Shown piece after piece: positions 1 through 64,000 of a stretch of 64,000 nucleotides of DNA (position 1 is its first letter; the number at the start of each line of letters is the position of its first letter). Under the pieces are notes generated by a model. That model saw only the letters and a list, made by a program, of their open reading frames with translations, was not told where the DNA came from and searched no databases. The DNA is from Klebsormidium nitens (Eukaryota > Plantae > Klebsormidiophyceae), in NCBI GenBank assembly GCA_000708835.1, contig DF237326.1, positions 27,119 to 91,118 on the forward strand, read 5' to 3'. Position numbers and translations under genes: made by a program.

Positions 1-53
1 ATCCACAAGAAATCCACGTCGCGACGAGGCGCGAGCGGTTCCCACACCCGTAC

Positions 54-2697
54 CTGGTTGGAGGGGTTGTTGCGCAGCAGATTGTTGAGCAGCTCGAGGC
101 AGTCCTGCACGATGATGCCGCCGTCGGAGCTGCCCTCGTCCGTCACGATGTGGAACAGCCGCTCGAACGCGCCCTCAAACACCACGATCTTCTGGATCTC
201 CTCCGCGGAGCGCGTCAGGAAGATGAGCAGCAGCAGCGCCTCGTTGCGGATGACCTCGCGCTCGCCCAGCATGTCCATCAACCGCGCCACGCCCATCGGG
301 GCGCCAAGAATCGCCTCCTGCAGCCTACACCAGAGAAGGAGCGGCGGAGGTCAGATCAGGCTGAGGCTCGTGTCTTCCATTGGACGGGTGGGACGGAGGG
401 GTCCGGGAAAGAGGTGGGAGTGAGGAGTTGCTGAGTGCCGGGGGGCGAAAACTGCGGGTGAAGGCTGGGGCATGTCGGAACCGAAGGAATCAGTTGGAAG
501 AGGAAGAGGGTAAGAACACCGTCGATTTGATTAAGAACAGGCCTCAAGCACTCGTAGAAGTGGCAGATATAAAGGGCTTCCAAAAAGCGCAGCCGAAGTG
601 AGGCCGGTGACAAGAAGGTTCAAGGTCAAACGGTCGTTACAAGTCGAACTCGACTGAAGGGAAAAGACCCAGTTTGGGCACGGATGGGAGCAGTATGACG
701 GAGGGCCGGACAGAGAGGGTTCAGAGACCAGACGAGATACTGGAATGACATCAACTCGTTGCAAGACATTTGGACGACAATCAGGCCAAGTGCGACTACA
801 GAAGCGTCTTCCAAAAGGTTTTCAACAGATCTCCAAGGTGAAGCCTTGAAAAAAGCAGAATCAGAAAGTAAGATTCGAATAGCCCACAGGCTTGCGGGCA
901 CCCTGAACGTGACGGACCCAGTCTCCAACATGGTCACAGGGCGAATATCTCGAATAGGACCAGTAAGTATTACAGAGAAGATAAAGCAGTACGATGTCAC
1001 AGACTCTCAAGATTCGAGCACAAGCGGTGGTGGCTGAGTCACCGCATGGGGCGCGCCCTGACCTGCCGGGGCTGTTTTGCAGGAGCACTGTGAGCAGCTG
1101 CACGGTGTGGTAGCGCACGTAGAAGTCGTCCTCCTGCAGCAGGCTCAGCAGCAGCTGCACGCTGCCCGCCTCGCGCGCAAACAGCTCCGCGTTGATGCGC
1201 CCGGGGGCCGCCTTGCCCCCCTGCGGCGGCGTCAACACGACCAGAGCGTTGATGAGCGCCTCCAGCGCGCCGCGCACCATCTCCACGTCCTCGCGCTCCT
1301 CACCCAGGACCGCAGTCAGGACGGGCAGGCCTGGGGGCAAAAGCACCAGCGGAGAGATTGGCACGAGGGCTATCCCCATATCTTCATGACCAACGGGGCT
1401 GGCCCAGTGATACGGCCGGCTTCACTTCATTGGGTGAAGCTACTCCCTAACATGGACCCTTCAACGTCGTTGCCCACATGGTGGACTGGCAGTAACATGA
1501 ACCTGCCCTAGAAGAGCCAGCTCACACAAGACTGTACCAAAACCTGCTAGAACCTGGTCCCAACTCACAAAGTCATGCTCTTATTCAACACCTTAAGTTG
1601 ACCGGAGATCGCCAATGGGCACCATGTCGGGTGTCGATGCAGGTGAGGTTGAGCTCCATACACAAGTATGCTGCTGTCTCTCTCTCCCAAATCTATTTTG
1701 GCGACAGAAGTAAGCTGTAGGAATACAAACTTTCACTTTAAAACCTGGACTATGCAGACTCCCTTTGCGGTTGTCTTCAAGCAATGGGCAACCAATCTCC
1801 ACACCCCAGAGGGGGCTACTTAATTCTAAAGCTGAAACCCTGATGCTTCATGTGAAGAGAAGACTGCGGTGGCTTTCTGCCATGCTCTTCTTTCGAACCG
1901 GAAACCTCCGCCGGAAACCTCACCCATCGCTCCGAAGGCCATCTGGGCGGTCGGGTTCTCCGCCACAGCGTCTCGCAGCTCCCCCATCGCAGCACGGCGG
2001 TCCTCAGCAAGCCGGCCATTGCTGATGCGCTCCAAGAGCTGCTCAACACCGCTGCACAAGGACAAGCCTCCTAAATCAATTATCAGTGAGGCAAAGTAAA
2101 ATGGGGCCCAAAGGTGGGGCAACAACCAGCAATCACCAATTGTATCCCAAGGGAAACCCTTAAGCTCCTGAGCACTGCTACTCAACTTGAGAGCCCTCTC
2201 AGGAGGCCTCTAGATGTTCAGTAAGGTCTTCCACACAAAGTGCTTTTAAAATGCTGATGCATTGTTAAAAGCTCCTTTCCCTGGGCGGAGAATTTCATCC
2301 TGCAACAGCTTTTGAATTCAGAGATTGCCCCTTTGACAGAAATATCTCAAGCCCTTGGTCTTAGAAACACCAGCTCTCCATTGAAAGAAGAGTTACGGCG
2401 ACCTGCTGGAACTCCAGATGACTGAAGAGCAACCTCAGCAAGCATTTAGATGACGAGTTGAACTGTAGACCCATCCCCGATAGGGGCCTGTGGAGACTAC
2501 AATGCAGTAACTTAGATGGATTCCCATGGTCATGCTTGACCGAAGTGAAAGGGACAATTGCTGTGGCCAGCTGCATTTGTTGAGCTAGTATGAGCGCACC
2601 CGTCATCATCTGACTGTTCCCCGTTGCCAAAAACGAGACCCCCAACTCCTTGGGCGACAGACTGCAGATTCAATGGCCCTAACTTTAAATACGACAT
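54..2697 (-). CDS. USO1: Vesicle-tethering protein USO1/p115 (plant golgin candidate 6); 5' part only, gene runs off the left edge
   Basis: Phase-consistent GT-AG exons 2697-2600, 2051-1924, 1330-1063, 324-54. They read MSYLKLGPLNLQSVAQGVGGLVFGNGEQSDDDGGVEQLLERISNGRLAEDRRAAMGELRDAVAENPTAQMAFGAMGLPVL...EDVEMVRGALEAL...LLQEDDFYVRYHTVQLLTVLL...RLQEAILGAPMGVARLMDMLGEREVIRNEALLLLIFLTRSAEEIQKIVVFEGAFERLF...VQDCLELLNNLLRNNPSNQ. This is the recognisable Uso1/p115 armadillo head. Confidence 0.95.
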
Positions 2698-4099
2698 CTT
2701 GTTGACAATCAAAGCAAGGACGTTTTGAGGACGAACGCCATCGTTGAAGAAGCTGGGTAGCAATGAAGTAAATTACTCCGGCCAGACACTGCAATTTGCG
2801 GATTGTAAACACTGTATATTGGCCCAGCTGCTAAGAACTAGGTTGACGATAAATTGCTTGGGCAAAATTGTTGCTTACAAAGATTCAGTGCGTGAGCGAA
2901 TCAGCGGCGGGGATGGTACTTGGTCACGATTCACACGTGTTTACTTCAGCCAATCAATCTTCTGTACAGACGATTCTGATGCTTCTAGCCATTCCCTAAA
3001 GACTGAAGTCAACCATCATGTCTGGCACGCAAAGGGCTTATGTGTTCTTCCTTATGGATCCACACATAATTGAATGTATAGTCGCAAGACAAGGAGCTGG
3101 AGCAAGCTACGTAAGTAGGCAGGCTGGCACGCCAATGATATGAATAATACACGTCATCCATTGCATATTGGGTTCGCTCTTTCACTACGACGCGGACGGT
3201 ACATGCATCTATTCCGAGCTAGCTCTCGTAAACATACGAAGGTCCACTATTGCATCACGGTGGGCCTGGCATTTGGTCGAATGTATTTGAAGCACTGCCG
3301 CCATGCCGTGTTGCCTCTGCAGTGTCCAAATATCAATGCGCGCCTATGCATTGCAATATACCGGATCAAGTTCAATGGCTGACTCGGGATTTTGATCGGA
3401 ACACGTATTGCAACAAGTGGCCCGCTGTACAGACATGCCGCGCGTCCAACACGGCGGCCGCGCCGTGTTTGATTTGAATGTACAGAAGCTTCGTATTATA
3501 GCCCGCACTGCAGGGAGCTAGCTCAGGTCTTCTTGATTTTCAAAAGAGAGACCAGCATGCATGATTTCCCCAACTCAATTCCAATCGATTTCTGCGTGTG
3601 TGTGTCTATTGATCACAATTGGCAGCAATTGTGACTAGTCTCACGCGCTGAATAGAACTCTCTGTCCGATTGCAGGATCACATCGTTACAATTTGTCCGA
3701 GTCACTCTAGGTTTCACGGACCGGATCAGATTTCCCACACTTTCAGTTCGACATGTTTCTTGATTTCCCGTTGGTTTAAGTCTTGTGATGGCGTTCCTCA
3801 ATACTTCTCATTGTGGCAAAAACAGGCTCTACAGATCGCAGCTGCAGTTGTAGGCAATTCCTTACCGTACTCTTTTGTCACGAACTAAAGACAGCTCTCT
3901 TCCATCTATGCCTTTGGCAAAGCATATCATGTGTTTCAATCTACAATCTTGGTACAGGATGCTAAAGTACAGTATACTTGCAATACTCAAAGCTTTATCA
4001 GTACAACGTCGTCGGCCATGATACACCTCGTTCACAGATCACCTAAAAGCGTTTCACATTCTCCACACCACACCTCAAAGCGTTACACTTCCGAACTCG

Positions 4100-7000
4100 C
4101 TAGCTGGTCTCAACGCTTGCTGGCACTCCCTCTGGTCCCAGTGTGACGACGGCTACTCCACTCGGATCACCCCCCTGCTCTTCGAAGATGACCAGCAAAT
4201 TATCGGTGGGCTGCAACCACTCTCTGGGGACGTGGTACCTGTGCACCCCGGGCAAAAAAAGCGTCAGCGTTACATCCAACAAGCTAGCACACAGAAATGC
4301 GTGAACGGGGACAAGCTCAGGGGAGGAAAGCAGGGCTTGCTCGTAGACCGCTTCCCTTGATAGGCCGCAAGGAAGACTTTCGAGATGACGGACTCAAGCC
4401 AAATCAGCCCCGAGCTTGCAAAGGGGAAGGCTACACTGCTCGAAGAACGGATGTCGTAAGCGGGCCGCGAGGGCTGTCTGCGCGGCTCACCATCTTTGGA
4501 TGGGCTGGCCGCAGCCGGTGTAGCACTTGTCCGTGCGGAACGGTCCTCGGTAGTCGCATGGCGGGCACTGGCCGGGCGCGGCAATCTGCGACGGCCAGTG
4601 GCGACCGATGCCGTGGCCATTGACCCACACCAGGCCCTTGCCCAGCGACTGCAGGTCCAGAGCGACCGGGGAGGTGCCCGGGGGGGAGGCGAAGGACGTC
4701 TGCAGCAATGGCGGCATTCATGTGTCAAATCGCTAATTTACTGCACTGAAAGGCCGAAATTTTAGGGCCTAATGTGTGGTCTTCTTCAGAGCATGATGCT
4801 GATCTCAAAGGCAAAAATAAACGATATCAAGTTCGGCCAAGTTCTCCTTTCTAGAGGTTCTCTCCTGTACACACCGCTTTGCTCAGTTGGCAGCGTGTGG
4901 CTCGGGCGATCTCTTGATTCTGGTCCGCATTCAGAAGCTACAACTGGCGCTCATGCATCCTCAAAGAGTCATTTCCGAACCACACCCTGCTCCGCTCCCG
5001 ACGACATAGTCGGATGCCTTTGAATCATGCCCGGTGACACCGGGCGAAGCTGCCGGGGGCCGTGCCGAGCGGGTGGTGCGTGCCCACCTTGTACCAGGTG
5101 AAGGGGCTGCCGACGCTCCTGCCCAGGCCAGCGGACCAGGTCACGTTGCGCTGACCCTCGGGGGAGAACACACCGCGGAGCTCGCCCTCCAAGGCCGTCT
5201 GCAACGCACGAGCGATAAGTTCTCGACGGAAGCAAGGGCAATTGGACAGAACTCGACTTCGTCTGAAGCTAAAACCCACATTCATCCTACATGTCAGCAT
5301 GCTGAGCGGCGTGGCATCGCTCCCTGTTTCACCCTCCTGATTGGCTTCAAAGGTGACTTGACTTTTCTGGTGCGGCACCGGCGCCGGCGCACCTCATGCG
5401 TCCAGTTGCCGTGGGTGAGATTGGCCGCCAGGTCGATCTCGTTGCGCAGCAGCAGCACGTGCCCCGTGATGCCCGCACCCATCTGCTCGAACCGCGGGGA
5501 GAAGTTCTGCAGCCAGGAAAAGTGAGTCAAGGTTTTGATAGATTGCTTGTCATCCAGGCACCGAGACCATTTGTTTCAGGAGGCACCTTTACTGCCACCG
5601 CGTGGCTCTGTTTAAAACGTCTTTTCTGAAGGCCTTGGACGATGAGAGACGGGTTGTCGTATGATTTAGGCAGCATCTCAACTTCAATACCGCGCTGTCG
5701 TCTCAAGGCGTGCACCCAGTCCTCCCAACGACCGAGTTGCCAGCCTCGTATCCCCTGCAGCGCTCACCTGCAGGCCCACCGTCTCGACCAGGACCGCCAG
5801 CTCGTTCTCCGTTCCGTCCTCTCGAGGCGACACGGGAGCAGTCAGGTTCAAGCCGCCCATGACGTGACCTGCAGGATGGACAGCGGGCACGGTGAGGCTC
5901 GGAGCGTTGCCGGAGAGATCGCTTCAATCAAGCATACAAGAACTGTTCCTCAAGCAAAATCTAACTTGATGGGCTCGAAATTGGCTCACTACCCTGGTGT
6001 GCGGATCGCTAGTACGCTAGCGCAGGCGGAAGCCCCATGAGTGCAAGTTTCAATGAAAAGGCTGAAAGCACCTCACCGATGTAGTCGCCGTTCAGGAAGA
6101 AGTGCACCAAATCGCGTGCGGCTGTCAGCATGATGCTGTACGTGGCGTTGTTTGAGTCCGGAAGGCTGGTGGAGTTCAGGGTAAAGCTGCAGCATAACAC
6201 ATGGGTTAGAACACCCGACGAGCCGTGGGGTTTGCTTTGAGCCGGAGCATCCCGCAATGAAACTCTATGTTCCGCGAGGTTCTTGTAAAGAAATTGGCAG
6301 CTGGAAGAAGGCTGGTACGCTCTTAGGCCCAGTAGATTGATGACGCATGGCAGGTCCGATGCCGGCTTGGGACATCTGTTCGGAACACCTAGAAGACCCG
6401 ACGTCAGCAAGCAGTGATTGGCGCGACTACCGACGTGTGTTGACGGGCTGCCCCGCGTACCTGCGCCTGTACCAGAGGTAGTCGCTCGTGTCCCGCGTGG
6501 TGGCGATCTGTTCCAGGGGGACGCGCGCCGTGACGGCATGCTCACGCGGGGACAGCGGCTCGGCCCAGTGACTCCACTCCAACGTGCCTGCACGGAAGAG
6601 GGGAAAGAGCTCCACCTCTGCTGCTGGATCGTGCAACAGCTACTTCAAGTTGGGTATTTAGAGCACAGAAAATTAAGCGAACGGGTCTTGGTGCATAAGC
6701 AAGTGGGCCTTTTCCAGGCCTCATGGTTCTGCAGCCACGACATGTGATGAGGACTTGCATGTCTGTCAGCATCGTACTGAATGTCTAAACGTTGTGCCGC
6801 GTCTTTTGAAACCATACCTCAAACAATCCGCTAACAATATTAATCCGATACGCCGAGGGCACCATGCTTAGTGCTTACCGGATTGAACGTGCTCAACGAT
6901 GCGACGGTCGCCTGTGACCTTTGACGTGGCCGTTGATGCCGCTTCAGTCGTTGATTCCACAATTGGCATGATCGCCTTAGGACGAGCCTCCATCTGAGAG

Positions 7001-10000
7001 TAGAAAGAAAGCCTCAGGATACATCTCTGCGAAGTTGGCCTGGCCTGAAAACAAGTACGGAGACCTGATGAAAATGCATCAGCACAAGAAATGAATCTCT
7101 GTTTCACTCCTTCACTTCCTCCTATCATGTTGTTTCAAATAAAACACGCCGAACCGAGCTCGGTTGTTCGTTCCAAGCCGTCAGCGCCGAGCCCCGGCCT
7201 ATGCTGCAAGATACCTAACAATCATCACAACATTGGGTGCGAGTCCAAAGGCGAAGCATGGCTGCCGTTGCGCGTGGCGGCGTCACCTGGGCGGTGTTGA
7301 AGCGCACAGTGGTGCAGTCGGGCAGGACGGAGACGGACCAGGGCGGCAGCACGTACGGCCGGCCGCGGAACGTGGCCAGGAACGGCAGCGACTCGTCCCA
7401 GTTGGACAGGAACGCCGCGCACGGGCCACTGCCGTTGCTGGCGCCGAGGGAGGTAAACAGGTGAGCCTGAAAGAAAATTGCCATTCACTCGAACGTTTTA
7501 AAAAGCGCACAATGTCTGACTTACAGGCTGAATGAAAAGAGCGGACAAAGTTGACAGAGATGAGATGTGTGGACAGAATTTCGAAATGAACGATAGTTGA
7601 GAGATGCGGAACGCCGACTTACGTTTCTTTCGTAGCGCGAGCCAGGGAATGTGAAGCCTCCTAGCTAAGCGCTTGAGAAAGTGTCTCGAGAACATCGCTT
7701 ATGATTCAAGGGTGCATCGGACGAGATGCCGCGGGCGGGCAGTCACCTCTTGCTTGGGTCCCAGCTGCTGTACGAGCGGCTCGTCCACTGCGAGTAGGGC
7801 ACCCTCGCAAGCGCGGATGGCCGAGTGCAGCGCCGCCAGGTGGCTGTACTTGGGCTCGCGGATGAGGCCTGAATCAAAGGGGAAGTCTGAATTGGTATAC
7901 CCCTTTCATGATTCTTTGTGTTTAGACCCGAGTCGAGGGTCAAAACAATGCATGATATCCTAGCCAAAGTCAATTTCAGGACTCGACGATCACAAGGTGA
8001 AAAAGTGGTACAAGCAGTTGAAACAGTCAGGCTGTCACAAAACGAGGGACACTCTTTCTTTCGAGAAGTCTCCCCCAGCTAAAATTGACAACGGACAGCG
8101 GCGGTCTCTTGGCCACCTCTTCTCAAGCAGATGCGCAAGGCATACTCGAGATGCCGAGACATGCTCACCATATTCGTCGAGGGGCGCATCGTAGTCGTAC
8201 GATGTCGTAAGGAAAGGCCCGCCTGTTGTGCGCCCGAAGCTCGTGCCTCCGTGGTACTGCAGCAAAGCAGGCACAAGGAGGCGTCAAAGGAGGCGTCTAG
8301 AACCCATTGAATGCACCAGCTCAGAACCAAATTGAATTCTGGGTTCGCAGAGCCTGCTTGTCGCGACTTTTGAACGGACCATCGGGGCAGGCTGTCTCCT
8401 CGGACTCATTGCACCAGCTTTACGAGGTAATACAGCAGACCGGGCGGCTGGATTCTGCTGGGCCGCACCATGTAGTAGCTCATGAGCGCTCCCCCCTTTG
8501 CGTAAAAGCGGGCGACGGCAAACGCGATGTCCTCCGCAGCGCGCCTCGGCATTGGGTACAACCAGCCGCCAAACCTGTGCCAGGTGAAAAAGCTGTCAGC
8601 GGCGAATTCAGCCGCTTCGGCTTGATTCTGAGAGCACGGGACGCTCAGCAGCCGTCGAAGCTGCTGCTCTACGAGACCCACAGGCAGAGCGGAAAGACGC
8701 TTGGAAAAGCAGGGCTGTCGGCGATGCACACCCCAGGTGACAGCGTCCGACTCACGTGCACAGTCAACGCAAGAGTACAATCCACCGGGACGACAGCATC
8801 ACATGCACCCCCAATGCTGCGCATTGGTTCAGGAGCGGATGGTGCTTACCAGCCGTCCCAGTTTTCAGTCCACATCTTGGGCATGGGCCACCGGTGGGGT
8901 TGGAAGTTATCGCAGTAGAAGCCATTGCACGTGTTGACCTGGGGCGAAAGAGGAGCGGAGTGAGCCTCGGCAGAGCCGACAGATTTTCCTAGTTAGCGGA
9001 CGAGGCAGGGCCGAAGGAAGCCCGTGCTCCCGAGAGTTTCAATAACCGTTTCTTCACTTACTGAGGCTGCTTTAGAGTTCTCCAGTGTCAAAATCTGAAC
9101 GACGGCTAACTTCACAGCTTCTAACTTTACTCTGGTGCACAATTCCAATGTCACCATTCCAGAGTCTTGCACAGAATGCTCATTGCAACAAGATCAGACT
9201 CTCGAGAACGGTTTCGGGGACCTACAATGAAGCCCGGGGCGTCTGGTTGCTGGCACATGATCCAGGGCACCCCTGCGTCCAGGGACTTGGCCATGTCGGC
9301 AGCCCAGTAGGCATAACGCTTCCCAGCTTCGCCATACGCGGCTTGGACGCTGCCGTACTCGTTCTCGATCTGCGAGAGGTCGAAGATGCTTCGTACTTCA
9401 GTATGAAAGATTCACAGCAAAATATGGGCACACGAATGTCCAATGTATGTTGCAAAAGCGAGATTGTTCTTGGTTCATTCTGGATAAATTCTTGGTGGGC
9501 TCTCCAACAACATGATTCCTTGGTTGCTACCATTTATGTAGCTTCTCGGTGGGCTCTCCAACAACATGATTCCTGGGTTGCTACTTTTTATACAAACATA
9601 AGAATCTGCCCTTAGCACTCGCCACAAGCGTGATGCTTGCCAGGATCCTTGCGCTTTTATGGTGTATCCGTTCATGTGTTACATCCCAGCCCCTCCACGC
9701 CAAACACAATCCATAGAGAATGTTACATGACTTCTCGACGAAGGTGAGAAATCGCTTCGATGCAGCAGCTTGGGTGATGCCCTTCTAAGAGAAGAGTGCT
9801 CATGGCAGATGCTCACCTGCGCCAGGATGATGGGGCCGCCCTGCCAGCTGAACAGCTGGTGCTCCTTCATCATGGCGACAATCTTGCGGGTGAAAACCTC
9901 CATCTTCGCCTGCAGTGCACAAGCTTCGACTGTTGCAATACGCGATCCACGGCACAGAAAGGATTCGTTTTCCCACTCTTGAACTGACAAAAGTTTTATT

Positions 10001-11721
10001 CGGAGAGCATCAACATAAGGAAGGAATGTGGGCCATATGCAACAGAAACGGGCAGAAGCGCGCACAGTCAACTCAGCCAACCTAGTTCTGTAGTCTGTGA
10101 AGCATCACCTTGAATGGTTCATTGTCAGTGCGGAATTCAATGCCAGGCACCTCCAGCAGCCACTGAGGAAAGCCTCTGCAATACCAATGTGTTGTTAGCA
10201 GACAAACAAAGTTATGCCCAGCTTACATCACTGGAAATAAGTAAGAGCCAGTAAAAGCGGAACAGGCCTCGGCTTCCGTTGCTGGTCTAAACCAGGGATA
10301 TTTCACAACAAGCAATGAAGTGGCCCATGCTCCGAGGGACACCTCTTGCTAAGCAAATGGCTTTGCTGTCAGCTAGATGTCTCACCCAAGGTTCCACTCT
10401 GCGCAAACATATGGACCAATGCGCAGGATGAGGTAAAGACCTGCACTCTGGACGTCTTTCACAAATCGCACCAGGTCGAAGCGACCCTCAAAATTGAACT
10501 GTACACAGCAAGCAAAAACAAGCATCAGGCCTGCAACGACCTTTGGCTGCCGTCCTGATCCTGAAGTGCTTGTCGTGTTGTGCCCTGCGGTGAATAGTTG
10601 GTGATGGAACAATTCACGGCCATGCAAGGTCGTAAAACTCTTTTGCAACAACACAGGAGATTCCTTAGTTGCCACTTAAAACCAAGCTGAATATGGAGAC
10701 TGATTCATCAGGAGAGGTATGAGCAGTCGAGTGAACTTATTAAGGCAAAGTTCTGAGGACCACTGTCTCATACTTACTTGGCCTTCTTGAGGTTCGTGCC
10801 CGTTCCAAAACACATAAGTCTGGATTGCATTCAACCCGCCAGCCTTCGACTTCTGCAGTAGATCAGGCCACATCTGCAGAAGGCCAAGATGGATAAAAGA
10901 CGCTTCTGTTAGACTATGAGCAGAGCAGGCACAGGCACAGTAGTAATGCTCATGCACATTGTATTCAACAATCTTTCTGCACAAGCAAAGAGATTTTTGG
11001 TCATCAGCTTGCGACTACACACTCCTGATTTATATTTTGTACCACGTGTAGGCAGGTAAATATACCAATCTACATATTGCCAGTGCTTGCAATCATGTTG
11101 CCAAGCGAGATTGACGATGTCCCAACTTCCAAAGCTACTACAGGAAGGCAATTAACGCTCCAAAGTCCCTTCAGCATCATGATGACCATCAAGAGCACTT
11201 TCAAGATATCGTATCGCTCACTCAACATGGGGATGCAATATGAATAAGCTGTTAAGAAATTTGCTGGAGCCTGAAAGCGCATTCAATGCCCCGGTCAGCC
11301 AATCAGGCCTGTAAAGCACCTGGAAGCCAGTACCCAGCCTTCAACATCTGCTTCACTGCAGAACCAACTCCTTGTAGTAGTCCACCAGACATTTTTGCCT
11401 GACCACCACCACCATCAATCAACAATTGTATCCTGGTAGACACATAAGGAAAGTGGTGCATTCCCTGTGCACTTGTCAATGAATGCGTGCACCACCTCAG
11501 CAGATGCTCCTAGGAGTGGTGGAGCTGCTCACCGCTGGCGTGCTCCGCGGGTAGTGCACGATTCCTGCTACCACCAGCTGGCGCTCCCCATTGAAGAGGA
11601 GGGAACGGTGGTCGAAGCTCACATTGACCGCCTGACCTCCTTGCGCGCTGGCAGCAATTGCCATATGCAGAATGAGGGTGAATAAGAGCAGCGCGCACCG
11701 GGACATTGTTGGAAGCTCCAT
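4100..11721 (-). CDS. BGAL: Secreted plant-type beta-galactosidase (glycoside hydrolase family 35), 19 exons, no C-terminal lectin domain
   Basis: Exons: 11721-11533, 10873-10778, 10498-10386, 10175-10109, 9909-9817, 9369-9226, 8938-8850, 8574-8469, 8256-8169, 7868-7747, 7466-7287, 6993-6879, 6587-6461, 6186-6077, 5868-5768, 5506-5393, 5198-5088, 4699-4491, 4238-4100. All are GT-AG and in phase. Features: signal peptide, [57 protein letters not shown] (acid/base Glu), MWTENWDGW (nucleophile Glu), [37 protein letters not shown]. The start could alternatively be the Met at 11706. Confidence 0.96.
9494..9584. repeat. Local tandem duplication in BGAL intron 5 (37-bp unit, two copies, 54-bp period)
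   Basis: ggtgggctctccaacaacatgattcc(t/g)ggttgctac-type unit at 9494-9530 and 9548-9584, with one mismatch. Confidence 0.9.
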
Positions 11722-12231
11722 GGCGCAACCAGAGCAGTGCAAAGGTACTCTTCTGAAGCTTCTGACGTTCCTTTGCTGACAGATGGAAGCGCAGCTCAGG
11801 ACGCTGTTCTGGTCGCGAAGTAGCTGATCGTAGCACTGGCAGGGAAGTAGGTAAGCCAGCCGCTTTTAACACTGCTGGTCTGCTTCCAATATCCGTTGTG
11901 TCACCGTCACTGACTCAGTGTCAGTGTGAGATATCGAGTTCGACGGTGCCCACGAGGGATTCCTCACGAGGGCCGACTGAGGACGTGGTGTTGCCAGGCG
12001 CTGCATACGGTAGCCTGCGTGGGGGGGGATTGGTCGTCCAGATTAACAGGCCACCATCAGGGCAGCACTACTATTCACCTCTGTGCAGGACAGCGCTGTC
12101 TGCTTGCTCAATCACCTGATTGAGATGGGTGTGCGGAGTTGGTGAAATGGTCAGGACCAGCGGTTACTTCTCTTTGTAGAGCACCGACCTGTTCATACTA
12201 CGGTACGAGCTTAAAAGCTCTAGTTAGCACA
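11722..12231. promoter_or_regulatory. Short head-to-head (probably bidirectional) promoter interval between BGAL and ABC1K3
   Basis: About 510 bp lies between the two divergent start codons. Inferred from gene geometry only; no motif identified. Confidence 0.5.
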
Positions 12232-15200
12232 ATGGCGCAAACTGCTCTTCATTGCAGGACCTGCGCAGCGCTGACCGTGAGCTTTTCTCAGCAAACCTCA
12301 GCCTCTTCTCAGTCTCCTCACAAAACCCCTGGTGTCCTCGCACCGCAGTCATACGGAGTGTTGCCTTCCGGCATACCACTCCAGCATTGTCAGCATTTGA
12401 CAGCGTTCCATGAAGCTAGACCCAGGCCACGGCGTTGCAGTGCCCGGAGACCTGTCCGCGCTGCTGTTGCTGACCCACCGTTGAGTGGGGGCATACAGTG
12501 GGGCTCACCGGCTGTCAGAGATGTGCAGTGGGGAGAGCCGCAGAGGGGCACAGCTGCGACAAAGACAGTAGAGGTGAGGGGTGGACTGCTGTGAAGTAGC
12601 AGATGGGCAGTCAGAAAATGGAGCGCACCTTTTAAACAGTCAAATCCAAGACCGGCGGTCTACAGTCCCTGTGTACAGCACCCATCGATTGTTCTCTGTG
12701 TTATACAGTGCCCATCGAAAGTTGCCCCCTGGCGCTTCAAGAAAACCAAGCCTCAGTTTATAACTTTTGTCCCCCCCATGCGTGCCGACTATTTCTTCTG
12801 AAGGATGGGCATCCAGGTTTTTCTCTACTCATCTGATAAGCTGAGTTTTGGAGTTCCCCGCTTCATTAGACAAGCCAGTCTTTGGACAATCCTTGTGCCC
12901 TTGCAGTTAGTCCCCACTCGAGGCACTCCGTCAACATATGCTCTCTACCAGCCACCCGCTGAAAATATGGACACATACTCAGTAAGTGCTGAAGAGGCGG
13001 CTGCAGCAGCTCGGGCAACTAACGTTCCAGTGTACAACCCCGATGCAATGGCGCGGGAGTATAGCAGGCAGCCACTCAAGGTTAGCCCTCACTGTTTTCT
13101 CCCCTTTTATGGGCGCGGTGGGTGTGTTGTTCGAAATCGCACAGGCCCAGTCAATCGGTAGGGTGCCACCTTGCAGGTCTTTACTGTGACTGGTTCTGAC
13201 ACTCGGTTGTGTAAGCTCAGCGGCTATCGAGCGACAGCGGGCTGCCCATCGTGTCTGTATCCGGTGGCAGTGGAGAAGGCTAGGTTTACCTGAAACACCT
13301 TTGTTGGCTGGAACGACTCTTTTGCCAAACCAGAGGTATAGCTAGAGGAGAAGGCTTGAAATCAACAGAGATATTGATAGAAAACGTGTGTGTGTGTGTT
13401 CCCCGTAGGTATTAAGGCGAGCGTTGCAGATTGTGACGACCATTGGCAGCTTTGGGCTGACCCTGCTCCAGGACCGGCAGCGCGGCCGCCTGGACTCGCG
13501 CACCATGGTTCTGCGCGCCAAGCAGCTCCGGGGGCAGCTCACGCAGCTGGGGCCAACGTTTGTCAAGGTGGGGGCCCAAAAGTGTCAAAAACGTGCCTGC
13601 TATGAAGGGCCACCGTTGGCACTCAGATGAGACGCAAGCGTTCAAGACCTTCTGGTCAAGATCTCGTTCCACATGGACAGGATTTTGGAGCAACTTCGTG
13701 GCTGTCCTTGTCAACTTTCTGTTACTCATGTGACCAGACCAGCCGGCCATTCCCGGGAAGAGTGACGTGAACCCTTCGTATCGTCACTGCAGGTGGGGCA
13801 AGCCTTGAGCACGCGGCCCGACCTGTGTCCCCCGGAGTACCTCGAGGAGCTGGCAGCCCTGCAGGTGCGCTTATCTGGAACATGCTCTTGCCGAGCATCC
13901 TCCCCCCACCTGACGAGAATCTTTCACGGTCTGTTGGGCGAGATCTTTGAGACCGCCGTGTAGATTCCGGCTCCTGCTGACAGTGATGCTGCATGGGCAC
14001 CTCAGAGCCAGCCTGATCAAAGATGAGCACTCTTCTTCAAACCATGATCTAAGAGCGGTGTGTCCTTGTAGATATAGCAACACTATTATAGGATGGCGAT
14101 GGTTTAGTGAGGCCACTATCCCCCCGCCTCTTCTAAGCAGTACCAATTTGCGGACATCGCAGGACGCCCTGCCCACGTTTTCGGACGCTGAAGCCTTCAG
14201 CCTGATTGAGCGCGAGCTGGGTGGTCCCCTCGAGTCGTACTTCTCGTCCATCACAGCCACGCCCATCGCGGCAGCCAGCCTGGGGCAGGTGAGGCGCGCA
14301 ATTGCAAGCCTCGCGGCTTTGGAATCAGGGGCCTCGCAAGCGCCCAACTGTTGAAATCTGGGGTCTGAGGATCCCGTCAATCTACTTCACAACTTCGTAT
14401 CAATCTCCTCTACTTGCCTATCCTCTGCATGAAGCATCCCAAAAGCTTTCCGCTTCCGAGAAAAATCTGATGTTCCAGGTACCGCACTACCTGAGCTGTC
14501 GCTGTGCTATAGATTAGTCGGTGATTCAGCCTGCCACCTTCGTTATGCATGATCGCGGCGTAAAATTTCAATCAAAGCGACCGTTCAAAGTTGCCTGCCG
14601 TTTAGCAATCTCAGCAATAAGTTTTATTGGGCTGCTTGTGATCAAGGGACCTCGCGTGTACAGGTGTACAAGGCGCGGCTGCGGCGCGACGGCAGCCTGG
14701 TGGCGGTGAAGGTGCAGCGGCCGGGCATCGTGGAGCAGATCAGCTTGGACTTTTACCTGGTGCGCGCCGCGTGCCAGCTGGTGGACAAGTACGTGGACGC
14801 TGTCACCACGCCGCTGGTGCCTCTCGTCGACGAGTTTGCCGCGCGCGTCTACCAGGAACTCAACTACGTCCAGGTCAGCGCACGGCTCGCCAAACTCATC
14901 TGCCTGCCTCACGGCGATGGCACAGAACATTTTATTAAACAACGAAGAATTGAATCTCTGACCCGGGTTCTTTCGTCGCATATCATAATCAAGGATCGCC
15001 GTTGGGGGTTTACACGCTAGCCGACTCCGCTTTGTCCTACTGCGGGGTGTCTCTAGGCCCTTCTGCCCACGAGGTTTCGTCGGGATGTTTTCTGCAGAGT
15101 GTCCGACGATCTCACCCTTTCTTCTTTGACTAGTCGCTTTTGAGTGCCCGCCAAGCCGGCAGCGGAGCCATTAGTGCCCTGCATTCTCCTAGGCGTCTTT

Positions 15201-18200
15201 CACTCAACCCGGTTCGTTGCTCGCGTCTGGTTGGCCAGATTCTAAGCTGTCGTGTCTGGTGCAGGAGGGTCGCAACGCGGAGCGCTTCCAGCGGCTGTAC
15301 GGGGACCGCGTGGACGTCAAGGTGCCGGCCATCTACTGGGAGATGACCGCCGCTCGCGTCCTTACCATGGTACGGGGCCAACTCACACGTTTACTTCTCA
15401 GGTTATAGGAACACGGTCAATGCATCACGGTCAAGCGACTGCGAGATCATTCGGTCCCGTGCTCTCCGCTTGAAGGCTTCTATTTTCGCAGGCCGCACAA
15501 TCGTCGCTTGCAGCCGTCAGGTTGTTAGCATGTCACCCGCGTGCCTTTAGCTTTAGCGGCGGGCCTCAAGTTCGTGCTTCCTGACGAGCTGACGCTGCAT
15601 GAAAGAGCTCAGGGCTTCTCCAGCGACGACTGCAGCCTCCCTCGTCTAAGGCTCTCGCTGCAACGCCGCTGGACCTCTTATATCCTTCCACACACAGCTG
15701 CGGTTCTCCTCCTCAACCCGGAATCAAGCCGTTGAGCTGCAGCGGTGCCCGTGGCGCGTGTGCAGGAGTGGATCCAGGGGACGAAGCTGAGCGACCTGCC
15801 GGCGATCAAGGCGCAGGGCATGGACATCCTGGCGCTGGTCAACACGGGCATCCAGTGCAGCCTGCGCCAGCTACTCGAGGCGGGCTTCTTCCACGCAGGT
15901 GCGCATGACGCAGGCCGGTGGGATGCCCGCCCGGCCCTTGTCTGCTCAGTCTCGAGTCCGCTTTTCTGAAACCTGCTGCAGTGCGATAGGATCCACTCAA
16001 AAGAGTGCAACTTGCAAACGAAGACGAAGTTAGAGAACACATTTACTGGTCTCCAGACGTCAACCAGACCATGATGTTGTTCTTATTTCTGGCGGTCTCA
16101 TTCGCAGACCCGCATCCTGGCAACCTGCTGGCGACCCCGGACGGCAAGCTGGCCTTCCTGGACTTCGGCATGATGAGCGAGACGCCGTCCAAGGCACGCC
16201 TCGCCATCATCGGTCACGTGGTTCACCTCGTCAACCGGTGAGTGCGCTTCTGGCCCAGGGTACGGTGCAGATTAGGGCCCCGGCCACAAAGTGGTGGGCG
16301 AAAGTGTGTCGGTCGCTGGCCCCCTCCCTTGCCTCGCCTCCCGGATGCGTAGAGCGGCCTCTCTGCGGCGCTAAGGATGGGTGGCGGGTTGCACTCAATT
16401 GGTGTAAAAACAACCTTCGCAAAATGACCGCTGGCTGCCGTATCCGCAGTTGGGATTGAGGTTTTGACAGCTGGATTCGAGACTCCGGCCTCGAACACTC
16501 TGCTTTTGAACAGGTGCCCAGCCCTTGCTGACGTGAGTTGCGGCGTTACAGGGACTACGAGGCGATGGCGCGCGACTACTACGTGCTGGACTTCTTGACC
16601 CCGGACGTGGACGTGTCGCCCATCGTGCCGGCGCTGCGCGGCTTCTTCGACGACGTGCTCAGCCTGAGCGTGCAGGAGCTCAACTTCAAGACCATCGTCG
16701 ACGGCCTCGGCGAGCTCTACTACGACTACCCCTTCACCGGTGCGCGCGCCGCCCCGAACCCACCCTACCTGGGCCGCAACTTGTGTTGTTTGTCTGGGCT
16801 TAGCTCGAGCTGTGCTGATCCTGTTGGAGGCAGAGGGGACTGGTGGTGGCACAACCACCAGGTCGACACCAGAGTTGACAGGCTACCGGTCTGAAACCGC
16901 CTCCTTTCGGAGCCCTCTTTACCCAACTCCGGACAAGCTCGAGCGTCGGTTGACCCGTCCCGTTGCTACGCGCAGTCCCGCCGTACTACGCGCTGATCCT
17001 GCGGTCGCTGACGGTGCTGGAGGGGCTGGCCCTGAGCAGCGACCCCGCGTTCAAGGTGCTCGCGGCCGCGTACCCGTACATGGCCAAGCGCCTCCTCACC
17101 GACCGGGACCCCTACCTCCGCGACGCGCTCGTCGAGCTGCTCTTCAAGGACGGCCGCCTCAGGTGCGCCACGCTCACACTTCCACGATTTGGCGTGCAAT
17201 TCTTTTCGGATCTGCGGACAGCTCAGGAGAAGAAGCTGCGTTATGACGAGGCCCCCACTGTGACAGGCGAAGTCGTCGTGGACACTTGAGAACCTTTTGA
17301 AGACTTTTTGTCTTGCCTCTACGTTCTCGTTTTGTCCTGGTCGGACGACTTCCAAATTGCGCGGGCACTCCTGGCTGCTCCACCGTGCTACCGACATTCC
17401 TCTCTTTCTCCAATTGCACCAGTGTGAGTTGCCCACTACCTGGCGCCTGGTACCCCTGGTTCCTGGGCCCCAGAAGTCTCGGTTGAGACTCCTGACCGCA
17501 TCCCTACTCGTTCCCCCGCAGGTGGAACCGGCTGGAGACGCTGCTGGCGGAGGGCAGCAAGGACTCGGACTACCGGGCGGGGGAGGCGCTCCAGCCCGTG
17601 CTGGGCCTCCTGCTGGGGCCCGGCGGCGAACAGCTGCGCCGCCTCGTCGAGCAGGAGGCGGTCAGGGTCACCGAGGTGCGCCCGCAGCTGCGCGCACAGC
17701 CACCAAGGCAGACCGTGGGGCTCGTTCTGCAGTTCCTTGGAAAGCCAAGAGTTGAAAAAGAGATGTGCTCGCAGTCTTTGCTGCGCAGGGTGCGGTGTGC
17801 AGCCGGCCACGATTTTCCACCATGAGGGTAGAAGCACCAGCGAATGTATGTATCTCCGTGGCTCCTGAGAGCACAGCCTAGGCGCTGACGCAGCCGTTTG
17901 ACGTCATACTCTGATGCTTCGCAGGCTCTTGTGATCGGACAAATGCTCGAGACGGCCCGCATGCTGCCCACTCCCCTCCAAGGGCTGGTCCCTTTCTCCC
18001 CCGCTGGCACTCGCATCGGGACGCTCGCATTGGGGACGGTGAGGAGTCTCGTTTGTGAAACGACAGCGAATTCCTTGCGGCTCTTTGTTTCAAGCGGAGA
18101 CGGATCGTGCACCTTCTTTTCGACATCAAGCTTTGCTATTGTTCACTACATGTGCTTTTTAGCGGCGATTGTGACTGATTGTAAGCTCATTTGATTACAT

Positions 18201-19013
18201 CTGAGTGCTCTCATAGTTCCGGCTTGCCTCCTGTGCCGCTTGTCGGCACCGTGGCCTTTGCCTCTGTTTCCTGTGCCGGCCTCCAGCACGTCAGAAGGAA
18301 GTGTTCCGTATATCTGTCCGGGGGGCGTTGCTCTTCGGTTCCGCCGTCACTGGGGTTGACGCGCGTGCGTGCGGTGTGCAGGGGCTGAAGCCGGAGGACG
18401 AGGTGCGGCTGCTGCAGCTGCGGGCGCAGGTGCTGCGCGTGTGGGACCTGCTGCGGAACGACAAGGGCTTCGACCCGGCGTCGTTGCAGCCCATCCTGCA
18501 GGTAACGCCCCGGGAGCGGGACAACCGGCTGGCCCCCACTTGCCGGTCACGCGGCATGCCAGGGGCCATTGCAGGAGGCTGGACTGCAAGCGTTGGCTAG
18601 TCTGCAGGCGCAAGAGCTAGCACGCCGTGTCACTGGCATCGTGCCACGGTTGTGTATCAGCGACGTTGCTTGGGATGTCACATCCAGCCGCACTCTTGCC
18701 ATGTTAACACGCCGACCAAAGTGTTGCCAACCGGTTCTTCCTGCTCCCTTTGGTCCGAGGAGCAGGCTTCTGATTCTGGTCCGTCGGGTAGTCGTGAACG
18801 CGGTGCTGATCCTGGTTACCCGCTGCTTCCCGCCCTGCCAGAGCTGCCCGTATTTGAGAGCATCTCAGGAGCATCGGATGGCCATTGCAGGTACTTCAGC
18901 GGCCAGAGGCACAGGTACTCAGCATCAACGTGGCCTCGGGGGTGTTCCAGCGATTAGCGGCTCGCTTCTTGCAGCAGCTGCTGAGACCAGCACCTGCGAC
19001 AGTACGGACTTGA
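12232..19013 (+). CDS. ABC1K3: Plastid ABC1/UbiB atypical kinase, ABC1K3-type, 15 exons
   Basis: Exons: 12232-12573 (transit-peptide-like), 12907-13080, 13409-13567, 13793-13864, 14163-14288, 14664-14873, 15265-15369, 15766-15898, 16108-16237, 16552-16739, 16976-17162, 17522-17675, 17925-18038, 18382-18501, 18891-19013. Motifs: [111 protein letters not shown]. The C-terminal QRLAARFLQQLL resembles plant ABC1K3 as I recall it. Confidence 0.94.
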
Positions 19014-21144
19014 TTGTACTGTCGTGCCAATCGACCAACCCGGCAAGCAGAGTTGTAGATATTGTCTGCGAGTCGAACATTTCTATTTGCCATGTTGCAT
19101 TCGGTCCCGGATGAGTCTAAAACGCACGCGTTGACCTTCAAGTATTAGACAGCGACGTTGGGGCATTATTGGTAGGTATTCCTGTTGCTTGTCAAGGCAC
19201 TGAGGACCACTTGGATCTGATCATGCATGTTCACAATTGCTGGATATCATTATCGATGTCTTTGCACTGTTGAGCCGCTTGCACGGCCAGGCCCATTGGC
19301 CCGGCACACGTGAACAGACCCGCGTGGGCCTAGCTGGCAATATATACGTAATATCTAGATCTTAGCTTGAGCTAGTACGTCCGTAAGATCTCAATATCAT
19401 AGCTAAGAAAGGCTCACTCAGCTATAGGCCGAATATCGCATGCAAGCTTCACAAGCTGAAGCTCCAAGAACTCTAATGTCCCATCAGTGCGGCACTCCCA
19501 TGCAAGAGCAAGATCGATGGCCAACATGACCTAGATCTGAAGCTTTGCAATTGTTATACCATGACCGCAGCCTTAAGCATGCATGCGCCGGAGCCGGCAT
19601 GGCCTGTCGGTGATTAAGTTGATCATCTTCGCACGCCAATTCAAGTCTTACCAATGCACATAAATATCTTGTCGATCTCTGACATATCTAGCTTGCACTG
19701 GCACCATGGCGTGATATCGATCATGCATTAATAAGCAAACACAAATATGCACGGATTGTAGGGTTTGGCAGTGAATGAGGTCCCGATCCTTGGTTGCGAC
19801 GTAAAGGCGGAACGCGTGCAAAAGCCGCCGCGCAATCCTCAATCCTCAGGTCAGATTCTTGTAAGTTAGCCTTCAATATGCAAGATGTCACAGTCAGTGT
19901 GGATCAGGCGGATATGACGTGCATGCATCATAGAGTATTTAAAGCGAACGCGCCGCTCCGCCGCACATTAAGAAAGGTCGGAACCTCAATTATGCATACA
20001 TTGCAAGCTGATCGTTGGCATGGCCGGCCCAGTGGAGTTCTTCAAGACGTCCGCATTGTATCTGCCGCGGAACTCAGTATGCAGCCTGCATGGTATTGCC
20101 CCGGTATTGCATGCAATTAACCGTTTCATGCCTCCGGCCGCCCGCATGAGTACGTATTTAATGCAATATAAGCGGCCTGCACAATGGTGGAATCTAGGTA
20201 GTGATTCGTGCAATTGGATCGTCAACACCTGTTGAATAATGTGACATGATACATCATGATTCAGGTTTGTATGATTGCAGACTGTCAGCCTATATACTGA
20301 GTTCGTTGCGGGGTGTGCCGGCCGCGGTGTGCCTCAGAGCGACCTTAAAGAGGGCGTCAGATATCAAAGCGCACTAGTGGCATCTGAACCCTGACTCAAA
20401 ATCATCTAAGTTATGAAGCACGGAAGACGGAACAAGTATCTGACTTGTTCTTCAGATAGAATCGTTCTTGCTATCTTGTGGACCGCAAGTGGCGAGGATG
20501 CTTCTGGCTCTGCCATTCGTATCATCGGACGGACTACATCGCACCTTGAAATGTGGCCCGAGCGACCAAATGCCCCATTTTCGGGGTACATGGTCGCCGA
20601 GGCATTGCGGGTCACAGGACGCCCTGGGCCCTGTCTAAGCGTTCATATATTAAGAGAATTTGAACGGCGAACTGAATGACTGAAGCGATATTTCCATGTT
20701 TTACTATCATCACTGATACCGTCAGGCCACAGTATATTCAGCCAGTCAACTTTGCTATCATTGAAAACGGTATCAAACTTTGTGGCAGACTAGTAGGATA
20801 CAAGCTCCCGAGACCCTTTGACTTTGTCCCAGTTACATTGATAACTCCCGCTGACAGTCTACAGTGCCAATGATATCAGTGGAGCTTATATCAGCTGATT
20901 GCACTATCCATCATAAATCTTGGCACTTTTGTCTTCATGGATACATGACATACCGCATGCCTGTGTTTCTGACCAAACGTGTTGCCTGTGTTTTACGTTC
21001 ATTTTGATAACATCACCTGAAGCTCCCGGTACAGCATAGATGGCGCCTGGCCGGCGTTAGAAAAGTCAAGCCGGTTATATGCGGTTAGTCACATGGCTCG
21101 AGTTACCCTGAGTTCGCAACTAGCACGCATATAACAGTTCTGCC

Positions 21145-21901
21145 NNNNNNNNNNNNNNNNNNNNNNNNNNNNNNNNNNNNNNNNNNNNNNNNNNNNNNNN
21201 NNNNNNNNNNNNNNNNNNNNNNNNNNNNNNNNNNNNNNNNNNNNNNNNNNNNNNNNNNNNNNNNNNNNNNNNNNNNNNNNNNNNNNNNNNNNNNNNNNNN
21301 NNNNNNNNNNNNNNNNNNNNNNNNNNNNNNNNNNNNNNNNNNNNNNNNNNNNNNNNNNNNNNNNNNNNNNNNNNNNNNNNNNNNNNNNNNNNNNNNNNNN
21401 NNNNNNNNNNNNNNNNNNNNNNNNNNNNNNNNNNNNNNNNNNNNNNNNNNNNNNNNNNNNNNNNNNNNNNNNNNNNNNNNNNNNNNNNNNNNNNNNNNNN
21501 NNNNNNNNNNNNNNNNNNNNNNNNNNNNNNNNNNNNNNNNNNNNNNNNNNNNNNNNNNNNNNNNNNNNNNNNNNNNNNNNNNNNNNNNNNNNNNNNNNNN
21601 NNNNNNNNNNNNNNNNNNNNNNNNNNNNNNNNNNNNNNNNNNNNNNNNNNNNNNNNNNNNNNNNNNNNNNNNNNNNNNNNNNNNNNNNNNNNNNNNNNNN
21701 NNNNNNNNNNNNNNNNNNNNNNNNNNNNNNNNNNNNNNNNNNNNNNNNNNNNNNNNNNNNNNNNNNNNNNNNNNNNNNNNNNNNNNNNNNNNNNNNNNNN
21801 NNNNNNNNNNNNNNNNNNNNNNNNNNNNNNNNNNNNNNNNNNNNNNNNNNNNNNNNNNNNNNNNNNNNNNNNNNNNNNNNNNNNNNNNNNNNNNNNNNNN
21901 N
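21145..21901. other. Assembly gap (N run)
   Basis: 757 N directly visible. Confidence 1.
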
Positions 21902-22886
21902 ACCCGCTGTTAAAGGGTTAACCTTCGGGTTATGTCAGTCAGGATATCCTATGAATACCGGTACTTCGATTGTAAGTGCACGACGCACGAGTCACGACTC
22001 ATTCAACAGATTTCCGAATCCTGCGTGCCTTTACTTTTCCACAAAAGCCAATCATTGTCACAATTCAGGATGGGACGCGGACAATCATATGCAAATTTGA
22101 TTCCTAGTCTTTTGCCGTTCATTTCTCCAGTAGCGAGATCGAACGGTTGGTTTCGTAAGAATGAGACTCGGCGAATGGAAAGGGACGTCATCTCGAAGTC
22201 AGCAGACCAAGCACTTCTTTTACAGGGGTAGATTTTAGCATGATTTTAAGGGGGCCTTGAAGGAGCAAAATTGGTGGGAGCAGGATTGAATCGATATTGT
22301 GTAAACGTCTGTTCACGTGTACCACGTGAGCACAATCACGGAAGCATGGTGCGGGTCTGGAATCTGGATGTCTTCAGAGCATGAGCTGATCAACAGTACG
22401 GCTGGGAGGAGTACCGTAGGTAGACTGTATAGGACCAGGTCATCCAGCGTTCCCCCAACTCACCAGACTGCACCAGGCTGTCTATTAACCTTTCCTACAG
22501 GAGTCAGGACCATGGCCTGCACAGTCAGGGACCAGGACATTAGGTATTATTGGCATTGCGTAACCCACTGTCCTTGAGAGAGAGTGAGATGTCGTCATCC
22601 AAGAGAATAGGTGCACAAAGGGCGTACACACTGCACAGCTTATTCAAAGCATACGGTAGCTGGAGTCTCACAGCTGCCCCAGCATGGCGATCAGCGAGAC
22701 GCGTACCACTACAAATTACCAGGTGGCAGGAAGATTTGCTGTCAGATCACAGCTCCAGCAGGCATCACGCCACTTTCTGACCGTCTCTTTTCATCCCGCT
22801 ACCATACAGGCGCGGCCGTATCACCTTGCTGCAGCGCACTGTGCCGACCCCCTGCCAGGGCGTGAGTCCCCGCGTTGCTGTGGGCT

Positions 22887-25800
22887 ATGGCCAAGCTGAG
22901 AGCCTGGGCAGGGAGCCTGATGCTGGGTAAGTCCCTGGACCCTCCACTCTTGTCAGTGTCGCCCAATGTGGCCGGACTCTAGATATTCCAAGGAAGAGCT
23001 GCCATGAAAACGCCACCAGATCAGCACTGCGCGTGTTTGGCAATAACTGCCTGTCCCCTCGACGCGTTTCAACTTGAGAGCAATCTTCCTCATTACAGGA
23101 GCAGAATGTCTTTCAGCCATCGTAGTACACCGTACATCCAAAGGCCAAGACTTCTTAGGTTCAGGACCGATTTGAAGCCCAATCCATTCGTCCTCCTTTT
23201 GCAAAGCCCGTATCTACAGACAATGCTGACACAAGCGCGTTCTTTGCATTGCACTGAAGGGCAGCTGGCATTGCCATCTAAGTAGCTCAACCCTGTAGAT
23301 CAGCTGGCTGCACAGGTGTATGATTATGTTACAAGAGCTAACATAACAATGCCCTGGGGCTGGTCCCTCTTGGATCTTGGCAGGCCCCCCGTGCCGCCAC
23401 CAGCTGACCTTCTCTCTGTCCCCTGTGTGTGCAGTGGCGGCCCTGCTGCTGCAGTCCCCCGCTGTCCTGGCGGTGCCCCTCTCGCAGCAGCTGCTGGGGG
23501 CCACCCAGCCTACCGCACGCCGCGTGCTGGCAGTCCCTGCTTCCACTGATGGTGAGCCACCAATCTAGGTCTGGAGTCTAAGGAGGACAGCTGTCAGATC
23601 TCAGAACACTCACGTCCTCGTAATCAACCATTCTCTAGATATTTTTCTAGATAGACCGGGTATTGCCACGTTCAAAGCCTTGTAAAAAGTAGGTCTCTGT
23701 AAGAGACTTCTTCTTCTTCACAACGGCTTGCATCCTACCTCCATGTGACATTTCTTAAGACAACTTTCTCTGTTCAAATGGAGTTCCATAAAGCTCGGAC
23801 TCTCAAACAGCATTTTCGATGATCAAGTTTCTGGCTGACACTTCCTTATCTCTTTCCATGGAAAGCCCGTCCTTTATTACACCTGTCACTGACGCTGCCT
23901 TGCTGCGGCTACCTCTCAGGCACTGCCCCCATTGGCATCCCTGCCCCTGCGTCTGGCTCGTGCACCAGCGGCATGTACCCCACCACGTGCACCATCCCCG
24001 GCACCGCCACGCCCTACTGCTGCCCGGCAGGCTACAGGTACCGCCGGCCCCCTCTCATATCCAATGCGGAGGGAACTCTGCCACACATCTATGCCTGCAA
24101 AAGCTATGACTTGGCCGCTGCCTGTCGTTGGCAAGGATGTCAAGATTAGTAGCCAAAGCTGACCTTAGGAGGAGTCTCATCCATCTCAAATGGCAGCTCC
24201 TGAGCCACAGTGACACATCCGCCCAGGCATGAGGACTGGATCTCCAACTGCTTTTGGCGAGCTTCTAACTCGCCTCCATGAATCCTCGTGCAGCTGCTAC
24301 CCGGGCAGTGGCTATGCCTGCTACAAGCAGAGCCCGGATGGGTCCTTCCCAGGGCAGCCAACCAACTTTGGGTGCGGCGACATCCTGGAAATCACCATCG
24401 ACCAGATCCAGGCCAAGTTCGCTGAGGGGACACTCACGTCGCGAGCCCTCGTGGAGTGCTACCTCAAGCGCATTGCTGACTACGACAACCCCACCACCTT
24501 CACTGGCCAGGTATGCGCGATGCTGCATTTTCTCCTGGAAGGAAAGACCCGGATAAGCCTTGTGACAAAAAGCAGTTGGTGGACCTTAAGTGATGCTTCC
24601 TGCCACAGACCTCGGACATGAAGTTTGGAAAGCTTTCTCCGTTAGCATTGTTCTTCTCTAAATCGCACTGGGGACAGTCTATCATTGACTTCTAAGTAAC
24701 GAACCTCTTTTCACTTGGTATTCGTCAACTCTTCCCAGAGGCTGCTCAGCTGGTCTAATCTTGACTCAAATTGGTTGCTTGCGTGTGGCAGGTGCCGTAT
24801 GCTGTGAACAGCGTGCTGGAGATCGACCCGGAGGTGCTGTCGCTGGCGGAGGAGAAGGACGTGGAGCGCGCGGCGTGCATGCCCAACTGCAGCCTGAGCA
24901 AGCTGCACGGCATCCCCATCGGGCTCAAGGACAACATCTGCTCCGACGGCCTCAACTGCACGGCCGGGTCGTGGAACCTGCTGGGCAGCCACCACGCGCA
25001 GGCGCCCATCGTGGACGGCCTCCTGGCCGCGGGCGGCATCATCATGGCCAAGCTCGGCCTCTCCGAGTGGGCCTTCTTCCGCTCCTCCAATGGCGTCTCC
25101 GGCTGGTCCGGCCGCGGCGGCCAGGTCTTCGTAAGTCACGCCACGTTGCAGCTCTGCCGTGCTCATGCGGCCGTTCCTTTTTCGTGAGTACTGCTTGAAG
25201 CAACGTTCGACTGAATATTCTAACCAAAGACGCACTTCTCTGCTTCTTCTGCGTCGTCCTTGGAGTTGGTCGCTGGTATTGCACCAATCTTGCTGGGCAG
25301 GCCACCGATTTGGCTTCCTCTGCGAAGGCCTTTGACCATGCCAACTGCTCACGTGGTCCCGCGCCTCTTGCTTCTGCTAGAGTCCGTACGTGCGTTACGC
25401 CCCGCTCAACATCAGCACCAACAGCGTTCCGTACACGCCGGACATCCCGAGTGCGGTGCCGCTGAACCAGAGCTTCACCAACATCAACAACCCCAACATC
25501 GTCTCCGGCTCCTCCGGCGGCTCCGCCGTGGCCGCCGCCACCAGCATGGTCAGCCGCGTCACACATCTATGTTGACGTGTCTTTGCCACAGGCCCTTGCG
25601 AAGGACGAGCGAGAAGAAAGTGCTGGATGTATGCTTTCGGGTCTGACCCCAAGGTTATACAAGCATGTTTTGTCCTAGTGTATAGCTTCAGTTCCGCTCA
25701 CACCTGTCCGCTCCGCGTGTCTCGTCGTCAGATCGCGGTGACGGTGGGCAGTGAGACGGGCGGCTCGGTGCTGTCCCCCGCGCGCGTGAACGGCGTGGTC

Positions 25801-28596
25801 GGCTTCCGGCCCACCATCGGGGTCATGAGCCGCAACGGCATCGTGCCGCTCTCCGTCACCCAGGACACCGCCGGGTGAGCGCCGCACCGCAACTCACTCA
25901 CCGCACCCTCTGCTTGTTGTCTTGAAGCCGGCATTCCGTTGCTGCTTTTCAAGCCCCCCATTAGTGACTGGGTGACCGAAGCTCAAGAGAGCCCGTGGTG
26001 CCATTCTCTGCTGCCCTGCCTGCTGTTTAGGCCTCGCCTGACGCCTTCGATCTTTGGTGCAGGCCCATGTGCCGCACCGTGGCGGACTGTCTGTACATGT
26101 TCGACGCGATGGCGTTCGACGACCCGGCGGAGCCGGTGCACTCGGGCTCCACGCCCTGGCTGCCGCCCTACACGCGCCCCGCAGACGGCTACCTGCCCTA
26201 CCTCAACTCCAACGGCCTGCAAGGTACGCTGCGGGGGTCTCTGGGAACTGCTGATTACGCTTCGTGCCACAGAGCTCGTGTCGTCGGAAAAGGAGCGCTC
26301 TCATGGAGAGTCGCCTCGGTATGTAGCAATAAAAGAGGCTCAGACTTGCGAGGGCCTCCTGATATCAAAGTGGACAGCTGGCGGCTTTCCCGTTGCTCGA
26401 AGTTTTGTTCTGGTAAGCACCACTCAGTGTCTCCGGTGCGTGTCTGGCAGGCAAGAAGATCGCCATCTACCCGCTTCCCGCCACCACAACGGGCCCCGCC
26501 GTGGCCGCATACCAACAGCTGCCCGACATGCTCAGGTCAGTCGTTCGTCACGCTCGAAAATCCAGGCTGGTAAACGCTCGAAACTTTCCAGGTTGGCAGA
26601 AGGTAGTGGGAGAACCTCACGTCCATATGCGTCGTCGTCGTCGTCTTGTTTCTAATTAGCATTCTGTGGGAGTGAAAGCTGCAGCAGATGCAGGTTTGCG
26701 CCTCTACTTTGCCACTGCTAGCTTCTTTGCGCACCTTCTTACCGCCGGTGCGTGGCGGCTGGCAGGTCCCGCGGCGCGACGGTGGACGTGCTGCCGTCCA
26801 ACTTCACGTTCCTCACGCTGGGCGGCTCCGTGCTCTCGGGCGACTTCAAGGTCGACATGAACAACTTCCTCTCGCGTAAGCCCCGCCGTTCGTTGCGCCA
26901 ACAGCCAACGACAGCGGCCTCACTTGACGAGATTCCTGGGATACGCAGATGGCAAACAGCAGTCTGAGACGGGAAAACACTACGATATTAGTTCGGGTCT
27001 TTTATTGGGCAGTATACGGATTGGCAAGTACATTTGACGCGACGTTGTGATCCAAGCCTTCACCTTTCGATGCTGTTTGCCCATCGCGTATCTAAGTAAA
27101 TGCCTCCGTTTGTCCAGATATGTACCTTAGCCCACATCCTTTCTCCAGTGGAACCGCCAAGAGAAGATGTTAGTTCGTCGAGTGTCCGGTTATGCCAGCT
27201 GCATCAAAGCGCTTAGTTCAAGTTCGCGCTTTGGCTCTCGCTAACCCTGTTTGCTTTGTGGTGCCACAGAGCTGACGTGGGAGCCGGGGTACACGCCGCT
27301 GAAGACGCTGGGCGACCTGATCGCGTACAACAAGGCCAACTACGAGCTGGAGTTCCAGGGCGGCCTCTGCTGCCGCGGCGACCCCGCGTACGCGCTCTAC
27401 TACCAGCAGAGCTGGGAGGCCAGCCAGCTCACCGGCGACAAGCGCGACCCCGCCTACGTCGGAGCCAAAATGGTGCGCGCGCGTGCCAACCAGCGGAGGG
27501 TCCATCGCTTGCTGTCCTAAATTGCTCATGCGCTGGCCGTACAGACAGTCTGGGCTATATTGACGGTCGAACGCCAGTGATGGCGCCCGTTTGCGCCGCC
27601 TGCGGAAAGTCAAGCGCCGGAAAGTTGTGCTCTGTCCTTCTCTCTGCCGCCTGATTCCAAGGCCGCCCCCTCTTCCTCCATGTTAGCATAGTCCTCGTTC
27701 CGCTCGTATGGCACTGGTATGAATTGGGGCCTCGTCTTGCTCCCCGCCTTCTCACCGCCCTTTGCTGCGTGTCCGCAGAACTCGTCGATGATCGCGGCCA
27801 GCATCAGCGACTGGTTCAAGTCCAACGGCTACGACGCGGTCGCCGCCAACGGCAACCTCATCGGCACCTGGGCGCGCGTCGGGTATGTGCCCAAGACGCG
27901 CCCCAAGAGCGCGCTCAACCTTCTGTCATATCCCCTCAATCTCGACGAATATCTGTCCGCTCACTACTGTGATATGACAGACCTAGTCTAATGATTAAAT
28001 GAGCCGTTTGAAAGTTTGCCAGAATGTGATTCAACATCGGCAACGTGGTTGCCTTCGCTGTGCTTTAAACAACGGAGAATGCGGGTCACCTTAGCGTCGA
28101 AATTTTCCAAAAGTTCTCTCCTTAAAGTCAGACGCGCCGCTTTTGTCGCTCCTTCCGTCCCTCCTACCGGACACCACTGTTTGACGGGCGTCCCTGTCGT
28201 GTGGTGGTGCAGCTTCCCGGGCATCTCGCTGCCGTGCCCGCTGGGCGTCAACGCGGTGGGCACCCCCCAGGTGAGGCTTTAACACACCCATCGTCGCACT
28301 CAACCACAGTGAAATGAGTCGTCTCGGTCGCGTCAAGGTTCTCTTCACGAACTTTGGCCCAGCGCGTTTGCTCGTCTTCTGCAAGCGCGGCACTTGTTTA
28401 GTGTGCCTCTCGGATGCGTGGCGAGGACAGCCCCCTATGACTGTGAGCGCGGCTGCTCCTCGGCGCGCAGGGGCTCAACTTCCACGGGTACCCGTACAAC
28501 GAGGGCGACATCTTCGCCATGGCGTACGACGTGGAGCAGAACCTGTGCCCCGGCGGGCGGCCCCAGCCCACCTACTGCGACGGCCAATCCTGCTGA
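22887..28596 (+). CDS. Secreted amidase-signature family enzyme (about 662 aa) with signal peptide and Cys-rich N-terminal module, 14 exons
   Basis: Exons: 22887-22926, 23435-23551, 23920-24037, 24294-24510, 24792-25130, 25381-25548, 25732-25874, 26063-26223, 26451-26535, 26766-26875, 27270-27472, 27779-27882, 28213-28270, 28471-28596; all in phase. Signal peptide MAKLRAWAGSLMLVAALLLQSPAVLA. Amidase motifs LHGIPIGLKDNI (Lys), KLGLSEWAFFRS, SGSSGGSA (cis-Ser), GSETGGSVLSPA (nucleophile Ser), GVVGFRPTIG, SVTQDTAGPMCRTV, GFPGISLP. Confidence 0.92.
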
Positions 28597-30509
28597 CGCG
28601 CGCCGCGCAGGCCACCACGGCACACGGGCGGAGCACAGGGATGAACACGCTGAGTGTTTGTGGCGTCTGCTTGGCCGCTCCATAACTTATGGCTCATATA
28701 GTTACCTATCTGCGTGTTGTGTAGTCCCCAGCTGGTTAAGTTATTAATTTTCTATGAAAAGATGCGTGTTTGCGGCGGGTACTGCAAGCCCTTGATGATG
28801 ACGTCGGTACGGGGTTGTGCCAATCGACTCAGAATCGGCGACGAGACTCCACCGAGATTCAGCGGCAGACTTTATGATGCTGCTTTAAATAGACTCTCGT
28901 GCATCTAGTACGGATGTTTTTGCTAGCCGGCAAATTTGGTTTAGCCAGTTTTGAAGCAAGTCGAAGTCTTTTACGAATGCTCGTAGCGGGCCGTGACAGT
29001 GCATTTTAGCATCGGACTCGTCTCCTCATTATGATTTGCGTTGAAGCTGCTTCAATCTACAAGATTTTTGTTACAAGAACAGCTTTGGTTATGCCCAACT
29101 CTCAAGGATTGTTTGATTAGCCGGCTGCCCAGGTTCGGCGATCTGCTCCCCAGTTGCTGCATATCCACCCAAGAGTCTCTTGTGAGGAGGCAGTCGAGAA
29201 GTTGGGCACGGCCGCTCGACGACGATCGGATCGATCAAGTCGGCTTAGTCGGTCCTGACGGGTGATCTTGGAATAAAAGAACATGTCACGTATGCGCAGC
29301 GTTGTAAAATATGTTGCCAGCTTTGGGTGGATCGGACTCCAGCTCCTCAACTCACGTTAACAACGGAGTCATACAAACTCAATCTCCTATCCAACCCAAC
29401 TTGCTCCGCTGTATCGTTTTGATTCGATTGATCAATCTCTGAGTTAATTGGCTACAAAAAAGCACTGGGCGGCTAGCAGGCTGACCTCACGATTATACTG
29501 TACGGCGGCTGCTTCTAAGTTGAGAAGCCGACGGCACGTCTTTATCTGGCTCTGTATCATGTTGCATGTGGCACGTACTCTATAATGAATCAAAAGAGAC
29601 CGTCGGAACGGTTGTCTTATATAATTAGCTCTAGTGGCAACTATACTATAAGTCACCTGTATCTGGAGCCGATCATGCAAATTTGAAACTTCGTGATAAT
29701 GCCATATATGCGGGCCTCGGTGATTCGTGTGGTCTTGGATCATTTGCGCACAATTAGTTTTTCAGTGCAACGCATGCGCATGGGCCGCGGACACTGACAA
29801 TTATATCTTAACTGCGTTCTGAATGTTTGATCGAGTGACTAATCGCATGCATGCACGTGACGCACTTAAGGAATAGATGTTACCAGATCGTCTCATGCGA
29901 CTCATTTCGAACTGTTTTGCTAGACCCTCGTCTTAGACGCTGGCCCCGCGCCACGGCCCGGCCAGTCACTGGTAGTTGGGCCCGTGCGAGCACCAACCCA
30001 TGCAGTATCTTACATGCGTCACTGTAAACGATCCATTGCTAAAAGTGGTTGTAGCGCACCAGGCTCGCCCAGGCCGCTGCCGGAATGATCAGGAAACTGA
30101 TTGCATTGAAGTCGAGAAGGACTTTTGAGTATCGGCCGCCGCGACATGTTACCTGAGCTGGATCAGAGCTTTCCGTCCGGGTTGACTTTGATCAGTGTCA
30201 CGTATAGCGGTATATAGTGGTATCCCTGACCACACAACAACTCAGATAAAGTGTAAGAGAGTACATGTAAAAGTCGGACAGTGCTCAGGTCGCGACAGAC
30301 GGTTGAGTCCACATGATGCAGAAAATTTCTGCCAATGTACCTTCAATCGCCGCCAACTCACCAAATCTTGGAAATGTGAATCTTTTGGTAATGTGAACAC
30401 GTGAATAGAAATTTGACCCCCGAGTCTTGTCGCGGAGGCAGGCAACGCGAGCAACGCAAGTTCCTGAGAGCTTATTCGAGTCAGGCCGCTACCAAGACTG
30501 GGCCGGCCG

Positions 30510-33406
30510 TCATAAGGAGGAGCTCAAAGGTTGGGACAGCGCTGTTGAAAAGGCCATCTCCGCGTCGGCCATGAGGCCTGTCCCGTGCAGGACGAGCCGG
30601 TCCGCATACACATCCACGCAGCCGTATGCGTCACTGCCGTGGGGGCACTCCAGGGCGGCCTCCAGCACCCGGTGGTGGATGCCAGCCCCGTCGCGCGCAT
30701 ATCCCCCTCGGTGCGCATGCCCCGCCAGCGTGGCCACGACGCAGCTGTGCGCGCGCAGCACGGCCAGCACGCGGTCGTAGTTCCAGAGCAGGCACGCGGG
30801 CGCGGTGCTGGCCGGCTCCAGCGGCAGGTGGCAGCACACGATGCACCGCTGGCCCGCCGCCTGCGCGCCGTCCAGCTCCGCCTCAAGCCACGCCAGCTGC
30901 GCGTCGCTGATGCCGCCGCCAAACATGACGAACCGCCTGTGCATGCACGGCCGAGTCAAGCAGCTGCAAATTGCTGGTGACTGCTCGGTGCTTGGTGGAA
31001 GCTCAACGAGTCGGGCAGGAGAGACAAGGGCAGGTGTCGGGACGAGTCCGCTGGCCGAGAGCAGCGAAGAGCAAGAGCCGGCCATGCCAGCCAGAAAATT
31101 GAAAGAGTCGACCGATTGCTCTTGTGCTGGTCGCTCATCTTGCAGCGGCTGACGGCTTCAGGACAGCGGACGTCCCTGTGTTCGATAGTTCGTTCTCAGA
31201 GCATCGAGGCGGACAATCTACACTTGACTCGAGCCGGCAATGTAAGTAAGAGAAATGCTCGACGACAAGCGACCACCTCACCTGGAGGGCCCTTCCAGCG
31301 TTTCGGGGCTGTTTTTGTTTTCGTTCGGGTTGTGCGTGGCCAAGATCGCCGTGGCGAGTGCCGTCTTGGGGTGCTCGGGGGGCCACCCCAGCATGCTGAC
31401 GTCATAGCCGTCGAGGACTATGAACCTGCGGACGTGCGGCGGAAGGAGTGAGCGATCGAAAGCACCCGCTTTCCTGCCCAGCAAGACTGGCACCAAGAAA
31501 GTGTGGGCAATAAACGGGAGGGATTGTAGTGACCAATTGCGTCCCGCATTAGTTGCTTACAAGAGTTTGATAGTGATTCTCCTTGGCTGTGCTTGCGAGT
31601 TACGCTGACTCCCCCATGCCCTGTTGAGACAAGTTTGAAGGTCGTGCGTTGGTCGGGCTTGGTGTAATGATTTGCCTGGCTAGGCCACGGTCAGCTGCTG
31701 GCATGCTGTCCGCAAAATGGGGACGGCTTTCCGACCGAAGATGGTCCACCATGACGGTCGACCTGAACTAAAACCGGTTCCATGTACTTTGGACCATGGT
31801 TTGCAGCACTGCGCCAACGTTCCCGGGATCGGATGTGCTCAACCAAGACAGCTTGGCCTGAATTGAACTTCGAGGTAATAGCAATGTCCTCTGACAGTCG
31901 AAGAAACGAGGTTGGTCCCATGGCCTGCCAGCTCTCTCGTGGGGCGTCCCGCCTTTACATTGAGAAGCCGAGGTATGGTCCCCTCAGAAAACGGCAGACC
32001 CAATCCTGCTTGGTGGTGGCTCACCGGAACCGGGGGTGGGGCTGGAAGGAGTAGTAGGAGCAGCCGTCTGCATCCCCAGGTATGTCGAGCAGCTGGTTCA
32101 GGCGCGCGCGCGGCAGGTTGTAAAGACAATGGTTTCCTGGACGCAACCAGCAGAGGTCAGCACAGCGAGGGCACCCCGAAAAGAAGCTCTCATGGTGCGA
32201 TGTCACCGAGCGTCCCTCCCTTTTTTCTATCGTCTGTTCCAAAAGACCGAGTCGTCAAGGCAGCCCGCACCAGAACGTACTTCGCTGCAGAACCATGTGG
32301 ACGCTGTCCAGTCCTCACCACATCATCCAGGCATAAGAATAAACATTCTGCACTGGCACTTCGGGTGTAGACTCGTGGGGATGGGGTGGGCAGTGCAGCG
32401 TGCAACTGACCTAGCATGTGGAAGGTGCGGCAGGGCAGGCGCTCGAACTGGGCCAGCACCGCCTGCACGGCCACCTCCGACTGCTCGCGCGGGCAGTAGC
32501 CATCCACAATGTCGCCAAAGTGCACCGCAAATGCCGGCGGGGGCTCCGACTGCAGCCACGAGTCGACCGCTCGCCGCAGCACTGCCAGACAGCCACGCAC
32601 AGCATTAGAAGGCAGCGCAAGGACGGGCTCCGGTGATCCCGCGCCGCTGGCATCACTTCGACCCGGCAAGGGGAACACAAGCAAGCCGAGGGAGCAGGCT
32701 GCAGCAGCGGGGCTTGGGGCTTGGGCCCACTACTATATGGTGGGGGCTGTGGATCACCTTGTAAGCTGTGGCGGTAGTAGCGCGGGGTGCCGCCGTAGGA
32801 GGCGCCGTCGGGAATGTCGGCGTGCTGCACGTCTGCACCAGGAGCACACCTCACACATCAGGGAGCAGCCCCAGAGTGGCGCTGGCCAGGGGTGACGGCC
32901 AGGCAGAGGGCACCAAGCGGCGAGCGGGGGTGGGCGGCACTTGCCAGCAACACAACACGACACATGCTCTGTGACAGTTTAGCAGATGTCGCAGATCTAC
33001 AGCGAAGCAGGATGAGCCTTGTAATGCCTAGCAACATCTTCGGCAGACTACTAACCTAGGAAAGCAGACGTATCAGAACCAAGGTAAGTGAGATCCTAGG
33101 AAGTGTTCAACCCCTTCACCAGTTCAACGGCACCTTAATGGAGTATCATCACTGGCTGTTCAATGGACGACGTAATGACCTACCTGTGATGACCCCGAAG
33201 CGGAACAGTGGCGCCTGTCCCTGCCCGGGTTGGGGGCTCTGGCCCGAGGTGCTTCGATCCGCCTCCACTGCCTCTTCTCCCTCAAACTCGGAAGCCCTTC
33301 CCACCAGACCCTGCATGGCAACGCCAGCTCCGTTTCCAGAAGAAGCTGCCAGCACTGTGCAGCTCGGAGAGGCCTCTTCCAACAGCGGCACCTCGTTTTG
33401 GCTCAT
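30510..33406 (-). CDS. ADPRM: Manganese-dependent ADP-ribose/CDP-alcohol diphosphatase (calcineurin-like metallophosphoesterase), 6 exons
   Basis: Exons: 33406-33184, 32832-32758, 32581-32411, 32136-32025, 31425-31282, 30936-30510. Metal motifs FGVITDVQHAD, HFGDIVDG, MLGNHCLYN, CHLP, AGHAHRGGY; also RYYRHSL, LLWNYD and HHRVLEAALECP. The frame is open further upstream, so the exact start Met is uncertain. Confidence 0.92.
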
Positions 33407-34497
33407 GCTTCTCAAACGTTGAGAAACCCGCACGCCCTTTTCAAAAACTCTTGCCAAATTGATGAGGCTTAACCGATGAATCCCAGTTACCCTGTCCGCC
33501 AGATCGCCCACACGTTGCTTTCGCCGCCCGAGCTTGAAATAAGGTTGGGAACAATGCTGCAACCGAGGGGTGGCAAACTTGCAGCTTGCTTGGCTTGTGA
33601 TGTGATCATGGAGTGACACCCGTCCTGACGTCGTACAAGGCATCTTCTGCCCCGTCGCTAGGCCTCCTCATTCTAGCATGCCGTTGTTTGCCAGTGGAAG
33701 TGGAACATTGGACAGCTCGTCCTGCACAAAGTACGTACGTAGACTTAGTGGCACGACCTTTTCACACCGTTCCGTTTTGAACGATTATATTCTCACTTGT
33801 TTTCATTTCACACAAACCTCTAAACCTCTTAACCCTTGGTTAAGACCCTTGTTATTTGTCAAACAAAGCGTTTAAACCACGCAGATCTTTGATCCAATAA
33901 TTTGGCAATATATAAAAAACAAAGGCCAAAAATAATGATTTTTGTGGTGAAAAGGTCGTGCCACTACGGTAGTCGGGATGATCTGCTTTGAAGCCTTGAG
34001 CAGCATCAATTGTCAAGCATTTGCACCAGACGGCGACCTTTAAAACCGTGTATGTTAACGGCAGACGTCGGGAGTCAGCTCGGTGGACAATTCGAGGGCG
34101 TTTGGTTGCCGTCCCCAATAAGAAACGTTATTGAAGATCAAGAGAACGGCCCCTGTGGTCGCCGGTCGATCTCGCTGGTCGCCGTTCACGTTGGTGAGGT
34201 GTTCACGTTCATGACTCCGAGTCATGAGCTGGTGTTCCGGCACATTGGCCGCCTTTGACATTGTGGCCCTGGCATTCAAACTGAGTGCTGCCCACTGTTT
34301 CTGCTGTTTCTTTTATTGCTTCAAACGAAGCTTCTCGACCTGCAAACGCTGCGTTCCGAAATGTCGTTGCCAACTTCCCTTTCAAGCAGACTCCAGACCA
34401 TTTCAGACTGACGCTCCTGTGCCTCATTCTGATCACCCCAAGCTCCCCACAGACACGCGCTGGCATCTTGCTCAGCAGTCAGACCGTCGACCCCAAG
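33407..34497. promoter_or_regulatory. Head-to-head promoter interval between ADPRM and TrpRS
   Basis: About 1.1 kb between divergent starts, with an AT-rich core at about 33770-33950. Inferred from geometry. Confidence 0.45.
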
Positions 34498-38035
<3,538 letters not shown>

Positions 38036-39532
38036 GAGTTTTTGGGGGAAGTTGCCGCGTTTTCGAGAACCCGTCCAAATCGATAGTGATGGTTGAAGAT
38101 TATGGAAAGCACTGTCAGTCTCATAAATTGAATCTTTCAAAAGCGTTGATCATCGGATCAAGACACTCCGACCTTTGAATGTATCCATGATCGTACCGCC
38201 TTTCAATGCATGGAGTCAAGCATGTATGGTATGGCCGGTATGTTATGTACAATCATGCGGTTTTTTAGTATGGTATATCTAAAAGAATTACACATTTGGG
38301 TCCTACATTGGGTATACTACCGTACTGCTATTTGATTTCGGCACCTTCGACGCCGAAAAACTAATTATGAAACTTTCTGTCCTTTGGTAAGTTACCTGCT
38401 AAATTAAGTAACCATAATTAGTATCGAACCAATATCGCCTGAAAACATTTTCTGAAAATCTCGGCATGGGCCGCAAAGAAGTATTTAAATTTATTGCCGG
38501 AAATAAATATAGCAGTGCGGTAATAGGTTGCATCATCATTATCATGTATGTAGTCTGCATATATATCGGAGTTCTGTTTGATCGGATATATATATGTAGG
38601 CTAGCTCTTCCTCTCTTATATCGAATCTGCAACAGGAAGACGACCGGCCACGTTATAGGAAGCCTAGGCTTGAGCTAGGGCTATATAGTTGAAACCTTAC
38701 AATCTAGTTGTTGCAATTACAACCCAGCTTAGCGCGCTCGCTATGGTAGATTGCTTACGAGACGCCGGTAGTTGAGGAAGACATAGTGATAACCCCCGGC
38801 CCGCACACACATTCATATATTATGTATGCAATGAGAAGCCTATGGCCCAGGTGGCCGCTACGGCGAGTAAAAGAGAACATCATGTGCATCAACCGCTGGC
38901 AGAACGGTGCAAGTACATAGCGGCTTAGAATTGTAACAGCCATGTCGACCCACACGTGAGGCCCATGGTTAAATGCCACTTGTGGGACCGCCCGGCCGGG
39001 CCGGGCGGCCACTGTCTCTTGTACCAATGTGTACGGCGCGGGCCATGGGCTTAATTGCAATCAAGAGCTCGATCGGGCTCAATTGGGCGGCCGGCCGGCC
39101 GGCCCCACCCTACTAGAGTCGGAATATAGCTACATACTTCGTCAGATGGTTAAGCTTCTCGTTTGTTAACGCCTTCAGCCGCAGAATAGCTAGGCTAGAG
39201 CCATGGAGCAGTGACAGTCTCTGGAAGACCCGGGACAATCTATTGATTCTGACTCCGACTCGGTTCAGGCGCTTCACCTGTCGAATTTCTTCACATTATT
39301 GTACATATAAAGCTCGACTCCGATGACCTTTTTGATTCTCTACAAATTAACTGGAGCAACGGAACCCAGTGTCCGTTCCTCAAATTGGAACGGGACAAAT
39401 CTCTTTTAAACGCCATGTAAAGTACAAACTGATACAAGCAACTTGCTCGCTGACCACATACATCACGTCAAAGGACTGCTTCAAGATGATTGCGTGCTGT
39501 TAATCCGTATGAGGATGTGGCCCGCCTTCTCC

Positions 39533-42500
39533 TTACCAGCCCCTCTTCATTGGATTGTCGTCTTCCGCTGGCTCCTCGGTTGAGTACATGGTCCGAAGGC
39601 TGCGAACGTATCGCGTCTCATATATGTTGTGCTGGTGCATGGACGGGCTTCCTGATGGAAACGTGTTGGGCCCAGGTGGTGTTCTTACGTCGGAGCGCAG
39701 TGGTGATGCGTTCGCCCCGCGATATGGCGGGCTATTCGTTGGGCTCCTTCGACGGCCAGAATCGCAAAATGGTGGAGTTTCAGTGGGGATTCTGCGAGTC
39801 ACCCGTTGTGGACCAGTATGCGGCTGGTCGGGCCTGATCGAATGCAGAGATGAGTCAGCAGCTGTTGGGGCGGGGTCGGAGTCAGATGTTGCGTCGAGCA
39901 GAGTTGGGGTGGCCGGTGGAGAAGGCTGGGGGGACGGCTCCGGGCTGGCGTCAGGTTCCTTGAGTGCTTGGTACGAATCCTGGCCAAACCGCAGGGCTGC
40001 ACAGGGAGGGGGGTGGGGGTCAGCGCTGCAAGATATGCGTGCCTAGGAAGTCGCATAAAGAGGGAGGATGGAAGAGTCCGAATCCAGCTTTGTGTAGTGG
40101 CTTGCCTGATGCCTCTGAAGGGCGAGACGCATCACTGTATCTATGCATTCCATTTCCAGACGAGGTCAGAAGGGTGACAAAAGAAGTTGACGAGATAGGC
40201 AGGCGACTGAGCGTGCCCATGGCCGGGAGCAGGTCGTTTGATTGGAGCGTACAACGAAGGGGACACCGACCTAACGGATCAGATTTGAGTGTGTCACTGG
40301 TCCAGAGTGTCTTTCGACAACAGAGCTCTGCGCCTGGCGAATGTACCAATTACCGTCGAGCACCTAAATCCTATCATATCATGCATCTTTGGCACTCTCA
40401 CAAAAAAAAAGAGGGCAAAGCCTGTCGTTGACCAGATTCCGCTGTGTACCTTAAAACGAACTCCTTTCGCTTAGAAAGAGATAATGATCAGGAGAGGTAA
40501 GCAAAAGGGAGCGGGTATGAAGGAATTGTTCGATGCGCCGTAATGTGGTGGCAGTAAGCGCGTGCACCCACCTGCCAGGGCCACACGCCGCAGGAGCTGC
40601 GCCGCATATGCAAGCTCGCTCTGGTGTGCAGCCACAAAATGACTCTGAGGAGCAGCGAGGAGAGCGTCGTGAGCAGGGCCAGCCCACAAGGGGACACAGC
40701 ATGACAGTTATCCACGACGCTTGTTATCTGCCATTTGATTGACTTCTTCAATGGCCGGAATAGGGTGTAAGCCGGGAGGAGTGCTTGCAGCGCCAGAGAG
40801 AATCCGACCACGTCCGTCATACAACGAGAGGACTTACGTTCTTAAGAGCTCTGCCTGCACATGGCTCGAAGAACCCCCGTTGGACCATCTCAAGACGAGA
40901 GATAAGATCTTAAAAGGATGTACGTTTGTCGCAACTTGTGCAATATATGTAAGTCGTTTCACGCTACCCCCCAGCTACGATTCAACAACGCTTCCTTTGT
41001 AGTCGGCTTGTATCAGCCTTGTTCTTCAAAACATCTGCGGTTCCGCATCAGGTCTGTAAGCTTGAACCAAAAAAGCGGCACAGGCATATCCACAGACTGT
41101 CATTGAGTAATCTAGGGCGCTCTTTGGAAGTTGAGTTGAGCATATGATCTCCGTGCGAAGTACTCAGCAAGAAGCTGACGAGTGGCGGAGCCGCACGCTG
41201 CGCCTGTGCTCACCAGGTGTGCCCGGGTGCCCGTCACCAGGCGGTCCATGCGGCCCTGGTGCCGCCGCAGCAACGGCCGCAGGAGGCGCATGTACAGCAC
41301 CCGCGCGCCCTGCCCAACCAAAAGAGACGCGATGAGTGACTACGAGGGCAGGGCCCGAGTGACTGGGGGGGATGAGTCCAACAGCAAAAGGGCAGGAGCG
41401 GTGTGCAACTGGCTGGGCGGTGTGCAGGGGCCCGGTGTGCAGGCTGAGCCGCCCGGCTTACGCTGTTGCTGGGAGGGACCTGGAGCCAGATGAGGAAGGC
41501 AAGCTTGAGGTGGTAGTACAGGGGGAGCCAGGACAGCCAGCGCTCACAGGAGGACTCAGCCACGCTCAGGCAGCCGCATACTGCACGAGGGAAAGGGTGA
41601 GAGGTCACAGCCGACTGCTTAGAAAGTAACAAGTTGGCAGGACGGACGACATCGACGGAAAAGGTGGTCAAAGCATCGCCCTCGCTGAGTAGAGGCAGCC
41701 ACGGTGGTCTTTAGAGGATACTCCGCAGTCAATGCTTATGTATTCAGGTATACGCAGTTTACTGGACCTTGTACGTCACTGTTAGGCAAAACAGACCATT
41801 CAGTTGACTGTTGTACTTCACTGTTTAGACGAAGTAGACTCGCTCAATGCAATCCTGCACTTGGCTGTGCGGACTAGACAAACCATTTGAGTCGGTTCTT
41901 GTACGTAGATGGTTGGATTCCAGTTTGAGCCACTGCAACAAAGGGCTTGCAATGATGCAAAATACTCCTGATTAGTAAAGAGATCCGTTCTCGGAGACCG
42001 CAGCCCGGCTGCCCCACCTGCCCAGTATGTGAGCCAGTGATTCCTTTCTGCCTCGTCCTCCCCACTTGTCCCCTTGCGCTCGAGTACCTTGTAGGTGCAG
42101 TATACGGGCATGCCAATCCCCACAATGCCGCTGCAAAGGAAACAGGGTCAAGGCTCAGGCATGCCCAGCCAGTTGACCGATCCTCTATCTAAAAGCAGTC
42201 CCATTGCCTACTCTGGATGGAAGGACACCTTCCCCAATGATAGCCCTATGCGTCATTTTGGCACTCAGATTGCCTGGCATGCACCCACCACCTGCAGAAG
42301 CTGCGCACTTCACCACTACAAGTGCGCAACCTCTACCACAATTGTGTCTCTGTGCCGGCTTCACCGCCCCTCCCCATCTCACCATGCGGACCGCACCAGG
42401 ATGGAGGAGGAGCCCGGCGAGAGCAGTAGACGCAGCCCCAGCTGGTCCAGACAAGCAGCGGGAAGTGAGGGGCTGACAGAAAAGAGAGGCCAATACCGCT

Positions 42501-42908
42501 TGCCCCACCAAACTCCTGATAGTTGCTGACACGCAAGGAAGGCCAGCAAAGCTCGACCATACGTTCGATCTTCAATCCTCTGGTTATTCCCCATTACTCT
42601 GCCAGGATTTTCTATGGCTGCCTCTGCTTCACGAAAGAAGCAAGCCAGAAGACAAGGATGGCATAGCCATCCAGGTCCACTCATGTGCATTGCACCCAAT
42701 TATCGGAGAAATCTTCATTTGCACAGCAAGCAAAACCAAGTCCTGGTATGGTTGTGACGGTCAACCCCTTCACTTCAATTGTGCACATCAACATCACCGT
42801 GAAGGCAAAAGTTGCACATCTCCAATCAGAATGCTGCACACCTCATGAATCCTGGCAGGACCTGCTCACCTCTCCTCCCAAGCCAAGTCCGCTGCTAAGG
42901 AGGGCCAT
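39533..42908 (-). CDS. HVA22K: HVA22/REEP/DP1/Yop1 family ER-shaping protein, HVA22K-like, with long low-complexity C-terminal tail, 7 exons
   Basis: Exons: 42908-42870, 42441-42383, 42130-42018, 41580-41462, 41309-41214, 40644-40572, 39996-39533; in phase. Reads MALLSSGLGLGGELGLRLLLSPGSSSILVRSACGIVGIGMPVYCTYKVLE...WLTYWAVCGCLSVAE...SWLPLYYHLKLAFLIWLQVPPSNSGARVLYMRLLRPLLRRHQGRMD. The last exon is less certain. Confidence 0.88.
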
Positions 42909-42944
42909 TGGCTCAGCAACACAATCTCCCTAGCTGCTCCCTGG

Positions 42945-42968
42945 TCTCTAGAGTCTAGACTCTAGAGA
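42945..42968. repeat. Perfect 24-bp palindrome TCTCTAGAGTCTAGACTCTAGAGA
   Basis: The sequence equals its own reverse complement and contains three TCTAGA sites. It lies about 37 bp upstream of the HVA22K ATG. Confidence 0.95.
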
Positions 42969-43089
42969 ATCTTGGAGCGCAGCTGTCGCCTCCGGCCGAG
43001 TCTCCGACTCCAAGTCCTCCTTAGGCTTCGATAAGACTTCAATTTAGGTATTAAGTAAGCTTCAGGTAAAGTAAGCCAAGCAGCCTGGG

Positions 43090-43200
43090 ACGGGTGGGGT
43101 TAGTTTGGGGGTTAGGGTGGGTTTGGGTGCGGAGCGGGTGTTTTTGAGGGTTAGGTTTTTAGTGTTAGGCTGGGAGCTTACTATACCTAGAGCTTAGGGT
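43090..43200. repeat. Degenerate telomere-like G-rich tract (GGGTTAG / TTTTAG variants)
   Basis: ggggttagtttgggggttagggtgggtttggg...gagggttaggtttttagtgttagg; no perfect long array. Confidence 0.5.
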
Positions 43201-43371
43201 AAGGTCATTTTGTAGTGGNNNNNNNNNNNNNNNNNNNNATTTCCGAGCCTGCGGCTCGACCATGGCGGAAACTCCGAGCCCCCCCCCCCTCCTCCTGCCC
43301 TCAGGATTCCAAACCCCCAACCCCCACCCTCTGAACTAAACATAGGGGGTCAGCTTCAACATGACCTTACC
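43197..43371. mobile_element. Probable PIF/Harbinger-like MITE (diverged relative of 44070-44601), interrupted by a gap
   Basis: Left end gggtaaggtcattttgtagtgg; right end cagcttcaacatgaccttacc. Both resemble the TIR of the 44070 element. Flanks are TTA and TAA, so the TSD is not a clean direct repeat. True length is unknown because of the N run. Confidence 0.6.
43219..43238. other. Assembly gap (20 N)
   Basis: N run visible. Confidence 1.
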
Positions 43372-43375
43372 TAAT

Positions 43376-43787
43376 GCCCGGTTCACATGCGTCTTCGTGA
43401 ACTTCTGAAACCAGCCAAAACTGTCCAGTGGCGGTGTTTTCAATGAAAACCACGGGCGCGAAAACACTGTCGATTTTGCCGGTCGCGGAGCCGACCAGCG
43501 GGTGTTTGGGGCCACATGGGGTTCATATGGGGCCACGGAAACCACCGGTTTTGGTCGTCGGTCGCACTTCAAATCGAAAACCGCGACCAAAACTCGACCA
43601 AAACCACGAATACGCAGGGTCGAAACTCGGTTGGCAAAACAGCGAGTTTTCGCCGGTTTTGGCCAACCGGCAGAAACTAGACCACGGTTTTCGAAAACAG
43701 CGTTCACATACGTCCCGCAGGTTTCGGACCTGCCACGTAGGACGAAACCAGCCTAACCACGCCAAATTCGACGCATGTGAACCGGCC
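43376..43787. mobile_element. MITE-like element (about 412 bp) with 16-18-bp terminal inverted repeats
   Basis: Left gcccggttcacatgcgtc (43376-43393); right gacgcatgtgaaccggcc (43770-43787). The inner 16 bp are perfectly inverted. The interior is rich in CCAAAAC/GGTTTT motifs. TSD unclear (aat / tat). Confidence 0.75.
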
Positions 43788-44069
43788 TATAAATTGAAGA
43801 GACATCCTCCTCGCCGCCGTCGGCGTTGGCACCTGGGCGTCGGACTGAGTTCAGCTCTGCTCGGCCGGGGTGTTACGGTGTGATTCTCGGAAGTCACTGC
43901 GCACCGTCCGCACTGGTTAGGACGGCTGGGCCTTGGTGCGGCCGCCCTTCGGACGGTCAAAGGCCCGCGGCCGCCCGTCCGCAACTGCATGGTTGATTTT
44001 GAGACTTGAAACTTTGTGACTCAAACCGGGAGCCGGAGGGACCGTTGAGACTGTTGACACTTAGGCTAA

Positions 44070-44601
44070 GGGGAAGGTCACTTTGAAGTGGTACCCCCCC
44101 CTAATTATTTGTAGAGGGTTTTTGTCGGGAGCGCTGGGTCCCTCCCCCATACCCACGGCACAAGTGAAATCGGAGCGTCGGGCCCCCCTCCCATATTGTT
44201 TTTCCCGGATCAAGGCCCTGGGTACCCCCCCTATATCTTTATTTGGGAGAAGCCAAAATTGGATAGAGAAGTCGCTTATGCGGGCATATGAAACCGGTTT
44301 CTTTGCACTAATCTGCGTTTTAGATTTTCGTATGGGGCATTTTGCCTTTAGGTTTTGACGAATATAAGTTCATATACGCCATTTGGAGCCTGATTTAGCC
44401 TCAGAATCACATGAAAATGGGGACCGGGCTCCATGCTCCCCCCCCTTGAGCTACCTAAAAGGCTAAGCTCGTTAGGTGCCCCCCCATCGTGAGCAAAGTG
44501 TGGGTGTGTCCCCCCCCCATAGGGACCCCGAGCCGCGCTCGGAGCCCTAGGCTCCCCCCCCTCACAAAAAGGGGGGGTACCACTTCAAAATGACCTTCCC
44601 C
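44070..44601. mobile_element. PIF/Harbinger (Tourist-like) MITE, 532 bp, TAA target-site duplication
   Basis: About 30-bp TIRs: ggggaaggtcactttgaagtggtacccccc and ggggggtaccacttcaaaatgaccttcccc, one mismatch. TAA flanks both sides (44067-44069 and 44602-44604). No coding capacity. A TAA/TTA TSD with G-rich TIR start is characteristic of PIF/Harbinger. Confidence 0.9.
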
Positions 44602-44875
44602 TAAGTAACGCAAGATCGAGGCACAAGTTGACGAATAAATGGATGTGGACGGGTTTCAAATTTGCGTCATTCCTTGTGCGACACCCATTCTTGCCCGGTT
44701 TAATGCCGCTTTATCCGACTTTTTGGGACTGGCCTGATACATCATAAGTACATAAAGTGCTCGGGTAACATCAAACCGCACCAAAACCCTAAGGACTTAG
44801 GTAATGGCTTAATCATTTAGCTAGGAACCCGATTTTAGGTAGAAAAGGAGTCACAGGAAGTTGCGTACGGTATTA

Positions 44876-45483
44876 CAGTAGGTAACCTAAAATACCATGT
44901 GACCTAACCCTAAGGTCACTGACAGTGCCCGGTTGCTTTCTGGGCAAGTGCCAAGTGCCAAGGATGCCAGGGTGTCGCCCGAGAAATGACGGTTCGTACC
45001 GTCCACTGCTATCCTGCGCCCTGTGGTGTTTACCAATTCTCGTGGCACACATTGAGGCGTCTTACATGGAGGGTGAGTTGCCGACGGTAAATGGTAACTT
45101 ACCGGGCACTGTCGCAACTTTGCAAGTACCGCCCAGACTTACCGTGGGCTCGCCGCAATCCGCGATTTACATGGTCCGAGGGTAAGTCGATGGTAAGTCC
45201 CGATCGAGGCCAAATTCGCACTCATTTCGGACTTACCACGACTTACCACGAGTTACCTCATCGATTTCGATGAGTTAAATTGGGGCCTACTTTACCGTCG
45301 GTAGACTCGACTTACCACGGTAAGTCGCTACCATGTAAAAGGCAAGTCGTGGTAAGTCCGAAATTCGACTTTACGTCGGAACTTTAACCTCCATGTAAAA
45401 CGCCTCATTATCTGGCATCAGTGATCACTGGTGTCAGTGTCACTCTGGAGTGGGTACCTACCTACCTAGTACGGTACCTACCG
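44876..45483. mobile_element. TA-flanked non-autonomous element (Tc1/mariner-like), 608 bp, short TIR C(A/G)GTAGGTA
   Basis: TA|CAGTAGGTAACCT...GTACGGTACCTACCG|TA. Both end types recur, in opposite orientation, at 55867-56424. The interior carries many GACTTACC/GGTAAGTC motifs. Confidence 0.65.
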
Positions 45484-46123
45484 TAGGAAGGACCGTGACC
45501 GTTGGTTGGGCGCGCTGTCGCGACGGTCGAGTCTACCTAGTACTGTCTTCCCCTTCTCTTTCCATCCTCCTCGTACTCGTAGGAACTTGGAAGTCATGAA
45601 TCATGCCTACCATGGTATGTCTGGTACCATGCATTATTGGCACACCTACGGTTCAACTTCAAATGCAAGGCCAAGATCTCTTCGAGTCCGGCATCAACGT
45701 GCTAATAGTATTATACATGTACCGTATCTCTCCATGGGCACAAGTAGACACAATCTAGGAACAGAAGCAATGCCATGTTGCTGACCCTTGACGATTCCAT
45801 GTAAGCTTACCTTCATCGTTCAACGCTACCATAGTGTATCCCTTCCCCTCAAACAAGGATCTCAACCAGATTTTCTCCTCTGTACGACGGTCGGCATGAT
45901 CTGTCTCTCCCCTATCCTTGGTGTTCCAACATTCTGTTGTTCACCTTGTTCCTTTTCTCAAATTCACTCGCGAAATTCTTCGTCTTTTGTTCTGGCTCTC
46001 GTTCGTGCAGTGGAGCGCCCATGCACAACTTTGAGGTCTAGATGACGCCAAGTCGAGTGTACGCTTCCTGATTGCCTGCTGCATGCAAGTAGACAAGAAG
46101 GGCATATCACAACGGGCTAGAAG

Positions 46124-49100
46124 ATGGCAACGAGGAAGAGAAAGGATGAGGAGAATGCAGTGAGCGACGATGAGACACTGAGCATATTTAGTGAATCTGC
46201 TGATTCAGAAGCAGGCGGCCACAGACGAGGATGCTCGCAGTAAGTCCTGCCCTTTCATAGTGATACGCATCCTCCGCTTTTTGGCCACGAGGAGTGCGCA
46301 CTCTGTTTGAGCTGCTTCCCCTCTTCCCGTGCCAATCACTTCACCAACATGTCTTGCCACAGCATTCGCGCTGTTGCGGGCTGCCCTCCCATGCGTTGGC
46401 CCTGGGAGGATTGGGCCATTTTCTTATGGCCTTGCCTTTGTCTTGGGTTACAAATAAGTCACCTGCTGAAGCCCAGCTTGGATAGTTCCTCAGCTGCATT
46501 CAGATGCATATAGGCTCACCAAATACTGGCAGTCGCGCAGCTGACTTCCGCAATGCTCACCTGCATCAAACAACTTGAAGAGCTCCTAAGAGAAGAATAC
46601 ATCAAGAATGGTGTTCCATGCATGATCGCTTTGTATTAGGCCCAGTTGCTGCTTGCCCTTCTTCTCACCTGCGGCTGTGTTGTCTGTCCAGGTTGCAAGC
46701 GCAGGTGTGCCTGGTGGCGATCAACTTGGTGACGCTGCTGCTCGGGGTGGGCCTTGTGTATCTTGGCGTGGTTGGCAAGCAGGCTGCCAGGGATGCAAGT
46801 GAAATCACCACCCTGGTGCTCCCAGGCGCATCCCCCCCGGACCAGGTGGGATCGCAGGTCGTGCACCGGTGAGGCCAGCTCAGAGGTCTGCCACACGGGT
46901 TGGGAGGATGTATGTCTCTAAGGCAGATGCAGAACTCTGTGTCTGCGATATCCTTCACCATGTTCATACCGTACGAGGGGCTCAGATACTTCACGCTGAA
47001 AGCGCCCCAGCAAAACGCCTGTGTCAGCCAAGCGTCTGCCCCTTCCTCGCGCTCTGAAGTCTGTGCCAGCTAATTGCAGGAGTGGGGCAATCTCCTAGAA
47101 CAGTAGCTTCTGCTGAGCGGCTGCGCTTACGCCTGCCTAGTTCCTCTTCTGCAGGATGGGGCGGCAAATGGGGGAGTTCACGGCCGAGTACCCTCCGACG
47201 GACAGTCCGCCACAAAGCAGCAATGCGACAGCGCCTGCCCCTGCGGCGGAGCAGCAGAAGTTCCTGGCTCGGGAGACGTGGCTGTCCCTCTGGGTGCTGG
47301 GCGATCCTTACAACTGCCTGGTGAGCTGGCTCCGTCCTCCTACGTGCATCAGCCAATGGCGGTTGAGCTGCCAGATGCGTCGTTGTGTGGCTTTTGTTAC
47401 CGCCTGGCTTGGTCTAGTGGCAGATTGTGTGCGTGGCTGACACCGCGTGTCCTCCGGCGCAGGTTGGCTTTGGGACGGGGCTGGTCATCCTGTCGCTGGT
47501 GGGCCTGTACAGCGCGTGCAGCAACGACCGGCACGGCCTCTTCCTGTACTACACGGGCCTCATGCTCCTGGCGGGCACCCTGCTCTACCTCGGCGTCTAC
47601 TGCCTGCTCTTTGCGGACAACGCACGCCGCTTTGAGCTGCTCTACTACATGCACCGTGCGCCCGCTGGCCTGCCCAACTCGCAACAAGCCGTGCAGGAGC
47701 GCGCCATGGCCAAGGTGCGGCCCCACCGCAGGCTACGGCTACAAGCGCTGTGCGTGGCCGCTGCGTATCAACACTTGCAGAGCAGCGGGCGGTACTGTTC
47801 ACTGGCCATCCTCACTTAGGCAATTGCTCGCTGAGCTTGTGGCGTCTGCAGCAGCGTCTTGGTGGGTGAGCCCGCAAGCAGAGGTTGTGTTGCCAGCTTT
47901 GACCGTTTCCCCCGTTGGTGCAGGTGGTGCGCGCCCTGGCATGGGCGGGCAGTCTGTGCGTGGTGACATCGGCGCTGCTGGCGGGGGGGCTGTACTGCAG
48001 CAGCGCGCAGATGGGGCATGGCTACGCCGCCAAGCGCATGAGCATGGCCATGAACCTGGTCACGGTCGTCCTGGGGGGGGCCCTGCTCTACCTCGCTATT
48101 CTCACCAGCCAGACAAATGCAGGGTGAGGGAAACAAGGCCGGCATGGGCAGGAGTAAATGCACGAGGCAGCTCCTGTGCTAGGCTTTAGCAATCTGTTGC
48201 AAGTATGCGGACGAACGGACGGCTGATCTTACTTCCCACTCATGAAAGCTTTCGGCAGCAATACACTGCCAAACTTCGGAAGCAAAGAGCAAACTCTTGT
48301 TGTTTGGTAAAATCGTATTTACAGCTCCTCCTGAGGTACACGAGTGGAGTGTATTTTCTTGGAGTACGCTTCGTTATCTCAAGACTGCCCTTTGTTTACT
48401 TGGTCGTCCTGATCCGCTTCGTTGCAAAGCTAAAATCACCCCCACACGGAGTGCCTGGTGTTCTGGAGGGGCCCTCGCAGAAGACTGCTCGCCAGACCCT
48501 TGTTCGTGCGCGTGGCAGGGGCGAGTGGGCTGCCATCATTGTGGCTGCGGCGGGCGCGTCCACGGTGCTGCTGTCGCTGGTGGGCTACTTCGGGCTGAGC
48601 CGCCACAAGCGCTGGCTGCTGCTCATCCACGCCACCTGCCTGTGCCTCATCACTGCGCTCATGCTGGCGGGGGGCATCGCTTGCTTCGTCTACAAGGACC
48701 GCCTGCAGTCACAGATCAACAACAACTGGCAACTCATCCAGGCCAAGGTCAGCAGCGCCTTGGGGCAGCACTGCCCCTCAACTGGGGCGTTTGGATGACG
48801 TAGGCGAACAACATCATGCGAACTGGTTGGGAAAGTATGTTGGCAGGCTTGGCAGGTTGTCAAGTGTGTGCTCCAGTCCAGTCGGATTTCTTGCTATGCA
48901 TAGTAGGGGCAGCAGACTGGAAAGCGCCCTTGCGCACTGCGCCCTCTCTCTGCGCGTCAATCTGTTGTTCGTGGCGTGCGTGCGCTACAAGGTATTTAGT
49001 CGTGGTGGTACTGCCACCAAGAGAGGCCACAGGCTTATGGTCCTGGTTGCTCCTCTTCCGTAGTGATACTCGAGGTGGTGGCACTCTTGACGGGGGTATG

Positions 49101-49783
49101 CGTCGGTGGCAGGTGACCAACATGGACCAGCAGAAGGTGCTGGCTGCGCTGTCGTCGCACCTGGTGATGATCGGCGTCTTCTGCCTGCTGCTCATCGCGT
49201 GCCTGCTCTTCAACCTGTGCACCAGCGTGCACACGCTGCGCACGCACTGGCGCCACTGGGACAGGATTGCCGGCATGGACGCCGACCTGCATGCCAGGCC
49301 CAAGTACCGCAAGGCGCATGTTGCCAGCGAGGTGAGCAGGCGGGCAGAGCCTGGCGTCAGCGAGGACGTGTCGGAGCATGTGGGTCGTGCAAGCAGGCTT
49401 TTGTGACGATGCTGGACGTGAGCTTGGTCTGACAAGCTCCATCCTTAATACTCAGAACGTCAGCAGACAACCTCTCTAGAGCACAATCGCACTCCCCTCA
49501 AGTCTACAGGACGTCCTTGGATTAGCAGACACATATACTGTTAATCTCAAGCAGTGGCTCGTGTGCATCGCAGGGCGACGAGAGTGACGACGACTGCACG
49601 TCTTTGACCACATCCGGGAAGCTCGGAAAGGTTGGGGTGCAGGGGAAGACCCCAGTAATGGAGATGGTGGAGAGAAGTCATCCCGATCTAGAAGAAGTCA
49701 ATCGTCCTACTTTGAAAGGGGGGAAACGGTCAGCGAAGGAAGCAAGTACAAAAAACAAAATACCGATCCGCAAGGATAGATAA
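46124..49783 (+). CDS. Eight-transmembrane protein made of two tandem tetraspanin-like units (about 522 aa), 8 exons
   Basis: Exons: 46124-46239, 46692-46868, 47155-47320, 47463-47714, 47924-48123, 48519-48747, 49113-49331, 49574-49783; in phase. Eight hydrophobic segments fall in two similar sets: AINLVTLLLGVGLVYLGV vs AMNLVTVVLGGALLYLAI, GLVILSLVGLYSA vs STVLLSLVGYFGL, and GLFLYYTGLMLL...LFAD vs WLLLIHATCLCL...VYKD. The family assignment is by pattern, not by search. Confidence 0.8.
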
Positions 49784-52094
49784 CACAGTTGGGGACCTGT
49801 TGCAACATTGGTGTTTGAGGGAGTCTGCAAGCTAATTCGTAAACTAATCTAGTCGTCCAAGTCAAATGCTGATACACACACCACCGTGGCAAAAGCAGCG
49901 CACCATTGCTGTAAAGGGTCGATCAGGAGTCAACATTGGGGCCGGACCGTTTATCTGAGTCAAAAGGTAAGGCATTGGTTGCGTTTGTTTTCGCGCCTCA
50001 TGTCAATCTGCACGTTCAAGCGGACTCGATTGCAATGTTATCATACATGCATGCTCGTTGATGACATGTGCGCTTACTAATGATTCCTAAAGTTTCGTGA
50101 CATCGGCGTCGCCGAGTTGCCGGACAAATGATATACGAATATTCACTACAATGCAAATTCCGACATGATGTGCGCATTGATTCAGCAGTTTCGAAATCAT
50201 AACGTGGTCATGACTTATGCATGACTCACCAACATGCAGGCCGGATCACACACATACATACGGATTTAACGAACTCTGACGGAGCATTTTCGGAACTGTC
50301 GGATCAAACACATGCTAAGATTCTTACGACCGGCGGGGGCAGGCTAGACCCACGCAGACACCGGCCAGGCTAAACTAACAAACACACCATGACATGCAAT
50401 CGAGTGACTAAGTTATGACTCGAGAGAAATTCATTGAATGAATGGATTGAACGAAACCAATGCTAGCCTGTTCTTGCGGAATCATGTTGATCGAATCATA
50501 ATATGTATTTCGTATGTTTCGATATAGAGCAAGCGCGGCCACACTTATCGGATTTTTCGCGGCGATCTAGCCGCTCGAGCAAGGTTAACCAGCACCGAAT
50601 TGAGTTTGGCAAGGCGTAAACGTACCATGCCGGTCTAGACTCTCAGTAGCTCTATATGGGATCAAACAGACCGTATTTTTTATACCATCCTAGATGGTCA
50701 GTGAATTTAGACTTCATGGAATTTAGGATCACTTAACGACAAGTCTCGCGCAAGGGGGGTTTCCGTGTGAGGTGAGAGCCTAGGCGAGAGTGGACTCGAG
50801 ATACTCTTGGAGCTGTATCTTCGATCCCACTGAGTCCGAGATCAAGAGGACAGAGGGGAGGCTGCATGAGGGTGAAGGACTCGGTCGCGGCAGATGATTC
50901 AATCACCGTCAACTCCGGGGGAACCCCGTTTGTTGGTGGATGTCCGGTCCGACACGGAGGTTAGGCAGATCCCGGGCCTCTGAGTCCGGTCTGCGGCGGA
51001 GTCGGCTGTGGACTCAGCGGGGGGCATGCTGCACTCGTTGCTTCGAGGCCGCTAAGCCTCGAACTTAACTTAAGCGGCCACTGAGACGTACAACGGTCGC
51101 GAATCATGCGCCACAAAATACCCTCGTACGGTAAGTTCGATTCTGTAGCAGTAGAGAATTCGGGCATGCATGCTGCAGGGAGGCCGGGCCCGATTGACAT
51201 GCTTCTGCGGTCATGATGCCTCTTCCCGCTGTGCGCGATCCGCTCTGCGAGTTGTTTGGCTGAGATGAGGGCGGCGTCGATCTCGGCTCAAATTAGGCCC
51301 TAATATCGATATAGCTCATGTAGATCGGTGCATGTGCATAGCGCATTGAACATGGCTCGTGCTACTGAGCTGCTCATGCAGAGCATTTTAGGTGCGCGAG
51401 GGGCCTCTGGCCTCTGGCAATTGCCAAGATTTGTTGGTCCAAGGGTCGTGGAGATGTCATGTCACGATGATCGCTGAGGAGTGCAATATTTGAGGTGCCA
51501 TGCCACTCCGAGTCCGACCACACATGACAATCTGAGAATTAATTGGCTCGGCCAACCGTTGCCGCCATGTTTTATTTGTATCATCATTGTCATTGTCATT
51601 CAACTATATCTCAGACAGATATCAAAGAGCTTGACGGACAAAGATGGATACCAGAATCACCTGCCTTGTGGAGTCACGGAGAGTCTGTGCCGCGCCTGTG
51701 GATATATGTATGTCGACAGTATGCCGCAATCCGTTCTTGACTAAGAATAAGAATCATACTACAAGTATCCGATCGAACTACATGAATGGTTCACGGTTGC
51801 ATTCATACTGTGCTTCCAAGTTGGCCCACCGAGGGTGGTAAAAAATTACAAGATTATTCATCCGGTCTCAGCCTTTTGCCTATCAACCCCAACGATGCCT
51901 TCTCAAGCGTACCAAAATATTTAACACTACTGTATATGGTACAAAACGTCGTATGTACAGGTATGTATCTTGTTCCCTGCTTCCAACAATGTGGTTGCAT
52001 ACTCAAAAGCAAAAGCCAAAGAATTGCCTAGTTATTCTCTTTAGAGTTCAAACTTCTCGCAAACTCTACCGCCAAATGCTAGCCTTGGCGCAGA

Positions 52095-55000
52095 CTACAC
52101 ATCCATGTCCATGTCGTTCACAAAGCCTTCATCCTCTTGTTCACTAAACCCTTCCTCAGAAGACAGGGAAGCCTCGTCCAAGGCCAACTTGCTGCATTTG
52201 TAGAATTAAATGAGTTCAGCCAATCCGATGTTAATCTGTAATGAAGCAGACTGCATTACGAGCAGGGAGACGTTATGCACAAGGTCGTTTGAGCAAGACA
52301 TGGATGTGAAATCCAAGAAAAGATACTGCTGATAAAAGACCCACCTTTTACATCGACAGCTGAAGTAAAGTATCCGCTTCAGCTTTTTGTTGTAGAAGAA
52401 GTAATTGAAGGACCAGCTGCAAACAGTACAGCAGGAGTAGCTCAGCGTCCAGCCTCATGAGCCCTAAGCATGTTACTTTTGAAGCAGGGCCGCTGCAAAG
52501 CGTCAGGTCTTGCGTCGCAATCAACAATGCTAAGAAAGCGTTTGATTACTAAACACCAACTGCTGAGCATAGGCAGTGCGTAACAAGCAACATGCTTAGC
52601 AAGCCCGGCAATGCATGCGAGGCGCACGCACATGGCCCCCTTCTCTCCGAATGGGTCTCCATCATGATCCGACTTGTAGCTGTACACGTCACAATCCACC
52701 AGCTGGATCACCTGCATCATGTAGGAGGAGGCCAGAGGACTGCGTCATTTAGGATCGGCATGGCAGCGTCGCGCACTGTGTGCACACTTGGCCACCGGCA
52801 CCCGGAAGCAGTGGGGCATAGTAGGCAGAAGCAAGGCAGAGCAACCTGCTGGCTGCTTACCTCATCAATGGCACTCCACAAGGCTTCCAGGAAGGAAGTG
52901 GAGTCCCCCACATCTCGCGCCCAGACCTGCGGTGGATGCATGGGGGCTGGGGTCGGTCAAGGCCAGTGCCGCTATGAAGATGGAATACCAGCTGCCGCAC
53001 TGAGATGGAAGACTGCTGTGCTCTGGCGACCAAGAAGCGGTTGAAAAGGCACAGCTGTACGATGCAGGCATCAAACGTGTCCTGGATGCCAGGTGGCATC
53101 TTCAGAGGTGGCAGTCTTGTCCTTCTGGCCACTGACCTGGCCTGTCTCCATCAACGAGTTGTCGATGGTCTGCCGAACGGCGGCCACCCCCTTCTCTTTG
53201 CAGAAGTGGTGCGCTCGCAGAGTGCTGAATGCAAAAAGGGGGGGCAGCAGATGGGGATGGGGACGTGCACCGGCCAGCTGGGACAGACATCTTTCAACCC
53301 AAGCAACCTTCTTAAGGCTGCCTGCGGCCCCACCTACTACCGCCCTTGCTGACAGGGCCCACTGCAGCGCCACTAGAGGTCTCCCCAATGATCCACTAAT
53401 GTCCTTATTGATCGAAGGAATAGCTTCGATCAAGTCCTTCAACTTTGGTTGAAATGTGTTCAACCAAAGTTAAACACATTCAACTTTGGTTGAATGTGTT
53501 TAACCAAAGGCGGAGAAACAATGTCCAAAAAAAAGAACTCAAAGGATTCACTTTGAGCAACATGAACTTGAGTGAAGCAGACCAACCCACTCAGAAAAGC
53601 ACCGGAGAACAAAAGGCAATATACCATTCGCAGGTTTGTCTGCAATTTTTAGGATCACGAAAGGCAAAAATCTGAACACAAGAGATTTGAGAGTACTCCC
53701 TAAGCTCGATTCCCAGTCCTAACATTGGCACACTAAATCCTACACAATGAGCAAATGTGGTTAAGCATTGAAAGAATGCATATAAATCAATTCACCAAGG
53801 ACATAAGTCAGCGTGAAAGTGCTCAGTGCAGCATCTGACTATACTATTAAGGTGGATCATGCACCGGGAGACAACCTGGACCGGTCAAGAAGCTCCTGGG
53901 CTGCCCACGGTGGGGCCCCAGGAGCAGAGGAAATGGAGAGACTTGAACTCTCAGCCCAAAAGGGCAACGGCCAGAAACCGCCTGTCATCCTTTGACAGCA
54001 CTTCCAGGAAATGTCAAGAACCACAAGCATGGGGTACCCGTGCGGCCTGCCAAGCAGAGCAACGCAGGGCATAGCCCACAAAAGCATAAGAGCTTCAGAA
54101 AGTTCAGAGGAGAACAGCGAAGATACACTGCGGACACACCATCCAGACAGAGCATAGTGGCTGATACTCCTGCAGCGCAGACTTCAGTTAATCTGGGAGA
54201 TCCTACCTGAAGTCATAATCAGGGTACATGTGGTTCAGAGTCAGGATTAGGTAGATGAGGGTCTTCCGGCTGCAGAGGACGACAAGAAGGGCAGTTAGGT
54301 TCATCGAAAGTATCTATTTCGCAGAGACACAAACCTCCGCAAATCTGCAGCTGCCAACTGCCTATCCTGCAATGCATTATGCACAGACTTCTAATTTGCT
54401 GACCAACTTGAGAGAGTAGGATCGACAAGGGATGAGCTGCACCCCCCAAGCTACGCGGCACAGTCCTCAGCTACAAGCAAATCCTGAGATGGGGTAAGTT
54501 TCTGGCACACTACCTGGCGGAACTAGAGAGGGGTCCAACCGGTGATGTGGCCAGCTCCTGAGGGGACACGGAGAAGGACTCCAAGACCTGCCAGGCAGCA
54601 CACTAAGAACTGCTGAGGCAGCGACATTGAGACATGCGGTGCGAGGGCATGGCCGTTGGTAATTTTGAGTCCCAGGTGGCTCAGCTTGACACCATAGGCT
54701 ACAACATCTTGACTGCAGTTCTCTCTGCCTGCTTCTGACAGTTGCAAAGACTGGGCAAGAGACTCGCAGCTTACCTCTTGCTCTAGATTTCGGGACAGCT
54801 TCTTGTCTATTCCGGCCAGCTTGCCTGGAAAATAAGTTGGGCATTACAGACCGATGAAAGGGCAAGGTACAGCTGGGGGGGCAGCAGGCGGCCCAATCTG
54901 GTAAATTTCGTCACACAAGGCACAGCCAACAAGAGCTCAAACCAGGAGCTGCCACAGGATGAGAATGACAGGGCAGGAGTTGCAGGTCGCAGCAAAGGGA

Positions 55001-55552
55001 AGACCAGAGCTCTACATGCGACAGGTTTTCAATGGGGCTCGGATGTCACTCACAGGAATAAGCCTCAAGATCGCCTTCTATGATGTAGTCTCCCAGATTG
55101 ACATGCCCCAGGAAGGAATTCAATCTGGCGAGGAAGCCACTGTCAGTTCAGGCATACTAGGTCCATCAAGTATGCAGATGACTGGACAGAAGCATCTTGC
55201 AGTATGATGTGGTGGATGTGCTCCTCAGATCCAGGGGCTCCTTGTAGACCTAGCTGGTAGAATATCTGAGTACAGCCCCTTGAACCATGCTGTGGAACTA
55301 GAGCCAGGATTCATTCGAGCTTGGCCACAAATTACTCAAAGCGGCCCACAATCCCCAAGTCAGATGGTGGTAAAGAGAAAGAAGGTCAACAGAAAGATTA
55401 CCCAAGTCAGCAATCCTAGCACTGTGTTCCTCTCATAAACTGCCCTCCAAGAGCTGCTGTTAGAGAGCCACTGAACACTTTTAGCATGCAACACGCAAAA
55501 TGCTCAACAAAAATACTCACGTTGCCAATGGCGTATACTCGAGAAACTTCAT
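52095..55552 (-). CDS. MAF1: Repressor of RNA polymerase III transcription MAF1 (about 230 aa), 10 exons
   Basis: Exons: 55552-55521, 55124-55054, 54824-54775, 54587-54514, 54269-54207, 53224-53137, 52926-52861, 52711-52632, 52416-52345, 52191-52095. Reads MKFLEYTPLATLNSFLGHVNLGDYIIEGDLEAYSCKLAGIDKKLSRNLEQE...[39 protein letters not shown]...LWSAIDEVIQLVDCDVYSY...[27 protein letters not shown], ending in an acidic tail ...DMDMDV. Confidence 0.96.
53410..53509. repeat. Interlocking inverted-repeat (fold-back) array in MAF1 intron 5
   Basis: gatcgaag-gaatag-cttcgatc (8-bp stem); aactttggttgaa-atgtg-ttcaaccaaagtt (13-bp stem); aaacacattcaa-ctttgg-ttgaatgtgttt (12-bp stem). The last two are built from the same re-copied sub-sequences. 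Confidence 0.9.
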
Positions 55553-55866
55553 GGCTTCTGATGTTGAAGGCCCTGCTGTTATTTGTGCACCGATACATGA
55601 ACTCTGTCTGCAACTGGTTGTTTGCAACCCTACACACTTTCGAAACCGGCTCCAAAATCCTCCTCCAACTCAATGCGGGGCAAGAAGAGGTGCTCTGATC
55701 TCAGGTTGAACAGCTGGCAGGAAGCGCTGATCACCATGCAGTCGCCTTTGGAAATCAGCAAGATGCGACTTGAGTCTTGGTTTGCCAGCAAGAAGAAACT
55801 TGAATGAATCGAACTTCGAAGCAAAAGCGCGGCCGCAACACCTGCGTTTAGGTAGGTAGGCAGGTA

Positions 55867-56424
55867 CGGTAGGTACCGTACCTCCATGGTACCTCTGGGG
55901 AATCCGGACCTGTCGTGCCCACACCTGGTGAGCCCCATGTGCGGATCTGAACCTTCTATTGAAGCAGAATCTCAGACATCGACGGCGTGCAGGGTGTTCT
56001 CAATCCGGGTACCATATAATTTGAACGTGAGTCTGTGTCGACCTTTGCGCGCACGGTACGGAACCTTTGCTGATTCTGATGCAGGCTCGTGCTAATCAGG
56101 GTTTCCCACGGACTTTTGTCCCGGCCGGCCAGCTGCCGGCGCCCCCCCGGTTCAGCCGGCTCGGTAGTCGGTCCTTGGCTGTACCGGCCAGCTGAGACTA
56201 GAGAGTGCCCGCAGTTTCTGCCGGCTAGCAGCCGGCTGGGTGCCTTCGGCACCGGCCGGAGTCCCATCTCGGCCGGCCAGGTCTAGGTTCTCTTGCCGGC
56301 TGTGGGAAACCCTGGTGCTAATAATCTTACTTGAAGTTTGAACATGACACACATGAAGGAGGGAGCTAGAGAACGGAGACCCGGATCCTCGTTGTTCTCT
56401 GAGGACCAGTGAGGTTACCTACCG
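55867..56424. mobile_element. TA-flanked non-autonomous element (same end family as 44876-45483), host of a nested hAT MITE
   Basis: TA|CGGTAGGTA...TACCTACCG|TA: 9-bp perfect TIR with imperfect extension (acctc-ggt-cctc). It sits in the MAF1/PAT1 head-to-head interval. Confidence 0.65.
56097..56314. mobile_element. hAT-superfamily MITE, 218 bp, 13-bp perfect TIR, 8-bp TSD
   Basis: TIR CAGGGTTTCCCAC / GTGGGAAACCCTG. The TSD GTGCTAAT appears at 56089-56096 and 56315-56322. The interior has about a dozen CCGG sites. An 8-bp TSD with a CAG-starting TIR is characteristic of hAT. Confidence 0.93.
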
Positions 56425-56603
56425 TATTGAGGAATGTTGCAAACAGGGGTGTCGCCTACAGATAATCTTCAATAGGACGAGGAGCAAGGTGGTTTTCCTT
56501 GTTATTGTAGGCTTGAGAGTTGGTTCGCTGAAACCAACTTCCAAATTAGTGGCAATAGAGCTGCTGAGGGTTTGTTTCAACGCAGCTGTTTAACTGGACA
56601 GCC

Positions 56604-59600
56604 ATGGATCGTCGTGAGGGGACCATGGGACGCACTCGATCGCGAGACAATGAGACATTCGGAGGCATCGAGGCAGAAGGTAGGCACTTGCACTGTGGTT
56701 TCTCTTTATGCAGAATTATGGACCTTGGCAGGCACTTCGAGGTGTGCTGCGAGGAATGTCTCGCTCATCACGTTTTCTTTTCTTGCTGCTATTAAAGCTT
56801 GCTTTAGACTTTCCAAGCAACGCTGTCATCTTAGGTTTTTGCTGTTGTTTTTTCAATGCATCCAGCTTCCAGGAGCAATCAACGCAGCTGGAGGGCGTGC
56901 ATTGGTCCTAGGGCTCTTTCACTGCTTGCATTTGTGCTTTGTTTAGGTCTTGTTCTGATTGCATTGCCACCACGACTTCAGGTAGGGGCGATTTGCACAA
57001 TCGCATTCATAATGGTTGGGAGTGGACAAGCATCCACTGGCACAAAAGCCTTGCTTACAACTTTGTATCTACGTTTCTGATGCTCACCTTACTGGATTCA
57101 CCTATGCTGCAAGTGGTGCATCGATCGTAATAATGAACATGCACAGTTGCGTTTGCATGGTTCACCCCAGGGTTGCTAGAAGTGACCTTGTTGTAGAGAA
57201 TGCTTTTGCCGGCCTTTCTTGCACAGAGGGCTGCTGTTCTGTGGATCTTTTTATTGAAGATGGGATTGCGCTGAACATGCTGTTTGTTGATGCAGCGGCT
57301 GTGTGGCACCAGGCCGACCACCCATCTGCAGCCAATTTCGAGGAGGAGCGTTTGAAACGACATAATGGTGGAGAGCAGAACCTGAAGGCACCCGCAGCTT
57401 TTGTTGAATTTGACCCCGGCAATGGTTCTTTAAATAAAGATGCGGGCGAGGATTTCAATGCGGGCGCTTATGCCTTTTTTGGGGACCCAAGCGGCAGTGG
57501 TCTGGAGCTGGAGTTGGGTGGACTTGAGGAGGATGCGGGGGGTGCACTTGCCCCAGATGACGAGGGCGGGGTGAAAGGGCTGGAAGGGGAGGAAGAGGTG
57601 GACATTGAGGAGCTGCGAGATGACGACAGCAAGCAGCAGGTGGCACAGGCATTTGCGAAGGTCAGTGCTGCCACTTGAAACTCAAACCCTAGCATCGGTC
57701 ATGCTGCAGGTTTACAATGCTTGATTTGTTCGGAAAGTGCTTTCCTTGGCATGCAAAGTAAGAATCTGGCACTTTCTTGACCAGTGTGAGCATGGGTCAC
57801 CTCTCCTTGTGGAAAGGCTCAGCATGATGTTCATCGCAACACTCTATCGCAAATGTGCTCCAGCATGCGCACCCAGCTACTGAGTTTCTTCCCTGGACTC
57901 TCATACTATAGTTGCGCGGGAACATGCCGTAATATTTTCCGGCATGTGCGCTTCTTGAAGGATAAAATTCAGTATTTGTGTTAGCATGCTACAGTAACCT
58001 CGAAATACCTTTTGGCACCTTCCGCCTGCCAAATTTGAGATTGCATCTTCTAACGCGCCTTGGTTTTCCGACAGTTGACCACTTCCGATGGCCCGCCTGC
58101 GCCTGCGCCCTGGCAACTGGTGGACACTAGCTCAAGCACTGCCCCTGCTGCCACCCCTGCTTCTGCACAACCCGCATGGTGGCCACGAGCAGAGGGCCCT
58201 GCAGGCGGCCCTCAGGAGAGCTGGGAGTGGCACGTGCGCCAGTTGCAGGCGCAGCAGGCCCAGCAGCGGCAGCTGCAGCAGGGGCAAGGCCTGCCAGCAG
58301 GCGCCCTGTCTGTGGAGCAGCTGGAGGCCAGCCTCAGGCAGGGATCTGCGCATGAGCGCACCCAAGGTTACCCGGCCGCCTCTGGGGCTCCCCCCAACCG
58401 AGGCCCGCCAGGCTTCTCAGCATCCCGGCCTGCCGCTTTCCCTGCTGGAGGACCCCCGCTCCCGCACTTTGATCAGGGGCGTCCCCAGTTTCGTGGCCCC
58501 CCTATTGGGCCTGTCTATGGCGGTTCCTGGGCACAGCCTTCCCCTGGTCATCTAGGAGAACGCACACACTCCCCGCAACCTTTACCACCCGCGTGGGGGG
58601 ACGCCCTCAGCTCCCAGGCTCTACTCCATTTGCATGCCCTCCAACAGCAGCAGCAGCAGCAGCAGGCCTCCGTTGCGAGCCTTCCTCCTCCATATGCACA
58701 TGAGCAGGGCCCCTCGGCCGGGCCCTACTATGGGGGTGCAGCCCAGCTGCGGCCACAGCGAGCAGGGGGCGAGGGGCAGCCCCACTACGGCAGCCATCAG
58801 TCCAGCTCTGCAGAGAGGCGGCCTGGCCCCATGCCCCCGCAGGGGCAGGGCTATGGCGCGCTGCAGCAGCAGGGGTATCAAGGTCGGCCCAACTACAGGT
58901 GAGCCCCAAGTGGACGGGGAGGGGGATCAAGGGGGCGTGCATATATGGGCATGTGGGCATGTGGGCATGGGGGCTGCGCTGGACTGTTCGAAAGAGTTGC
59001 TTGCTTTGCGATGCAGATGTGTNNNNNNNNNNNNNNNNNNNNNNNNNNNNNNNNNNNNNNNNNNNNNNNNNNNNNNNNNNNNNNNNNNNNNNNNNNNNNN
59101 NNNNNNNNNNNNNNNNNNNNNNNNNNNNNNNNNNNNNNNNNNNNNNNNNNNNNNNNNNNNNNNNNNNNNNNNNNNNNNNNNNNNNNNNNNNNNNNNNNNN
59201 NNNNNNNNNNNNNNNNNNNNNNNNNNNNNNNNNNNNNNNNNNNNNNNNNNNNNNNNNNNNNNNNNNNNNNNNNNNNNNNNNNNNNNNNNNNNNNNNNNNN
59301 NNNNNNNNNNNNNNNNNNNNNNNNNNNNNNNNNNNNNNNNNNNNNNNNNNNNNNNNNNNNNNNNNNNNNNNNNNNNNNNNNNNNNNNNNNNNNNNNNNNN
59401 NNNNGACTGTTCGAAAGAGTTGCTTGCTTTGCGATGCAGATGTGTCGTTTGTCCCTCAGGAGTGCGGCCCTCGAATGGCATGGCAGGCCTTCTTGATGCA
59501 GCATTTTGTGTTGCATTGTCTTGTTGCTTGCCTGCTCGCGCTGGCCTGAGCATGCGCTGCGGTCGGACAGGTCCAAGTACGTGAGCCACGAGGAGGTGGA

Positions 59601-62283
59601 GGCAATCGTTCGCATGCAGTGGAGCGCGACGCACCCGCAGGACCCATACACCGATGATTACTACCACCAGGCCAGCCAGGCCAAGGCCGACGCCGCCACC
59701 CCGCATGGCCGCCGCCATTTTGCGCCCTCGCACCTGCGCGAGGGGAAGGCCACTGCGGAGCCCCACGCCTTCTTGCAGGTAAGGCGCGCCAGGCATCAAG
59801 CAGCCTCAGGCACATGGGTTAGGCCAGTTGTTAGTCAGGGGCTGCTTCGAGGAGGGCAGTCTTCGTCACGGGCCTTTTGCCTAAAGTTACATTGAAACGA
59901 TAAATGCAGATTCGGTCTAGTGTGTGTCCTTCCAACGGGCCTTCTGTGCATAGCATCTCTAGCAGCTGTCTGCCAGTAGGCGGGCCACCGATATGCTGTG
60001 CAAACACTTGAGAGTTGTTCTGCTTGAGCATCTGCATTGGCTCCTGACTTTCAACTCCTCTGTTCATCTTTTCTTTGAATGTGACTTGATAAGTCGTTCT
60101 TTGTACCTCCAACATTCAGGGAATAACTTTTGTGTTGTCAATGCATGTCGTTTTCTGATAAGCACAGTTTTTGGCGATCTTTTTGGGTGCAAGCGCTTAT
60201 ATCTCCGTGTCAACATCGCGATTGTTGTCAGATACTTGTAGTTTCAGCGAGCTTTCATCAGCTTGTCCGCTCACTAGGGCGGAGCCAGCAGCTTCTCTAC
60301 ATGCGTCACCTTACCCCTTCCAGCGCAGTCCGCGCCGGTGCAATCCTCCTCGTGCTTCTCTGCGCTCTGCCTTCCTGGCCAAACGACCCCCCCTCGCGCA
60401 TACGCCAACCATACTGCGCTGTTCCGTCGGTGTGCGGCGTTCTTACCCGTGCGCCTCTGCATGCCCAGGTGGAGGGCTTGGGCCGCATCCCCTTCTCGTC
60501 CATCCGCCGCCCGCGGCCGCTGCTGGAGGTCAGTGCCCCCCCCTCCAACAAGGATGGCTCCCGCGACACCCTCACGCCGCCGCCGCCGCGGCCCCTGGAG
60601 CAGGAGCCCATGCTGGCAGCGCGGATCGCCATTGAGGACGGCATGTGCCTGCTCCTGGTGAGCCCTCGCAGGCTGCGACGAGGCATCACGCTGCTCATGT
60701 CCACCAGTCAGGCATGGTGGCTGGCAGCCTGCTGCAATCTATTGCACAGGGGTCGCCGTATGTGGTCACCAATGCGGTTCGTTGTAGCGCTCGGCAAGAT
60801 TACCAATGCTTTGGCTTGGAGGGTTTCATGGGGTTTCAGTGGAGCTGGCCGCATCTTGCGCTGGATTTCCATTAGCGGCGTGCTGCCCCACTCATGCTAC
60901 TGCTGCGGTGGCGTTTTGGGTCTGGCAGGATGTGGACGACATCAACCGCCTGCTGGCCGTCTCCCAGCCCCCTGACGGCGGGCTGCAGCTGCGGCGCCGC
61001 AAGCAGATCCTGCTCGAGGGCCTCGCTGCCTCCTTGCAGCTTTCCGACGCAGCAGGTACGCACGCTGCCGCCCTCCTCCGACAGCGTTCGAGGGATGTCC
61101 TGCTTCTTACTGCCACACTGATGGTCCCCTTCTGTACTTGCAAGTTGGTAGGCTCCTCAGCGGCCATTCCTCCTGACCCTCCCCCTACCTGTTGCCTTCC
61201 CAGACCACGGCGGCGGGCGCGAGCTGAGCGACCTCGTGTTCTTGCGCCTGGTGTCGCTGCCCAAGGGCCGCAAGCTGATTGCGCGCTACCTGCAGCTGCT
61301 GCCGCGTGGCTCCGATCTCTCCCGCACCGTCGTGCTGGCCATCATGCGCCATTTGCGCTTCCTGTTTGGCGGCGCACACGCTGATCCGGGCACAGCTACC
61401 AGCCTTGCAGGTCCGCTAGTGCCCCTTGTTCGAGCCCCCTTGATCTCTGTCTGCTTTTGTGTTGTTTAGAGTTGGAGTAGAGGACCACCCGCGCCTGTTT
61501 CCCTGACGAAGTCCATGGTCGGTGTTTTTGGACACCTTCGATTGGACGACTAGTCCCTTGCCCCTCAAGCCGTGCTGCTGCTGTTTGCTGCAGGCTCTGT
61601 TGCCGCGGCCATCAGCAGCCTGGACCTGGCCGCCCTTAGCGCGTGCCTAGCCACCGCCCTCGGCGCAGTGGAGTACCCCCCACTCCGGCCCCTGCGGAGC
61701 GTGAACGGGGACGGCGCCACCGTGGTGCTTCTGGCGGTGCTGGACCGTGCTTCGGTGCTGCTCAGTGGGCATGAAGGTGGCGCCCTGCCCTCGGCCATGG
61801 CGCAGGAGATCTGGCAGTCCAATTTCGACTCCTTTTTCGGGCTACTGGCCAAGCACTGCAGCGCCAAGTTCGAGGCCATTGCAGCAGCTGCAGAAGCGGG
61901 GGGGGGCATGAACGCGGCGGCTGCAGCAGCAATCGGGGCGGAGGTGAGGCCACGCTGCGCGAGGCCGCTCCTTAGGGGTTCAGGGTTGAAAAGTCGCTCA
62001 GAAGTTCACGAGGAGGGACGGACAGCTCCATAAAGCTTTGCGATGCTTGCCTGCTGCCGAGACAGCATCTACTGGCGAGTGTGTGCTCTGTGCTGCCAAA
62101 GTTCTCACCTGGTACCTTGCTTTGCCGCAGGTGCCCGTCGAGCTGCTGCGCTCCAGCCTGCCCCATACTAACGATAACCAGCGAGCATTTTTGCTGGACA
62201 CAATTAGGAAGACTGTCGCAGCAGGGGGTTTTGCACATGGCGGTAGAGAGATGCAGCCAAGTACGGCAGCCGTCCATGGCTAA
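56604..62283 (+). CDS. PAT1: PAT1 mRNA decapping activator / P-body scaffold, 9 exons
   Basis: Exons: 56604-56679 (least certain), 57296-57660, 58075-58898, 59571-59778, 60469-60657, 60929-61055, 61204-61410, 61594-61943, 62131-62283. Motifs: FNAGAYAFFG...ELGGLEED, a P/Q/G-rich region, RSKYVSHEEVEAIVRMQWSATHPQDPYTDDYYHQA, LGRIPFSSIRRPRPLLEV, PMLAARIAIEDGMCLLLDVDDINRLL, DLVFLRLVSLPKGRKLIARYLQLL, PPLRPL, EVPVELLRSSLPHT. Confidence 0.93.
59023..59404. other. Assembly gap inside PAT1 intron 3, flanked by an identical 41-bp sequence on both sides
   Basis: gactgttcgaaagagttgcttgctttgcgatgcagatgtgt at 58982-59022 and again at 59405-59445. Confidence 0.95.
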
Positions 62284-63870
62284 AACCGATTATGTCATCG
62301 AGAGCATTCAGTGGGGAATTGTGATGACATTCCTTTCAAAACCTGCTGGGAACGGTGAGAATAAAAGGTATTGTCAGATCGCGCTATTTGGAGTCTAGTG
62401 AGGGGACATTCGTACTATGCAGGTAGTCACAGCAGACGGCTTTGCGTTGGCTGTGACGGTTGAGTCTGTACAAAAGTTAGCGAGGGTTCACCTGCGGCCA
62501 TTGCAAAGATCAGATAGTAGTTAGTCCCTGTATGCTATGGCACAAGCTGAGCTCGTTTATCATAGGAATTGCTTTGAGATAGACATAGCTCTTTGTAGCT
62601 TGTTTGCAGCACTGATATAATACTTTTCTAGGACAACAAAGTTTGGGCCACCTTATAGCTGTAGGACAGGGAAGGGTGTGCACAATAAACGCATTGGGAG
62701 TTGGAAGCAGGACGAAGCTGGGACGGTGATCGGTTGGCACCCGCTAAGCTCTCGTGAGAAGTCAACTTGAAGTATAACTTCAGTCTGATCAAGAGCTATG
62801 CCATGTGCCATCCGTCAACTAACCAGGGATTTTCAAGGAAGAGTATTGTTCATTGCTTCATTGGCGGCTGCACGCTGGCGACTTTGTACTAAACATGCAA
62901 TTTGCAAATGTATTATAAGCATGCTGACAATTTAAGTAGTACTTTGTAAGAAGGCCTGGCACGCGCTTGTTCTTACCGAATATAGAATGCTAGGCTCAGG
63001 CTTTGAGCTAGTTACAAATGCAACTTATATGCATATCCATGACTTTGTACATGTGCGTCATGCAAGATTCGAATCCATGCCAGGTTTTTTGCATGGGATT
63101 TACATAATTAACAACGATAGCAATTGTGCCACTGGCATCATGGCATGCATATGGCCTGCAGCGGCGCGGCTGGCTTACATACTAGCTCAATTGAAACTAC
63201 GCGCGCACATCCGATCAATCATGCAACAATAATGATCGATCGATCAATAGCTCGAACATCGATGATCAGAATTTCGAACATGTCCTAAATGATATATAGC
63301 GCGCTCTATTATGGCCGCTCACATGCAATGCCAACTCGTATCCCCGCGGACTCGACCCACATGATATTACTAGCTATAATGACCGACGGCGATCGACTGC
63401 AGGGTGTCTGGCCGTGTCTAGCTTATATTCGATATTGAAGACTTGTCCCTATCGGTACGATGAGTCCACTTGAGTGATCAGATATAGACATGACATAAGA
63501 TCCGATCGAGTCGACGGCCCAGACTGTGCCGCGGGGCGAGCATGAAGAGGGATCGGACTCAGTCGCCTCAAATATGATCGTCGGATGTGATGCAGCGTCG
63601 TTAACCGTACCCGTCACTTCTCGGAAATCGGACGGTCTATTGACTCCAGCGGTACAATATCGGACGGCTGGATGGGACTACTAACAATTCGGAATATTAA
63701 CCGTATAAATTGCCCAATCCAGATTCCTCTCAAATAAGTTTCCTTTATTTTCTTTCTTCTTTTTCTTCTCTTTCAATTCTCGCTGAGAGTGGGACGGTGG
63801 ACCCCACCTGTGATATTTCGTAAGGTAGATTTAACACATGCGCGGTCCAAAATTCGCAAAATTCCCAAAA

Positions 63871-63887
63871 TTTAGGGTTTAGGGTTT
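63871..63887 (+). repeat. Two tandem TTTAGGG units (telo-box / interstitial telomeric motif)
   Basis: tttagggtttagggttt is directly visible. Confidence 0.6.
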
Positions 63888-64000
63888 CCGTAAATTTCGC
63901 GAATGACGTCATCTTTGCGTTTTCTAGTGGAAAAGAGAGGGTTTTGAGGTATTGAGCCAATCTATGTGATTGATTTGGGTCATATTTTCCATGCGCTTTC

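Follow-up and report, generated by a model that had tools for sequence, protein, structure and literature searches.

Spacer DNA behind gene 3' ends in Klebsormidium nitens carries a real excess, about 1.5-fold, of 4-bp palindromes. We analyzed a single 64-kb window of this genome (64,000 nucleotides of contig DF237326.1, holding ten intergenic intervals), in which a palindrome-rich tract accompanies every interval that contains a gene tail. The pattern looks more like a DNA-repair scar than a coded stop signal, and our leading, still tentative, explanation is a sequence-general break-repair or template-switch footprint in the unconstrained DNA behind poly(A) sites. No published description of palindrome-rich tracts was found in the literature searched, the genome paper included, and the feature seems not to have been described before.

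Genes in the window contain GT..AG introns 200-400 nt long and exons 100-190 nt long; their GC content is 55-65%, and that of intergenic DNA about 47-49%. Three assembly gaps (N runs) lie at 21145-21901, 43219-43238 and 59023-59404. Spliced gene models were inspected one exon at a time, and the gene orientations given in the original prediction were supported by Pfam matches, RNA contigs and splice signals. The genes are as follows.

1-2.7 kb, minus strand: gene without a name (GC3 and codon scores)
9.7-10.1 kb, minus strand: GH35-like gene (Pfam match on exon ORFs)
18886-19286, plus strand: ABC1K3 last exon, stop codon (19112-19114) and short 3'UTR (spliced GT..AG RNA contigs, ORF)
24.8 kb, plus strand: amidase (Pfam match on exon ORFs)
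30.0-32.6 kb, minus strand: gene without a name (GC3 and codon scores)
34.9-36.8 kb, plus strand: class I tRNA synthetase (W/Y; Tyr/Trp) (Pfam match on exon ORFs)
41.2-41.7 kb, minus strand: HVA22 (Pfam match on exon ORFs)
47.4-48.8 kb, plus strand: tetraspanin (Pfam match on exon ORFs)
53.1-53.5 kb, minus strand: Maf1 (Pfam match on exon ORFs)
56.6-62 kb, plus strand: PAT1-like gene (ATG at 56604, donor AAG/GTCAGT at 57660, in-frame acceptor at 58074)

The last of these is named for its peptides DNETFGG and YAFFG, which we take to resemble PAT1; its exons gave no match in PDB or the Atlas. An exact-product look-up of two ORFs returned no gene call. A codon-usage model had placed a minus-strand gene at 57.0-58.9 kb, which, had it held, would have made the 55.6-56.6 kb spacer a tail-containing interval. 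Splice signals and frame continuity overruled that gene in favor of the plus-strand PAT1-like one.

We compared the number of 4-bp palindromes in the intervals named in the original prediction with the counts in 300 dinucleotide-preserving shuffles. Five tail-containing intervals exceeded the shuffles by a ratio of 1.38-1.70 (z 4.0-6.0, reached by 0 of 300 shuffles), and the sixth, at 3.1-3.5 kb, was weak (43 vs 34.3, ratio 1.25, z 1.7). The tracts, the flat part of the focal interval and one exceptional cluster are listed here with observed and expected counts where available.

3000-3900: the weakest of the tracts, following the 3' end of the minus-strand GH35-like gene in a tail-to-head interval; map peak at 3.3-3.6 kb
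19200-20400, no strand: focal tract, rich in palindromes and immediately downstream of the ABC1K3 mRNA 3' end (focal interval as a whole, 19.2-21.144 kb, 194 vs 140.8, z 5.2)
20501-21144, no strand: distal part of the focal interval, flat (41 vs 42-43), stopping at the N run 21145-21901
29.5-30.2 kb: tract between the converging amidase (plus) and unnamed (minus) genes (74 vs 49.3, z 4.0)
38.4-39.2 kb, extending to 39300: tract between the converging Tyr/Trp-tRNA synthetase (plus) and HVA22 (minus) genes (107 vs 66.4, z 5.7)
50.0-51.5 kb: tract between the converging tetraspanin (plus) and Maf1 (minus) genes (146 vs 102.2, z 5.1)
55850-56330, no strand: exception, a GC-rich palindrome cluster (GGTACC, CCGGCC, GCCGGC, CAGCTG) in the divergent Maf1/PAT1-like spacer
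62.9-63.5 kb (62900-63550): strongest tract, behind the PAT1-like (plus) gene (93 vs 54.7, z 6.0)

Pooled over 5955 bp, the six tracts, their borders set partly by eye, contain 663 palindromic tetramers, compared with 437 in dinucleotide shuffles (z about 13). Chance and composition were ruled out as causes by these shuffles together with Markov models of orders 0-4. A scan of 125 bins of 500 bp gave the same picture. Most of the window holds near 28 palindromes per 500 bp, and counts climb to 44-82 at 3.0-3.5, 19.0-20.5, 29.5-30.0, 38.5-39.5, 50.0-51.5, 56.0-56.5 and 63.0-63.5 kb. Of the nine highest bins, eight fall in tail tracts, with the maximum of the whole window in that at 62900-63550, and one falls in the divergent spacer at 56.0-56.5 kb. 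Even the weak tract had 57 palindromic 4-mers at 3001-3600, with 44 expected.

The central claim of the original prediction, that every interval following a gene 3' end carries such a tract, thus agrees with all six cases in the window, the 3.1-3.5 kb interval only weakly. Three of the six intervals are tail-to-head. Their distal, promoter-side portions at 20501-21144 and 63551-64000 (ratio 1.05) are flat, so the tract sits on the tail side, and a converging partner gene is therefore not required for a tract.

Control regions behaved differently from the tracts. RNA-defined ABC1K3 introns, proposed beforehand as a control, showed a ratio to shuffles of 1.04 and were not enriched; RNA-defined ABC1K3 exons gave 1.05, DNA upstream of the amidase gene 1.07, and promoter-side DNA overall was flat at 0.97-1.07. 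A telobox repeat with TGACGTCA was noticed at 63.87-63.91 kb, in the promoter-side part of the last interval. Head-to-head intervals had been expected to be largely free of palindromes, an expectation borne out only in part. It held at 11.7-12.2 kb (ratio 0.96) and 42.9-46.1 kb (1.05) and failed at 55.6-56.6 kb, which is clearly enriched (73 vs 51, ratio 1.43, z 3.4), and at 33.4-34.5 kb, which is mildly so (ratio 1.21, z 1.8). A 13-bp inverted repeat (56097-56109 / 56302-56314) encloses part of the cluster at 55850-56330, and the divergent spacer at 43.2-46.1 kb contains several MITE-like inverted-repeat elements, for example one with 35-nt arms at 44066-44100 / 44571-44605.

To place the focal tract relative to the transcript, we used RNA contigs from four runs of four studies. 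Spliced plus-strand ABC1K3 contigs end at 19162, 19226, 19250 and 19286, and the ORF stops at 19114. On 19379-21144 the four runs yielded no RNA contig except a stray 43-nt piece, which came from a low-depth contig whose flanks were unmatched. The focal tract thus begins no more than about 90 nt before the end of the ABC1K3 mRNA and continues for more than 1 kb without stable RNA; the exact poly(A) site lies below the resolution of the contigs. Contig ends at 19.16-19.29 kb mean that the tract takes over where the mRNA finishes and does not represent a 3'UTR, and we rejected an element acting in the 3'UTR or at the RNA level. The original prediction had drawn the focal tract across 19200-21144. 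Enrichment was confirmed from 19.2 to about 20.4 kb (19.1 to 20.2 kb in the sliding map; 153 palindromic 4-mers vs 99 under an order-2 Markov model at 19200-20500), and the remainder beyond 20501 proved flat. The words quoted for it were all located: the palindromic run spans 19338-19381, GCATGCATGC lies at 19577, GATATCGATCATGCATT near 19713 and ATCAGCTGAT near 20890.

We further analyzed the anatomy of the signal in the pooled tracts. Palindromes with no spacer were the most strongly raised, both with arms of at least 2 (the 663 vs 437 above, z 13) and with arms of at least 3 (203 vs 112). Those with a one-base spacer were raised less, the excess was lost by spacers of 3-6, and that of inverted 4-mers did not persist once the spacer exceeded about 4 bp. 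Around a self-complementary center, the outer bases of a tetramer were complementary 1.53 times as often as expected, against 1.03 times around any other, so the signal is true palindromy. Extension of a palindromic tetramer to a hexamer exceeded an order-4 model only 1.10-fold, and the unit is therefore a 4-bp palindrome.

The excess is general with respect to sequence. Under an order-2 model all 16 palindromic tetramers were raised by one factor, 1.53 (heterogeneity p 0.46), and under a dinucleotide (order-1 Markov) model 15 of the 16 lay above 1, with a range from 2.7 for GGCC to 0.83 for GCGC. Palindromes centered on ApT, GpC, CpG and TpA were all raised, no single central dinucleotide carrying the effect. 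A dinucleotide stood beside its own reverse complement, in either order, 1.68 times as often as expected, whereas direct doubling occurred at 0.94 times expectation, which excludes patchy dinucleotide usage or composition as the source. The two palindromes that can be built from one dinucleotide shared their enrichment: CATG 1.84 and TGCA 1.71, GATC 1.63 and TCGA 1.62, and likewise AGCT/CTAG and GGCC/CCGG, a fit as tight as this arising in 2 of 50,000 random pairings.

Tract composition is near 49% GC, with base skews near zero, so that the tracts are strand-symmetric; self-complementary dinucleotides are already raised in them and homodinucleotides lowered. CpG is not depleted (odds 1.03 vs 0.82 window-wide). 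The tracts are TpA-rich, as originally described, only in comparison with other DNA of the window (TA odds 0.88 vs 0.66). Direct 4-mer repeats were raised at offsets 4 (2.65x), 5, 6 and 2, and consisted mostly of one palindrome doubled at 4-6 bp spacing, as in GCATGCATGC, GATCTGATC, CATGGCATG and TCGAGTCGA; at offsets 8-11 the ratio was 1.2-1.4, which was not significant. Short stretches of (GCAT)n, (GGCC)n and (GATC)n occur, among them a (GGCC)n run at 39088-39104 inside the 38400-39300 tract. Certain words are concentrated in the tracts: ATGCATGC/GCATGCAT was found 10 times there and once in the other 57 kb, GCATGC-type words reach up to 64 times their density elsewhere, and five of the six tracts contain CATGCATG, which the rest of the window has just once. 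ATTGCAAT, GAAGCTTC, GAATATTC and CAGCTG are present as well. Palindrome positions showed no helical or nucleosomal periodicity up to 60 bp.

In a microsatellite all rotations of the repeated unit are raised equally, and this was not found in the tracts. The non-palindromic rotations ATGC, GCAT, ATCG, CGAT, GCTA and TAGC stood at about 1.0x, with GCCG and CGGC as exceptions, and the palindromic rotations at 1.6-1.8x; decayed tetranucleotide arrays were rejected on the flatness of the former. TRF reported only two small arrays in the tracts. As the original prediction had stated, the tracts do not align to each other: blastn against the window returned self or very short matches only, and no alignable similarity to the rest of it. 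Long-range inverted repeats were not found in the tracts, and Rfam covariance models gave no match at the gathering score across the whole window. Single-stranded DNA folding was no better than that of shuffles (z -0.6 and +0.2), so hairpin or cruciform potential was rejected. Together, the lack of alignability, Rfam matches, TRF arrays and excess folding argues against fold-back elements, hairpin terminators and structured RNAs. A metagenome scan for the tail region of a relative recovered one 1152-bp contig of 55% identity, reaching only about 210 bp behind the stop codon.

Among the explanations considered, a mutational footprint where transcription ends, one of three options offered in the original prediction, fits these observations best. 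The tracts are non-transcribed spacer that starts at a gene's poly(A) region and extends for 0.65-1.5 kb, as far as the next functional element. On this reading a sequence-general process would have placed a short stretch, usually two bases, beside its own reverse complement and so created a 4-bp palindrome. The likeliest source may be repeated breakage followed by hairpin-type ("P-nucleotide"-like) or template-switch repair, or, as a variant, cycles of transposon insertion and excision. A process acting at break ends would add the reverse complement of the terminal bases, with hairpin opening, turn-around or template-switch synthesis and excision footprints as candidates. Two reasons may account for the location: breaks might be commoner where RNA polymerase II terminates, owing to torsional stress, R-loops and open chromatin, and this may be the only DNA of a compact genome in which such scars are tolerated.

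The generality of the signal (15 of 16 tetramers), the preference for inverted over direct juxtaposition and the paired palindromes favor this option. Because a break-end process may act on either side of a dinucleotide, the two palindromes derived from it would share their enrichment; such sharing, together with the generality, is not expected from selection of individual binding sites. Zero-spacer palindromes of general sequence, the mark of a P-nucleotide footprint, were the strongest class.

Several points weigh against a repair footprint. The mechanism, like its link to termination, is read from equilibrium word statistics in one 64-kb window, with no mutation observed directly. About 220 excess palindromes in 6 kb would require fixed events at very high density. 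The 8-bp target duplications left by known hairpin-forming transposons (hAT) were not seen here, offsets 8-11 not being significantly raised. The excess of ATGCATGC/GCATGCAT (10 vs 1) suggests that part of the signal may be specific to a motif, and enrichment extends to two divergent spacers. A selected function would fit equally well with the tight placement beside 3' ends and with spacers of 0.65-1.5 kb being kept in a compact genome.

A functional reading in the broad sense, which we regard as possible and on balance doubtful, is that strand-symmetric DNA works at every Pol II termination zone, either as a two-way terminator or boundary acting through dyad symmetry or as a programmed break-and-repair zone coupled to termination. 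Its more specific form, rather unlikely in our estimate, is a selected, strand-symmetric termination or boundary zone in which one DNA stretch stops or insulates transcription from both sides: read-through from the upstream gene, transcription of a converging gene, and antisense transcription from the next promoter. Such a zone would account for the tracts in all six tail-containing intervals, including the three tail-to-head ones on their tail side, for their start at the mRNA end and their strand symmetry, and for the up to 64-fold density of GCATGC-type words; bidirectional zones at convergent and tandem genes in yeast offer a precedent (bioRxiv 10.1101/2022.11.02.514956). The original prediction had proposed a terminator or insulator landscape or an array of modification sites, and what speaks against it is that no support for a motif code emerged and that no single central dinucleotide such as ApT or CpG carries the effect. 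With 15 of 16 palindromic tetramers raised, GGCC and CCGG included, and all four central dinucleotides involved, neither a motif-coded signal nor a site array of one enzyme fits. The tracts are moreover 5-10 times as long as the yeast zones, lie beyond rather than inside the stable transcript and lack hairpin potential; site selection offers no ready reason for rotation pairs to share their enrichment, and a divergent spacer carries a cluster too.

An improbable alternative is a field of sites for dimeric DNA-binding proteins, forming a downstream regulatory or Polycomb-type module. The factors would presumably be B3 on CATGCATG "RY" words, bHLH on CANNTG, HSF on GAAnnTTC and TCP on GGNCC. The distribution of CATGCATG and the presence of ATTGCAAT, GAAGCTTC, GAATATTC and CAGCTG in the tracts are consistent with it; however, promoter-side DNA, where such sites would be expected, is not enriched, and the enrichment is general, not confined to a few words.

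Very old, decayed transposable or fold-back elements inserted in gene tails, another option of the original prediction, are disfavored and, we consider, have very little chance of being the explanation. MITE-like elements do exist in the window and the 55.85-56.33 kb cluster is partly bracketed by an inverted repeat, but the tracts resemble neither each other nor the rest of the window, show no long-range inverted symmetry, fold no better than shuffles and have a symmetry limited to 4 bp, and in the very spacer where the MITE-like elements lie (43.2-46.1 kb) the ratio of palindromes to shuffles is 1.05.

Symmetric DNA-modification sites (5mC, 4mC or 6mA) that would mark termination regions, conceptually like base J, are highly improbable: word symmetry would allow maintenance methylation, CpG is not depleted, and K. 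nitens has been reported to have plant-like CG, CHG and CHH methylation (PMC9861306), but with all four central classes raised many different enzymes would be needed.

If the tracts are a repair footprint, they would constitute a clean, strongly localized mutational signature of breakage and rejoining in a compact plant-lineage genome, and the zone behind poly(A) sites would be special. If they are functional, the lineage that gave rise to land plants would possess a terminator or boundary element read by its symmetry and not by its sequence. Under both views the tracts yield a simple index, the frequency with which a dinucleotide precedes its reverse complement. It predicts gene 3' ends in this window, where eight of the nine top-ranking 500-bp bins fall downstream of genes, and it could aid annotation of Klebsormidium and perhaps of other algae.

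Comparison with known systems places the tracts beside several of them. Cryptic simplicity, or microsatellite slippage, resembles them in the direct repeats at offsets 2, 4, 5 and 6 and in the small tetranucleotide runs; it differs in that direct doubling stands at 0.94x, rotations are mostly flat and only 107 of the 663 palindromes lie in period-4 runs. Bacterial REP and BIME elements are likewise palindromic DNA behind gene 3' ends and between converging genes. REP sequences, however, are copies of a roughly 35-bp family and fold as hairpins, whereas the tracts neither align nor fold, and their host is a eukaryote.

Palindromes arising from P nucleotides or hairpin opening are known from V(D)J coding joints and from the excision footprints of plant hAT-type transposons. 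They too have no spacer, measure about 2-6 bp and take their sequence only from the bases beside the break, a dependence that would explain both the generality and the paired enrichment seen here. The tracts differ in showing no break, transposon or 8-bp target duplication, and the density needed is far above that of any described footprints.

The bidirectional termination zones of yeast, which occur at convergent and tandem genes and use a palindromic UAUAUA element, are about 120 bp long, lie inside 3'UTRs and are centered on one AT-rich motif (bioRxiv 10.1101/2022.11.02.514956). The tracts of K. nitens, in contrast, span 0.65-1.5 kb beyond the stable transcript at about 49% GC and involve nearly all 4-bp palindromes. 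They share with the yeast zones a location at gene 3' ends, convergent and tandem alike, within a compact genome, and words whose DNA palindromy would let them serve both strands.

Two of the words within the tracts, the spacer stretches behind gene 3' ends, recur at a distance. In the weakest tract, behind the minus-strand GH35-like gene, the 10-bp palindrome GAGCTAGCTC occurs twice, at 3216 and 3515 (300 bp apart), and ATTGCAAT was found in three separate tracts, at 3350, 39054 and 50029. The GH35-like gene region itself carries a tandem repeat at 9489-9591, with a 54-bp unit present in 1.9 copies (91% match).

Recurrent words were also identified outside the tracts. The octamer TCGGACGG has four copies in the window (20525, 43949, 63628 and 63660), every one of them in intergenic, non-palindromic DNA, and may represent a promoter motif or a fragment of a dispersed repeat. 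A stray RNA contig touching 20345-20387 also contains this octamer, within its unmatched flank. TGACGTCA was counted three times in the 64-kb window (17899, 31397 and 63904), against approximately one expected. Its copy at 63904 falls in the promoter-side DNA behind the last tract (63840-63915), where a telobox, a telomere-like TTTAGGG repeat of 2.4 copies, is also present at 63871-63887. Across promoter-side DNA taken as a class, period-7 direct repeats were in excess (50 vs 15).

The long divergent spacer between head-to-head genes (43239-46100) contains several MITE-like elements bounded by inverted repeats, as well as C/G homopolymer runs:

44066-44100 / 44571-44605: MITE-like element, arms of 35 nt (94%)
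45043 / 45374: MITE-like element, arms of 44 nt
45224 / 45341: MITE-like element, arms of 24 nt
43378 / 43770: MITE-like element, arms of 16 nt

An incomplete copy of the first arm of the 35-nt element lies at approximately 43190-43218, immediately ahead of the N gap.

Another inverted repeat was located in the bidirectional promoter shared by Maf1 and the PAT1-like gene; the repeat and that gene are given here:

56089-56325: perfect 13-bp inverted repeat, CAGGGTTTCCCAC / GTGGGAAACCCTG
56604-62000, + strand: multi-exon gene, with DNETFGG in exon 1 and YAFFG in exon 2, followed by a Q/P-rich region

The approximately 190 bp enclosed by the repeat are rich in GCCGGC and CCGGCC and include two copies of CCGGCCAGCTG. 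The feature represents a small mobile element or, alternatively, a regulatory module. When the exons of the downstream gene were looked up singly, none had a match in Pfam, PDB or Atlas; its product presumably resembles the mRNA-decay factor PAT1.
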